From an uncultured Planctomycetota bacterium (GTDB lineage: Bacteria > Planctomycetota > Planctomycetia > Gemmatales > Gemmataceae), in NCBI GenBank assembly GCA_963849325.1, contig CAWKHF010000006.1:576001-640000 (forward strand): a DNA stretch of 64,000 nt, in the 5' to 3' direction. Positions 1 to 64,000 of the stretch are shown here, in pieces (position 1 is the stretch's first letter; every line of letters starts with the position of its first letter). The notes beneath the pieces were generated by a model. It had not been told where the DNA came from, did not search any database, and saw only the letters and a list, made by a program, of their open reading frames with translations. The position numbers and the translations under genes were made by a program.

Positions 1-272
1 TTCAGGTACGGGATGGTCAGATGCAGGCGCAGCGTCTTCTTGTCTTCGATGACGGCCGCGACGCGCACGGTGATGACGCCGGAGCGCAGGGCCTTGTCCT
101 TGGCCGCCTCCGGGTCTCGGGCCATGTTCTTCATCTCGGCCTTCTTGGGTGCCGGCGTCTTGGCCGTCTTCTTGGCGTCGTCTTTCTTGTCCTTGTCATC
201 GGCCCCCAGGACGGGCAGGACAAGCAGGAAACCCATCAGGACGAACGCGACGAGGCGTGACACGGATCGCAT
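1..272 (-). CDS. Secreted hypothetical protein (5' part; runs off window)
   Basis: Manual translation from ATG at 272 gives MRSVSRLVAFVLMGFLLVLPVLGADDKDKK..., a signal peptide followed by a Lys/Asp-rich segment. Confidence 0.6.
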   Translation of the reverse strand, partial: MRSVSRLVAFVLMGFLLVLPVLGADDKDKKDDAKKTAKTPAPKKAEMKNMARDPEAAKDKALRSGVITVRVAAVIEDKKTLRLHLTIPYL

Positions 273-398
273 GGCCCAGTCCCCTTGCAAAGCAGCCCAC
301 GACAGTATTTCCATCTGCCGAATAGTTTACCCGGTCGCCGCGGACAGAACAAATGAAAAATGCCGCGGACGCACGCCCGTCGCCGCTGGGCGCGGCCG

Positions 399-914
399 TT
401 ACACACGGCCCTCCTTCTCCCACGGCGCGGGGAAGCTGCCGTGGGCGTAACGCTGGGCCAGTTCCAGGTAATGGGCCGAGATGGCTTGCGTTCGCCGCAG
501 GTCGTCGTCGCTGACCTCCCGGACGACTCGGCCGGGCACGCCCATGACCACCGAGCGCGGCGGGATGCGGCGTTTCTCGGTGATGAGGGTGCCGGCCGCG
601 ACGAGACACTCGGCCCCGATTTCGCAGTCGGACAGCAGCAAGGCCCCCATGCCGACGAGCGTATCGCGGCCGATGAAACGGCCGTGCAGTACGGCCCGGT
701 GGCCGACCACGACGCCCTCCTCGATGTGCTGTGGCTTGTCGCGATCGGTGTGGACGATGCAGCCGTCCTGCAAGTTGACGCGCGGACCCAGCGTGATGCG
801 CGCCAGGTCGCCGCGCAGGATCGAGCCGAACCAAATGTTCGCGCCCGCCGACAGGACGATGTCTCCGGTCACGACCGCATTGTGCGCCACGTAATAATCC
901 TGGATCGCCCGCAT
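399..914 (-). CDS. Gamma-carbonic anhydrase family (YrdA/PaaY-like) hexapeptide-repeat protein
   Basis: IWFGSILRGD, NLQDGCIVH and VGHRAVLHG motifs; 171 aa. Confidence 0.9.
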   Translation of the reverse strand: MRAIQDYYVAHNAVVTGDIVLSAGANIWFGSILRGDLARITLGPRVNLQDGCIVHTDRDKPQHIEEGVVVGHRAVLHGRFIGRDTLVGMGALLLSDCEIGAECLVAAGTLITEKRRIPPRSVVMGVPGRVVREVSDDDLRRTQAISAHYLELAQRYAHGSFPAPWEKEGRV

Positions 915-1073
915 CGCCTTCCATCCTTTTGCCCGGTCTCTCCGTCCGCGACCGTCCTCCGCAGGCCATTGTATGACCGGCCTCGCGCCCGCCTATGGAC
1001 GGTCCTCCCCACCATCCCGACAATCAAAAGGAGCGGACGGCTGGCCGACACGAAACGAGACGGAGGCCCTGGG

Positions 1074-2228
1074 ATGCGGCGAATGGGATATGGACGAATG
1101 ACCGGGTTGCTCCTTCTGCTGGCGGCGCCCGTGTACGGCGATTCGGCTGCGGCGGAGGCGCTGGCGCGACTGAAGGCTGTCGGTCGAGAGGGGAGCGGCA
1201 ACGCCGAGGCGGCTGGGGCGTGGAAGGAAGTCGTGCGGCTCGGCCCCACGGCGCTGCCGGCGATCCTGACGGCGATGGACGACGCCGACGCTACCTCCGC
1301 CAACTGGCTGCGTACCGCCGTCGATGCCATCGCCGAGCGGTCGCTCGCGGCCGGCAAGCCGTTACCGGCCGGGCCGATGGAGCAGTTCATCCGTCAGACC
1401 CGTCACAACGGCGCCGCTCGCCGACTCGCCTACGAATGGCTGTGCCGCGTCGATCCGAAGACGCCCGCTCGTCTGCTGCCGGGCATGCTCCAGGATCCCG
1501 GAGCCGAGCTGCGCCGCGACGCGGTCGCCGCCGTTCTCCAGGACGCTCAGGCCAGGCTCGACAGGGGCGACGCGGACGGCGCTCGGTCGGCGTACCGCAA
1601 GGCACTCACCGGCGCCTGCGACAAGGACCAGGTGGACCTCATCGCGAAACAGCTCGGCAAGCTCGGCGACAAGGTGGATGTCGCCGTCCATTTCGGCTTC
1701 GTCCGCCACTGGCTTCTCGCCGCCCCCTTCGACAACACCGCAGACGCCGGCTTCAATGTCGCTTATCCCCCCGAGAAGAGTGTTGACCCAAAGGCCGTGT
1801 ACAAGGGCAAGAAAAACGCTGAGGTTCGCTGGGTCCCCTTCACCACGACCGACCCCTATGGCGTGGTCAATCTCAACAAGGTGCTGGGCAAGCATCATGG
1901 CGTCGCCGCCTACGCCTACGCCGTCATCGAATCGCCGACCGAGCGGCCCATCCAGGTCCGCGCCGGCTCGGCGAACGGGATCAAGATTTTTCTCAACGGC
2001 AAGGAGTTATACCACCGCGACGAGTACCATCACGGCATGGAGGTCGATCAGCACATCGCCCACGCCACCCTGAAGGCCGGCCGCAATGAATTACTCCTCA
2101 AGGTATGTCAGAACGAGCAGAAGGAAGATTGGGCACAGAACTGGACCTTCCAGGCGCGTCTGTGCGATGCCGTTGGCGCGGCCGTGCCGTACACGCAGGT
2201 TGCCGTAGAAGGAGAGGCGAAACCATGA
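1074..2228 (+). CDS. Secreted HEAT-repeat protein with C-terminal beta-sandwich-like domain
   Basis: Signal-like N-terminus, ANWLRTAVDAI / ARRLAYEWL / ELRRDAV helical repeats, LKAGRNELLLKVCQ; the ORF extension upstream of 1074 overlaps the previous gene and is likely spurious. Confidence 0.7.
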   Translation: MRRMGYGRMTGLLLLLAAPVYGDSAAAEALARLKAVGREGSGNAEAAGAWKEVVRLGPTALPAILTAMDDADATSANWLRTAVDAIAERSLAAGKPLPAGPMEQFIRQTRHNGAARRLAYEWLCRVDPKTPARLLPGMLQDPGAELRRDAVAAVLQDAQARLDRGDADGARSAYRKALTGACDKDQVDLIAKQLGKLGDKVDVAVHFGFVRHWLLAAPFDNTADAGFNVAYPPEKSVDPKAVYKGKKNAEVRWVPFTTTDPYGVVNLNKVLGKHHGVAAYAYAVIESPTERPIQVRAGSANGIKIFLNGKELYHRDEYHHGMEVDQHIAHATLKAGRNELLLKVCQNEQKEDWAQNWTFQARLCDAVGAAVPYTQVAVEGEAKP

Positions 2229-3553
2229 GGGGTGAAAAACAAAAGAGCCTCACGCAAAGGCGCAAAGGACGCAAAGAAAAAAAACAAGGAACCGTACCGG
2301 CATTCGCTTTTCGGTCTTTCTTTGCGTTCTTTGCGCCTTTGCGTGAGGTTCTTTCTCTCTCTCTAATCGTGCTTCTGCCGGCCGCTGCTCCGGCCGGCGA
2401 CTGGCCGCAGTTTCGCGGTCCCGGCGGCGCCGCCGTCTCCGAGGAGACCGGCCTGCCCGTGAAGTGGAGCGACACCGAGAACGTCCGCTGGAAGGCGGAG
2501 CTGCCCGGCCGCGGCGTGTCGAGTCCGGTCATCGCCGATGGCCGCGTCTACGTCACGGCCAGCTCCGGCTACCGGCAAAGGCGGCTGCACGTACTCTGTT
2601 TGGATACCGCCACCGGCCGGAAGCTCTGGGAACGACAGGTTGCCTCGACCGGCAGTACCATGTGTCATCCCAAGACGAGCATGGCCGCGCCGACGCCGGT
2701 GACGGATGGACGGCGCGTTTACGCCCTGTTCGCCACCGGCGACCTCGCCGCCTTCGATCGCGACGGCGATCTGCTGTGGTATCGCGCCCTGCAGCGCGAC
2801 TATCCCGACATCACCAACCAGGTGGGCATGGCCGCCTCGCCGGTGCTGGCCGGCGACGCGCTGCTGTTGCCGCTGGAGAACGCCGGCGATTCGTTCGCCC
2901 TAGCCGTGGACGCCGCGACCGGCCGCAACCGCTGGAAGGTGCCGCGGACGCGCGACATCAACTGGGTGACGCCGCTGCTAACGCGCTTTCACGGCAAGGC
3001 CGCCGCCCTGTTTCAGACATCCGCCGAGATCACCGCCTACGATGTGGACAATGGCGAGGTCTTGTGGAGCTACAAGGGCGACAACCTGGGATCGGTCCCC
3101 TCGCCGGCGCGGATGGACGATCTGATTATCGTGCCGGGCAACCCTTCCGTCGCCCTGCGTCTGTCCGAGGGAGACAAGCCCGAAGTAGTGTGGAAAAGCC
3201 GAAAACTGTCCGCCGCTTACGCCTCGCCGGTCGTCTACAAGGGGCGGATCTATGCCATGACCGGGATCGGCGTGAACTGTCTGGATGCGTCCACGGGGGA
3301 AGTGCTCTGGCAGGAGCGCCTGGGCCACGGCTTTTCCGCATCGCCGGTCATCGCCGACGGCAAGCTCTATGTCGCCAAGGAGGAAGGAGACACGTCGGTC
3401 GTCCAACTCGGCGACAAGCCCAAAATCCTGGCGAATAATGCCTTGAAGGAAATGTTGTTGGCCACTCCGGCGATCGCCAAGGGCGCGATTTACCTACGAA
3501 CGGAGAAGCATTTGTATTGCGTCTCGAGGATACAGTCCGAAGCGCGACCGTAA
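2225..3553 (+). CDS. PQQ-like beta-propeller (BamB-like) protein
   Basis: DWPQFRGP motif, repeated SSPVIADGRVY / ASPV..G blades; ATGA overlap with the upstream gene. Confidence 0.88.
   Translation: MRGEKQKSLTQRRKGRKEKKQGTVPAFAFRSFFAFFAPLREVLSLSLIVLLPAAAPAGDWPQFRGPGGAAVSEETGLPVKWSDTENVRWKAELPGRGVSSPVIADGRVYVTASSGYRQRRLHVLCLDTATGRKLWERQVASTGSTMCHPKTSMAAPTPVTDGRRVYALFATGDLAAFDRDGDLLWYRALQRDYPDITNQVGMAASPVLAGDALLLPLENAGDSFALAVDAATGRNRWKVPRTRDINWVTPLLTRFHGKAAALFQTSAEITAYDVDNGEVLWSYKGDNLGSVPSPARMDDLIIVPGNPSVALRLSEGDKPEVVWKSRKLSAAYASPVVYKGRIYAMTGIGVNCLDASTGEVLWQERLGHGFSASPVIADGKLYVAKEEGDTSVVQLGDKPKILANNALKEMLLATPAIAKGAIYLRTEKHLYCVSRIQSEARP
2248..2348. repeat. REP-like inverted repeat inside the 5' end of the PQQ gene
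   Basis: cctcacgcaaaggcgcaaaggacgcaaagaaa ... tttctttgcgttctttgcgcctttgcgtgagg. Confidence 0.8.
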
Positions 3554-3615
3554 GAGCCACGAACAAATGGCCAGCAGGGAGCTGACGCCTGCTCGCCAAA
3601 AGAGACCTTACGGCG

Positions 3616-3644
3616 TTGACAAGGGTCTATCATTTGTCTCTAAT
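3616..3644 (+). promoter_or_regulatory. Putative sigma70-type promoter
   Basis: TTGACA-17 bp-TCTAAT upstream of the Ig-repeat gene. Confidence 0.4.
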
Positions 3645-3766
3645 GTTCGTATGTTAACTTGCTAATGTGTTCGCACCGCCTGGAAATCATGGCGGGTTGC
3701 TTCTTACGACACCGGCGCAGCGGATCGACGAGAAGACTTACAGGACCATCAACAGAGAGAGGCATC

Positions 3767-5817
3767 ATGTTTTCCTTTGATTGGCGGAAGTGGGGAAAGC
3801 AGGTCCGTGACAGCCAACGTGCGCCGGCGCGAGAACGCTACAGCTTTCGTCCCTTGCTGGAGGTATTGGAGGACCGCGTGGTACTCAGCGGCAACAACGT
3901 CACCACGGCGGCGAGCGCGGCGACGGCCTTCTTCAGTCCGCAGGCGCAAGAGGTGCCCCTCCGCGCCACGGTCAGCGACACCAGCAATTCCGCCACCACG
4001 GTCAACGAGGGCACCGTCACCTTCACCATGAAGGACAGCAGCGGCAACACCGTGGGCAGTCCGGTCCAGGCAACGGTCAGCAACGGCGTCGCCACGACCT
4101 CCTCGTTCAGTCTACCGGCCGGGCAGGCCGTCGGCAGTTACAACATTGATGTTAGCTACAGCGACTCCAGCGGCGATTTCATCGACAGCGGCGACACCGC
4201 CAGCACGCTCACCGTCAGCGCCGCCAACGTCACCACGTTGGCGAGCGCGGAATCGGTCGCCTTCAGCCTCCAGGCGCAAACGGTGTTCCTCAGCGCCGCC
4301 GTCACCGACGCCAGCAATGCCGCCGTCACGGTCAACGGGGGCAACGTCACCTTCACCCTCAAGGACGCCAACGGCAACACCGTGGGCAGCCCGGTCCAGG
4401 GGTCCGTCAGCAGTGGCATCGCCGACGCCTCGTTCAATCTGCCGGCCGGGCAGGCCCTCGGCAGCTACAGCATTGATGTCAGCTACAGCGATTCCAGCGG
4501 CGACTTCACCGACAGCGGCGACACCGCCAGCACGCTCACCATCACGCCGCCAACGTCACCACGACGGCGAGTGCGGCGTCGGCCACCTTCAGTCCGCAGG
4601 CGCAAACGGTATCCCTCAGCGCCACAGTCAGCGACATCAGCGTTTCCACCAACACGGTCAACGAGGGCAACGTCACCTTCACCCTCAAGGACGCCAACGG
4701 CAACACCGTGAGCACGGCGCAAGGCGCGGTCAGCAACGATGTCGCCACCGCCGCGTTGAGTCTGCCAGCCGGGCAGGCCGCCGGCAGCTACAGCATTGAT
4801 GTTAGCTACAGCGACTCCAGCGGCGATTTCACCGACAGCGGCGACACCCCCAGCACGCTCACCGTCAGCGCCGCCAACGTCGCCACGATCGCCCAGGCAT
4901 CGTCCGTCGCCTACAGCACCAGCGGACAGGTCCTCTCCTTGCAGGCCACGGTCAGCGACACCAGCAGTCCCGCCAACACGGTCAACGAGGGCAACGTCAC
5001 CTTCACCATCGAGGACGCCAAGGGCAACAGCGTGGGTACGACGGTGGGCGCGGTCAGCAACGGTGTCGCCACCGCCGCGTTTAGTCTGCCGACCGGGCAA
5101 GCTCCCGGCGCTTACACTCTCCAGGTAGCCTTCAGCGATCCCTCCGGTGATTTCACGGACACCAGCGACAAATCCGCCGCGCTGACGCTCAACTTCACTC
5201 CGCCGACGGGACTGGTAGCCCAGGTCTTCGCCAGCGTGCGTGCGGGGGCGCAACTGCAAGACCCTACGAGCTTGGCTGCGGCCCTGGATCAGGTGCAGGG
5301 ATTGTATCTGGCGGCCGCCGCGCAGTCGCCGACGCAAGCCACCGCGTTGATCCAGAACGAGAGCACGTTGATGTACGATCTGACGCTGTTCTTCGACCAG
5401 GCCGTGCTGGAGGGCATCACCGATCCGACGTTGCAAGCCCACATCGCCACGTTGGCGCAGACGGTCGCCGGCAATCCGCTGTACGGCACGGCGAGCGGCA
5501 ACGCGCTGGCAACGTCCTTCGGCGCATTGTTGTCGGCTTCCTTCGACCAACCCGCCACCGTGCAGCCGGTAGCCGCCACAGCGCTGGGCCAGGCATCCAG
5601 CGACAACGCGCAGTACGGCACGGCGTCCGGCTACGATCTGGGGGTGGCTCTCGGCGCCTTGACGTTGACCAACTTCACCGCGCCCGACGCGGCCCTCCTG
5701 AGCAGTCTGGAGGCGCTGGTGCAGTCCGCCGGCTCGAATCCGCTGTACGGCACGCCGGCCGGCTATGTCATGGGGCTGTACGCCGGCGCCCTGGCGGCGA
5801 GCGGCCTGTCGCCGTAG
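3767..5817 (+). CDS. Extracellular Ig-like repeat protein with planctomycete export motif (1-nt frameshift near 4545)
   Basis: RPLLEVLEDRVVLS motif; four ~110-aa repeats (VNEGxVTFTxKD...YSIDVSYSDSSGDF); repeat comparison shows a missing base in accatcacgccgcc vs accgtcagcgccgcc. Confidence 0.75.
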
Positions 5818-6026
5818 TGATCTACGCCGAGAGTTCATCCGATCGACGCGAACGGGGAAGACAGAAGGCCATTCCGCCGAGGAAGTGTCGCTCTCTTTTC
5901 CGCTACTAATTCGCGTCGCCAAGAATTGACGGGATAGGCCGGCTTTGTAGCGGAGGGGGGCCGCCAACCGCCAGTCCTCGCCGGCCCGATCCGGCCTACC
6001 AGCAGATTCCGTGTCGGTCTGGACTG

Positions 6027-6401
6027 GTGTACGTCCACGGTTCCGGCCGGCTGGCCGTCGAGGTGGATTACCGACCGCGTACTCGGCGCCAGATGGACGC
6101 CCTGGGGCTGGTCTGCCACCAGGAAGGGGACCAGGAGGCGACCTTCCTGTTCACGTTGGAACAGGCGCCAGCCGTGTTCCGAATCGTCCGGCCCCGCCGC
6201 AAACCGGCCCGCAAAAAGGTAGTTATCGGGGGGTTCCCAAGGTCGCAAGCTCTCCTAGTAGCCTCATCCGACCCTTGGGCCGTCTCGACACTTCGAGGCA
6301 GTTTGGTCTTCTGTACAGCTTCTCAACTCTCATCCGGCGGGGCTAGCTCTGCCTCATGTCCCATCAAGGAAATCTCATGTCCGAACCCGTCCAGAAATTA
6401 A
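6027..6401 (+). CDS. Hypothetical protein, probable mobile-element remnant (5' end uncertain)
   Basis: Frame continues upstream as DPAYQQIPCRSGLVYVHGSGRLAVEVD; lies in the tRNA-associated islet. Confidence 0.35.
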   Translation: MYVHGSGRLAVEVDYRPRTRRQMDALGLVCHQEGDQEATFLFTLEQAPAVFRIVRPRRKPARKKVVIGGFPRSQALLVASSDPWAVSTLRGSLVFCTASQLSSGGASSASCPIKEISCPNPSRN

Positions 6402-6955
6402 CAGCCAAAGATCACTGCTTTTTGCACTGGCAGCACGGCCGGCCCCTCCAGCATACGTTTAATATTCCCGAGCGCGACCGCCAGCGACGCCCGAGAGCGT
6501 CTTTCTGCCTGCAACTGTACCTGGAGCCGCGCAATCTCCGCCTCTAAGGGCGATACCTCGGCCGGACGCACGACGCCCAACCCCCGCCCAGCGGGCCGCC
6601 CACCCAGAGAGGCCGAGAGACTGCCCAGTTGACCACGGGCCACAGTCAGACGCTCTCTTTCCGCATCTAACGTCGCCTGCAATCCGGCGTTTTCCACCTT
6701 CAACTGTGACACCTTTGCTTCCGCGATTGCCAGCAGCAATTCCGGCACAGGTCTGAACCATTCGCCGCGCTCTCGGGCGCCTGCAAAGCGTTCATGCCAC
6801 GCTGTTTCTTCCGGCGTGTAGCCCTCCAACGCCAAAAGTACCACCAAGTTCCCGGGACAACCCGTCTGAAATGTTCGGCGTCTGTCTGTTACAGTGCCCT
6901 TAGTCTTCCCAATCTTGATGAGTTGCGTTGCTTCATCCCGGATGAAATAGATCAT
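6398..6955 (-). CDS. GIY-YIG / T5orf172 (MUG113-like) domain protein with coiled-coil tail
   Basis: MIYFI...IKIGKT...QTGCP...E..WHERF...RGEWFRP pattern. Confidence 0.8.
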   Translation of the reverse strand: MIYFIRDEATQLIKIGKTKGTVTDRRRTFQTGCPGNLVVLLALEGYTPEETAWHERFAGARERGEWFRPVPELLLAIAEAKVSQLKVENAGLQATLDAERERLTVARGQLGSLSASLGGRPAGRGLGVVRPAEVSPLEAEIARLQVQLQAERRSRASLAVALGNIKRMLEGPAVLPVQKAVIFGC

Positions 6956-7346
6956 GGTTCGCTCCAGGTTTTCCCCGCCCTAGCTGCCGTAGATGAAACC
7001 GCCGAACGCCAAAGCTATCCTGCCGGGACCCCCTGTAAAACCTTGATATGCCGCGAAAAAAACACTATGGCGATCCGATCAGGTGCAACGGTTGGTTCGG
7101 CGACACTCGGAGCCACTGAAACCGCCGGTACATCGAAGAAGCTGTGTCAATTCGGCTTGCCTACTCCGGCGATCTCACGATAGCCGTCTGAGGTGGTAAC
7201 TCCGTAGTCGATATGCAGTCCACCCGTCCGCCCATCCGGCAATTGCACGACCACGACTTCCAGCGAACTTCTTCCTGCGATGAGCCTCTTGAAATCATCA
7301 TCTGCCAGCAATATGACGGCGTTCCAGAAAACTAGCCGGTGACTGT

Positions 7347-8380
7347 ACAACTTATTGCGCTACGCGGCGTAAGTCGTTATTCCGTGTTGTCGTTTGAGGG
7401 CGGTGAGGACCATCTTGGCCTGAACCCAGCGGCGGCACGCGCCGGTGGCTCCGCACCCACGCGGGCAGACACGACAGACCTCCCGCCCAGTTGACCAACT
7501 GCCCGAAGCGACGCTCGATCTCGTTGCGACTCTCCAGCAAACCGTCTGCGAAAGCCGGAAACGGGTTCTCCGTCAACTGAACACTATGTAGACGACCGGC
7601 GCTGTGCTGGTGCCGACCCAACCCATGGCCCGGACCCTTACGACGCCGCGCGATCAGGTACAACCCCTCCCGGCGGTCGCACACCGCGTGCAGCGGGTTG
7701 GAGTCGAAGTTGGAGTCGCCCACCACATAGCCCTGGACGTCCGCGTCACGCAGCATTCGCCGGGCCATGACACGCTCATCGCCATTCATCGGCGTCAAAC
7801 GCCAGGCGGCCACAGCGCCGTCCGACGCCACCACCGCGTGGATTTTGTAGCCCTTGGCCTTGCTGTTAGCGGCCCGCCCGTAGCCGGCCTGGCGGTCCTT
7901 GGAGCAGCCGCCGATGACCAACGGCTTACCGTCGATCATCCAGTACAAGCCGGGCTGGCGTGGAGCCATCACGCGGCGTTCCAGTTGCTCGAGGAGGGCG
8001 ACCATGCGGGGGGAACGGAGGCGGCGTGACAAGTTCCCCGGGTTAGGCAAGGGCCGGCGACGGAGAGGGAGGGGCCAGTGTTCCTTATTGCAAGCCCAGC
8101 ACTGAGGTCGGTCGTGGATGACGGCCCAGTAGAAGACGGCGACGATGTCGTGATCGGTAAAATCCTTTTCGCGTCGTCGCCGGGGCTGGTCGAAGGTAGC
8201 GAGAACGGCGACAATGGCCTTCCACAGTTGGTGTTCCATGAGGGTTCTCCTGAGGGTGGTACTTCAGGAGTTATCATGGACACCAACTGTGCTTTACCAA
8301 AGGCCACTTCGGGCGATAAGTACCAAAACGCCCAAGTCAGCTGCACGCCACTACTTGCGACGCGTAGCGCAATAAGTTGT
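7347..8380 (-). mobile_element. IS982-like insertion sequence (1034 bp)
   Basis: 28-bp terminal inverted repeats with 2 mismatches (ACAACTTATTGCGCTACGCG...) at 7347-7374 and 8353-8380; 5'-AC ends; single DDE ORF. Confidence 0.8.
7352..8239 (-). CDS. DDE transposase (IS982-like); possible frameshift near C-terminus
   Basis: IDGKPL, GYKIHAV, VGDSNFD and RNEIERRF motifs. Confidence 0.85.
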   Translation of the reverse strand: MEHQLWKAIVAVLATFDQPRRRREKDFTDHDIVAVFYWAVIHDRPQCWACNKEHWPLPLRRRPLPNPGNLSRRLRSPRMVALLEQLERRVMAPRQPGLYWMIDGKPLVIGGCSKDRQAGYGRAANSKAKGYKIHAVVASDGAVAAWRLTPMNGDERVMARRMLRDADVQGYVVGDSNFDSNPLHAVCDRREGLYLIARRRKGPGHGLGRHQHSAGRLHSVQLTENPFPAFADGLLESRNEIERRFGQLVNWAGGLSCLPAWVRSHRRVPPLGSGQDGPHRPQTTTRNNDLRRVAQ

Positions 8381-8655
8381 GTAGCGTATTTCTATCAAAT
8401 CCGCAGTCGCTGGGATCATCCCTTCTGCCGCAGCAATGTGGCATTCGATCTTTTGCCGTTGCATTTCCATATAACATACCCTCTTCAACTCTCCGGGGTC
8501 CGGGGTTTCTTTTGCGATCCTCGCGGCTTCGATTGCCAAGCCGCCGAACACCATTCTCAGCAGCCGGTTCACGCGGGAGAACCCGGAATGACGCGCACTG
8601 GCTTCCTTCGCGTGGCCCGTCTGCGCAACTTGTTCGGCCGGTACTCGGTGGTTCC

Positions 8656-9289
8656 TTAGAGCTTGCCCCTGACCTTCTCCCACACCGAGAGAGTCCCCTC
8701 GATAAAGCCTCGGGCGAAGTCGTGGCTCTCGATGGCTTGATGTCTTGTGTCTAGGGCGTTCAGCCAGAAGCCTCCGATCTCACCCCGGTCTGCTCCCCGA
8801 TCAGGAAATAAGCACCAGTAGAGGGGCTCGGCCGATTCCGGTCTTCATCGGCCCACGATACGGAAGCGCCCCCGCTTGGGCGAGTTTAGGCGCGATTCGC
8901 GGGTTGTCCGCCAGTTCATTCATCAACTCTACGGTCATTCCATCCGCGGCGACATAGTTCAGCCAGTCGGTCAAACCGCACTTGGGATCGTCCGCCAGCG
9001 CCTGCAACCGCCGCAACTGGCGGGGCGTGGCTTTCTCGGCGGCCCACTTCTCGCCCAGCAGATGACCGTCTTGGTATTCTTGATTCGCTTCCAGTTCCGC
9101 CGCTGCTTTCAAGCGGGCAACCATGTCATCCATCCCCTTTACCTCCATTTTGCTCGCGAGTTCAAGAAGTTTTCTCTCGAACGCTTCCGAGGCAACTGCC
9201 GACCAGTTCACACCCTGAACCCGTTCCATGCGAGTCTTCAACTCCCGAGGCACCGAAATGTTCGTCCGCACTACTCCCGATTCGCCCAT
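8656..9289 (-). CDS. Ribbon-helix-helix DNA-binding protein (apparent frameshift around 8800)
   Basis: N-terminal RTNISVPRELKTRM...VNWSAVASEAF; plausible C-terminus ...DFARGFIEGTLSVWEKVRGKL* in another frame ending at 8656. Confidence 0.55.
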
Positions 9290-9341
9290 CGCGTCTCCTC
9301 ACGATCTGATGTGCAACTGCCCAGCCAGCGATTATACATCT

Positions 9342-9384
9342 ATTTTACCTCTTGGTGTGTATCATGTCAATCTACTGGTGTGTA
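9342..9384 (-). promoter_or_regulatory. Sigma70 promoter with direct repeats (possible autoregulatory operator)
   Basis: TTGACA-17-TAAAAT on minus strand (9370-9342); tggtgtgta repeated at 9353-9361 and 9376-9384. Confidence 0.6.
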
Positions 9385-9568
9385 AAATGTGGTAAGAGGA
9401 AAAGCCCTAGACCCTCCCGGCGAGGTTGTAGCGGCCGTGAAAGTTTCAGGATGACGGGAAGGTTTGTAGCGGAAAGTGTAGAGGATGCTGTACTTTCCCG
9501 CTACACATTCCGCTAAAAAAATGCTACAGAAATGTTGTCGTAAGTTGGCTATGATATTCGACTTGTAA

Positions 9569-9640
9569 TGGGCGCTGAGGGAATCGAACCCCCGACCAAC
9601 ACGGTGTAAACATGCCGCTCTACCCCTGAGCTAAGCGCCC
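9569..9640 (-). tRNA. tRNA-Val (anticodon TAC), CCA not encoded
   Basis: Reverse complement GGGCGCTTAGCTCAGGGGTAGAGCGGCATGTTTACACCGTGTTGGTCGGGGGTTCGATTCCCTCAGCGCCCA folds into a cloverleaf with anticodon loop TT-TAC-AC. Confidence 0.95.
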
Positions 9641-9721
9641 CTTCGGCCTCGCCTACCAAGACACCCGGTGCGCGGCGCGGAAGGGAGAAGATCATCCCTC
9701 CGCGCCGCACGCCGAGCCGGC

Positions 9722-10068
9722 TCACATCGAGAACGAGCTGCCGCAGCCGCAGGTGCTCTTGGCGGCTGGATTGCTGATGCTGAAGCCGCGGCGATTCAGG
9801 TCGTCGTGGAAATCCACTTGCGCGTTGTCCAGGTAGATCAAGCTGCGCTTGTCCACCACGACCGGCACGCCGTGGAAGTCGAAGACCTCATCGAGCTTCT
9901 CATTGATGGCCGGGTCGAGGTCGAGCTTGTGCTGGTAGCCGCTGCAGCCGCCGCCCACCACACGCAGGCGCAGGATAGAATCTTCTCCGGCATCGAGCCG
10001 GCCGTCTGCTGCTCCTGGATGATGCGTTTGACTTCCGACGCCGCCTTTTCCGTCACGGTAATTGGCAT
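9722..10068 (-). CDS. iscA: Fe-S cluster assembly accessory protein (HesB/IscA), apparent frameshift near 9980
   Basis: MPITVTEKAA N-terminus in one frame; LRLRVVGGGCSGY...TCGCGSSF in another. Confidence 0.88.
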
Positions 10069-10116
10069 GATTGTCCCTTTCGTTGGTCACGGGTCTCGAT
10101 TCACAAACCGTCTACT

Positions 10117-11289
10117 TCATTGTAGCGAGGCCAGCTCGCGCAGGGGGCTGAGGGCGCGCAGATAATGCACCACACGCACCACGTCGCGGATGACCGCGTC
10201 TACTTCCTCCGCTGTGTTGAACCGCCCCAGGCCGAAGCGGAGGCTGCCGTACGCCAGCTCATCGTCCAGCCCCAGGGCCTTGAGCACGTAACTCGGCTCC
10301 AGGCTGGCCGTCGTGCAGGCCGAGCCGGACGACACGGCTACGTCCTTGAGGGCCATCAAGAGCGCCTCGCCGCGGACGTGCGCGAAGCTCAGGTTGAGGT
10401 TGCCCGGCAGTCGTTCGCTGGGATGGCCGTTGACCGTCACGTCGCTCAGCTGCTCCTGAATGCCTCGCCGCAATTGCTCGCGCAGGTTCGTTAGCCGGGC
10501 CGCCTCGGCGGTCATCTCCTGGCGACACAGCTCGCAGGCCAGGCCAAAGCCGACGATGCCGGGTACGTTGGCCGTGCCGCTGCGCAGGCCGCGCTCCTGA
10601 CCGCCGCCGTCCATCTGCGGCTCCAGCCGGACGCGCGGGTCGCGGCGGCGGACGTACAGGGCGCCGACGCCCTTGGGGCCATACATCTTATGAGCGCTGA
10701 GGCTGAGCAGGTCAATGCCCATGTCCTCGACGTCGAGCGGCACCTTGCCGGTGGCCTGCGCGGCGTCGCTGTGGAACAACACGCCGCGCTCCTTGCACAA
10801 TCGGCCAATCTCCCGGATCGGCTGCAAGGTGCCGATCTCGTTGTTGGCGGCCATGACGCTGACCAGGATGGTCCGGGGCGTTAAGGCCCGCGCAACCTGC
10901 TCCACCGAAACGCGGCCGTGAGCGTCCACCGGCAGGATGGTGACCTGGAAACCCTCGCGGCCCAGCCGGCGGATCGGATCGAGGACGGCCTTGTGCTCCG
11001 TGGCGACCGTAACCAGATGGTCGCCCTGGGGCCGATACATGGCGGCGACGCCCTTGAGAGCGAGGTTGTTGCTCTCGGTGGCGCCGCTGGTGAAAACGAG
11101 GTCGCGCGGATGGGCGCCGATCAGTTCGGCGACCTGCTCGCGGGCGTGCTCGACGGCCTCATCCGCCTCCCGGCCGAAGGCGTGCGTGAGGCTGGCGGCA
11201 TTGCCGTAGCGCTCGGTGAAATAGGGCAACATCGCTTCGACGACGCGCGGATCGGTTCGCGTCGTGGCGTTGTTGTCTAGGTAAATCAT
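10117..11289 (-). CDS. iscS: Cysteine desulfurase
   Basis: [18 protein letters not shown] and SSGSACT motifs. Confidence 0.95.
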
Positions 11290-11434
11290 CGCCAGCCGCC
11301 TCGGTCCTGAATGGTCGGGAGAACTTACGTCTGCTTATTTTACCGTAAGAGAGAAGGGCGGACCAGTTCTGTCCCACGGCGGTGTTGGTCCCTTGGAGCG
11401 GCGCTGGTAGAATGCGGCGAAGGAGGGTTCTCCC

Positions 11435-11815
11435 ATGAGTCCGATTATCTATCCCGCTGGAACGACCTCATCGCTGTGGATCGTGGTCCGGCCGGAACCG
11501 CCAGGGCAATACACGGCGCGAGTGGTCGGGTTGCCGGAGTTGGGCTCGAGAGCCGCGACTCGGGAGGAGGCGGTGCAGCAGGTCCGCAACATGCTCACCG
11601 AATGGGTCGCTTCCGGCCAGCTGGTTGCTATCGAAGTTCCCCAAATGCATCCCGTGAGGAGTTTTCGTGGTTGGATTGATCCTAATGACCCCTTGGAAAA
11701 GGAATTCCTGGCAGAATTGGCTCGACAAAAAGCCGAGGATCTGGAGCGAACCTTACGGGAGTACGAGCAGGAAGATCAGCAATGCTCCGGTTCCTCTTCG
11801 ACACCGACCACCTGA
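11435..11815 (+). CDS. Putative antitoxin with HicB-like N-terminal domain
   Basis: YTARVVGLPE...AATREEAVQQVR..L motif, acidic tail, overlaps the PIN toxin gene. Confidence 0.65.
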   Translation: MSPIIYPAGTTSSLWIVVRPEPPGQYTARVVGLPELGSRAATREEAVQQVRNMLTEWVASGQLVAIEVPQMHPVRSFRGWIDPNDPLEKEFLAELARQKAEDLERTLREYEQEDQQCSGSSSTPTT

Positions 11816-12201
11816 CCCTTTTCGATTACGCCCAGGTAGCCGTCTGGCGGAACTTCAGCAGCCATTCCTTGGGCAGCGTTGGCATCAGCGCGGTGACGGT
11901 CGGAGAATACCTACGCGGCCGGCTTGCGGCCGTCTCACGCCATCAAAGCGGCCCCTTGTCCATCCAAGTCTATACAAACCTCGTCGCTTCTCTTTCTTTT
12001 TTCCAGCAGTTCCCCATCGTGCCGTTTGATAGTACCTGCGAAAGTCAATTCCAGCAATGGCGCGGCGTGCGCCTGCGCATCGGAACTCCAGACCTGAAAA
12101 TCGCCGCCATCGCCCTGGCGAACAACCTGGTTGTGGTGACGCGCAACCGCCGCGACTTCGGCCGCATCCCCGGACTGAGGCTCGACGACTGGTCGGTGTG
12201 A
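11782..12201 (+). CDS. vapC: VapC-family PIN-domain toxin
   Basis: FLFDTDHL, DLKIAAIAL and VTRNRRDF..IPGL motifs. Confidence 0.88.
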   Translation: MLRFLFDTDHLTLFDYAQVAVWRNFSSHSLGSVGISAVTVGEYLRGRLAAVSRHQSGPLSIQVYTNLVASLSFFQQFPIVPFDSTCESQFQQWRGVRLRIGTPDLKIAAIALANNLVVVTRNRRDFGRIPGLRLDDWSV

Positions 12202-12283
12202 GTGTCCTTGAGTTCGGCGCACGATTGCGATAATCATAGTTCTGGTTGCGAAAGTGAGGGCGAGCCAGGGGAGGAGGGTCCGC

Positions 12284-13030
12284 GTGAAGTTCCATGAAAT
12301 GACGTCACCGCAGTTACGCGACGTGCCGCGCGATCAGACAGTGGTGCTGGCGCCCATCGCGGCGTGCGAACAGCACAGCCGCCATCTGCCGACCAGCACC
12401 GACACGGTGCTCGTCAGCGGCGTGGCCGAGGGCGTCGAGCGCCGCCTGCCGGAGCAGGTGTTGCTGCTGCCGACGCAGTGGTTCGGCGCGTCGTCGCATC
12501 ATCTGCGCTTCGGCGCCACGCTGTCCGCCGAGGTGGACACGCACGTCGCCATGCTGTGCGAACTGCTGGCGCCCTTGCTCGAAGACGGCTATCAACGGCT
12601 GCTCGTCCTCAACGGACACGGCGGCAACATCGACACCATGCACCTGGCCCTGCGCCGGCTGCAACCGCGCTTCCGCACCCACGTCCTATCGGCCGCGTCG
12701 TACTGGGAGCTGGCCGAACGCGAACTGGCCGGCCTAGTCGAGGGACCGCGCAAGTCGATGGGACACGCCTGCGAGTTCGAGACGTCGATGATGCTGGCCC
12801 TGCGACCGGAGCTGGTCCGCCGCGAGGCCATCCGCGATGACCCGCCGCGCGATGACCTCGCCCTGCGCGGCCTGTTCCTGGCCGACGATATGTGGCAAAA
12901 GACCGATCACGGCTGCGTTGGCTATCCCGAGCGCGCCAGTGCCGACAAGGGCCGCGCTTTCCTGACCGCCGCCATCGACCGTACCGTCGAAGTGGTGCAG
13001 GCGTTGTTGCAACGACCGTTGCCCGGTTGA
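12284..13030 (+). CDS. Creatininase family amidohydrolase
   Basis: EQHSRHLP..TD, NGHGGN and HACEFETS motifs. Confidence 0.9.
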   Translation: MKFHEMTSPQLRDVPRDQTVVLAPIAACEQHSRHLPTSTDTVLVSGVAEGVERRLPEQVLLLPTQWFGASSHHLRFGATLSAEVDTHVAMLCELLAPLLEDGYQRLLVLNGHGGNIDTMHLALRRLQPRFRTHVLSAASYWELAERELAGLVEGPRKSMGHACEFETSMMLALRPELVRREAIRDDPPRDDLALRGLFLADDMWQKTDHGCVGYPERASADKGRAFLTAAIDRTVEVVQALLQRPLPG

Positions 13031-13040
13031 ACGAGGACGG

Positions 13041-14777
13041 ATGGGGAAACGACTGCAAGTGGACGGCGAGAGGCTGCGCCGCGATGGCATCGCGGCGCTG
13101 ACGGTGTCGGCCATCGCCGTGCCGCAGGCGATGGCCTACGCTCAGATCGCCGGCCTGCCGCCACAGTATGGCCTGTACACCGCCTTCATCGTCACCGCGC
13201 TCGGTTCACTGTTCGGCTCGTCGGCGCACCTGATCAGTGGGCCGACCAATGCCATTTCCCTGGTCGTTTTCAGTGCCATCGCCGGACTCGACAATCCCGA
13301 CATCATTCCGGCCGTTTGTCTGCTCGCGTTCCTGGTCGGCGCCATTCAGGTGCTGATCGCCCTGTTCCGGCTGGGCGACCTGACGCGCTATGTCTCCGAG
13401 TCGGTTCTGCTCGGCTTCATGGCGGGGGCCGGTGTCCTGATCGCGCTGGGACAGGTGCCCAACCTGCTCGGTCTGCATCCGCAGGGAGACGGGCATCTAT
13501 CCGTCCTGCAACGCCTGGGGCTGACGCTGCGCGACGGCGGGCCAATCGACCGGCCGTCGGCGCTGCTGGGCCTGGGGACGCTGCTCGTGCTGATGCCGAT
13601 GCGCGTCCTGAAGCGCCGACTGACGGCGCCGTTTCCCGATCTGCTTTTGGCGTTGATCCTGGCGACGGTGGCGGCGCCGTTGCTGAACTGGGAACCGAGA
13701 GGAGGGACGCTCGCGGTGGAGCGCGGCCTACCGGCCCTGATGTCGCCGCCGGTATGGAGGCTCGAATGGATGCGTCCTCTCGGCGGCAGCGCCGTGGCCA
13801 TTGCCGTGCTGGGACTGCTGGAAGCGGTGGCCGTCGCCAAGTCGATCGCCGCCCGCACGCGGCAACGGCTGGACTTCAACCGCGAATGCCTGGGGCAGGG
13901 ATTGGCCAACCTTGGCGGCTCGTTCTTCCAGTGCATGCCCGGCTCCGGCTCGCTGACGCGCTCGAACATCAACTGGCAGGCCGGCGCCGTCAGCCGTTGG
14001 TCCGGCGTGCTGTCGGCCCTGATCGTCGCCGCCACTCTGCTGCTGTTCGCTCCGCTGGCGCGGTACGTCCCCAAGCCGGCGCTGGCCGCCATCCTGGTCG
14101 TGACCGGCTATCGCCTGATCGACCGTTCGCGCCTGTTCTACTGTCTGCGGGCGACGCGCTATGACGCCGTCATCGCCCTGAGCACGGCCGTGGCCGCCAT
14201 GTTCATCAGCATCGAGCTGTCCATCCTCATCGGCGTGTGCGTGTCGTTTCTGCTGTTCGTGCCGCGAGCGGCGCGCCTGCACGTCACGGAGATGGTCATC
14301 GGTCCCGAGCGCGTGGTGCGCGAACGCCAACCCAACGATCCCGATTGCGACCGTCTCGCCCTGTTCAGTCTGGAAGGCGAACTGTTCTTCGGCGCTGGCC
14401 CGCAGCTGGAGGAGTTCTTCGACATGCTGCGCCGGCGCGTCGGAAAGGGGTCGCGCGTCCTCATCCTGCGTTTGAAGCGCACGCGCAATCCCGACATGGT
14501 GTGTCTGGAGATGTTGCAGCAATTCCTCGAAGAGATGCAGGACCGTCAGGTGCCGGTGCTGCTGTGCGGCATCCGCCCCGACTTCGAGCAGGCGCTGCGC
14601 AACCTGCGCTTCCACCACTGGCTGCCGCGCGATTACGTCTTTCTGGAGGACGTGACGATGGGTTCCTCGACGCTCAAGGCGGTGCGGCGCGGCTACGAAC
14701 TGCTCGGCGATGACCTCTGCGACACCTGCCCCCGCCGTGACGAGCGCGGCAAGGGGGACTGGTATTACATGATTTGA
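13041..14777 (+). CDS. SulP-family anion transporter with STAS domain
   Basis: VPQAMAYAQIAGLPPQYGLY, GSGSLTRS, EGELFFGA motifs; many transmembrane segments. Confidence 0.93.
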   Translation: MGKRLQVDGERLRRDGIAALTVSAIAVPQAMAYAQIAGLPPQYGLYTAFIVTALGSLFGSSAHLISGPTNAISLVVFSAIAGLDNPDIIPAVCLLAFLVGAIQVLIALFRLGDLTRYVSESVLLGFMAGAGVLIALGQVPNLLGLHPQGDGHLSVLQRLGLTLRDGGPIDRPSALLGLGTLLVLMPMRVLKRRLTAPFPDLLLALILATVAAPLLNWEPRGGTLAVERGLPALMSPPVWRLEWMRPLGGSAVAIAVLGLLEAVAVAKSIAARTRQRLDFNRECLGQGLANLGGSFFQCMPGSGSLTRSNINWQAGAVSRWSGVLSALIVAATLLLFAPLARYVPKPALAAILVVTGYRLIDRSRLFYCLRATRYDAVIALSTAVAAMFISIELSILIGVCVSFLLFVPRAARLHVTEMVIGPERVVRERQPNDPDCDRLALFSLEGELFFGAGPQLEEFFDMLRRRVGKGSRVLILRLKRTRNPDMVCLEMLQQFLEEMQDRQVPVLLCGIRPDFEQALRNLRFHHWLPRDYVFLEDVTMGSSTLKAVRRGYELLGDDLCDTCPRRDERGKGDWYYMI

Positions 14778-14911
14778 ATACGGTTCTTTTGCATCTGACA
14801 AGTCGCCGACACAGGAGGACTCCCATAGTAGCTACTTGACAGACCGGCATGCAGCCAAGATGATCGGACCAGACGCATTCGTTCTCTCCAGATCCTTACC
14901 CGAGACGGCTG

Positions 14912-15892
14912 ATGGATCCTTCGCTCCAGCCCTTGCTCACCCGTCTGGAACGTCTCTCCGACGAATTCCGAGAAATTCGGGAAGGAATCGAAAAGGCTGT
15001 CCAGGTCGCCAAAGTCGATCCCGAGATGGCCCTGACCCGCGCCCGCAAGGTGCTGGAACTGGTGGTCCGGGAGATCTTCCAGCGTCGCGTGAACGAGCCG
15101 CCCGGCACCCGCCCCTTGGAGAACCTCATCCAGCGTCTGGTCAAGGACGGCTACTTCCCCGATCGCCTGGATGCCTATGCTTCCACCATCCGCAAGCTCG
15201 GCAATGTCGGCACCCACTCCTTCGGCGAAGGCGTCACCCGAACCGACGTGCGGCTGTCGCTTACGCAGCAGATGCCGATTCTCGATTGGTACTTCCAGGT
15301 CGAGCGGCCGGATGCGGTCGTCCCGCCTGCCGAGACCTCCGCACGCAGGACGAAACCGCCCGCGCTGGCGGCGCCTGCGGACAAGCGATCCTCGCCGCCC
15401 GTCCGCGCCACTCCTCCCGCAATACCCAGGAAACCTTCCGGCCGCCCACCAGTCGCCCCGCCGGTGGTCCCAGAGTCGATGAGGAAGGGCCGCGCCACGG
15501 TCGCCAGGGCGATGAAGACGGCGGACGCGCAGCAATCGAGGAAGTGGCTTATTGGGCCGCTGCCCGTCGTACTGCTTCTCGCTGGGTTGCTCGTACTAAT
15601 CATCGGGTTCGCCTTGAAGAACCGTTCGTCTTCGGCCCACGACACCGCTCCCACTGTCGCGAACGCGAGTAGCATGAAGGTTGAGTCAAACGCCGCTCCT
15701 ACCGTTGATGCCTCGAAGCGCACTCCGAGGTTGCCTATTGAATGGACTCGATTCCCGCGTAGCGAAATGTGGGAGAGCAAGCTCAATCGCGTAATTGATT
15801 ATGGCGGTGTGGATGATCCGGGAATGACTCTTGAGGGAGCGCTCAACAACCTCGCGAAGCAGTACGACTTAGTCAGTGCCATTCCTTCCTGA
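14912..15892 (+). CDS. DUF4145-like domain membrane protein, probably 3'-truncated at the island edge
   Basis: ALTRARKVLE...IRKLGNVGTH N-terminal domain, Pro-rich linker, one TM helix; abrupt end before low-GC DNA. Confidence 0.65.
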   Translation: MDPSLQPLLTRLERLSDEFREIREGIEKAVQVAKVDPEMALTRARKVLELVVREIFQRRVNEPPGTRPLENLIQRLVKDGYFPDRLDAYASTIRKLGNVGTHSFGEGVTRTDVRLSLTQQMPILDWYFQVERPDAVVPPAETSARRTKPPALAAPADKRSSPPVRATPPAIPRKPSGRPPVAPPVVPESMRKGRATVARAMKTADAQQSRKWLIGPLPVVLLLAGLLVLIIGFALKNRSSSAHDTAPTVANASSMKVESNAAPTVDASKRTPRLPIEWTRFPRSEMWESKLNRVIDYGGVDDPGMTLEGALNNLAKQYDLVSAIPS

Positions 15893-15910
15893 CACGTTTC
15901 CCTGCTCTCT

Positions 15911-16450
15911 TTATCTTTGATCTCCTAGGAAAGGGAATTCATGAAGACGAAGTTGTTTCAGTTGTTCTTCTAACAGAGGTTCTATATTCCCTTTGGTCAG
16001 ATCGAAGTTTGCTTCACCGTTGCCAAGAAGAAATCGATGACCATTAATTGGTACATCTTTGGGGACAAACCAAGTCACTTGCCAACTACCAGCTCTATTT
16101 TTTGTAACCACTCCATACCGTTCGCTCCATCGCCATTTCACATATGCATCCCAGTCGATTTGGGGGATTCGTTTCAATTCTAGACTACTCCAAATGGATT
16201 TTGATGGACTTATGGTGAAAGGAATCAGTAGTTCTGATCTTGGATACCAATCCAGATTCTGTAGGGAACCGTTGGATTCGCTAACAAAACTGATGAATAT
16301 GGTGTCGGGAGGAAGTGGTGAGGTCGATACCTTGACACGATCCGTTGGATTTAATGCAAAGTATACTCTTAAAACAATGGCTACCACAATTAGAAACGCC
16401 AACGCCAGAATCAAGTTTGCAATTCTTTTTTCTCTAAGTCGGCATTTCAT
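15911..16450 (-). CDS. Low-GC hypothetical membrane-anchored protein (Rhs partner position)
   Basis: 179 aa, N-terminal hydrophobic helix, AT-rich codons, same strand as the Rhs modules. Confidence 0.7.
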   Translation of the reverse strand: MKCRLREKRIANLILALAFLIVVAIVLRVYFALNPTDRVKVSTSPLPPDTIFISFVSESNGSLQNLDWYPRSELLIPFTISPSKSIWSSLELKRIPQIDWDAYVKWRWSERYGVVTKNRAGSWQVTWFVPKDVPINGHRFLLGNGEANFDLTKGNIEPLLEEQLKQLRLHEFPFLGDQR

Positions 16451-16479
16451 TGACTATACCGTGCCCTTTCTCTGGTTGC

Positions 16480-16601
16480 TTAACACTACAGCGCAGGTTG
16501 CTGGAAATTGCCTGGAAATCGAGCGAGTGCCACTTTGGCAGTTATCTCGAAAAACCGCGAAAAAACAAGAGCCACGCTCAAGACCAGCGCTGTAGTGTTA
16601 A
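16480..16601. mobile_element. MITE-like element 1
   Basis: 19-bp inverted repeats with 1 mismatch (ttaacactacagcgcaggt / accagcgctgtagtgttaa); no internal coding capacity. Confidence 0.6.
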
Positions 16602-16781
16602 CTCGACTTTTGCACTTTTTGAGGTTGCGGTCATGGTTGAGCTTGAGCGCCGAAACATCGGCGCTCAACCAAGGGGTTTTCAATGGCCTCAAGAAACCCT
16701 ACCTTTTCAATAATCCGATAAGCCTTGATTTTCCGCTGTTTTCATGCCCTCGCATGGTATCGGAAAAGTGCAAAAGTCGAG
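16602..16781. mobile_element. MITE-like element 2
   Basis: Perfect 18-bp terminal inverted repeats ctcgacttttgcactttt / aaaagtgcaaaagtcgag. Confidence 0.65.
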
Positions 16782-16920
16782 CTAAGCAATCTAAAATGGA
16801 GGTTTGCCGCCCTTTGGAGGAGGTATTATCACAGGTGTTGGAGGTAATGTGCTGAGATCTATAGAGCGATGCACAGGGCGAAGCGCGCTACTCTGACCGC
16901 AACATTCAGAAGATCATTCC

Positions 16921-18409
16921 GTAGTCATTCACGGGCCAATTAGAGGTCAAGCGGCATGAGCATCAACGGCCGGGGTCAGCAACGACGGCAGGACGTGCCT
17001 TTCGGCGGCTGCCGCCAGGCACGCCGTCAGGTAATCCCATGCGCCCCGGCCCCGCTGACGGCACGTCTCCACCACCGACCAGATGCACGACAGGTACTCC
17101 CTGCCGTCCATACTCCGCGGGCCGTGACTCTGCTTCCGCCACAACACCCCATGACGCACCGCACGCTCCGCCGCGTTGTTCGTCGGCTCGACACCCGACA
17201 CGAACGCAAACAGGAACAACGACACCTCACACCCCAGCAGTTCGCGGCACACCGCTGCCGTCTTGGCGCAGCCGCACGCCGCCCCCCACGCCAAGACGGC
17301 GCGGAAGCGCACGCGAAAGTCCCGCGCGGCGTGCAGACGACCTGCGAAACGTATCTTCGTCAACGTCCCGTCACGCACGCGCTTCCACCAGCCCAGCATC
17401 TGCCCCGACAAGGCCAACAACTCCTCGCCGACCTCCACGCCGGCGTTCTTCCGGTCCACCATCGCCTGGAAGTCCCGCCGCAGGTGCGCCCAGCACAACT
17501 GATGGCGTTCGTCGGGCAGGTGGTCGTAGACGCGATAACGGTCGGTGGTCATCACGCGCCGGTAGTCCGTCCCTACCAGCCGGTCCAGCTCGCGGCGACT
17601 GCGGCCGCGGACGACCTGGTAAACGGTGGCCACCGCCGTGACCATCACCCACAGCCAACGCCCTCGACCCATCGATGTCTCCTCGACGTTGGCCGGTTGC
17701 TGCCGCGTCGCCGCCAGCAACTCGTCCACCGCCGGCCGCAGTTGCCGGCCGACCTCGGCCTCGATGGCGCAGACCTGTCCGGCCGACAGCGGCACGGCGA
17801 ACAGGTCGGTCAGCAGGCGGGCGGCCTTGGCCTTGCTCAGCCGGTAGGCGCCGGTCAACAGGGCGCCGGCGGCCTTCAGGCGTGGCCCGTCCTGGCCGGC
17901 CGGCGCCTGCCCGCAGGTGGTGACGCCGCAGCGGGGGCATCTCAGGCGGTGGCGACGGTACTCGGTGACGACGGGCCGGACGGCCGGCACGTCCCAGACC
18001 TGGTGACGTAGCGGCTGGGGGTCGTCGCCGCACAGCGGCAGCCGGCAGCGGCGGCAGGCCGTGGGTTTGCAGTGTTGGATGGCGTCGGGGTGGTCGGTAA
18101 GAGGGCGTTGGCTCTTGGCATGTCCAGTCTGCCCGCCGACCGCACGCCCGGTGGGCGGGCGGGGCGGGGCGCGTTTGACGGCGGGCGGATCGGAAGAGGG
18201 TGGCTTGGAGGAGTTGGTGGAGTTTTGGTTAAGGCGGGCTTCGAGGTCGGCGAGCCGTTGCTCGTAGTGCCGGATGAAGGCGCAGAGGGCAGCTTGGGCA
18301 GCCGGAGGGATTTGCTGCCACAGTTCGTCAGGGATTGGCGGAGCTGCGCTCATGCAGCTGACGTAGCGATCACGCTAGGACTTGGCAACCTCGCCCCGTG
18401 AATGAGTAC
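16921..18409 (-). mobile_element. IS66-family element (single-ORF type)
   Basis: 15-bp inverted repeats with 1 mismatch (gtagtcattcacggg / cccgtgaatgagtac); no flanking direct repeat. Confidence 0.85.
16947..18353 (-). CDS. IS66-family transposase
   Basis: NSTNSSKPPSSD, Cys zinc motifs, QLCWAHLRRDF and TNNAAERAVR motifs. Confidence 0.92.
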   Translation of the reverse strand: MSAAPPIPDELWQQIPPAAQAALCAFIRHYEQRLADLEARLNQNSTNSSKPPSSDPPAVKRAPPRPPTGRAVGGQTGHAKSQRPLTDHPDAIQHCKPTACRRCRLPLCGDDPQPLRHQVWDVPAVRPVVTEYRRHRLRCPRCGVTTCGQAPAGQDGPRLKAAGALLTGAYRLSKAKAARLLTDLFAVPLSAGQVCAIEAEVGRQLRPAVDELLAATRQQPANVEETSMGRGRWLWVMVTAVATVYQVVRGRSRRELDRLVGTDYRRVMTTDRYRVYDHLPDERHQLCWAHLRRDFQAMVDRKNAGVEVGEELLALSGQMLGWWKRVRDGTLTKIRFAGRLHAARDFRVRFRAVLAWGAACGCAKTAAVCRELLGCEVSLFLFAFVSGVEPTNNAAERAVRHGVLWRKQSHGPRSMDGREYLSCIWSVVETCRQRGRGAWDYLTACLAAAAERHVLPSLLTPAVDAHAA

Positions 18410-20870
18410 GACGTACGGGTCTCCGGCGTCGCCCGTCTGCGATGGGTTCGGCTGGGCGATGAACGTCTGGTTGACGTGATTCTGCGGATGATCGCGCTCG
18501 ACCACCGTGCCCAGGCCCAGGTACTTGTAGCTCTCCAGCGTGCCCGTGCCGTCCGACAGCGACGACAAGCGGCTGATACTGCTGTCCAGGCCGCTGGCGT
18601 AGTTGTAGTAGACGACATAACCGCTGGGGTAGACCAGTTGCGTCAACCGGCTGTTGTTCTGACCGCCGGACATCTCCGTGTAACCGTACTGCACCTCCGG
18701 CGTCGTGCCCGGAACCACCGCGCCGCTGTGCGACTGATACTCGCCGGTCAACTGACCCAGGCCGTTGTACACGTCCTGCACCTGGTTGACGATGTTGCCG
18801 CCGCTGGGCGCGTCAAAGCTGGTGATTAGCGCCAGGTTGCCCTGGCTATCGTAGCCGTACTCGATACGGCGCACCGAGCCGTCCACGCCCGCACCCAACG
18901 TCGTCACGGCGTCGGAAGTCAGCCGTCCCAGCACGTCATAGGTATACTGATGGACGTTGCCGTTGCGGTCGGTGGACTGCACCACCTCTCCCAGCGCGTT
19001 GACCAGGTAGCTGTCTTGCTGGCTGCTGCTGGGAGCGCCCGTCGTCGGATCGGGATGCTGGATCGCCGACAGAATGTCATTGCTGTTGACGCCGCTGCCG
19101 CTGGCGGTGGTCACGCCGTAGACGTACTGCGTCTGCTGATAGGCGCCGCCCGGTTCGTCGGCACGCACATAGGTCACATTGTTGTCGCCGTCGTAGCCGT
19201 ACTCGGTGGCGATATTGCTGTCGTCGGTCTCGGTGCCGTCGGTGTAGTCCTGAATGGTCTTCGTGGTGCGGCCCAGGTTGTCGTACAGCGTGCGCGTGAC
19301 GAGGTCCATCGGGTCGGTCACGTCCTGCACCAAACCCATGTCGTTGTAGGCATACGTCGTCACCAACGCCGTCGCCGACGCGGCCGGCGGCGTGTCCGGC
19401 CGCGTCCAAGCCACGCCGCCGTTGGTGCCCATGTCCACGTCGGCGATTAGACGATCCGCATTGTCGTAATAAGCGGCCGCATAGTACACTCGCGCCCCAA
19501 TGCCGCTCGTCGGACTGCCCAGCGGACCCGTCCCCGTGGCATCGTCGAAACGCTGACTGTCCATCGTCTCGATGGCGTTGCCGTCGCCGTCGTAGACCGT
19601 CTGCTCTTGCTCCAACACCGTGTCGTTGGCCACGCTGGCCGCGTCCGCCCAGGTCGTACCGCCCGCACCGTCCGTCGTGAAATCCATCACGTCGCGGCCA
19701 GCACCATCATACTGGCTCTTGGTCCATAGCCCGCCCGGCCCGACTCAGCGATCAAATCGCCGCGATGATCGTAGTAATCGTTGGTAGTCAAGGCTGTGCT
19801 CGACACCGCCCCCGTGCTCGGGTTCACGTCGTAAACTTGCGTCTGGTAGACACGGCCCTGATCGTCGTAGCTGTCGATCTCCTGAGCACGCAGCAGATTG
19901 GACGCCAGCGCTTGCAGCACACCATTGAGAATCTGCGGCGTCACGCCGTCGCCGTCGTACTGCTGCGTCTCAATGGTTTCGCCGAGATTGTCGTAGGTGG
20001 TAACGACGATGGGCCGATGGGTGCCGTCGTTCTCGCTGGACTGCACGCCGGACTTGGTGGCCACCAGCCGGTCACGCCAGTCGTACCACATCTGCGTGAT
20101 ACGCTCCGCTTCGCCCAGGCCGGGATAGTCCGTCTCTTGCGTCAAGTTGCCATCGCCGATGCCGCCGTTGTCGTACTGGTAGCTCGACACCATCACCATG
20201 TTCGACGTGCCGGTGTTGTTGTTCGGCGACCATTCGCCGTACTCCGGCGTGTCATTGGTGCCGACCCAATCGCTGAGGGGCTCGCCCAGGCTGTTGTACA
20301 CCGTGCGGTAAATGGTGCCGTTGGCCGTCTGCGTCCGCACCAGACGACCGCCGCTGTCGTAGCCGTACTGCGTCTGGTAATAGTTGACGTTGAGCGTGCC
20401 CATCACGCCGGTCGTGTAGGCCAGACCGCCCAGGTTGAAGTACTGATCTTCGGCGATGACCTGGCCGGCGTCGTTGGTGTAGTCCCGAGTGAGACTTTGC
20501 AGACCGCTGATAGCTTCGCTGCCGTTGGGCGTGCCGTCGGGATTGAGGTTGGGCGTCGCCGTCATGGTGAAGGTTTCATCGTAGCCGTCGGCGGCGTCCT
20601 CGCGGATGACCTCGGTGGGGCCGGTCGGCGTGCCGGTGCTGGCGTTCCAGCCCGGATAGATGCGTTCTTCGTGCTGCGGGTCGAGATAGACGTAGTAGGT
20701 GATGTTGCCATCGGGCGAGGTCTCTTTCGTGGTCCGCCCCGCGCGTCCACCTGATACTGCGTCACCAGGTTCAGGCCGCCGCCCGTCGGCGTGCTCCAGC
20801 CCGCCGGCAAGTTCGTGAACTCACTGGTGTCCGCCGTGTTCACGTCCTGGATCTGCGTCAGCAGGACACG
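18410..20870 (-). pseudogene. Orphan Rhs/YD core module 2, truncated by IS66, several frameshifts
   Basis: Near-copy of the Rhs core from ...DVNTADTSEF to ...GDAGDPYV; no start codon; indels near 19740, 20570 and 20737. Confidence 0.85.
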
Positions 20871-21066
20871 CGGCGGCTCGCAGGGGTTGCATGACGTGCC
20901 CTGGGGCAGCGGCGACAGCCGCGCCGCCGAGATGCTGCGTGTGCTCAAGGCCAAGGGGTTCAAGGGACCGATCGCCATCGAGTACGAATGGAAGTGGGAC
21001 ATTCCGACGCTGCTCCAGTGCGTCGCGTTCTTCCACGAGCAGGCCAACAAGCTCGCCGCCGAGTGA
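20871..21066 (+). pseudogene. 3' fragment of a sugar-phosphate isomerase/epimerase (TIM-barrel) gene, copy 1
   Basis: HDVPWGSGD...LKAKGFKGPIAIEYEW...*; near-identical to 27025-27220. Confidence 0.7.
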
Positions 21067-21076
21067 TCCGCTGGAG

Positions 21077-21180
21077 AAAGGTGTCAGGAACCTTTTAAGG
21101 TCTTAAAAGGTTCCTGACACCTTTTCTCTTCCCTTTTCTCTTCCTTTTCTCTTCCCTTTTCTCTTCCCTTTTCTCTTCTT
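21077..21180. repeat. Palindrome GGTGTCAGGAACC...GGTTCCTGACACC plus pyrimidine microsatellite
   Basis: Arms 21077-21099 / 21102-21124, followed by ttctcttcc(c)ttt tandem units. Confidence 0.85.
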
Positions 21181-21203
21181 CGGATCAGGACTGGTAGAAG
21201 TTA

Positions 21204-22697
21204 TCACGGACGCAGAGGCTTCTTGTTCTCGGCCTTCTTCATCCTCGCCGCGGTCGGAACGCGCAGGGAGGGGGCAAGACGAGCGCATTCTTCCAGATCC
21301 CGCTTGGCCTCTTCTGCCTTGCCCAATGCGGACAAAGCCACGGCTCGATCTGCATAAGCCAGCACATCCGAGGGATAATGCTGTACTGCTTCCGTTAACT
21401 CGGCGATAGCATCGTTCCATCGCCCTTGCATCAGATAGCAATGCCCCCGCAGCGAGAGCAGGCCGGTGGTATCGCTCTGCCCTTGGCTTAATTCCTTGAG
21501 TTCGTGGAGTGCCTGGTCCACTTCACCGAGACTCGCCGAGGCCCATGCATGTAACTGGCGAGCGAAGGTGTCTTTCGGGTCTAACTGAAGCGCTGCCTTG
21601 GCATCCGCCAAGGCTTCTCGATACTTGCCTAACCATATATTGACATGAGCCCGGCAAGTAATCGCCTCAGGATATTTGGGATCTAACTCGAGACATCGGC
21701 AGAGGTGACTGACTGCCTCGTTCGTATCCTTCCCCGCTATCCATTTGCCTAGCAAAAAGTGAGCTGTGGTCAACCGAGGGTTCAGTTCGATAGCCTTTCG
21801 CAGATCGGCGATCGCCTCCTCCAAAGTCCCCGCGATGAACTTGACGTTGGCGTACAACAGTGTTTCCCCTGCGGTGTGGGGACGTTGCTTGGAGACCTCT
21901 TCGAGTGTAAATTCCCGGTAGGGTTCGTGGAATCGGTACAGTTCCAGGCATGTTCGTTTGAATCTACGCCAATTTCCCTCCGCCAGTTGCAACGCCTGTT
22001 CAGATCGGCGCACGGCCTCATCCCAGTGACCGGCCTCCGCGTGGGCCGCCGCGAGTCTACTCAACGAGGGATACTCCTCGCGTCCCACCTGCTTACAATC
22101 CTCGCGAGCATACTCGACCGCACGTTGGCCGTCTCGAATCGCTGTCTCCGGACATGTCGCTAGTAGCTGCGCCAGGGCAGCCGCGGTGGGATTCTTGCCA
22201 CCCCGTTCGTAGGCGCGTTCGAGGTCCGCCCGCTCTTTGGCATACTGGTGTAGACCTCGGTAGATTCGAGCCCGGTTGTAATAGCATGCTGGATTGTCCG
22301 GCTCTATCCGAATGCCCTCGGTGAAATCGGCGAGGGCGGTCTCCCAGTCCCCCCGTAGTGAATACACGGCTCCTCGGTTGGCATAAACGGTGTATCGTCG
22401 GGAGCCGCGCTGGATCGCCCGGGTGTAGGCATCAATGGCCCGATCACCATCTCCTAGCTTTACACAGGCATGACCCAGCAGTTCATGGAGGTCGGGGTCG
22501 GACGGGTCAGACCGCAAGGCCGTCTCTAGCACGGAACGGGCCTCCCGATATTCGCCATGCCGCATGAGCTCCGCCCCTCGCCCATAAGCTGCCCGCGCGC
22601 CCCCCAGGAAACCTACTATCGTCTGCTGAGCAAAGCCGCATTTGGTCAGCGATAAGACGATGAGGGCCAGCAGGAAAGCGTTCCCCAGACGGTGCAT
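21204..22697 (-). CDS. Secreted TPR-repeat protein (partner of orphan Rhs module 1)
   Basis: Signal peptide, multiple TPR motifs, LATCPETAIRDGQRAV motif; GGAGG SD. Confidence 0.85.
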   Translation of the reverse strand: MHRLGNAFLLALIVLSLTKCGFAQQTIVGFLGGARAAYGRGAELMRHGEYREARSVLETALRSDPSDPDLHELLGHACVKLGDGDRAIDAYTRAIQRGSRRYTVYANRGAVYSLRGDWETALADFTEGIRIEPDNPACYYNRARIYRGLHQYAKERADLERAYERGGKNPTAAALAQLLATCPETAIRDGQRAVEYAREDCKQVGREEYPSLSRLAAAHAEAGHWDEAVRRSEQALQLAEGNWRRFKRTCLELYRFHEPYREFTLEEVSKQRPHTAGETLLYANVKFIAGTLEEAIADLRKAIELNPRLTTAHFLLGKWIAGKDTNEAVSHLCRCLELDPKYPEAITCRAHVNIWLGKYREALADAKAALQLDPKDTFARQLHAWASASLGEVDQALHELKELSQGQSDTTGLLSLRGHCYLMQGRWNDAIAELTEAVQHYPSDVLAYADRAVALSALGKAEEAKRDLEECARLAPSLRVPTAARMKKAENKKPLRP

Positions 22698-22854
22698 GAT
22701 CCTCCTCCCCAAGAAAGGACTTTTTGGGCCATTCTCCTACGAGGGGCGATGTAGCGAATGTCCCTTCCGTGCGTCAAGACCTAATGCCAAGTCTCCAGGC
22801 CAGTACTCGCCAGGCATCAGCTTGACCGTCGAGCACTGTTGCGAGTTAGGTCCA

Positions 22855-25800
22855 TCAACGCCGATTGGATCCTCGTCCCCGCCACCAAACCCCGCCTCCG
22901 CCAAACTGGCAGCCAAGCCCGAAGTAGCCGCTGCCTTCCTTCTTCGTGGATCCTCCGATTGGGGATCCCTGATAAAATCCCCCCACGTTTGTACCAGGAA
23001 GCGAGTAGATACTGCCGGGTGGATACATGCCTGGCGGCAACGCCCCTGAAAGAGTAGGGCTGGTAGGCGGCTGCGGAGGCTCCCCCACAGTGATTGGCCG
23101 AGATCCTGAGGGAGGGTAATTCGGCCATGCCGTCCCACCGTATCTATGCGGCGCATAGCCTCCCTGCAGAGGGTTCGGTCCCACATAGCCATTGAACGCA
23201 CGAGGTGGCTCTGGGGTCAGTTTCCGAGGCGGACCCAAAATGACCGAGGTCGTGCCGGGCGGACTTTCTGTCTCGCACGCCGTCCATTGGACCCTCTGAA
23301 TGACCGTGATCTTGTTGCGCGGCAGCGAGGGAGGTAGCGCGGTAACCCTTGCGATGGGAATCTGGATCACAGGCGGCGTGGTGCCAAGGACGCCGATCAT
23401 GGTGCTAGGAGGAACAAATCGAACTCCACCCACGTCAATCACGACATGGCCGATGAGGACGGCTGTTGGGTCGCCGAAATCGAACTGTCTGGGCGGTTGG
23501 GGTTGCGGTTTCGGACCCACCCGCCTCCAGTTCGGGGGGAGAGGCGACAATCCCAGTGGATCGAGCGCATCCGTCGGTCCATTGTCCTCCCAGCGGTAGA
23601 CGTTGTTGCCAGGTATCAACCCCAGCGGATCCACTTGCAGCGGCCGCATCAGTGTAGGCGACACGACGCGGCCGGAGAAGGTGGAATACAGGCCCACTGT
23701 CGATTCGTAACGCATCCCCTGCCACAAGTACGGCATAGCGTAGACGCTGCTGTCCCGTACCGAGAAATCCGGGTTCAATACCGTCACCGCACCGAAGGGG
23801 CTATAAGCGTAGCGCTCGACCACGTTACCGCCGACATCGACCAGTGTCGTCACGTTCCAGTTGGCGTCCTGTTGCACGTACAGGTGCTGATCCAAAACGC
23901 CGTTGCCCTGGCTCGATTGGTCGCGCAGCACCAAGGCGTTGACGTACACTGGACTCCACACGTTGCGTGCCTCCACCGCGCCGCCGACACGTTCCTCCAA
24001 CACCTGCCCCGCCGACGACAGGTACAGGTCGGTCGTCGTGCCGCCGTGCGTCTCCGTGATGCGGCGGCCTAAGCCGTCATAGCCATAAGCGGCGACCGTC
24101 GTACCGTTGTTTTGCACGGCCACCAACTGGTTCCAGGCATCGTAGACATAGGTGTTGCCGCTGCCGTCCGCCGTCAGATTGCCGTTGGCATCATACGTCA
24201 CCGCTCCCGCACCCGAAATCGACGTGACCTCGTTCTGCTGGTTGAACGTCTCCGTCTGCGTCACGCCGTTGGTCGTCGTGCTGGTGAAGTTACCCAGCGC
24301 ATCGAGAGACCAACTCTGACTCGCCGATGGCGTACCCACTATCGCCGTATTCGTGGAATTCAACGTGCCTTGCTGGTAGCTGATGAGTTCGTTCAGATCG
24401 TTGTACTGGTACAACTGGCTCATCACCGCATCGACGAGGTTCTGCTTATACAGCACGTCGCCGTCCGCGTCGTAGCCGTACTGGAAATCATCCGTCGATT
24501 GCTGCGTCGCCGTGTCGTACCAATTCTGACTGACTATCCTCCCAAAACGGTCCAAACCCACATAGCGGTCGCCCGCATCGCCCGTCTGCGACTGGTTCGG
24601 CTGGGCTATGAACGTCTGGTTGACGTTGGTCTGCGGATGGTCGCGCTCGACCACCGTGTCCAGGCCCAGGTACTTGTAGCTCTCCAGCGTGCCCGTACCG
24701 TCCGACAGCGACGACAGGCGGCTGATGTTGCTGCCCAACCCGGTGGCGTAGTTGTAGTAGACGACATAGCCGCTGGGGTAGACCAACTGCGTCAGTCGGC
24801 TGTTGTTCTGGCCGCCGGACATCTCGGTGTAACCGTACTGCACCTCCGGCGTCGTGCCCGGCACCACGGCACCGCTGTGCGACTGATACTCGCCGGTCAA
24901 CTGGCCCAGGCCGTTGTACACGTCCTGAACCTGGTTGACGACATTGCCGCCCGTTGGCGCATCGTAGCTGGTGGTCAGGTAGTTGTTGCCCTGGCTGTCG
25001 TAAGCGTACTCGATACGACGCACGCGGCCATCGACGCCAGCGCCCAACGTCGTCACGGCGTCCGAGGTCAAGCGCCCCAGCACGTCGTAGGTGTACTGGT
25101 GGACGTTGCCATTGGGGTCGGTGTACTGCACGGTCTGACCCAGGGCGTTGACCAGGTAACTGTCCTGATCGCTGTTGCTGGGATTGCCCGTCGTCGGGTC
25201 GGGGTGCTGGATCGCCGACAGAATGTCATTGCTGTTGACGCCGCTGCCGCTGGCCGTCGTCACGCCGTAGACGTACTGCGTCTGCTGATAGGCGCCGCCC
25301 GGTTCGTCGGCACGCACATAGGTCACGTTGTTGTCGCCGTCGTAGCCATACTCGGTGACGATGTTGCTGTCGGCGGTCTCGGTGCCGTCGGTGTAGTCCT
25401 GGATCGTCTCGGTGGTGCGGCCCAGAGCGTCGTAGTAGGTGCGATTGACGATCCCCATCGGGTCGGTCACGTCCTGCACCAAACCCATCGAATTATACGC
25501 ATACGTCGTCACCAACGCCGTCGCCGACGACGGCGGCGGCGTGCTCGGCCGCGTCCAGGCCACGCCGCCGTTGGTGCCCATGTCTACGCTGGCAGTCAAG
25601 CGATCCGCATTGTCGTAATAAGCGGCGGCATAGTAGACGCGCGCTCCGATGCCGCTGGTTGGATCGCCCAAAGGCCCGGTGCCGGTGGCGTTGTCGAAAC
25701 GCTGACGGTCGATGGTCTCGATGGCATTGTCGTCGCCGTCGTAGACGGACTGCACTTGCTCCAGCACCGTGTCGTTGGTCACGCTGACGGCGTCCGCCCA

Positions 25801-27022
25801 GGTCGTGCCGCCCGCACCGTCGGTGGTGGAATCCATCACGTCCCGGCCGGCGCCATCAAACTGGCTCTTGGTCCACAGCCCGCCCGGATCGGACTCGGCG
25901 ATGAGGTCGCCGCGATGATCGTAGTAATCGTTGGTGGTCAACGCCGTGCTCGACACTGCACCCGTGCTCGGGTTCACGTCGTAAACCTGCGTCTGGTAGA
26001 CGCGGCCCTGGTCGTCGTAACTATCGACCTCTTGCGCCCGCAACAGCGACGGGTCCAACGCTTGCAAGACACCGTTGACGACCTGCGGCGTTACGCCGTC
26101 GCCGTCGTACTGCTGCGTCTCAATCGCTTCACCGAGATTGTCGTAGGTGGTGACGACGATGAGCCGATGGGTGCCGTCGTTCTCGCTGTCCTGCACGCCC
26201 GACTTGGTGGCCACCAGCCGGTCCCGCCAGTCGTACCACATCTGCGTGATGCGCTCCGCTTCGTCCAGGCCGGGATAGTCCGTCTCTTCCGTCAGGTTGC
26301 CGTCGTCGACGCCGCCGTTGTCGTACTGGTAGCTCGACACCATCACCATGTTCGACGTGCCGGTGTTGTTGTTCGGCGACCACTCGCCGTACTCCGGCGT
26401 GTCGTTGGTGCCGACCCAATCGCTGACGGGCTGGCCCAGGCTGTTGTACACCGTGCGATAGATGGTGCCGTTGGCCGTCTGCGTGCGCGTCAAGCGGCCG
26501 CCGCTGTCGTAGCTGTACTGCGTCTGGTAATAGTTGACGTTGAGCGTGCCCATCATGCCGGTGCTGTAAGCCAAGCCACCGAGGTTGAAGTAGTTGTCCT
26601 CGGCGATGACCTGGCCGGCGTCGTTGGTGTAGTCCCGAGTGAGACTTTGCAGACCGCTGATGGCTTCGCTGCCGTTGGGCGTGCCGTCGGGGTTGAGGTT
26701 GGGCGCCGCCGTCATGGTCAGCGTCTCGGTGTAGCCGTCGGCGGCGTCCTGGCGGATGACCTCCGTCGGTCCCGTCGGCGTGCCGGTGCTGGCGTTCCAG
26801 CCCGGATAGATGCGTTCTTCGTGCTGGGCGTCGAGGTAGACGTAGTAGGTGACGTTGCCATCCGGCGAGGCCTCTTTCGTGGTCCGTTCCTGGTCGTCCA
26901 CCTGATACTGCGTCACCAGGTTCAGGCCGCCGCCCGTCGGCGTGCTCCAACCCGTTGGCAAGTTCGTGAACTCGCTCGTGTCCGCCGTGTTCACGTCGGC
27001 AATCTGCATCAGCAGGGCACCT
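22855..27022 (-). pseudogene. Orphan Rhs module 1: core plus Pro/Gly-rich C-terminal tip
   Basis: Open frame with YD repeats, RHS-core motifs (YAYSPFG, QVDPLG, WEDNGPTDALDPLGL) and a 230-aa tip; lacks a native 5' end. Confidence 0.85.
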
Positions 27023-27024
27023 GG

Positions 27025-27220
27025 CGGCGGTTCGCAGGGGTTGCATGACGTGGTCTGGGGCAGCGGCGACAGCCGCGCCGCCGAGATGCTGCGCGTGCTC
27101 AAGGCCAAGGGGTTCAAGGGACCGATCGCCATCGAGTACGAATGGAAGTGGGACATTCCCACGCTGCTCCAGTGCGTCGCGTTCTTCCACGAGCAGGCCA
27201 ACAAGCTCGCCGCCGAGTGA
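27025..27220 (+). pseudogene. 3' fragment of a sugar-phosphate isomerase/epimerase gene, copy 2
   Basis: HDVVWGSGD...IAIEYEWKWD...NKLAAE*. Confidence 0.7.
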
Positions 27221-27228
27221 GCCGCTCC

Positions 27229-27282
27229 GAGAACGGTGTCAGGAACCTTTTAAGACCTTAAAAGGTTCCTGACACCGTTCTC
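27229..27282. repeat. Perfect palindrome with 26-bp arms, same family as 21077
   Basis: gagaacggtgtcaggaaccttttaag-ac-cttaaaaggttcctgacaccgttctc. Confidence 0.9.
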
Positions 27283-27325
27283 TTTCTTTTCTCTTTCCTT
27301 ACTGACAACTTTTCCTCCCTTCTTT

Positions 27326-28093
27326 TTATTTTCGTGGCCGGAGATACAAATCGAGTGTTGAAAAATCAATGATGGCTCGGTATTTCATCAAAACATCTGA
27401 ACCAAGCTCTCCATCAATCGGCGGATCGAAGTACGCCTTAAGGGTTCTATTAACATCTGACAAGTCGTGTCCCCCAACCAACATTTCGCCGCTCTTGATC
27501 CCCCCCACTTCCAGACTGCTAATCGTGGCGGCATAATCGGTGGTTGACGCAGCTCCGCGAGGCTTATTCTTTTCCTCTTCCTTGCCCACAGCTTTCCATT
27601 TTAGCTGTAGATGCTTCGTCCGCTCAGGATCCAAGTGAGTCACCGGCTGCCCGCTATCCAGAATGAGGTGTACTTTCTTTTCATTAATCTGCATCCGAAT
27701 CCCAATATATCCGCAGTTGAATTTTTCGAGAAGAATCTTTTCGTACCCGTACTCCTTCAAAAGTGTGGAGATCTCCCTCGGTCGTTCATTTCTCCATAGG
27801 CCTGCCAGATTATAAGGAGCGGTCTTCAGCCATAACTGAGATGCCTCCTTTTCCGAATCGATTTTCAAGATTGGAAGCCAGATAGCATTCCCATTATCCT
27901 GCCTGCGGAGCATCCACGTCTTCCCATGATGCGGATCAAGCATCAGTGCGCAGTCCCCAGCATGCTGTACAATGTACCTCGTATTCGAATTCTCAGGTTT
28001 CGGGGAGACATCCTGAGATCGCAGTGCAAGGAGCCAACTCCCGAAGGCGAGGGATACGATCACCACAATGAGAGACACTCGTTGACAAGACAT
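27326..28093 (-). CDS. Secreted retropepsin-like aspartyl protease family protein (partner of full-length Rhs)
   Basis: N-terminal hydrophobic segment; LILDSG and IDGELGSDVL...IIDF motifs; low GC. Confidence 0.75.
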   Translation of the reverse strand: MSCQRVSLIVVIVSLAFGSWLLALRSQDVSPKPENSNTRYIVQHAGDCALMLDPHHGKTWMLRRQDNGNAIWLPILKIDSEKEASQLWLKTAPYNLAGLWRNERPREISTLLKEYGYEKILLEKFNCGYIGIRMQINEKKVHLILDSGQPVTHLDPERTKHLQLKWKAVGKEEEKNKPRGAASTTDYAATISSLEVGGIKSGEMLVGGHDLSDVNRTLKAYFDPPIDGELGSDVLMKYRAIIDFSTLDLYLRPRK

Positions 28094-28157
28094 CTTAGAT
28101 CTCCAATGCTAACTTCTCGAAACAGAAAGACGCCTTTTTACAACCCCAAAGGGTGGC

Positions 28158-31100
28158 TTATATGATAATTGGCGGCGGGTTCGGCGGCGGCGGCGGTGGT
28201 GGTATCGGTGGCCACCCACGAGGGAGAATCGGAGGTAACGGTGGAATGCATCCCGGAGGGATACGCGGGATAGGGAATGCACGTGGATTAGGAATAGGCA
28301 GCAAAGGGAATGGCGGAACAGGTAACCAGATCCAATTTGGTGGGGGTGGTACGGGCCGCAGTGGGACAGGCCTCGCCCCTGGTGGTAGAAATCCTCTCCC
28401 TATTCGTCCGCCAATCCCTCCTGGCATACCTGGCGGTAACGGTATTGGCCGTCCAGGTAAATTCCTCCCTGGTGCTGGACGAGGGGGTGGCGGCGGCGTG
28501 ACCTCACCACCTGGCCCCGGCGGCACATTATAATAGGCGTCTGACAGAGCTCCCGCCTCATATGGGCGGATCGACGACTGTCCATCTAGGCCTGTCGAGT
28601 CCACCATATCCATCGGCCTATTATTCTCCCAGCGGTAGTAGTCGTTGTCTGGCCCCAACCCCGCGTAGTCTGGCTGCAACGCCCGCATCAACGCCGGCGA
28701 CACCGGGCGGGTGAGCGTGAGATATAGCCCAGCGTAACTATCGATGCGCATGTCCTGGGAGCCGTAGGGCACGGCGAAGGCGCTTATGCCGCGCAGCGTC
28801 CCATCGGGGTTGAGCACCGTCACGGCCCCGAAAGGATCATCGGCGTAACGCTCCAGCACGTTGCCAGTGCCATCGACCAGCGCCGTCACGTTCCAGTTGG
28901 TGTCCTGCTGCACATACAGCCGTTGGTCCAGGACGCCGTTGTCCTGGCTCGACTGGTCGCGCAGCACCAGGGCATTGACGTACACCGGACTCCACACGTT
29001 GCGCCGCCTGTACCACGCCGCTGACACGCTCCTCCAGCACCTGTCCCGCCGCCGACAGGTATAGGTCCGTCGTCGTGCTGCCATGCGTTTCCGTGATGCG
29101 ACGGCCCAAGCCGTCATAGCCATAGGCAGCCACCGTCGTGCCGTTATTCTGCACCGCCACCAGGCGGTTCCATGCATCGTAGACGTAGGTATTGCCGCTG
29201 CCGTCCGCCGTCAGATTGCCATTGGCGTCATACGTCACCGCACTCGAACCCGAGATGGACGTGATCTCGTTCTGCTGATTGGTCGTCCGCGTCTGCGTCG
29301 CGCCGTTGGTGGTCACGCTGGTGAAATTGCCCAACGCATCAGGAGACCAACTCTGGCTCGCCGATGGCGTACCCACCATCGCCGTATCTGACGCATTCAA
29401 CGTGCCACGCTGGAAGTTGATGAGCTGGTGCAGGTCGTCATAGCCGTACAGCTCACTCATCACGGCATCGACGAGGTTTTGCTTGTACAGCACGTCACCA
29501 TCGGCGTTGTAGCCATAGCCGAAGTTGTCGGTCGATTGCTGCGTCGCCGTGTCGTACCAATTCTGACTGGCCACTCGCCCGAAACGGTCCAGACCGACGT
29601 ACCGGTCGCCCGCATCTCCCGTCTGTGACTGGTTCGGCTGGGCAATGAACGTCTGGTTGACGTGGTTCTGCGGGTGGTCGCGCTCGACCACCGTGTCCAG
29701 GCCCAGGTACTTGTAGCTCTCCAGCGTGCCGCTGCCGTCCGACAGCGACGACAGCCGACTGATGCTGCTGTCCAGGCCCGTGTTGTAATTGTAGTTGACG
29801 GCGTAGCCGCTGGGATAGACCAACTGTGTCGGCCGGCTGTTATTCTGACCGCCGGACATCTCCGTGTAGCCGTACTGCACCACCGGCGTGGTGTTGAAGT
29901 TGACCGGGCCGTTGTGCGACTGATACTCGGCCGTCAGCTGCCCCAGGCCGTTGTAGGTCCGCTGCACCTGATTGACGATGTTGCCACCCGTCGCCGCGTC
30001 GTAGCTGGTGATGAGATAGTTGTTGCCCTGGCTGTCGTAGCCGTACTCAATGCGGCGTACCGAACCATCCACGCTGGTGCCCAGGGTCGTCACGGCGTCG
30101 CTGGTCAGCCGGCCCAGCACGTCATAGGCGTACTGGTGGACGTTGCCGTTACGGTCGGTGGACTGTACCACCTCTCCCAGCGCGTTGACCAGGTAGCTGT
30201 CTTGCTGGCTGCTGCTGGGAGTGCCGGTCGTTGGATCGGGATGCTGGATCGCCGACAGAATGTCGTTGCTGTTGACGCCACTGCCGCTGGCGGTGGTCAC
30301 GCCGTAGACGTATTGCGTCTGCTGATAGGCGCCGCCCGGTTCGTCGGCACGCACATAGGTCACATTGTTGTCGCCGTCGTAGCCGTACTCGGTGGCGATG
30401 TTGCTGTCGGCGGTCTCGGTGCCATCGGTGTAGTCCTGGATCGTCTTCGTGGTGCGGCCCAGGTTGTCGTACAGCGTGCGCGTGACGAGGCCCATCGGGT
30501 CGGTCACGTCTTGCACCAGACCCATGCCATTATAGGCATACGTCGTCACCAACGCCGTCGCCGACGCGGCCGGCGGCGTATCCGGCCGCGTCCAGACCGT
30601 GCCGCCGTTGGTGCCCACGTCCACGTCCGCCGTGATACGATCCGCTGCATCGTAGTAGGCCGCCGCATAGTACACGCGCGCACCAATGCCGCTCGTCGGA
30701 TTGCCCAATGGCCCCGTGCCCGTGGCATTGTCGAAACGCTGGCTGTCAATCGTCTCGATGGCGTTACCGTCGCCGTCGTAAACCGTCTGCTGTTGCTCCA
30801 GCACCGTATCGTTGGCCACGCTGCCTGCCGCCGACCAACTCGTGCCGCCCGCACCGTCGGTGGTGGAGTCCATCACGTCGCGGCCGACGCCGTCGAACTG
30901 GCTCTTGGTCCACAAGCCGCCCGGAGCGGACTCCGCCAGCAAATTGCCGCGATGGTCGAAGTAATAATTCGTTGCCAGGGCCGTGCTGGATACAGCCCCC
31001 GTGCTCGGGTTCACGTCGAAGACTTGCGTCTGATAGACGCGGCCCTGATCGTCGTAACTATCGACCTCCTGCGTCCGCAGCAGATTGGACGCCAACGCTT

Positions 31101-34100
31101 GCAGCACACCGTTGACGATCTGCGGCGTCACGCCGTCACCATCGTACTGCTGGGTCTGGATCGCCTCCCCGAGATTGTCGTAGGTGGTGACGACGATGGG
31201 TCGATGCGTGCCGTCGTTTTCGCTGGCCTGCACGCCCGATTTGGTGGCGACGACGCGATCGCGCCAGTCGTACCACATCTGGGTAACGCGGTCGGCCTGG
31301 CCCAGTCCCGGCGAGTCGGTCTCCTGCGTCAGGTTGCCGTCGCCGACGCCGCCGTTGTCGTACTGGTAGCTCGACACCATCACCATGTTCGACGTGCCGG
31401 TGTTGTTGTTCGGCGACCATTCGCCGTACTGCGGCGTGTCGTTGGTGCCGACCCAATCGCTGACGGCCTCGCCCAGACTGTTGTACACCGTGCGGTAGAT
31501 GGTGCCGTTGGCCGTCTGCGTTCGATCGAGACGACCGCCGCTGTCGTAGCCGTACTGCGTCTGGTAATAGTTGACGTTGAGCGTGCCCATCACGCCGGTG
31601 CTGTAAGCCAGGCCGCCCAGGTTGAAGTAGTCGTCCTCGGTGATGACCTGACCGGCGTCGTTGGTGTAGTCCCGAGTGAGACTTTGCAGACCGCTAATGC
31701 CTTCGCTGCCGTTGGGCGTGCCGTCGGGGTTGAGGTTGGGCGCCGCCGTCATGGTCAGCGTCTCGGTGTAGCCGTCGGCGGCGTCCTGGCGGATGACCTC
31801 CGTCGGTCCCGTCGGCGTGCCGGTGCTGGCGTTCCAGCCTTGATAGATACGCTCCTCGTGCTGCGGGTCGAGGTAGACGTAGTAGGTGACGCTGCCGCCG
31901 GGCGACGTTTCCTTGATGGTGCGTCCCAACGCATCCACCTGGTCCGTCGTCACCAGGTTGAGGCCGCCGCCCGCCGGCGTGCTCCAACCCGTCGGCAGGT
32001 TCGTGAACTCGCTCGTGTCGGCCGTGTTGACATCGGCAATGCTCGTCACCAGCGCTCCCGTCAGCGGATCGTAGGCGTCATACTGGAGGTAGCCGTCGGG
32101 GTCTTGTACCCAGATAGGGTCTCCATTCGTATCGAAGACAGTCGTTGTCACGTCGGCCGTGCCCGGACCATTCTGGGCCGACGAGATGACCGGCGCGCTC
32201 ACCGTCTCCGAGTGCACCTCGGCCGTGCCGGTGTACCAGGTGTAGGCGTAGGAAGTCGTCTCGGCGCCGCTGCCGTCGCTGTTGCGATACACCGTGTCCG
32301 TGGCGATGGGCGCGAGGGTCTGACCGTTGAAAGCGTGGGCGTAATACTGCCAGGTCTCTTGCGGAATGAGCGTGCCCTGCTGACCCTGCTGAATCTGCTC
32401 GTCTTCGAGGTAGCCGGCCACGCCGCCCGCCGTCGTCTCCGTCGCCGTCGTCGTTGTGTAGTAGGCGTAGCGCGTGATCAGGCCGCTCGTATTGTTGAGA
32501 TACGGATAGTTGCCATTGCCGTTGCCCACCAGGCCGGCGTCGTAGTAGCTGTAGCCGCTGACGGCCGATGGCGCCGCTTGCAGGATGAGCTGGCCCTGGT
32601 CGTTGTAGGCGTAGAAGTTGTCCGTATCGAGGCCGCTGACCGGATCGTAGTGATCGACGAGCATGGTCTGGCCGTAGGCGTTGGTATAGACCGTGTCGCT
32701 GCTGCCGTCGGGATTGGTCACGCCCGTTTGCATCGCCCAGCTGTTGAAGCCGGGGGCGTTGTTGCTGGCGGTGTAGCTGAAGGTGTAGGTGCCCAGCCCG
32801 CCGCTGCTCGTGGAATCGCCCGCGCCTTGGGCCACTTCCCGGGTGACACGCTGCTGGCTGTCGTACTGGAAGTAGTTATCGGCGTAGGGGGCCACCTGCG
32901 CGTCGGTGAGGTCGCCGAGGTCGGTGCCCAGGGCGGCGGTCAGTCGGGTGTAGGAGGCGGGGTTGAAGACGTACTCCAGACCGCCGGCGTAGCCGTCGGC
33001 CTGTCCGTCGGTGTAGTAGCGGTAGTAGCTGGTGGACAGGACGTTGCCCTGACCGTCGAGGACGCTGGCGGTCATGAGATCGCCGAGGCTGCCGCCGTAC
33101 TGCTGGCTGCCGTCGTAGTAGCTGTACTGGACCTGCTGCACGGTGGTCCAGGCGCCGCCGTTGGTCTGCTGCCGCAGGGTCACGCTTTGGAGCAGGCCGG
33201 CGTTAGGGTCGGTGGAAGGCAGGTAGCTGTACAGCCACGATTCGGTGACGGTGTTGCCGTTGCTGCTGCCCGAACGCTGCATCGCGGCGATGTGGCCGTC
33301 GGCGGTGTAGGCGGTGACGGCCATGGTGACGCCGTTGGCGTCGGTGTAACTCTGGAATTGGCCCTGCTGGGCGGCTGGCCGGCTGGAGTCGAAGCCATCG
33401 AAGACGATCTGATCGCCCTGGCCGTCGATCAGCGTGTAGGTATCGTTGCTTCGGTTATAAGTTAGGTTCGAGGGATCGCGGAACCGTACCTGGTAGGTGC
33501 CGTCACCCTGGCTGTCGAAGTAGTAAGCGGTGGTGCCGTTGGCGAGGACGGCGAGGGTGTTGTTGGTCTCGCCGTCGGCCCGGACGAGGTGCGGCGTATA
33601 GGTATCGAGCCAGCCGGAGCCGTTGTCGGAGCCGGTGGCGTAGCCGGGGCCGTTGCTCCAGGAGCGCGTCTGTCCCCAGGCGAAGCCGAAGGCGTCGGAG
33701 TGCAGGTCGGTCTCGGCGATGTTCACCACGCCATCGGCGTAGCGCACCGGGAGAGGAGTCAGGATCGGGGGCGTTGTTTGGACGGCAGGCCCACCCGTGT
33801 TTGCGTCGCCAGGTGTGTAGGTGGCGGCGTTAGTATTGGCGGTCAATTGCACCAGGCTGCCGGGCTGGTTGGGGCAACCGCAGTTGCAGCTGGGTCCAGG
33901 GACGAAGGGCGTCGGCGTGGGAGTCGGAGTGGGCGTCGGCGTCGGGGTGGGCGTTGGAGTCGGCGTGGGCGTGGTAACGTCGGCCGAAGTCGCGAACGAG
34001 GTTTGGCTGCCGCCTACATCCGTAATGGTCACGCTGATCGGGTAGGAGCCGGTAGCGGCGTAGGTGTGCGTGCCATCGACGTAGAATTCGCTATCGTTTT

Positions 34101-34986
34101 TTTGCGGATTGTAGCCGCCCGAGGCGGTGCCCGGCGAGGTCTGCCCGTCGCCCCAGTCGATCTGGATGGTGTAATCGCTGGCAGGGGCTTCGGGGTTGTC
34201 ATCCGCGAAGAGGCCGACCGGACCGCTAAAGGGCACGCCGGCGGACATGGGGATAGTCTCGGAGTCGCTCGAATGCAAGGCGGCGTCGCTAACGACGGCG
34301 GTATCCGAGGCAGTAAGGGGGCCGCTTGGCCCGCTGACGCTGATGGAGATGGGATAGGTGCCCTCGTCGTCATAGGTCATGCTGCCATACACATAAATGG
34401 TAGTGGCGGTAACGGTGGGGTATTCGGTCGTGGTTTGGCCGTTGCCCCAATCGACGGTGGCGGTGTCCTGATCATTGGGGTTACCGTCGGGGTTGGAGAA
34501 AGTGGCCAGCGTCACGCCATAATTTTCGGCTCCTTCGACGAAGTTGAGGGTGGACGACGGGTCGTCGGCCGGCGTCATGCTGGTGCTGGCCGATTTGGTC
34601 GCCGGGGACCGGAGATGTCCTGGGACGGCCGCCGCATTCGAGGCGATCTTCGGCTCCGCCGTAGGGGTTAATGCTTCCCCGATGGCGGCCGTTTGCATCG
34701 GACTCGCGTAAACACTCTGGACAGCCGGGGTGGAGAGTGGATGGACCGGGCTGCCGGATTCATGGACGTTGTAAGCTTGCTCGGCGAAGGGAGTCGCGGA
34801 GGGCACCAACCTCGCTTCCAGGAACTCGATTTCGAGGAAGACGCGGCGGCGCCGGCGGGGCGACAGGAAGACGCGGCGCGAGAGGATGCGCGAGTCTTTG
34901 AGCCAGTAGCGCCAGGCTGCCCAGGCGTTGGCGAGCCAGTCAGACGGACGAAGATGGACGCGGAGCGAACGCTTCCAGCGCATCAT
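28158..34986 (-). CDS. Full-length Rhs/YD-repeat protein (~2270 aa; 1-nt frameshift near 29004)
   Basis: LEIEFLEARLVPS motif, two PKD-like (DWGNG/DWGDG) domains, (TP)n linker, CNCGC, long YD core, WENNRPMDMVDSTGL boundary, 142-aa polyproline-rich tip. Confidence 0.88.
33908..33975 (-). repeat. Thr-Pro coding tandem repeat (linker)
   Basis: [23 protein letters not shown] in the Rhs translation. Confidence 0.85.
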
Positions 34987-35062
34987 CGGTGCGGTCCTCG
35001 CGGGTGAGAGATCCCCTCGGGTCACCGGTCTCGAAGTAATGAGGAAAGACTAACGAAGAAGT

Positions 35063-35091
35063 AAGGTAATCGCAGCTGGCGAGCGAGTCAA
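35063..35091 (-). promoter_or_regulatory. Putative sigma70 promoter of the Rhs gene
   Basis: TTGACT-17 bp-TACCTT on minus strand about 80 bp upstream of the ATG. Confidence 0.45.
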
Positions 35092-35168
35092 GGAAAAGTT
35101 GCTCATTTGACATTATATTTTTTGCACCGAGTGGTCAGGCGGTCTTCGGTTGCTGTCTCGCCGCGGTG

Positions 35169-38100
35169 TTAGTTGGAATCCGGGATCGAATTTTCCGATT
35201 TGGGAGTGGTTATATCGTCTTTCCCGCGCGGCGAGGAGGGGACGCGGAGAGCGGCGACATCGGCGCCATAGTCTTTCACCTTCTCGGTAGGCCGGAACGT
35301 CGTCGGCAGCAGTTGCGCGATGGGCATATCGGTGGCGGGCGGGTTGAGCAGCCTGGCGTTGTACAGGCTGTCCGTCTCGCGGCTGTAGTCCTTCCACTCC
35401 TTCAGACTGAACGGCGGCGGCATCTTCATCATGACGCCGATCGATTGCCGTTCGACCAGCGTATTGAAGCCGCCGTAAGCGTTGGTCCCGCCGCTCCAGT
35501 CGAGTTTGCCCATCAGGCCGCGTTCCTCGCCCTCCGGCGCTTCGAGATGGATCAGCGCGCCGTCGCCGGAGACGGGCAGAAACAGACAGTCCTCTGGCCG
35601 GCACTGAACCTGCGCCAAGCTCTTGAGGTCCTTGCCGGCCCGCACGTGGATGAGGTTCCCTCCCAGGTACGTCGTGACCTTCTTGAGCTGGAGGAAGAGG
35701 GGGGCCGCCGGCGCCGGCATGTCCTTGCTGCCCTCGACGTGGAGCAGCGAGCCGGTCAGGGCGGTCAGGCTGTTGCGAATGGTAACTTCGGCGGGTTGGC
35801 CGCCCTGCGACCAGAACCAGGTCGCCCTGGCCGCGGACGAAACTGTTCTCCAGGACCAAACGCGGTTTCTGCTCCGCCGGCGTGTCGCTCTTCTTCATCA
35901 GCTTTCCCGGTTCGTTCAGCACCGCCACGGCCAGGACCGCTTTTTTGCCCGAACGGTCCAGCGTGATGACACAGCCGCTCAGCACGCATTCGCCGTCACC
36001 CAGGAACGATACGACCGCTTGCGCGTCGAAATCGTCGCGGGCCGGTTGCAGGCGCAGTTGCAGACCTTCCAGTCGGAGTTTGCCGTTGTAGACGCGGAAC
36101 AGGGCCGCCTCGGCCTCTTGCGTGTCGCCCAGCGTCAGCACCGGATGGAAACCCTTGTCGGCGGCAATCGTCAGGTCCGTCAGCCGCGAACCGTCCAGGG
36201 CGAGCGGGTCGAGTTTCACGTCGCCATCGAGACGAAGCCGGATGACGTCGCCGGGCTGGGCGTCGAGGAGAGCGTGACCCAGCGTGGGATACAGATGATT
36301 TTCCCGATCCGATTTCTCTCTTTCGACCACCAGCGGACGTCGCTCGGACGGCGTGGGACCGTCCTTCAGGGGCGGCAGGTTGTCCAGGTAGGAGAAGGCC
36401 AGCACCTGCTCGGCGCCGACGAGCCGGCCGTTGCTCTTGTCCTTGACAGACAGGCGCAACTCGGGCAGCAGGGGGTTGACCTGGAAGGCGGCCTGGATCG
36501 CCAACTGCTCCAACTGCTTGAGCGGCTGGGGGTCTTTCCAGGGAGAAGTCTCCAGCTCGCGCAGCTCGTCGTCGGACTGGATCTGGTCGAGCAGGCTCTG
36601 CCTCGTCTCCTCGGCAGCGCCGGCGACGTAACGATCGAGTTGGTGGTAGCGGTTGTCGCGGCCCTTGTAGCTGACGCGGCCCGGAGCGGACGTCTGCCGG
36701 ACCAGGACCGCGCCCTTATCCTCGGGCATGCCAGCCATGCCCGGCTCGCCGGGGTGCGAAAACAGCGAGGCATTCGCTTCGATGCGGGCATCGGCGCCGT
36801 CGGCCACGTCGAACACCGCCGACTGGTTGGCCGTCAGGATCGAACAGTGGTGGAGCACCACGGCGCCCTCGTTGTCGGGCGCGTGTCCTTCCAGGCGGAA
36901 GGTGGCGGCGTGCGGGCCGAAGACGCAGTTGGACGCCTCCAGGCGAACCGGGCCGCGGCGCCGCACGGCGTCCTGCCCGCCCGAGGCCGCCCCGCTGAAC
37001 ACCACTTCCGCCGGCCCGCTGTCCGCGGTAGCCAATGATGCGAAACCCAGGAAGCACGATTCGCTCAGCGTCAGCGTGGCGAACTCCCGCGCCTCGATGA
37101 ACACCGAGGCCAGGCGATTTTTGTCGCTGCGAGCCGGATCGGCCTGGAGGAACTCGCAGCCGTGGACCTTCGCCAGTCGAGTGCCGCGCAAGTGCAGGGC
37201 AGCCATCGACACGCCGGCGCCGTTCTGATCCAGCACGAAGCGGAGGTTTTCCACCGTGCAGTCCTTGCTGTCGATCGTCAGCGCCGCCTGCAGCGCCGGG
37301 GACGTCCGAGCATGGTAGCCGTAGCGGATGGTGGTTGGCCGTTTGTGAGCATCGCGGGCCCGGATGGTCACGATGGGGTTGGTGACGATCAACTCCGGTT
37401 CGCCGTCGTCGCGGCCGAGAAGGATGAGGTCGTCGGCCAACTCGATCCGGATCTCGCGGTCCTGCTTGTGCATTTGCAAGAACTTGGCCAGCTCCGTCGC
37501 CGTCGGCTTGTCGCTTCGGTAAACAGGGGTGCTCGTCTCCGGCCGGGGCGGTGTCGAGGGCGGCGTCGAGGTGAAGTCCTTCAACAACGGTGTCGGCGCG
37601 GTCGCCACCGGCGAGCCGGAAGTGTTGTCATTGGCCTTGTGGTTGCTGGGAGTCTGGACCGCAGGGTTCGGCGAGGGCTCGGGTTTCGAGGCCGACAAGG
37701 CGTCGATGAGGAAGATGAGTCCGACCACGGCGACGGCGGCCAGGGCGGCCAGTACCAGCGGCCGACCGGCCGGCGGATTGGGGAGGGCCGCCTCCACCGC
37801 CAAAACGCCCTCCGGCGCCTCCGCCGAGGCGCCCAGCTTCCGCGCCGCCAGGTACAAATGGTGGACGAGCTGCTCGGGCGTCTGGTAGCGATCCCGGGGC
37901 TGCTTGGCGATCATGCGGTCAAGAATAACGGCCGCCTCGTCGGGCAGGTCGGGTACGAACTGGCGCGGATCGGGTGGCTTGACGTGCTGATGGTGGTGCA
38001 GTTTCTTGGCCGCCGTTCCTTCCGGCACGGGCGGTTGCCCGGTCAGCATGTGGTAGAAGGTGCAGCCCAGCGAGTAGATGTCGCTGCGCACGTCGGCGTC

Positions 38101-38838
38101 GCGCGGCTCCAACGCCTGCTCCGGCGAGATGTAGTCGAAGGTGCCCAGCGTCACGCCCGACTGGGTCAGGCCCATGTCCTGTTGCGGTCCCAGGCTGCGA
38201 GCCAGGCCCATATCGACGAGCTTGGCTCGGCCGTTGGGCGTGATGATGATGTTGGACGGCTTGATGTCGCGGTGGACGACGCCGCGGCCGGCCGCGTGCG
38301 CCAGCCCGGCCGCCACCTGCAGCATGTAGTTGAGCGCCTCGCTGACCGGCAGTCGGCCGCGCCGCTCCAGCAGGACACGCAGGTTGTCGCCCTCGACAAA
38401 CTCGAAGGCGATGAAGTGCAGCCGCTGGTCCTCGCCGCAGAAGAACACGCGAGCAATGTTCTCGTGATCGAGCCGGGCGGCGCTGCGGGCCTCCTGATGA
38501 AAGCGGCGGACGTTCTCGGGGTCGGCCGCCATCTCCGGCGGCAGGATCTTCAGGGCCACCTGCCGGTCCAGTTGCGTGTCGCGGGCGCGCAGCACCGCCG
38601 CCATGCCGCCGACGCCGATCGGCTCGATCAGCTCGAAGTGGGCCAACCGCCGGCCGCGCAGACTGCCGGAAAAGTTCTCGTCCGATTTGGGTGGCAAGCG
38701 AGGCTGCGGCGTCCGCGAGATCACCGTCGGCGAATCGTCGGTCGGTTCGATGGAGCCGTCCAGCAGGTTGACGGCCTCGTCGTCGGGGGGCGGAGGAGGA
38801 ACTGCTTTCCGAGGCGGATCGCCGAGAGGATCGGACAT
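35169..38838 (-). CDS. Membrane Ser/Thr protein kinase with large beta-helix-like extracellular region (frameshift near 35780)
   Basis: GVGGMAAV, VALK, HRDIKPSN, DMGLA and SDIYSLG motifs; TM helix; C-terminus continues in ORF 35169-35720. Confidence 0.88.
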
Positions 38839-39258
38839 GACATCGCTACGGGACAATCCCGCCTCTCTGGAGTGATGCGATCCGGGCTCCGGATTGCTCT
38901 TGGGTCCACACGCGGGAAGCTGTCGAGCCTCGGGGCGAGCCGTGGATTAATCGCGAGTCGCCTATCGCCGCCAACGGAGAGATGAACGGTTCCTTCCGTG
39001 GTTCGTTGGCTGCGGCGCTGCAACCCCACGATAGAGCCTGTTTCGACTATAACCTGTGGCAAGGGAGGCTGTCAATTGAGCAGTTCAGGCGAACGAGGCA
39101 AACGAAGGGCGATGCGGGCGAACGGACTCTGCAGCCGAAAGGAGAGGAGCGGCAAAGAGGTCTTCCTTTTTCGTTGCGTCTCAATCCACGGGCTGTTACA
39201 AGAGGAAGAATTCCGGAGAAAGAGTCCTCCTTTGCGCATCCGTTGACAGAATGCCTCC

Positions 39259-39849
39259 TTGGGAGGTTTCACGGAAACGTCCGCCAGCTTGCTGGAGCGC
39301 CTCCGCACGTCGCCCGACGAAGCGGCCTGGCGGCGTCTCGACGACCTCTACCAGCCGCTCATCCGCCGCTGGCTGCTCCGCGACCCCTCCCTTCGCGAAG
39401 AGGCCGACGACATCGTTCAGGAAGTCATGAGTGTCCTCGTCCGTGAATTACCCGGTTTCCGACGACAGCGTAACGGCTCCTTCCGCCGCTGGCTCCGCAC
39501 CATCACCGCCCACCGTTTGGCCGCCCTCTACCGTTCGCGGAAGAACCGGCCCGTGGCGCTGGGATGTCCGCCGGAGGAGTCCCCACTGACGCAGCTGGCC
39601 GACCCCAACAGCGAGTTGAGCCGCCAATGGGACCGCGAGCACGATCATTATGTTTTGTCCCGCCTCCTGGAGCTGATCGCGCCTTTGTTCGAGCCGACCA
39701 CGTTGGCCGCCTTCCGGCGCATGGCCCTCGATGGCATCGCCCCGGCGCAGGCGGCGGAGGAGCTGGGTCTGTCGCTCAACGCCGTTCTGATCGCCAAGTC
39801 CCGCGTCCTCAGCAAGCTGCGTCAGGAAGCCAAGGGATTGATCGACTGA
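39259..39849 (+). CDS. ECF RNA polymerase sigma-70 factor
   Basis: TSASLLERL, ADDIVQEV, SFRRWLRTIT, region-4 HTH (AAEELGLSLNAV..AKSRV). Confidence 0.92.
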   Translation: MGGFTETSASLLERLRTSPDEAAWRRLDDLYQPLIRRWLLRDPSLREEADDIVQEVMSVLVRELPGFRRQRNGSFRRWLRTITAHRLAALYRSRKNRPVALGCPPEESPLTQLADPNSELSRQWDREHDHYVLSRLLELIAPLFEPTTLAAFRRMALDGIAPAQAAEELGLSLNAVLIAKSRVLSKLRQEAKGLID

Positions 39850-39972
39850 CCGCGCATTTTTCTGAAAGGTTTGGCCGTCGGGCGCACTCCTTGAACCGAG
39901 CGAAGGGACGCCTGCAACTGAGCGAGAAGGGACCGGGCTGTCGTTGACGCATCCTCCCCGAAGGAGCTGACC

Positions 39973-42297
39973 ATGCCGGAAGCCATGATTCATCCGACGC
40001 CCCAGGAGTTGACGGCCTTCGGACTGGGCAAGCTGCCCGAGCGTGCCGCCGCCGTCGTCGCCGCCCACCTGGGAGTCTGCCCCGACTGCCGCCAGGCTGT
40101 CGCCGGCGTTCTGCCCGACTCCTTCCTCGACAAGGTCCGGGACGCCAGCCCCGGCGGCTCCTCCTTCCCGCCTAACCCGCCACGACCGGACAACGCTCCC
40201 AGCAGTGCGGGCCGGCCAGCGACGCCGGCCGCCCCCTTGTGTCCGAACCTCCCGCCGGAGTTGGCCAACCATCCGAAGTACCAAATCCTGCGCGAGCTGG
40301 GCCACGGCGGCATGGGCGTCGTCTACCAGGCGCGGCAGATCGGCATGATGGTCCGGCCGGTCGTCATCAAGGTCGTCAGCCGCGCCCTGCTGGACAACCC
40401 CGACGCGCTGGAACGCTTCCTCCGCGAAGTGCAGGCGGCGGCGCAACTGTCGCATCCCAACATCGTCACCGCCTATGACGCCGAGCAGGCCGGCGAGTTG
40501 CGCATGCTGGTCATGGAATTCGTGCCCGGCCAGAACCTGGCCGAAGTGCTGCAAAAGAAAGGCCCGCTGCCGGTGGCGACCGCTTGTCAGTATGCGCGTC
40601 AGGCGGCGTGGGCCTTGCAGCACGCCTACGAGCGCGGCATGGTCCACCGCGACATCAAGCCGCAGAACCTGATGTTGACGCCCAAGGGTCAGGTCAAGGT
40701 GCTCGACTTCGGCCTGGCCAAGGTGGTCAGCGAGCAGGGCGCGGGCAGGGGGCTGACGTCGTCCAACTCGTACATGGGCACGCCGGAGTACAGCGCTCCG
40801 GAGCAGGCCACTGATGCTCGCACGGCCGACATCCGCGCCGATTTGTACAGTCTGGGCTGTACCTTGTACTGTCTGCTGGCCGGTCGTCCGCCGTTCCGCG
40901 AAGACACGGCGATCAAGACCATCCTGGCCCATCTTGAGAAGCAGCCGCAACCGCTGGCGGAGTTACGGTCGGACGTGCCGGAGCGTCTGTGGGCAGTGGT
41001 GTCGCGGCTGCTGGCCAAGGAGCCGGGACAGCGTTATCAGAAGCCGCTGGAGGTGGTGCAGGCGTTGACGCCGTTCGTCAAGTCGGGGGCGAAGCCGGAG
41101 GCGAAGAGCGGTTCGGCGCCGGTCGTGAGGTCGCCGGGTACGGGGACGATGCTGGCGGCGGACACCGGCCAGATCCAGAGGATCTTGCGGGAAGTCCCCG
41201 GCAAGACGCCGGCCAAGGAAGTGCCAGCGAAGGACGAGGCTTCGCCCTTCGCCGACTTGAGGGACGCCGGCGTTACCTCGCCGGAAGTGAGGCGAGCGAG
41301 CAAGGTAGCGAACCAGGTGCCGACGCGGTGGTCTCGGTGTTGGCCGATGCTGGCTGGTGGGGGCGTATTGCTGCTTGCGTTGCTGGGAATGTGGGCGGTC
41401 GGCGGGTTCAAGGGGAAGGGGAAGACGGCCGACGGCGAGGCGCTCAAGGAATCCTCAAAAGAGAAGCCAGACCATTTGCCGAACTCGATCACCAACTCGA
41501 TAGGTATGAAGCTTGTACTCGTCCAGCCAGGCACCTTCCTCATGGGTTCACCCGTCAGCGAGGCGTGGCGCAGCGACGATGAATCCCAGCATGAAGTCGA
41601 GATCACCCGATCTTTCTACGTGGGCGTCTATGAGGTGACGCAGGAGCAGTATGAGCGCATCATGGGCCAGAACCCGAGTTGGTTCTCGTCCACGGGCAGC
41701 GGCAAGGACAAGGTGAAGGGCATGGACACGCGCTCGTTCCCGGTGGAGAACGTTACGTGGAACGAAGCCGTCGAATTCTGCCGCCGCCTCTCGGAACGGC
41801 CCGACGAAAAGGAAAAGGAACGTCTGTATCGCTTGCCGACCGAGGCGGAATGGGAATACATTTGCCGCGGCGGGCCTTTTTTCAAGAAACCTTCACCGCC
41901 TTTCTCTTTCGGCAACTCCCTCTCTGACACACAAGCCAACTTTGACGGGAACTACCCTTATGGCGGCGCGGCCAACGGTGTCTACCTGGAGCGCCCTACG
42001 AAAGTCAGCTCCTATCCTCCCAATTCTCTCGGGTTGCACGATCTCCACGGCAACGTCTGGGAATGGTGTACCGATTGGTACGACAGGGAATACTATAAAC
42101 ACAGCCCTCGGCAAGACCCACAAGGACCGGCAAAGAGCGGGCGCCGTGTTTTGCGCGGCGGTTTCTGGGGCGGGATCGGCAGGCACTGTCGCTCCGCCTT
42201 CCACCTCTACTATGAGCCCGGCGATAGCGGCTTCGACGTAGGTTTTCGCGTTGTGTTGGTTTCCGGCGCGAGGACTTATAGTGGCTCAAAAGAATGA
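39973..42297 (+). CDS. Ser/Thr kinase with N-terminal HxxxCxxC anti-sigma-like finger and C-terminal FGE-sulfatase (CLec-fold) domain
   Basis: HLGVCPDC; HRDIKPQN, DFGLAK; RLPTEAEWEY, LHDLHGNVWEW, RVLRGG...GFRVV. Confidence 0.92.
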   Translation: MPEAMIHPTPQELTAFGLGKLPERAAAVVAAHLGVCPDCRQAVAGVLPDSFLDKVRDASPGGSSFPPNPPRPDNAPSSAGRPATPAAPLCPNLPPELANHPKYQILRELGHGGMGVVYQARQIGMMVRPVVIKVVSRALLDNPDALERFLREVQAAAQLSHPNIVTAYDAEQAGELRMLVMEFVPGQNLAEVLQKKGPLPVATACQYARQAAWALQHAYERGMVHRDIKPQNLMLTPKGQVKVLDFGLAKVVSEQGAGRGLTSSNSYMGTPEYSAPEQATDARTADIRADLYSLGCTLYCLLAGRPPFREDTAIKTILAHLEKQPQPLAELRSDVPERLWAVVSRLLAKEPGQRYQKPLEVVQALTPFVKSGAKPEAKSGSAPVVRSPGTGTMLAADTGQIQRILREVPGKTPAKEVPAKDEASPFADLRDAGVTSPEVRRASKVANQVPTRWSRCWPMLAGGGVLLLALLGMWAVGGFKGKGKTADGEALKESSKEKPDHLPNSITNSIGMKLVLVQPGTFLMGSPVSEAWRSDDESQHEVEITRSFYVGVYEVTQEQYERIMGQNPSWFSSTGSGKDKVKGMDTRSFPVENVTWNEAVEFCRRLSERPDEKEKERLYRLPTEAEWEYICRGGPFFKKPSPPFSFGNSLSDTQANFDGNYPYGGAANGVYLERPTKVSSYPPNSLGLHDLHGNVWEWCTDWYDREYYKHSPRQDPQGPAKSGRRVLRGGFWGGIGRHCRSAFHLYYEPGDSGFDVGFRVVLVSGARTYSGSKE

Positions 42298-42423
42298 ACC
42301 ACAGATGAACACGGATGAACACGGATAAAAGACAAAAAGAGAGAAAGAGACCGGAAGGGAGCATTCTTCACTATCGCTTTTCTTTTTGTTTCGATCCGTG
42401 TTCATCTGTGTTCATCTGTGGTT
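42297..42423. repeat. Inverted repeat with internal 10-nt tandem units
   Basis: aaccacagatgaacacggatgaacacggat ... atccgtgttcatctgtgttcatctgtggtt. Confidence 0.85.
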
Positions 42424-42568
42424 AGTTATTTTACAGGTTATCAGCGCCAAGGACGTGCGCGAGCCGTGCGGCCAGCCCGGACGAAGTGCGCCGGCTGTGG
42501 TCGCCGACAGCCTCGTGAGTCTGCCGCAAGGAGATAGTGAGTCGAGACGTGAATGAGGATCGAACGCC

Positions 42569-42775
42569 ATGACCTTATCCGTCGAGCGGATCTGCAACGA
42601 GCTGAACCGCAAAGGATTACTGCCCCCTCCGGAGATTCGCAATCTGCGGCAACGCTGGCTGCGCGAGGCCGGCACGTCCGCCGGCGATGCCGTCCTGTTC
42701 GGCAAGTGGCTGGCCCATCACGGCCATGTCACCGACTACCAAGCGGACGTGTTGCTCCGCTACCGCGATGATCCC
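42569..42775 (+). pseudogene. 5' fragment of the kinase gene at 47793 (copy 1)
   Basis: MTLSVERICNELNRKGLLPP...DYQADVLLR, then breaks off. Confidence 0.8.
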
Positions 42776-42804
42776 GGCGCCTCGCGTGCGGTCACCTGGC
42801 ACTT

Positions 42805-43651
42805 TCACGACAAAAGGGCTTCGCGGAATGCCTGGAGGTCGGGACACTTGGCCGCGACTCCGTTTAAGTGTTTTAACTTCCTCACGTCGAGGATTTCGCG
42901 GAGGAGCCGGGTTATGTCTCGCGGCATGGTGCCGAAGCGGGCCTTCAGAGCTTCCTGGATGGCCTCGTGTAGATTTTCCGCGATCATCTTCTGGAGCAGC
43001 GGAGATTCGAACATGGATTCTTTTCCTCCAAGCAATCTCAACAACTCGGGATCCGGGAAGCGGAGTCCCATCAGCACCTGCGACACCGCCAGCAAATCGG
43101 CGCGATCTTTCGGATGGGCCTCGCGTTCGATCTTGTCGGCGCAGGCGCTCCAGCAGCGACTCCGGCGGGCCGTCGAAGTGCATCAGCGGCACCCAGGGCG
43201 TCACGCCAACGTCGCCCTGGGCTAGGAACTCCGCCGCGGACAGAGTCCACAATTCGACCGGCTTCCACTCGGCTTCCAGCCGCGACAGCCCCAGCTTGCT
43301 CCGCACGGCATGGCGGCCACTGATGCGAAAGCGGCCCTTGGGTCGCAGAACCAGCATCAGCAGTTCCGGCAAGTGGCCCAGCGTCTGGTACGACAACGTC
43401 AAATCGTCCAGCGCTTGCCGCAAAGCGCGTTTCTCCGAGTAGGTGGCGATCTCGATGAGGACGTAATGCGGCTTGTGTTGGCCGGCGAGATGCACACGCA
43501 GGAGTCCGTCGGGATACTTGCGGTTCTGCACGATCTCGCCGGGCATTAGCTCGATGCGGCGCACGTCCTTGAAGCCGCCGACGAGGAGGGCGCCTTTGCC
43601 CTGATGGTGCAGCAGCCACTTGCTGCCGATGTCAAAACGCTGCGGCGGCAT
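42805..43651 (-). CDS. Rpn-like PD-(D/E)xK protein, family B copy 1 (1-nt frameshift near 43143)
   Basis: FDIGSKWLL, YPDGLL...LIEIATY; helical tail ARFG.MPRD; extra G relative to copy 2. Confidence 0.75.
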
Positions 43652-43751
43652 GGCAAACCTCCGTGTCTCTGCTTGATTAGACCGCCGGAGCGCGAGGAAG
43701 TCGAGAGCGTTTGCCAGGCATAGGCAAGAGAGCTAATAAGTATAAAGGAGA

Positions 43752-44684
43752 GTGTCCTTGCCCACCGATTACGACAGCCCGTGGAAGGAAGCGCTGGACG
43801 CTTACTTCGAGCCGTTCCTGGCGCTGTTGTTTCCGCAGGTACACCGGCAAGTCGATTGGTCGCGCGGCTACGAGTCGCTGGACAAGGAGTTCCAGCAAGT
43901 GGTGCGCGAGGCCGAGGTCGGCCGCCGTTACGTCGATAAGCTGGTCAAGGTGTGGACGAAGGAGGGCGTCGAGTGCTGGGTGCTGATCCACGTCGAAGTG
44001 CAGACGACGCGCGATGCCGAGTTTCCGCGACGCATGTACGTCTACAATTATCGCGTCTTCGACAGGTACAATAGGGCCGTGGCCAGCTTGGCCGTGTTGG
44101 CCGACGACGATACCGACTGGCGGCCGACGGATTTTTCCAGCAACCTATTCGGCTGCGAGGCCGGTATTCGCTTCCCGGCAGTGAAGCTGTTGGACCTCGC
44201 GGCTCACGAGGCCGTGCTGGAGGCGAGCAGCAATCCGTTCGCCCAAGTGGTGCTGGCCCATCTGAAGGCGCGGGAGACGCATGGCGATCCCGCCAGCCGG
44301 TGCGACTGGAAGATCCGCTTGGTGCGCAACCTGCTTGAGCGCGGCTTCACCCCGAAGGACGTGCGCGAGCTGTTCCGAGTCATTGACTGGCTCATGGAAT
44401 TGCCGCCGGCGCTGGAGCAGATTTTCTGGCAAGATATGGACAAGATCCAAAAGGAGAAACACATGCCATACGTCACAAGTATTGAGCGCGTCGAGCGCCG
44501 AATGGGAATGCGCGAGGGCATCGAAGGGCTGTTGCAGCTGCGCTTCGGCGAGGAAGGGCTTAAATTGATGCCCGAAATCAACGAGATTCACGAAGAAGAG
44601 ACCCTACGGGCAATCATCAAAGCCCTCGCCACAGCGGCTACTCTCGACGAAGTGCGTCGGCTGTGGTCGCCGGGAACTCCTTGA
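43752..44684 (+). CDS. Rpn-like PD-(D/E)xK protein, family A copy 1
   Basis: DYDSPWKEAL, VDKLVKV, LIHVEVQ, RMYVYNYR, NPFA, MPYVTSIER motifs. Confidence 0.82.
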   Translation: MSLPTDYDSPWKEALDAYFEPFLALLFPQVHRQVDWSRGYESLDKEFQQVVREAEVGRRYVDKLVKVWTKEGVECWVLIHVEVQTTRDAEFPRRMYVYNYRVFDRYNRAVASLAVLADDDTDWRPTDFSSNLFGCEAGIRFPAVKLLDLAAHEAVLEASSNPFAQVVLAHLKARETHGDPASRCDWKIRLVRNLLERGFTPKDVRELFRVIDWLMELPPALEQIFWQDMDKIQKEKHMPYVTSIERVERRMGMREGIEGLLQLRFGEEGLKLMPEINEIHEEETLRAIIKALATAATLDEVRRLWSPGTP

Positions 44685-44738
44685 GCCGGCTGCTGGAATC
44701 CGACGATGACATTCTTGGCAGCGCGAAAGGAGAGCGCC

Positions 44739-45667
44739 CTGGTCCACGGATTACGATAGTCCGTGGAAGGAAGCGCTGGATGCGTATTTCGAGCCGTTCC
44801 TGGCGCTGTTGTTCCCGCAGGTCCATCGCCAGATCGACTGGTCGCGCGGCTACGAGTCGCTGGACAAGGAGTTTCAGCAAGTGGTGCGCGAGGCCGAGGT
44901 CGGCCGCCGTTACGTCGATAAGCTGGTCAAGGTCTGGACGAAGGAGGGCGTCGAGTGCTGGGTGCTGATCCACGTCGAAGTGCAGACGACGCGCGACGCC
45001 GACTTCCCTCAGCGCATGTACGTCTACAATTACCGCGTCTTCGACCGTTACAATAGGGCCGTGGCCAGTTTGGCGGTGCTGGCCGACGACGATGCCGACT
45101 GGCGGCCGGCGGATTTTTCCAGCAACCTGTTCGGCTGTGAGGCCGGCATCCGCTTCCCGGTGATGAAGTTGTTGGACTTCGCGGCCCACGAGGCCACGTT
45201 GGAGGCAAGCAGCAACCCGTTCGCCCAAGTGGTGCTGGCCCATCTGAAGGCGCGGGAGACGCATGGCGATCCCGCCAGCCGGTGCGACTGGAAGATCCGC
45301 TTGGTGCGCAACCTGCTTGAGCGCGGCTTCACCCCGAAGGACGTGCGCGAGCTGTTCCGAGTCATTGACTGGCTCATGGAATTGCCGCCGCCGTTGGCGA
45401 CTGTGTTTCGGCAAGAGATCGAGAAAATGCAAGAGGAGAAACGTATGCCGTACATTACGAGTATTGAACGCTTTCGGGCTCCGCTGGGGAATGTGCCGCG
45501 GTATCGAAACGCTGTTGCATATGCGCTTCGGTGCGGAGGGGCTTAAGCTCATGCCCGAGATCCGCGAGATTCATGAAGAAGAGACGCTGGAAGCGATCCT
45601 CCAAGCCCTGGGAGCGGGGGTCAGCCTTGAGGACGTGCGCCGGGTATGGTTGCCGGGAACGCCTTGA
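44739..45667 (+). CDS. Rpn-like family A copy 2 (indels near 44741 and 45475)
   Basis: Near-identical core to copy 1; tail matches copy 3. Confidence 0.75.
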
Positions 45668-45693
45668 GCCGAACGTGAATGCGGGAGGATCCG

Positions 45694-45858
45694 ATGGCTT
45701 TATCCGTGGAGCGAATCTGCAACGAGTTGAACCGCAAGGGATTGTTGCCCCCTTCCCATATCCGCCATCTGCATCAGCGCTGGCTGCGCGAGGCCGGCGC
45801 GTCCGCCAGCGATGCCGTCCTGTCCGGCAAGTTGTTGGAGCACCACGGCCACGTCACC
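45694..45858 (+). pseudogene. 5' fragment of the kinase gene (copy 2)
   Basis: MALSVERICNELNRKGLLPPSHIR...HGHVT, then breaks off. Confidence 0.8.
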
Positions 45859-45887
45859 ACCTGCGACACCGCCAGCAAATCGGGGCG

Positions 45888-46733
45888 TCAGGCGAGCAGC
45901 GCTTCGCGGAATGCTTCCAGGTCGGGGCACTGCGCCGCGAGAACATTGAGCGCGGTTAACCTCTCCTCGTCGAGGATTTCGCGGAGCAGCCGCGTCACGT
46001 CCCGCGGCACGGAGCCGAAGCGGGCCTTCAGGACTTTCTCGATGGCCTTGTGCATCTTCTCCGCGAACCATTTCTGTAGCAGCGGCGATTCAAACATGGC
46101 CTGTTGCCCTCCAAAAATATCGGCCAGAAGCGGCAGGGGGAACTTCAACTCCCCGAACACCTGCGACACCACCAGCAAATCGACCCGATCCTTGGGATGG
46201 GCCTCGCGTTCGATCTTGTCGGCGCAGCGCTCCAGCAGCGACTCGGGCGGGCCGTCGAAGTGCATCAGCGGCACCCACGGCGTCACGCCGACGTCGCCTT
46301 GGGCCAGGAACTCCTCCGCGGACAGGGTCCACAGCTCGACCGGCTTCCACTCGGCCTCCAGCCGCGACAGCCCCAGCTTGCTCCGAACCTCATGCCGGCC
46401 ACTGATCCGGAACCTCCCCTTCGGTCGCAAAACCAGCATCAGCAGCTCCGGGAGGGAACCCAGCGTCTGGTACGATAACGTCAAATCGTCCAGCGCCTGC
46501 TGCAAGGCCCGCTCCTCCGGGTAGGTGGCGACCTCGATCAAGACGTGGTGCGGCTTCCGCTGGCCGGCGAGATAGACACGGAGAAGGCCATCGGGGTACT
46601 TGCGGTTCTGGACGATCTCGCCCGGCAACGGCTCGATGCGGCGCACGTCCTTGAAGCCGCCGACGAGGAGGGCGCCTTTGCCCTGATGGTGCAGCAGCCA
46701 CTTGCTGCCGATGTCAAAACGCTGCGGCGGCAT
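45888..46733 (-). CDS. Rpn-like family B copy 2 (intact)
   Basis: 281 aa; YPDGLL...LIEVATY; tail differs from copy 1. Confidence 0.8.
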   Translation of the reverse strand: MPPQRFDIGSKWLLHHQGKGALLVGGFKDVRRIEPLPGEIVQNRKYPDGLLRVYLAGQRKPHHVLIEVATYPEERALQQALDDLTLSYQTLGSLPELLMLVLRPKGRFRISGRHEVRSKLGLSRLEAEWKPVELWTLSAEEFLAQGDVGVTPWVPLMHFDGPPESLLERCADKIEREAHPKDRVDLLVVSQVFGELKFPLPLLADIFGGQQAMFESPLLQKWFAEKMHKAIEKVLKARFGSVPRDVTRLLREILDEERLTALNVLAAQCPDLEAFREALLA

Positions 46734-46833
46734 GGCAAACCTCCGTGTCTCTGCTTGATTAGACCGCCGGAGCGCGAGGAAGTCGAGAGCGTTTGCCAGG
46801 CATAGGCAAGAGAGCTAATAAGTATAAAGGAGA

Positions 46834-47766
46834 GTGTCCTTGCCCACCGATTACGACAGCCCGTGGAAGGAAGCGCTGGACGCTTACTTCGAGCCGTTCC
46901 TGGCGCTGTTGTTTCCGCAGGTACACCGGCAAGTCGATTGGTCGCGCGGCTACGAGTCGCTGGACAAGGAGTTTCAGCAAGTGGTGCGCGAGGCCGAGGT
47001 CGGCCGCCGTTACGTCGATAAGCTGGTCAAGGTGTGGACGAAGGAGGGCGTCGAGTGCTGGGTGCTGATCCACGTCGAAGTGCAGACGACGCGCGACGCC
47101 GAGTTTCCGCGACGCATGTACGTCTACAATTACCGCGTCTTCGACCGTTACAATAGGCCGGTAGCCAGCCTCGCCGTGTTGGCCGACGACGATGCCGACT
47201 GGCGGCCGACGGAATTTTCCAGCAATCTGTTCGGCTGCGAGGCCGGCATCCGCTTTCCGGCGGTGAAGCTGCTGGACTTCGCGGCCCACGAGGCCATGTT
47301 GGAGGCGAGCAGCAATCCATTCGCCCAGGTGATGCTGGCTCATCTGAAAGCACGGGAGACGCATGGCGATCCCGCCAGCCGGTGCGACTGGAAGATCCGC
47401 TTGGTGCGCAACCTGCTTGAGCGCAGTTTCACCCCGAAGGACGTGCGCGAGCTGTTCCGAGTTATTGACTGGCTCATGGAATTGCCGCCGCCGTTGGCGA
47501 CTGTGTTTCGGCAAGAGATCGAGAAAATGCAAGAGGAGAAACGTATGCCCTACATTACGAGTATTGAACGCTTTGGGCTCCGCCGGGGAATGTGCCGCGG
47601 TATCGAAACGCTATTGCATATGCGCTTCGGTGCGGAGGGGCTTAAGCTCATGCCCGAGATCCGCGAGATTCATGAAGAAGAGACGCTGGAAGCGATCCTC
47701 CAAGCCCTGGGAGCGGGGGTCAGCCTTGAGGACGTGCGCCGGGTATGGTTGCCGGGAACGCCTTGA
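46834..47766 (+). CDS. Rpn-like family A copy 3 (intact)
   Basis: 310 aa; same core motifs as copy 1. Confidence 0.82.
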   Translation: MSLPTDYDSPWKEALDAYFEPFLALLFPQVHRQVDWSRGYESLDKEFQQVVREAEVGRRYVDKLVKVWTKEGVECWVLIHVEVQTTRDAEFPRRMYVYNYRVFDRYNRPVASLAVLADDDADWRPTEFSSNLFGCEAGIRFPAVKLLDFAAHEAMLEASSNPFAQVMLAHLKARETHGDPASRCDWKIRLVRNLLERSFTPKDVRELFRVIDWLMELPPPLATVFRQEIEKMQEEKRMPYITSIERFGLRRGMCRGIETLLHMRFGAEGLKLMPEIREIHEEETLEAILQALGAGVSLEDVRRVWLPGTP

Positions 47767-47792
47767 GCCGGACGTGAATGCGGGAGGATCCG

Positions 47793-48863
47793 ATGGCTTT
47801 ATCCGTGGAGCGAATCTGCAACGAGCTGAACCGCAAGGGATTGTTGCCCCCTTCCCATATCCGCAATCTGCGTCAACGCTGGCTGCGCGAGGCCGGCGCG
47901 ACGGCGGGCGATCACGTCTCGTTCGTCAAGTGGCTCGTGCATCAGCGCCAGATCACCGACTACCAGGCGGACGTGCTGCTCCGCCGCCGCGAGGATCCCC
48001 TCGTCCTCGGATCGTACAAGTTGCGCGGACGCATCGGCCGCGGCCCCATGGCCGGCGTCTACGAGGCCGTCCATCCGCAAGGGCAGGCCGTCGCCATCAA
48101 GGTGCTGCCGCCGGCACGGGCGGCGGACCCGACGGTGCTGGCCCGCTTCCAGCGTGAAGCCCGCCTCTCCGGGCGTCTGCAGCACCCCAACGTCATCCGC
48201 ACCTTCGAGGCGGGCGAGCACCACGGCACCCATTTCCTGGTGATGGAACTCCTTCGCGGTGAGACACTGAAGGACGTTCTGCTGCGGCGCGGCCGACTGC
48301 CCGCGCCGGAAGCGGTTCGGTTGATCTACCAGGCGCTGCTGGGACTGCAGCACGTCCACGAGCAGGGGCTGATTCACCGCGATCTGGAACCGGCCAACCT
48401 GATGCTGGTGCCGGGCAGCGCGAGTCCGGCGGACACCACGCTCGGCAGCACGGTGAAGATCCTCGACATCGGCCTGGGACGCGCCCTGTTCGATGCCGGG
48501 TCGCCGGAAGGCGGTCCCGTCAACCTCACCCGTTCGAGCGATCAACTCGGCACACCGTTGTACTGCTCGCCGGAGCAGTCGAAGGATCCGCGACAGGCCG
48601 ACGTTCGCTCGGACATCTACAGTCTGGGGTGCGTCCTGCACCACGCGCTCGCCGGCCAACCTCCCTTCGAGGATCTCGGTCCGATCCGGCTCGTGCTCAG
48701 TCACGCCAGCGAACCGCCGCCCCGCCTGGCAACCCTGAATCTCCGCCTGCCTCCCGGACTCCAAGAGGTCATGGACATCATGCTGGCCAAGGATCCAGCC
48801 CTCCGCTTTCCGACGCCCGGCCAGGCCGCGCAGGAATTGCGACCGTTCCTGATGCTGAAATGA
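47793..48863 (+). CDS. Cytoplasmic Ser/Thr kinase-like protein (atypical motifs)
   Basis: GRGPMAGVY, VAIK, HRDLEPAN, DIGLG, SDIYSLG. Confidence 0.85.
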   Translation: MALSVERICNELNRKGLLPPSHIRNLRQRWLREAGATAGDHVSFVKWLVHQRQITDYQADVLLRRREDPLVLGSYKLRGRIGRGPMAGVYEAVHPQGQAVAIKVLPPARAADPTVLARFQREARLSGRLQHPNVIRTFEAGEHHGTHFLVMELLRGETLKDVLLRRGRLPAPEAVRLIYQALLGLQHVHEQGLIHRDLEPANLMLVPGSASPADTTLGSTVKILDIGLGRALFDAGSPEGGPVNLTRSSDQLGTPLYCSPEQSKDPRQADVRSDIYSLGCVLHHALAGQPPFEDLGPIRLVLSHASEPPPRLATLNLRLPPGLQEVMDIMLAKDPALRFPTPGQAAQELRPFLMLK

Positions 48864-49004
48864 GTGTCCTCATCCGTCCGGGTTGGCAAGTGGGGCTGCG
48901 GCAAGGAGAGGAGTGCCGTTGAGCTTGACTCCCTTCAACCCCTCTCCTACAAATGATCTATTATAATGCGATGGCCTTCTCCTCACATCTCCACGGAGGA
49001 TCGC

Positions 49005-49535
49005 ATGCGTGTTGCAACTCCATTGGCTCTCGCTCTTGTGTGTACTCCGGCCCTCGGCCGGGAGGCCGCCGAATCCAAGCCGTTCAACATTCTCGTTCAG
49101 CGCGAAAAGACGGCGGACAGTCTGATCGTCGGGAAGCTGTCGGTCAATGGCGAGGAAATCGGTCCCTGTTACGAGAAGGCCGCGAAGCACGTTCCGGCGG
49201 GAAAATACAAGGCCCATCTGCGCTACCAGTCCGGGAAGAACCACGTTCAAGGCCCGGGAGGAAAGCTCGGCAAGAAGGGCGACTTCCTCATCGAACTGGA
49301 CGATTTCACAGACAGGACGGGAAAGAAATGGAGCGTCGTACAGTTTCACGCAGGCAACAAGGCTGAGCACTCCGATGGCTGCATCCTCGGCGGCGCGGCG
49401 ACGAAGGATCGGAAGACCGGCGCGTGGATCGCTCCCGAGACGCTGCGGAAGATGCGTCTGCTTTTTTACGACGGCAAGGACAACCCGTCGGGCACGCCGG
49501 ACAAGGTGATTACGGTCGAAGTGAAAGACCCCTGA
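49005..49535 (+). CDS. Secreted DUF5675-like protein
   Basis: Signal peptide; GKLSVNG, VPAGKY, FHAGN...SDGCIL motifs. Confidence 0.7.
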   Translation: MRVATPLALALVCTPALGREAAESKPFNILVQREKTADSLIVGKLSVNGEEIGPCYEKAAKHVPAGKYKAHLRYQSGKNHVQGPGGKLGKKGDFLIELDDFTDRTGKKWSVVQFHAGNKAEHSDGCILGGAATKDRKTGAWIAPETLRKMRLLFYDGKDNPSGTPDKVITVEVKDP

Positions 49536-49657
49536 TCCTCATTCCTCGTGGAGAAACCCGTTAAGGTCTTTCCAGTCTCCGGACACTTTTCCCTTTTCCC
49601 CGTTTCGCCCCGGAATGCAGGCAGCGATCCCCTCCGGTCTCCGAGCGAGGGCGAGTC

Positions 49658-51082
49658 ATGGCCTATCAAACGACGATCCGCGGCGAACATTTTTCCTTCG
49701 CCGACCTGCGCGACGTGTTCGCGCGGGCCAACGAGGAGAAGTCCGGCGATCGCCTCGCCGGCCTGGCGGCACAGTCCGAGCGCCAGCGCGTCGCCGCCAA
49801 GATGGTCCTCGCCGATGTCCCGCTCGGCGACATTGTCGATCGCCCGCTTCTGGACCCCGACCAGGACGACGTCAGCCGCTTCCTCCTCGACACGCTCGAC
49901 GGCGAGGCATTCCGTCCGTTGCGGAGTATGACCGTCGGCGATTTCCGCGAATACCTGCTGGACGACGCGGTCGGCGAGGAGGAGATCCGTGCGCTGCAGC
50001 GAGCGATCCACCCCGACGTGGCAGCGGCGACGGCCAAGCTGATGGGCAACAAAGACCTCGTGCTGGCCGCGAGCAAGGTCCGCAACGTCACGCGCTGCCG
50101 CAACACGATGGGCCAACGCGGCGTACTCGGGGTCCGTGTGCAGCCCAATCATCCCGCCGACGACCTTGGCGGGATTCTGCTGGCGACGGTGGACGGCTTG
50201 CTGTACGGCTGCGGCGACGCCGTGCTTGGCGTCAACCCGGCCACGGAATCGGTCGAGACGGTGGCCGCCATCCTGCGCGGCCTGGACCGTCTCATCGAGA
50301 CGTTCGCGGTGCCGACGCAGGCGTGCTGCCTGGCCCACATCACAACGCAGCTCGCCGCCCTGGAGCGCGGCGCCCCGGTGGATCTGCTGTTTCAGTCGAT
50401 CGCCGGCACGCAGGCCGCCAACGCCGCCTTCGGTGTCAGCCTGTCGCTGCTGCGCGAAGGACGCCAGCGTGTGCGGGAAAGCCACCGCCGGCGAGACGTC
50501 GCCTGGGTCGGCGACGATGTGATGTACTTCGAGACCGGCCAGGGCAGTGCCCTGTCCGCCGACGCCCATCACGGCATCGATCAGCTGACGCTGGAGGCGC
50601 GGGCCTACGGCGTGGCTCGCGCCTTCGGGCCGTTCCTGGTCAACAGTGTCGTCGGCTTCATCGGCCCGGAGTATCTCTACGACGAGCGGCAGATTATTCG
50701 CGCCGGTCTGGAGGACCACTTCCTGGGCAAGCTGCTTGGCCTGCCGATGGGCGTGGACGTCTGTTACACCAATCACGCGGCGGCCGATCAGAACTCGGCG
50801 GACAATCTGTTGCTCTTGTTGGCGGCAGCGGGATGCAATTATGTCATGGGCGTGCCCTGCGCCGACGATGTGATGCTCAACTACCAGTCCACCAGCTATC
50901 ACGACGCCGCCAGCGTGCGCCAGGTGCTGGGACTGCGGCCGGCGCCGGAGTTTCTGGCGTGGCTGGAGGAGCGCGGCCTCTTCCGCGAGGGTCGGCTGGC
51001 GCACGGCGAGGAGGTGGGCAGGATACGCTTACTGGAAGGGATTGAGAGACTGCTGGAATATCAGGCCGGAGGCGTCCGATGA
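49658..51082 (+). CDS. eutB: Ethanolamine ammonia-lyase large subunit
   Basis: KSGDRLAG, QPNHP.DD, MYFETGQGSALS, NYQSTSYHD motifs. Confidence 0.96.
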   Translation: MAYQTTIRGEHFSFADLRDVFARANEEKSGDRLAGLAAQSERQRVAAKMVLADVPLGDIVDRPLLDPDQDDVSRFLLDTLDGEAFRPLRSMTVGDFREYLLDDAVGEEEIRALQRAIHPDVAAATAKLMGNKDLVLAASKVRNVTRCRNTMGQRGVLGVRVQPNHPADDLGGILLATVDGLLYGCGDAVLGVNPATESVETVAAILRGLDRLIETFAVPTQACCLAHITTQLAALERGAPVDLLFQSIAGTQAANAAFGVSLSLLREGRQRVRESHRRRDVAWVGDDVMYFETGQGSALSADAHHGIDQLTLEARAYGVARAFGPFLVNSVVGFIGPEYLYDERQIIRAGLEDHFLGKLLGLPMGVDVCYTNHAAADQNSADNLLLLLAAAGCNYVMGVPCADDVMLNYQSTSYHDAASVRQVLGLRPAPEFLAWLEERGLFREGRLAHGEEVGRIRLLEGIERLLEYQAGGVR

Positions 51083-51276
51083 AGGTGCGCGAGGTCATCA
51101 AGATCCTGCGGACGGACGGCTGGATCCAGATAACGACACGCGGCAGCCATCGCCAATTCAAGCATCCCACCAAGTCCGGTAAAGTGACCGTGGCAGGGAA
51201 GCCTTCCGTGGATATACCACCGGGCACGCTCAACAGCATCCTCAAACAGGCCGGATTGAAAGAAGGTGAACTATGA
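51079..51276 (+). CDS. hicA: HicA-family mRNA interferase toxin
   Basis: RGSHRQFKHP...VTV...GTLNSILKQAGL. Confidence 0.92.
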   Translation: MKVREVIKILRTDGWIQITTRGSHRQFKHPTKSGKVTVAGKPSVDIPPGTLNSILKQAGLKEGEL

Positions 51277-51530
51277 CGGCGAAATATACGGTGCTGATCG
51301 AAAAAGGAGAGCGGAGCTATGGGGCATACGTCCCGGACTTACCGGGATGCGTTGCCGCCGGCAAAACTCGGGGGGAAGTGGAACAGTTGATCCGCGAGGC
51401 GATCGAGTTTCACATCGAAGGCATGCTGCGCGGCGGGGATGCGGTTCCCGAAGCGACGACGCGGTACTGCGAGGTCGAAATCGACATGGACCGGATCGCG
51501 GCCCTCGCCAAAGAGGAGGCAAAGTCCTGA
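51273..51530 (+). CDS. hicB: HicB-family antitoxin (short form)
   Basis: YGAYVPDLPGCVAAGKT..E...IREAIEFHIEG. Confidence 0.9.
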   Translation: MTAKYTVLIEKGERSYGAYVPDLPGCVAAGKTRGEVEQLIREAIEFHIEGMLRGGDAVPEATTRYCEVEIDMDRIAALAKEEAKS

Positions 51531-52338
51531 ATGACGGAACCATCTCCTCCGGCGGAACGGAATCGACCGCCTTCCCCGCCTCCCGCGGAGTCGGTCGCCA
51601 CCATCCGCGCGGACGCCGGCGCGCATCCTCGTCGGCCGCGCCGGCCCTGCCTATCGCACGGCGACGCAGCTGGAGTTGCGACGCGACCACGCCGCCGCCC
51701 TCGATGCCGTTCATGCCGAAGTCGAGATGGAGCGCGACCTCGGCACCGAGTTGGTGCGGCAGTTCCAGCTGTTCGAGGTGCGGACGCGGGCCGGCTCGAA
51801 GGAAGAGTATCTGCGTCGGCCCGACCTTGGCCGGCGTCTGGACGAGGAGGCGCGGGAGGCGCTGCACAGCCAGTGTCCTGCCGGCTGCGCCGTGCAGGTT
51901 GCCGTCGGGGATGGACTCTCCGCTGCCGCCGTGACGGCGCAGGTGCCGCGCCTGCTGCCCCGGCTCGACGAGGAAGCGCGCCGGCGCGACTGGAGTTTCG
52001 GTCGGCCGTTCTTCGTCCGCCACTGTCGCGTCGGCGTGCTCAACGACATTGGCGACATTCTCGATCCCGAAGTGGTGATATTGCTGATTGGCGAACGCCC
52101 CGGACTGGCCACGGCGGAGAGCCTATCCGCCTATCTCGCCTACCGGCCGCGGCCCGGACATACCGATGCCCGCCGCAACCTGATCTCGAACATCCACGCT
52201 CGCGGCGTCGGTTCGGAGGAAGCGGCCCGGCGCATCATGGCCCTGGCCGAACAGATGCGGCGGCGACAACTCAGCGGCGTTGAGATCAAGGAAGAATGGC
52301 TTGGCCCCGCACCCCTCTCCGGTCCCTCACCCCAGTAG
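51531..52338 (+). CDS. eutC: Ethanolamine ammonia-lyase small subunit (frameshift near 51610)
   Basis: TPARILVGRAG after frame correction; YLRRPDLGR, DGLSA, IGERPGL, RNLISNIH. Confidence 0.9.
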
Positions 52339-52405
52339 CGATTTGACTGAGGCTCAGCCGCGAACTAGGCTTGTGTGAATCGTCCTACGGGGAGGGTCCG
52401 CCGTC

Positions 52406-52774
52406 ATGTCCTCGTTACTTCGCAGCAAGCTGTCCATCCTGGCTCAACGCCGCCTGCAGGTCGAGCGCCGCGGCGGCAAGCGCGTGGTGCCGGTCCATCG
52501 CACGCTCTGTCTGCTCCAGGAACCCGGCTCGCCCGAACGGACGACAGCCATCGTTCAGAACCTGTCGCTGCGGGGCGTCGGCGTGATGGTCGAGCGCGAG
52601 TATGCACCGGACACCGTCCTGCACGCGCTGCTCGTCAATGCCGCCCATACCTTCTCGGCGTCGGTGGACCTGAAAGTCGTCCGTTGCTCTCGTGGCCCCA
52701 ACAACCAGTTTTTCCTCGCCGGGCCTTTCGACCGGCCGCTGACCCATGCGGAAGTAATACCGTTCATCATCTGA
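52406..52774 (+). CDS. PilZ-domain protein
   Basis: ERRGGKR (RxxxR) and NLSLRG motifs. Confidence 0.7.
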   Translation: MSSLLRSKLSILAQRRLQVERRGGKRVVPVHRTLCLLQEPGSPERTTAIVQNLSLRGVGVMVEREYAPDTVLHALLVNAAHTFSASVDLKVVRCSRGPNNQFFLAGPFDRPLTHAEVIPFII

Positions 52775-52791
52775 GGACCAGCGGCGCACCT

Positions 52792-53376
52792 TCAGGCAGC
52801 GCGCTGCAACCGGAACAGGCTCGGCACCAGCGCCCACGTCCGCCGCCGCAGCGGCGCCACGCCTGCCGCCGCCGCGTGCAATTCATCCACCGAATAAAAC
52901 ACCTGTGGATCGAAGCGTCGGGCGAGGGTCAGCACCTTGTCCAGCTCCTTGCGCTTGATGACCGTGTAGACGATCTGTACCGGGCCGGTCGCGCCCTGGG
53001 CGTCGATGCGCGTGACGCCATAGTCCGCCGACCGCAGCGCGTCGATGAGCGAGCCGGCGTCCCGGTGCGTAATCATGCGCACGCCGACGCTGCCCATCGC
53101 CAACTTCTCTTCCAGCAGAATGCCCAGGAAATTGCCGAGCGTGAAACCGCCGGCGAAGGCCGCCGAACACGTCCAATCGCTGAGGTTCTTCATGACCTCG
53201 CCGATGGCGAACAGCCAAATGCTCACCTCGAACACGCCCAGCAGCGGCGCCAGGAACTTCATGCCGCGCGAGACGAAGATGGTGCGCATGGTCGAAATCG
53301 TCACCACGCACACCTCGGCGGCGAAGATGAACAACGGCAGCGAACCACTCGAACCGTACACGAACCGCCCTCCCAA
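52792..53376 (-). CDS. DUF2179/UPF0316-like membrane protein
   Basis: VTISTMRTIF, FEVSIWL.AI, GGFTLGN..G..LEEKLAMG, YGVT..DAQG motifs. Confidence 0.8.
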   Translation of the reverse strand: MGGRFVYGSSGSLPLFIFAAEVCVVTISTMRTIFVSRGMKFLAPLLGVFEVSIWLFAIGEVMKNLSDWTCSAAFAGGFTLGNFLGILLEEKLAMGSVGVRMITHRDAGSLIDALRSADYGVTRIDAQGATGPVQIVYTVIKRKELDKVLTLARRFDPQVFYSVDELHAAAAGVAPLRRRTWALVPSLFRLQRAA

Positions 53377-53531
53377 CGAGGAAACGAAGGGATCGTCTCA
53401 TAGAAAAATCGTCGGACGAACACAAGAGCAAAACCGTGTTTCTCCTTGCTCTGGCGTGAGAGGGGGAGTACCTTCCAGGAAGTTGGCGGTGGACATCGCT
53501 CGCGTCATCCGGAAACTCTGGAGGCGTCCTC

Positions 53532-54482
53532 ATGAACTCACTCGATCCCCCCGCGGAAGCGCCGGCCGACTCGGCGGCGCTGGAAGACTTTGTTGCGGCG
53601 CACACGGTCCTGGTGGTGGACGATTCGCCCATGGATCGCCACCTGGCCGGCGCCATCGTGCAGAAGGAGGAGGGTTGGCGGGCAACCTATGCCTGCAACG
53701 GCAAGGAAGCCCTGGAGGCGCTGCAACAGCAGACGCCCGACGTGGTGCTCACCGACATGCTCATGCCGGAGATGGACGGCCTGGAACTGGTGCAGGCCAT
53801 CCGCATCAAGCACCCGATGGTGCCGGTCATCCTCATGACGGCGCACGGCAGCGAGGAGCTGGCCATGCAGTCGCTGCGCAGCGGCGCCGCCAGTTATGTG
53901 CCCAAGAAGAGCCTGGCCCGCGACCTGGCCGAGACCCTCGACGGTGTGCTGGCCGGCAGTCAGGTCAATCGCCGCGAGCAGCGCATTCTCGACTGCCTGG
54001 TCCACCACGAGACCCACTACGTGTTGGAAAATGACGTGGCCATGGTCGCTCCGCTGGTCGGCCACCTCGAGCACCAGCTGGAGCGCATGCGCCTGTGCGA
54101 GCCGAGCGGACTGGTGTTGGTGGGCGTGGCCCTGCACGAGGCGATAACCAACGCCATCCTGCACGGCAACCTGGGACTCAGCTCGGACATGAGGGAGACG
54201 GACGAGAAGCAGTATTACCGGCTGGCCGCCGAGCGGCGGACGCAGCCGCCCTGGGGCCAGCGCCACGTCTTCGTCGCCGCCACCCTGACGGCACAGGAAG
54301 CCGTCTTCGTCGTCCGCGACGAGGGTGAAGGATTCGACCCGGAACTGCTGCCCGACCCGACCGACCCGGCCAACCTCGGCCGTGTCCACGGCCGAGGGCT
54401 GCTGCTGATCCAGACATTCATGGATCGCGTCGAGCACAACGCGCGCGGCAATCAAATCACGATGGTGAAGCGGCGGACGTGA
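53532..54482 (+). CDS. Response regulator with C-terminal RsbW-like HATPase domain
   Basis: VLVVDD...TDMLMPEMDG...MTAHG; EAITNAILHGN, DEGEGFD, GRGLLLI. Confidence 0.9.
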   Translation: MNSLDPPAEAPADSAALEDFVAAHTVLVVDDSPMDRHLAGAIVQKEEGWRATYACNGKEALEALQQQTPDVVLTDMLMPEMDGLELVQAIRIKHPMVPVILMTAHGSEELAMQSLRSGAASYVPKKSLARDLAETLDGVLAGSQVNRREQRILDCLVHHETHYVLENDVAMVAPLVGHLEHQLERMRLCEPSGLVLVGVALHEAITNAILHGNLGLSSDMRETDEKQYYRLAAERRTQPPWGQRHVFVAATLTAQEAVFVVRDEGEGFDPELLPDPTDPANLGRVHGRGLLLIQTFMDRVEHNARGNQITMVKRRT

Positions 54483-54485
54483 CCG

Positions 54486-54558
54486 CTCGTTTAGCCGCGA
54501 CGCGCAGCGGAGCGCGGACGTCTCGCCCGCGCTCCGCTGCGCGTCGCGGCTAAACGAG
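54486..54558. repeat. REP-like palindrome / possible bidirectional terminator
   Basis: 32-bp arms ctcgtttagccgcgacgcgcagcggagcgcgg and its complement between convergent genes. Confidence 0.8.
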
Positions 54559-54588
54559 GAGTTCGATAGAGCGGCGCCGGCGGACGGT

Positions 54589-64000: not shown

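Follow-up and report, generated by a model that had tools for sequence, protein, structure and literature searches.

The question raised by this locus is what an Rhs protein might deliver when more than one-third of its C-terminal tip is proline. The locus lies in a window of 64,000 nucleotides, the whole stretch of DNA analysed, from an uncultured planctomycete of the Gemmataceae. The tip of the first Rhs protein, Rhs1 (28161..28586, minus strand; 142 codons, with the stop codon at 28158-28160), starts directly after the residues MDMVDSTGL and is in frame with the Rhs-associated core. An initial annotation of this DNA had placed it behind a DPxGL-type boundary, here DSTGL, and had described a peptide dominated by Pro, Arg, Ile and Gly; both descriptions hold, and the four strings quoted there are all present. 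Translation gives 54 Pro (38%), 17 Gly (12%), 14 Ile (10%), 11 Arg (8%; 7.7% before rounding) and 10 Leu among the 142 residues. The Pro-rich part begins 21 residues past DSTGL, and residues 29-142 form a 114-residue stretch in which Arg occurs 10 times and Lys, Asp and Glu are absent. The reading that we prefer, at a probability of roughly 45%, is that this stretch is the genuine, translated, non-catalytic and disordered tip, or cargo, of a Gemmataceae Rhs protein, which as part of the same joint reading would run to about 2288 residues once a single indel is discounted. The anatomy and composition of the tip, its foreign origin, the structure of the array and the lack of a predicted fold are shown by the data below, whereas translation in the Pro frame, cleavage, packaging and any toxicity are what we infer for this protein.

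The tip has a strong three-base periodicity, above chance. CC occupies codon positions 1-2 in 54 of its codons, compared with 4 and 11 codons when either alternative register is read, this CCN periodicity is even along all 142 codons, and the frame stayed open in 389 of 20000 mononucleotide shuffles. Composition marks the tip as foreign in origin: its GC3 is 0.46 against about 0.83-0.85 in the Rhs core, and in 20-codon windows the drop coincides exactly with DSTGL. Pro codons have A or T as third base in 32 of 54 cases in the tip and in 19 of 105 in the core, the genome-wide proportion being ~16% (1817 long high-GC3 ORFs), which confirms the earlier remark that the codons are atypical of the host. 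Shifts in GC3 at Rhs core/tip boundaries are general, according to PMC8636562, and a value of 0.46 is ordinary for a tip of this family, because the median over 89 other family tips is 0.53. A missing Pfam match (the case in 28 of 31 Gemmataceae tips), low GC3 and a missing homologue are all normal among Gemmataceae Rhs tips and are unfit as flags of novelty there. What is unusual in the Rhs1 tip is its Pro content together with the 114-residue acid-free stretch. None of 90 other tips exceeds 20.4% Pro, and Rhs1 is the lone Pro outlier among the 91.

The locus is a three-unit Rhs C-terminal displacement array, in which the Rhs1 tip and the adjoining protease-like gene form the newest cassette. 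The Rhs1 main ORF as assembled (28837..35025, minus strand; 2062 codons) carries YD repeats (PF05593, E 7e-7; TIGR01643, E 1e-6), a (PT)n linker and a PKD match that is weak and below threshold, and its core shares 84-88% identity with three paralogous cores of this genome. The tip ORF ends 64 nt ahead of the partner gene (27326..28093, minus strand), and the cassette is closed by a terminator-like hairpin with a perfect 20-bp stem (27232..27279), a second copy of which lies at ~21077-21124. A 200-nt junction segment (27024..27226, plus strand), repeated at 20870-21072, adjoins the start of each partial Rhs core and duplicates the 3' end of a gene of 309 aa (G000:C7:353349-354275). The orphan Rhs2 (22855..27204, minus strand) has a partial core from ~27026, an intact DPLGL-x18-DPLGL and a 230-aa tip of its own (22858-23547), with the gene for a 502-aa TPR protein (21204..22712, minus strand) in the partner slot of its cassette. 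A third partial Rhs core (18350..20877, minus strand) is spread over three successive minus-strand ORFs and is cut by an IS66-family transposase gene (16947-18353). Because each orphan core begins at an identical position, preceded by the same hairpin and 200-nt junction, the anatomy fits the displacement model of orphan Rhs core-tip modules as set out in PMC2935791. No PAAR, VgrG or T6SS context was seen at Rhs1.

The C-terminal core of Rhs1, the predicted aspartyl-protease plug (28587..29012, minus strand), ends in DYAGL-x18-DSTGL. Its match to TIGR03696 ends exactly at DSTGL and scores 25.5 bits against a cut-off of 32.5, which 6 of 6 comparators pass; the plug is 65-71% identical to paralogues and orthologues, and 10 of 62 conserved columns differ. 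In the cleavage region, P-MDMV-DSTGL with DYAGL-x18 before it, the two Asp residues are retained and each Pro has given way to another residue. Of the 91 tips scored, 3 others show D-S-x-G-L and 7 show D-[A/G/F]-x-G-L, and DSxGL is, among these tips, natural variation. We rejected the loss of Pro in DYAGL as a mark of decay, because a Pro-less first motif is common to the same-genus orthologues L017 and L018.

Searches for relatives of the tip were made at several levels. A phmmer search against 1.84 billion representative proteins gave 0 hits, 0 of 3076 candidates scored when the tip was sought inside longer proteins, and the organism's own genome together with 200 family genomes returned only low-complexity noise (E about 1e-3). 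The ESM Atlas offered no usable match to the tip and Pfam 0 families, BLASTP of the Rhs1 tip against that of Rhs2 gave a best E of 0.11, indicating no relation, and Rfam on positions 26800-29200 of the window matched nothing in the tip, its only matches being to microRNA models, below threshold, at the hairpin. The tip is devoid of a predicted fold: AlphaFold2 reached a pTM of 0.13 and placed no secondary-structure element. The earlier statement that no enzyme fold is recognisable is thus borne out by Pfam and by structure prediction, whereas the proposal of a new effector class is unsupported as it was stated, since such a class requires recurrence and none was found among the 1.84 billion proteins or the 200 family genomes. 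Conservation of the reading frame in relatives, which had been suggested as a check, cannot be shown, and with no homologue no test of purifying selection is possible; the absence of relatives is weak evidence, because the genome's two other tips likewise match 0 of 200 family genomes. In the literature, titles and abstract openings held nothing relevant on polyproline Rhs toxins, no paper was found on Gemmataceae Rhs, and the word 'proline' is absent from the 300,000 characters searched of Zhang et al. 2012 (PMC3482391).

The partner gene (GC 0.49) encodes a 255-aa protein that has a membrane helix at its N terminus, together with a conserved N domain and a domain of retropepsin-like type bearing a DSG motif. 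Against PF13650/PF13975 it scores 21.8 bits, below the cut-off of 28.2; both families are matched by 12 of 12 members of the partner family at E <=0.01 (best E 5e-6), and in the retropepsin D-[ST]-G the Asp (Asp146 of the partner) is invariant, with Gly changed to Ala in 2 of 12. With 11 homologues at 42-69% identity, the partner appears to belong to a conserved family of membrane-anchored, retropepsin-like proteins. A PDB profile search returned only ApRick (E 0.25), and the AlphaFold2 model is of low confidence (pLDDT 56.7). The partner is matched in 20 family genomes, and its 2 closest homologues with context read (G185 and G177) do not lie beside Rhs genes; its relatives in other contigs are one distant metagenome locus and one genome-contig locus that is the same place as G185. 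A complex prediction of two partner protease domains with the tip, run with no controls, scored 0.01 against a mark of 0.32 and speaks neither for nor against binding. The suggestion that the downstream gene is the cognate partner of the tip gains from its immunity-slot position in the cassette and loses on Rhs linkage, as judged from the two closest homologues among the 20 genomes. The idea that tip and partner are one ORF split by error was rejected, as the two are in different frames and the partner homologues share the start Met and the membrane helix.

If the Pro-rich stretch is a genuine cargo, the 3' end of the core, the tip, the gene for the retropepsin-like membrane protein and the terminator hairpin would have arrived laterally as one cassette. 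The tip would be an intrinsically disordered Pro/Ile/Leu-rich polypeptide, cationic and acid-free past its first 28 residues, and by analogy with other Rhs and TcC cargoes it may be kept unfolded within the YD-repeat shell. The aspartyl protease of the plug, in which both catalytic-position Asp residues are present, would cut after DSTGL; the tip would then be released, and binding or membrane insertion, rather than catalysis, would have to account for any activity. The shells of Rhs and Tc proteins are regarded as containers for enzymes or pore-formers, and a wholly disordered Pro-rich cargo, if real, would widen the range of what they deliver. Counting against this reading are the score of the plug below the TIGR03696 cut-off and the lost Pro of its cleavage motif, the lack of a homologue, the out-of-frame position of the tip, its standing as a lone Pro outlier, the frequency of Pro-rich open frames and, for the putative partner, the two closest context-read homologues unlinked to Rhs genes. 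The Rhs1 tip is a real oddity, but up to now it is a single case, and the assembly that contains it is prone to errors.

The alternative that survives best, although we consider it doubtful, is that Rhs1 is a toxin-less remnant: the protein would be made with an idle tip, a Pro-rich leader only, whose catalytic part was lost or never gained. A Pro-rich leader precedes complex sequence in four of the family tips (L110, L035, L006 and L107) and in YenC3. At 142 aa the Rhs1 tip is also below the median of 210 for 85 complete tips, and the sub-threshold plug and a locus in flux, with its IS66 insertion and broken third core, point the same way. However, no deletion scar or leftover domain fragment is visible, the ORF stops 64 nt before the next gene, the CCN periodicity spans the whole tip and not a leader alone, and the cassette partner is still clearly conserved.

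It is unlikely, in our view, that the tip is not translated as read, either because Rhs1 is truly frameshifted and a decaying pseudogene or because assembly indels inside the tip give a chimeric frame, the Pro frame being then a by-product of CCN/GGN sequence. As assembled, Rhs1 does not form a single intact reading frame: compared with Rhs2, Rhs3 and one orthologue, it holds one extra base at 29003..29007 (minus strand; near 29005), by which the plug and tip are thrown out of the main-ORF frame. The error-prone assembly, the missing homologues and the visibly broken third Rhs copy are consistent with such a state, and Pro-rich open frames alone are not rare in this genome (65% GC), because 70 of its open frames contain a stretch of 142 aa in which Pro makes up 30% or more. 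The frameshift is nevertheless no argument for decay, as essential genes are broken likewise: rpoC aligns in three frames to the single-frame RpoC of a relative, with the junctions in GC-rich, non-homopolymer context, rpoB switches frame at least 3 times, and rpoBC together show about 5 breaks in 8 kb. Because rpoB and rpoC are so broken, the extra base near 29005 is probably an assembly error as well, and at this indel rate the tip sequence may itself hold errors; frameshift calls are unreliable in long-read assemblies with broken rpoB and rpoC. Moreover, 6.2 kb of Rhs1 is open upstream, the remaining two minus-strand frames across the tip contain stops, and a shift of frame would alter the composition, yet the Pro richness is continuous.

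We give little credence to a stronger version of the cargo reading, in which the tip represents a novel type of Rhs cargo, a non-enzymatic, cationic and acid-free chain rich in Pro, Ile and Leu, that intoxicates either by binding to the ribosome or a chaperone, in the manner of Pro-rich antimicrobial peptides, or by envelope entry, with the partner retropepsin as an immunity protein that cuts the toxin. Retropepsins accept X-Pro bonds, and at the same low odds, as a joint proposition with toxin cutting, an extracytoplasmic partner would provide immunity by proteolysis and not by stoichiometric binding. Protection by the partner protease would, if true, be a new immunity mechanism.

Slightly less probable again is a polyproline ligand directed at eukaryotes, with the tip binding modules of SH3, WW, EVH1 or profilin type in a grazer or host. 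The tip contains 7 overlapping PPPP, 25 PxxP and 13 PPxP matches; the authors of the YenC3 work (PMC11067744) speculate on FH1-like targeting of the leader in that protein; and a search of the organism's own genome (84.7% complete) for a T6SS sheath gene (PF05943) gave none. At 38% Pro, though, chance alone produces motifs of this sort, no partner or effector domain is attached to be localised, and the organism is not known to have a eukaryotic target.

Least probable of all, and hardly credible, is that the Gly-rich mirror ORF antisense to the tip (28153..28533, plus strand; 126 aa) is the real gene and the Pro frame its shadow: it is open, with ATG and GTG starts lying inside a sigma-70-like match (28137-28166; 1 site against 1.4 expected from shuffles) and third codon positions that coincide with those of the tip, but 0 homologues scored among 113 word-sharing candidates, there is no Pfam family, of 200 family genomes just 2 gave a match (E about 1e-4 to 1e-3), its third-position skew (G 0.13, C 0.32) is opposite to that of the adjoining cassette gene (G 0.34, C 0.20), which is co-oriented with the minus-strand tip and agrees with it in skew (G 0.32, C 0.13), and the Rhs core, which some tip must follow, would be left tipless. 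A relation of the mirror ORF to the Gly-rich third tip was also rejected (BLASTP, best E 22).

Set beside canonical Rhs toxins and arrays, as described in PMC8636562 and PMC2935791, Rhs1 likewise has a YD-repeat shell, a tip of foreign GC, a gene in the downstream partner slot and orphan core-tip modules stacked downstream, and its sub-threshold plug carries two motifs that resemble DPxGL. In canonical Rhs proteins the cleavage region is PxxxxDPxGL; its DPxGL is the second of a pair spaced by 17-18 residues, and this second motif holds the catalytic Asp. Rhs1 differs in its DSTGL and DYAGL motifs, in its domainless tip and in its partner, which is a membrane-anchored retropepsin-like protein where the canonical partner is a small binding protein. 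Within the same Rhs family, three short, zipper-like tips of other Gemmataceae (L096, L040 and L120) are likewise low-complexity and non-globular; they are Gly/Ala-rich and hydrophobic, not Pro-rich, and no sequence similarity to the Rhs1 tip was detected. Given these three, non-enzymatic cargoes seem plausible in this family. Tips with a Pro-rich start recur as well, Pro making up 20% or more of the first 40 residues in 7 of 89 tips. Animal proline-rich antimicrobial peptides comprise a few dozen residues, of which about a quarter are Arg. As generally described, they share with the tip a high Pro content, a cationic character, the absence of acidic residues and RPxP-type motifs (4 matches in the tip), whereas the tip is 142 residues long, with Arg at 8% and numerous Ile, Leu and Trp residues; the likeness to such peptides drawn in the initial annotation stands for Pro content, fails for Arg and length, and is loose.

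Among known systems, the nearest parallel is the polyproline leader of YenC3 from Yersinia entomophaga, which according to PMC11067744 (PDB 6aqk, as given there) consists of four PPPPPPMMGGN repeats directly after the Rhs self-cleavage site. In both proteins a Pro-rich segment that is presumably polyproline-II lies close behind that site, in Rhs1 from 21 residues on, and in both the cargo would be packed unfolded in a YD-repeat shell, as we infer for Rhs1. The differences are threefold. YenC3 has four tandem 11-residue repeats, whereas Tandem Repeats Finder identified in the Rhs1 tip a 26-nt GGC run (28171-28196) as the sole tandem repeat and no longer unit; in YenC3 a globular ADP-ribosyltransferase of ~230 aa follows the leader, whereas the Rhs1 ORF ends at residue 142 of the tip with no such domain; and the Rhs1 tip, with its Ile, Leu and Trp, is far more hydrophobic.

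The 3' end of the large minus-strand Rhs gene (Rhs1) encodes a C-terminal tip of 142 residues (window 28161-28586, minus strand; stop codon 28158-28160), which begins straight after ...NRPMDMVDSTGL. Proline accounts for 54 of these residues (38%), followed by Gly (17), Ile (14), Arg (11) and Leu (10). Residues 1-28 are ordinary in composition and include the only four acidic residues of the tip; between residues 29 and 142 there are 50 Pro, 33 Ile/Leu/Val/Phe/Trp/Met and 10 Arg, and Lys, Asp and Glu are absent. The strings quoted in the initial annotation are all found in the translation, and its remark on host-atypical codons is borne out: GC3 falls from 0.83-0.84 in the Rhs1 core to 0.46 in the tip and, in 20-codon windows, the drop coincides exactly with the DSTGL motif. 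Pro codons ending in A or T number 32 of 54 in the tip and 19 of 105 for the core, and across 1817 long ORFs with high GC3 in this genome they make up ~16%. Its description of the tip holds overall, including the lack of a recognisable enzyme fold: Pfam returned 0 families, and an AlphaFold2 model computed without an alignment (pLDDT 65.6, pTM 0.13) contains zero helix or strand elements. We consider the tip most likely to be a genuine Rhs cargo, disordered and non-catalytic, that was acquired laterally, with a probability of roughly 0.45.

To gauge how unusual the tip is, we surveyed tips that follow 92 matches to the Rhs plug (the C-terminal core before the tip) in Gemmataceae genomes, the three of this genome included; they came from 30 loci plus 60 regions, the next matches in the table that reached the query end, and one 27-aa tip was left out as too short. 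Among 90 other tips, median Pro content is 6.4% and the highest value 20.4%. Sequence entropy is 3.16 bits for this tip, compared with a median of 4.02 bits, and its longest acid-free stretch spans 114 residues, against 103 among the others. By contrast, GC3 (survey median 0.53), the missing Pfam match and the missing homologues are ordinary traits for these tips: only 3 of 31 tips scanned gave a Pfam match, one of them spurious, and the other two tips of this genome each found matches in 0 of 200 family genomes. For this tip, phmmer against 1.84 billion representative proteins gave 0 matches, the ESM Atlas no usable match and NCBIfam no family inside it; in its own genome and 200 family genomes, it was matched only by low-complexity sequence (E ~1e-3). 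Low-complexity, non-globular, Gly-rich tips also occur in the survey (L096, L040 and L120, from genomes G043, G069 and G105). These are short, Gly/Ala-rich or Gly-rich and hydrophobic, resemble glycine-zipper membrane peptides and are predicted to be non-enzymatic cargoes of the same Rhs family. L007 (contig C6, 803169-803942), the tip of this genome's third full Rhs gene, starts with two copies of a PIDWGRID-x-IF motif, both followed by a Gly run, and continues into a more complex part of 150 aa; it has no Pfam match and no match in the 200 family genomes. Openings rich in Pro (at least 20% in the first 40 residues) are found in 7 of 89 tips, and the reading that ranks second, unlikely as it is, takes the tip for the remnant of a leader without its toxin.

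Less probable still is a frame or assembly artefact or a pseudogene. The main Rhs1 ORF (28837-35025, 2062 codons) and the ORF of plug and tip (28158-29177) lie in different frames, and when Rhs1 is aligned with its paralogues Rhs2 and Rhs3 and with one orthologue, one additional base appears at ~29003-29007, in a GC-rich context without a homopolymer. On its own, this frameshift would suggest a pseudogene. In the same genome, the rpoC model matched in three different frames, rpoC likewise aligned in three frames to the RpoC of a complete relative, where it is one frame of 1479 aa, and rpoB has at least three frame changes. These genes lie outside the window (contig C1, 334900-343100; two changes in rpoC), and their frame junctions are GC-rich and non-homopolymeric, those of rpoC resembling the context of the extra base in Rhs1. 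The split rpoB and rpoC indicate frequent indel errors in the assembly, so frameshift and pseudogene calls need care; the Rhs1 frameshift is a probable assembly error. A search of public sequencing runs turned up none with this DNA. The genome comprises 14 contigs, yet its marker completeness is only 84.7%. Given this unreliable assembly, the tip sequence itself is not guaranteed, and since the tip is a singleton, the new effector class proposed in the initial annotation is a hypothesis, whereas the oddity of the tip stands.

In its plug, Rhs1 carries the motif pair DYAGL-x18-DSTGL, compared with DPLGL-x18-DPLGL in Rhs2; Rhs cleavage is reported to follow a pair of DPLGL motifs, the second of which supplies the catalytic Asp (PMC8636562). 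Both motif Asp residues are retained in Rhs1. The Pro of the first motif is also absent in same-genus orthologues (DFVGL in L017, DYLGL in L018), and among 91 scored tips D-S-x-G-L occurs in three others and D-[A/G/F]-x-G-L in seven. The plug deviates at 10 of 62 conserved columns, the upper end of the 0-11 range but still inside it, and scores 25.5 bits with TIGR03696, under the cut-off of 32.5 that 6 of 6 comparators passed. On balance, it is divergent, yet not clearly dead. As to the open frame, 389 of 20000 mononucleotide shuffles kept it open, and CC falls on positions 1-2 of 54 codons in the tip register versus 4 and 11 in the other two, a strong coding-type periodicity. Genome-wide, 70 open frames reach at least 30% Pro within a 142-aa window, and a Pro-rich open frame is therefore unremarkable by itself at 65% GC.

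On the minus strand, the locus reads as stacked units. The first consists of the Rhs1 core, its tip, a 255-aa gene and a hairpin with a perfect 20-bp stem (27232-27279); the second of a 200-nt junction, a partial Rhs2 core, the Rhs2 tip, a 502-aa TPR gene and the same hairpin (~21077-21124); the third of the same junction, a partial core in three successive ORFs and an IS66-family transposase gene (16947-18353, minus strand; NF033517, E 1e-77) that cuts this core short. Both partial cores start at one common point, ~32063 in Rhs1 coordinates. The junction is a copy, at 95% identity, of the 3' end of a 309-aa gene, terminator included, on another contig (C7, 353290-353543), where the gene is intact, so that part of the end of an unrelated gene has become a cassette junction; an additional 20-nt exact match to the hairpin/junction sequence lies at C5:388424. 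Stacked tips are the layout of the C-terminal displacement model (PMC2935791). The locus fits this model, and the Rhs1 tip and 255-aa gene would form a single cassette, the newest, in the expressed position. The Rhs1 N-terminal region (33900-35025, minus strand) has an Arg-rich start, then LEARLVPS, a weak PKD-like match and a (PT)12-type linker, and contains no PAAR or VgrG domain. TssC (PF05943) was not found in this 84.7% complete genome, so Rhs1 is probably not exported by a type VI system. Long ORFs cluster elsewhere in the genome (C5, 134000-159000; C1, 498000-502000) and carry very extended (PT)n tracts, in which Pro can make up 71 of 142 residues; they point to a family of giant surface proteins that contain PT linkers.

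The product of the 255-aa partner gene (27329-28093, minus strand) has a membrane helix at its N terminus, a conserved N domain and a retropepsin-like domain that carries a DSG motif. The 11 homologues found share 42-69% identity and an invariant Asp; PF13650 and PF13975 match 12 of 12 family members at E <=0.01, the window copy being under the gathering score. The N-terminal part (residues ~5-90; GKTW-LR and WLPI-KIDSE motifs) matches alone in several Gemmataceae genomes (G113, G008, G046 and G073) and may be a separate unnamed domain. Among 20 family genomes that contained a match, context was read for the two closest homologues, both from same-genus genomes. The neighbours of one are an oxidoreductase-like gene and a kinase gene, those of the other are unrelated genes, and neither has an Rhs gene nearby. 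One homologue has a GC of 0.50 compared with 0.605 in its flanks, and low GC is a trait of the gene family. With the two closest homologues away from Rhs and low GC family-wide, the partner is a putative immunity gene by position only. The boldest reading, in which a Pro-rich peptide toxin is countered by a partner protease that cuts it, is a long shot.

Finally, the gene in question is very unlikely to be the plus-strand mirror ORF (28153-28533; 126 aa, Gly-rich). This ORF is open in the same periodic register and shares its third codon positions with the tip, so that GC3 cannot separate the two, and neither has homologues; three points favour the Pro reading, namely that its frame runs on from the Rhs core, with the TIGR03696 match stopping exactly at DSTGL, that its third-position G-over-C skew agrees with the co-oriented neighbour gene whereas the mirror is opposite, and that some tip is required behind any Rhs core.

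Our literature search brought up no publication that describes an Rhs cargo of polyproline alone, and none about Rhs proteins of Gemmataceae. The suggested likeness to Pro/Arg antimicrobial peptides extends to the abundant Pro, the positive charge and a handful of RPxP motifs, but in length and Arg content the tip does not fit that family. The nearest described case is YenC3 of Yersinia entomophaga, where four PPPPPPMMGGN repeats right after the self-cleavage site precede an ADP-ribosyltransferase; an FH1-like targeting role is a speculation of its authors (PMC11067744). The YenC3 leader is built of tandem units, whereas the sole repeat found in the tip is a 26-nt GGC run; the tip resembles this Pro-rich leader, but nothing follows it.
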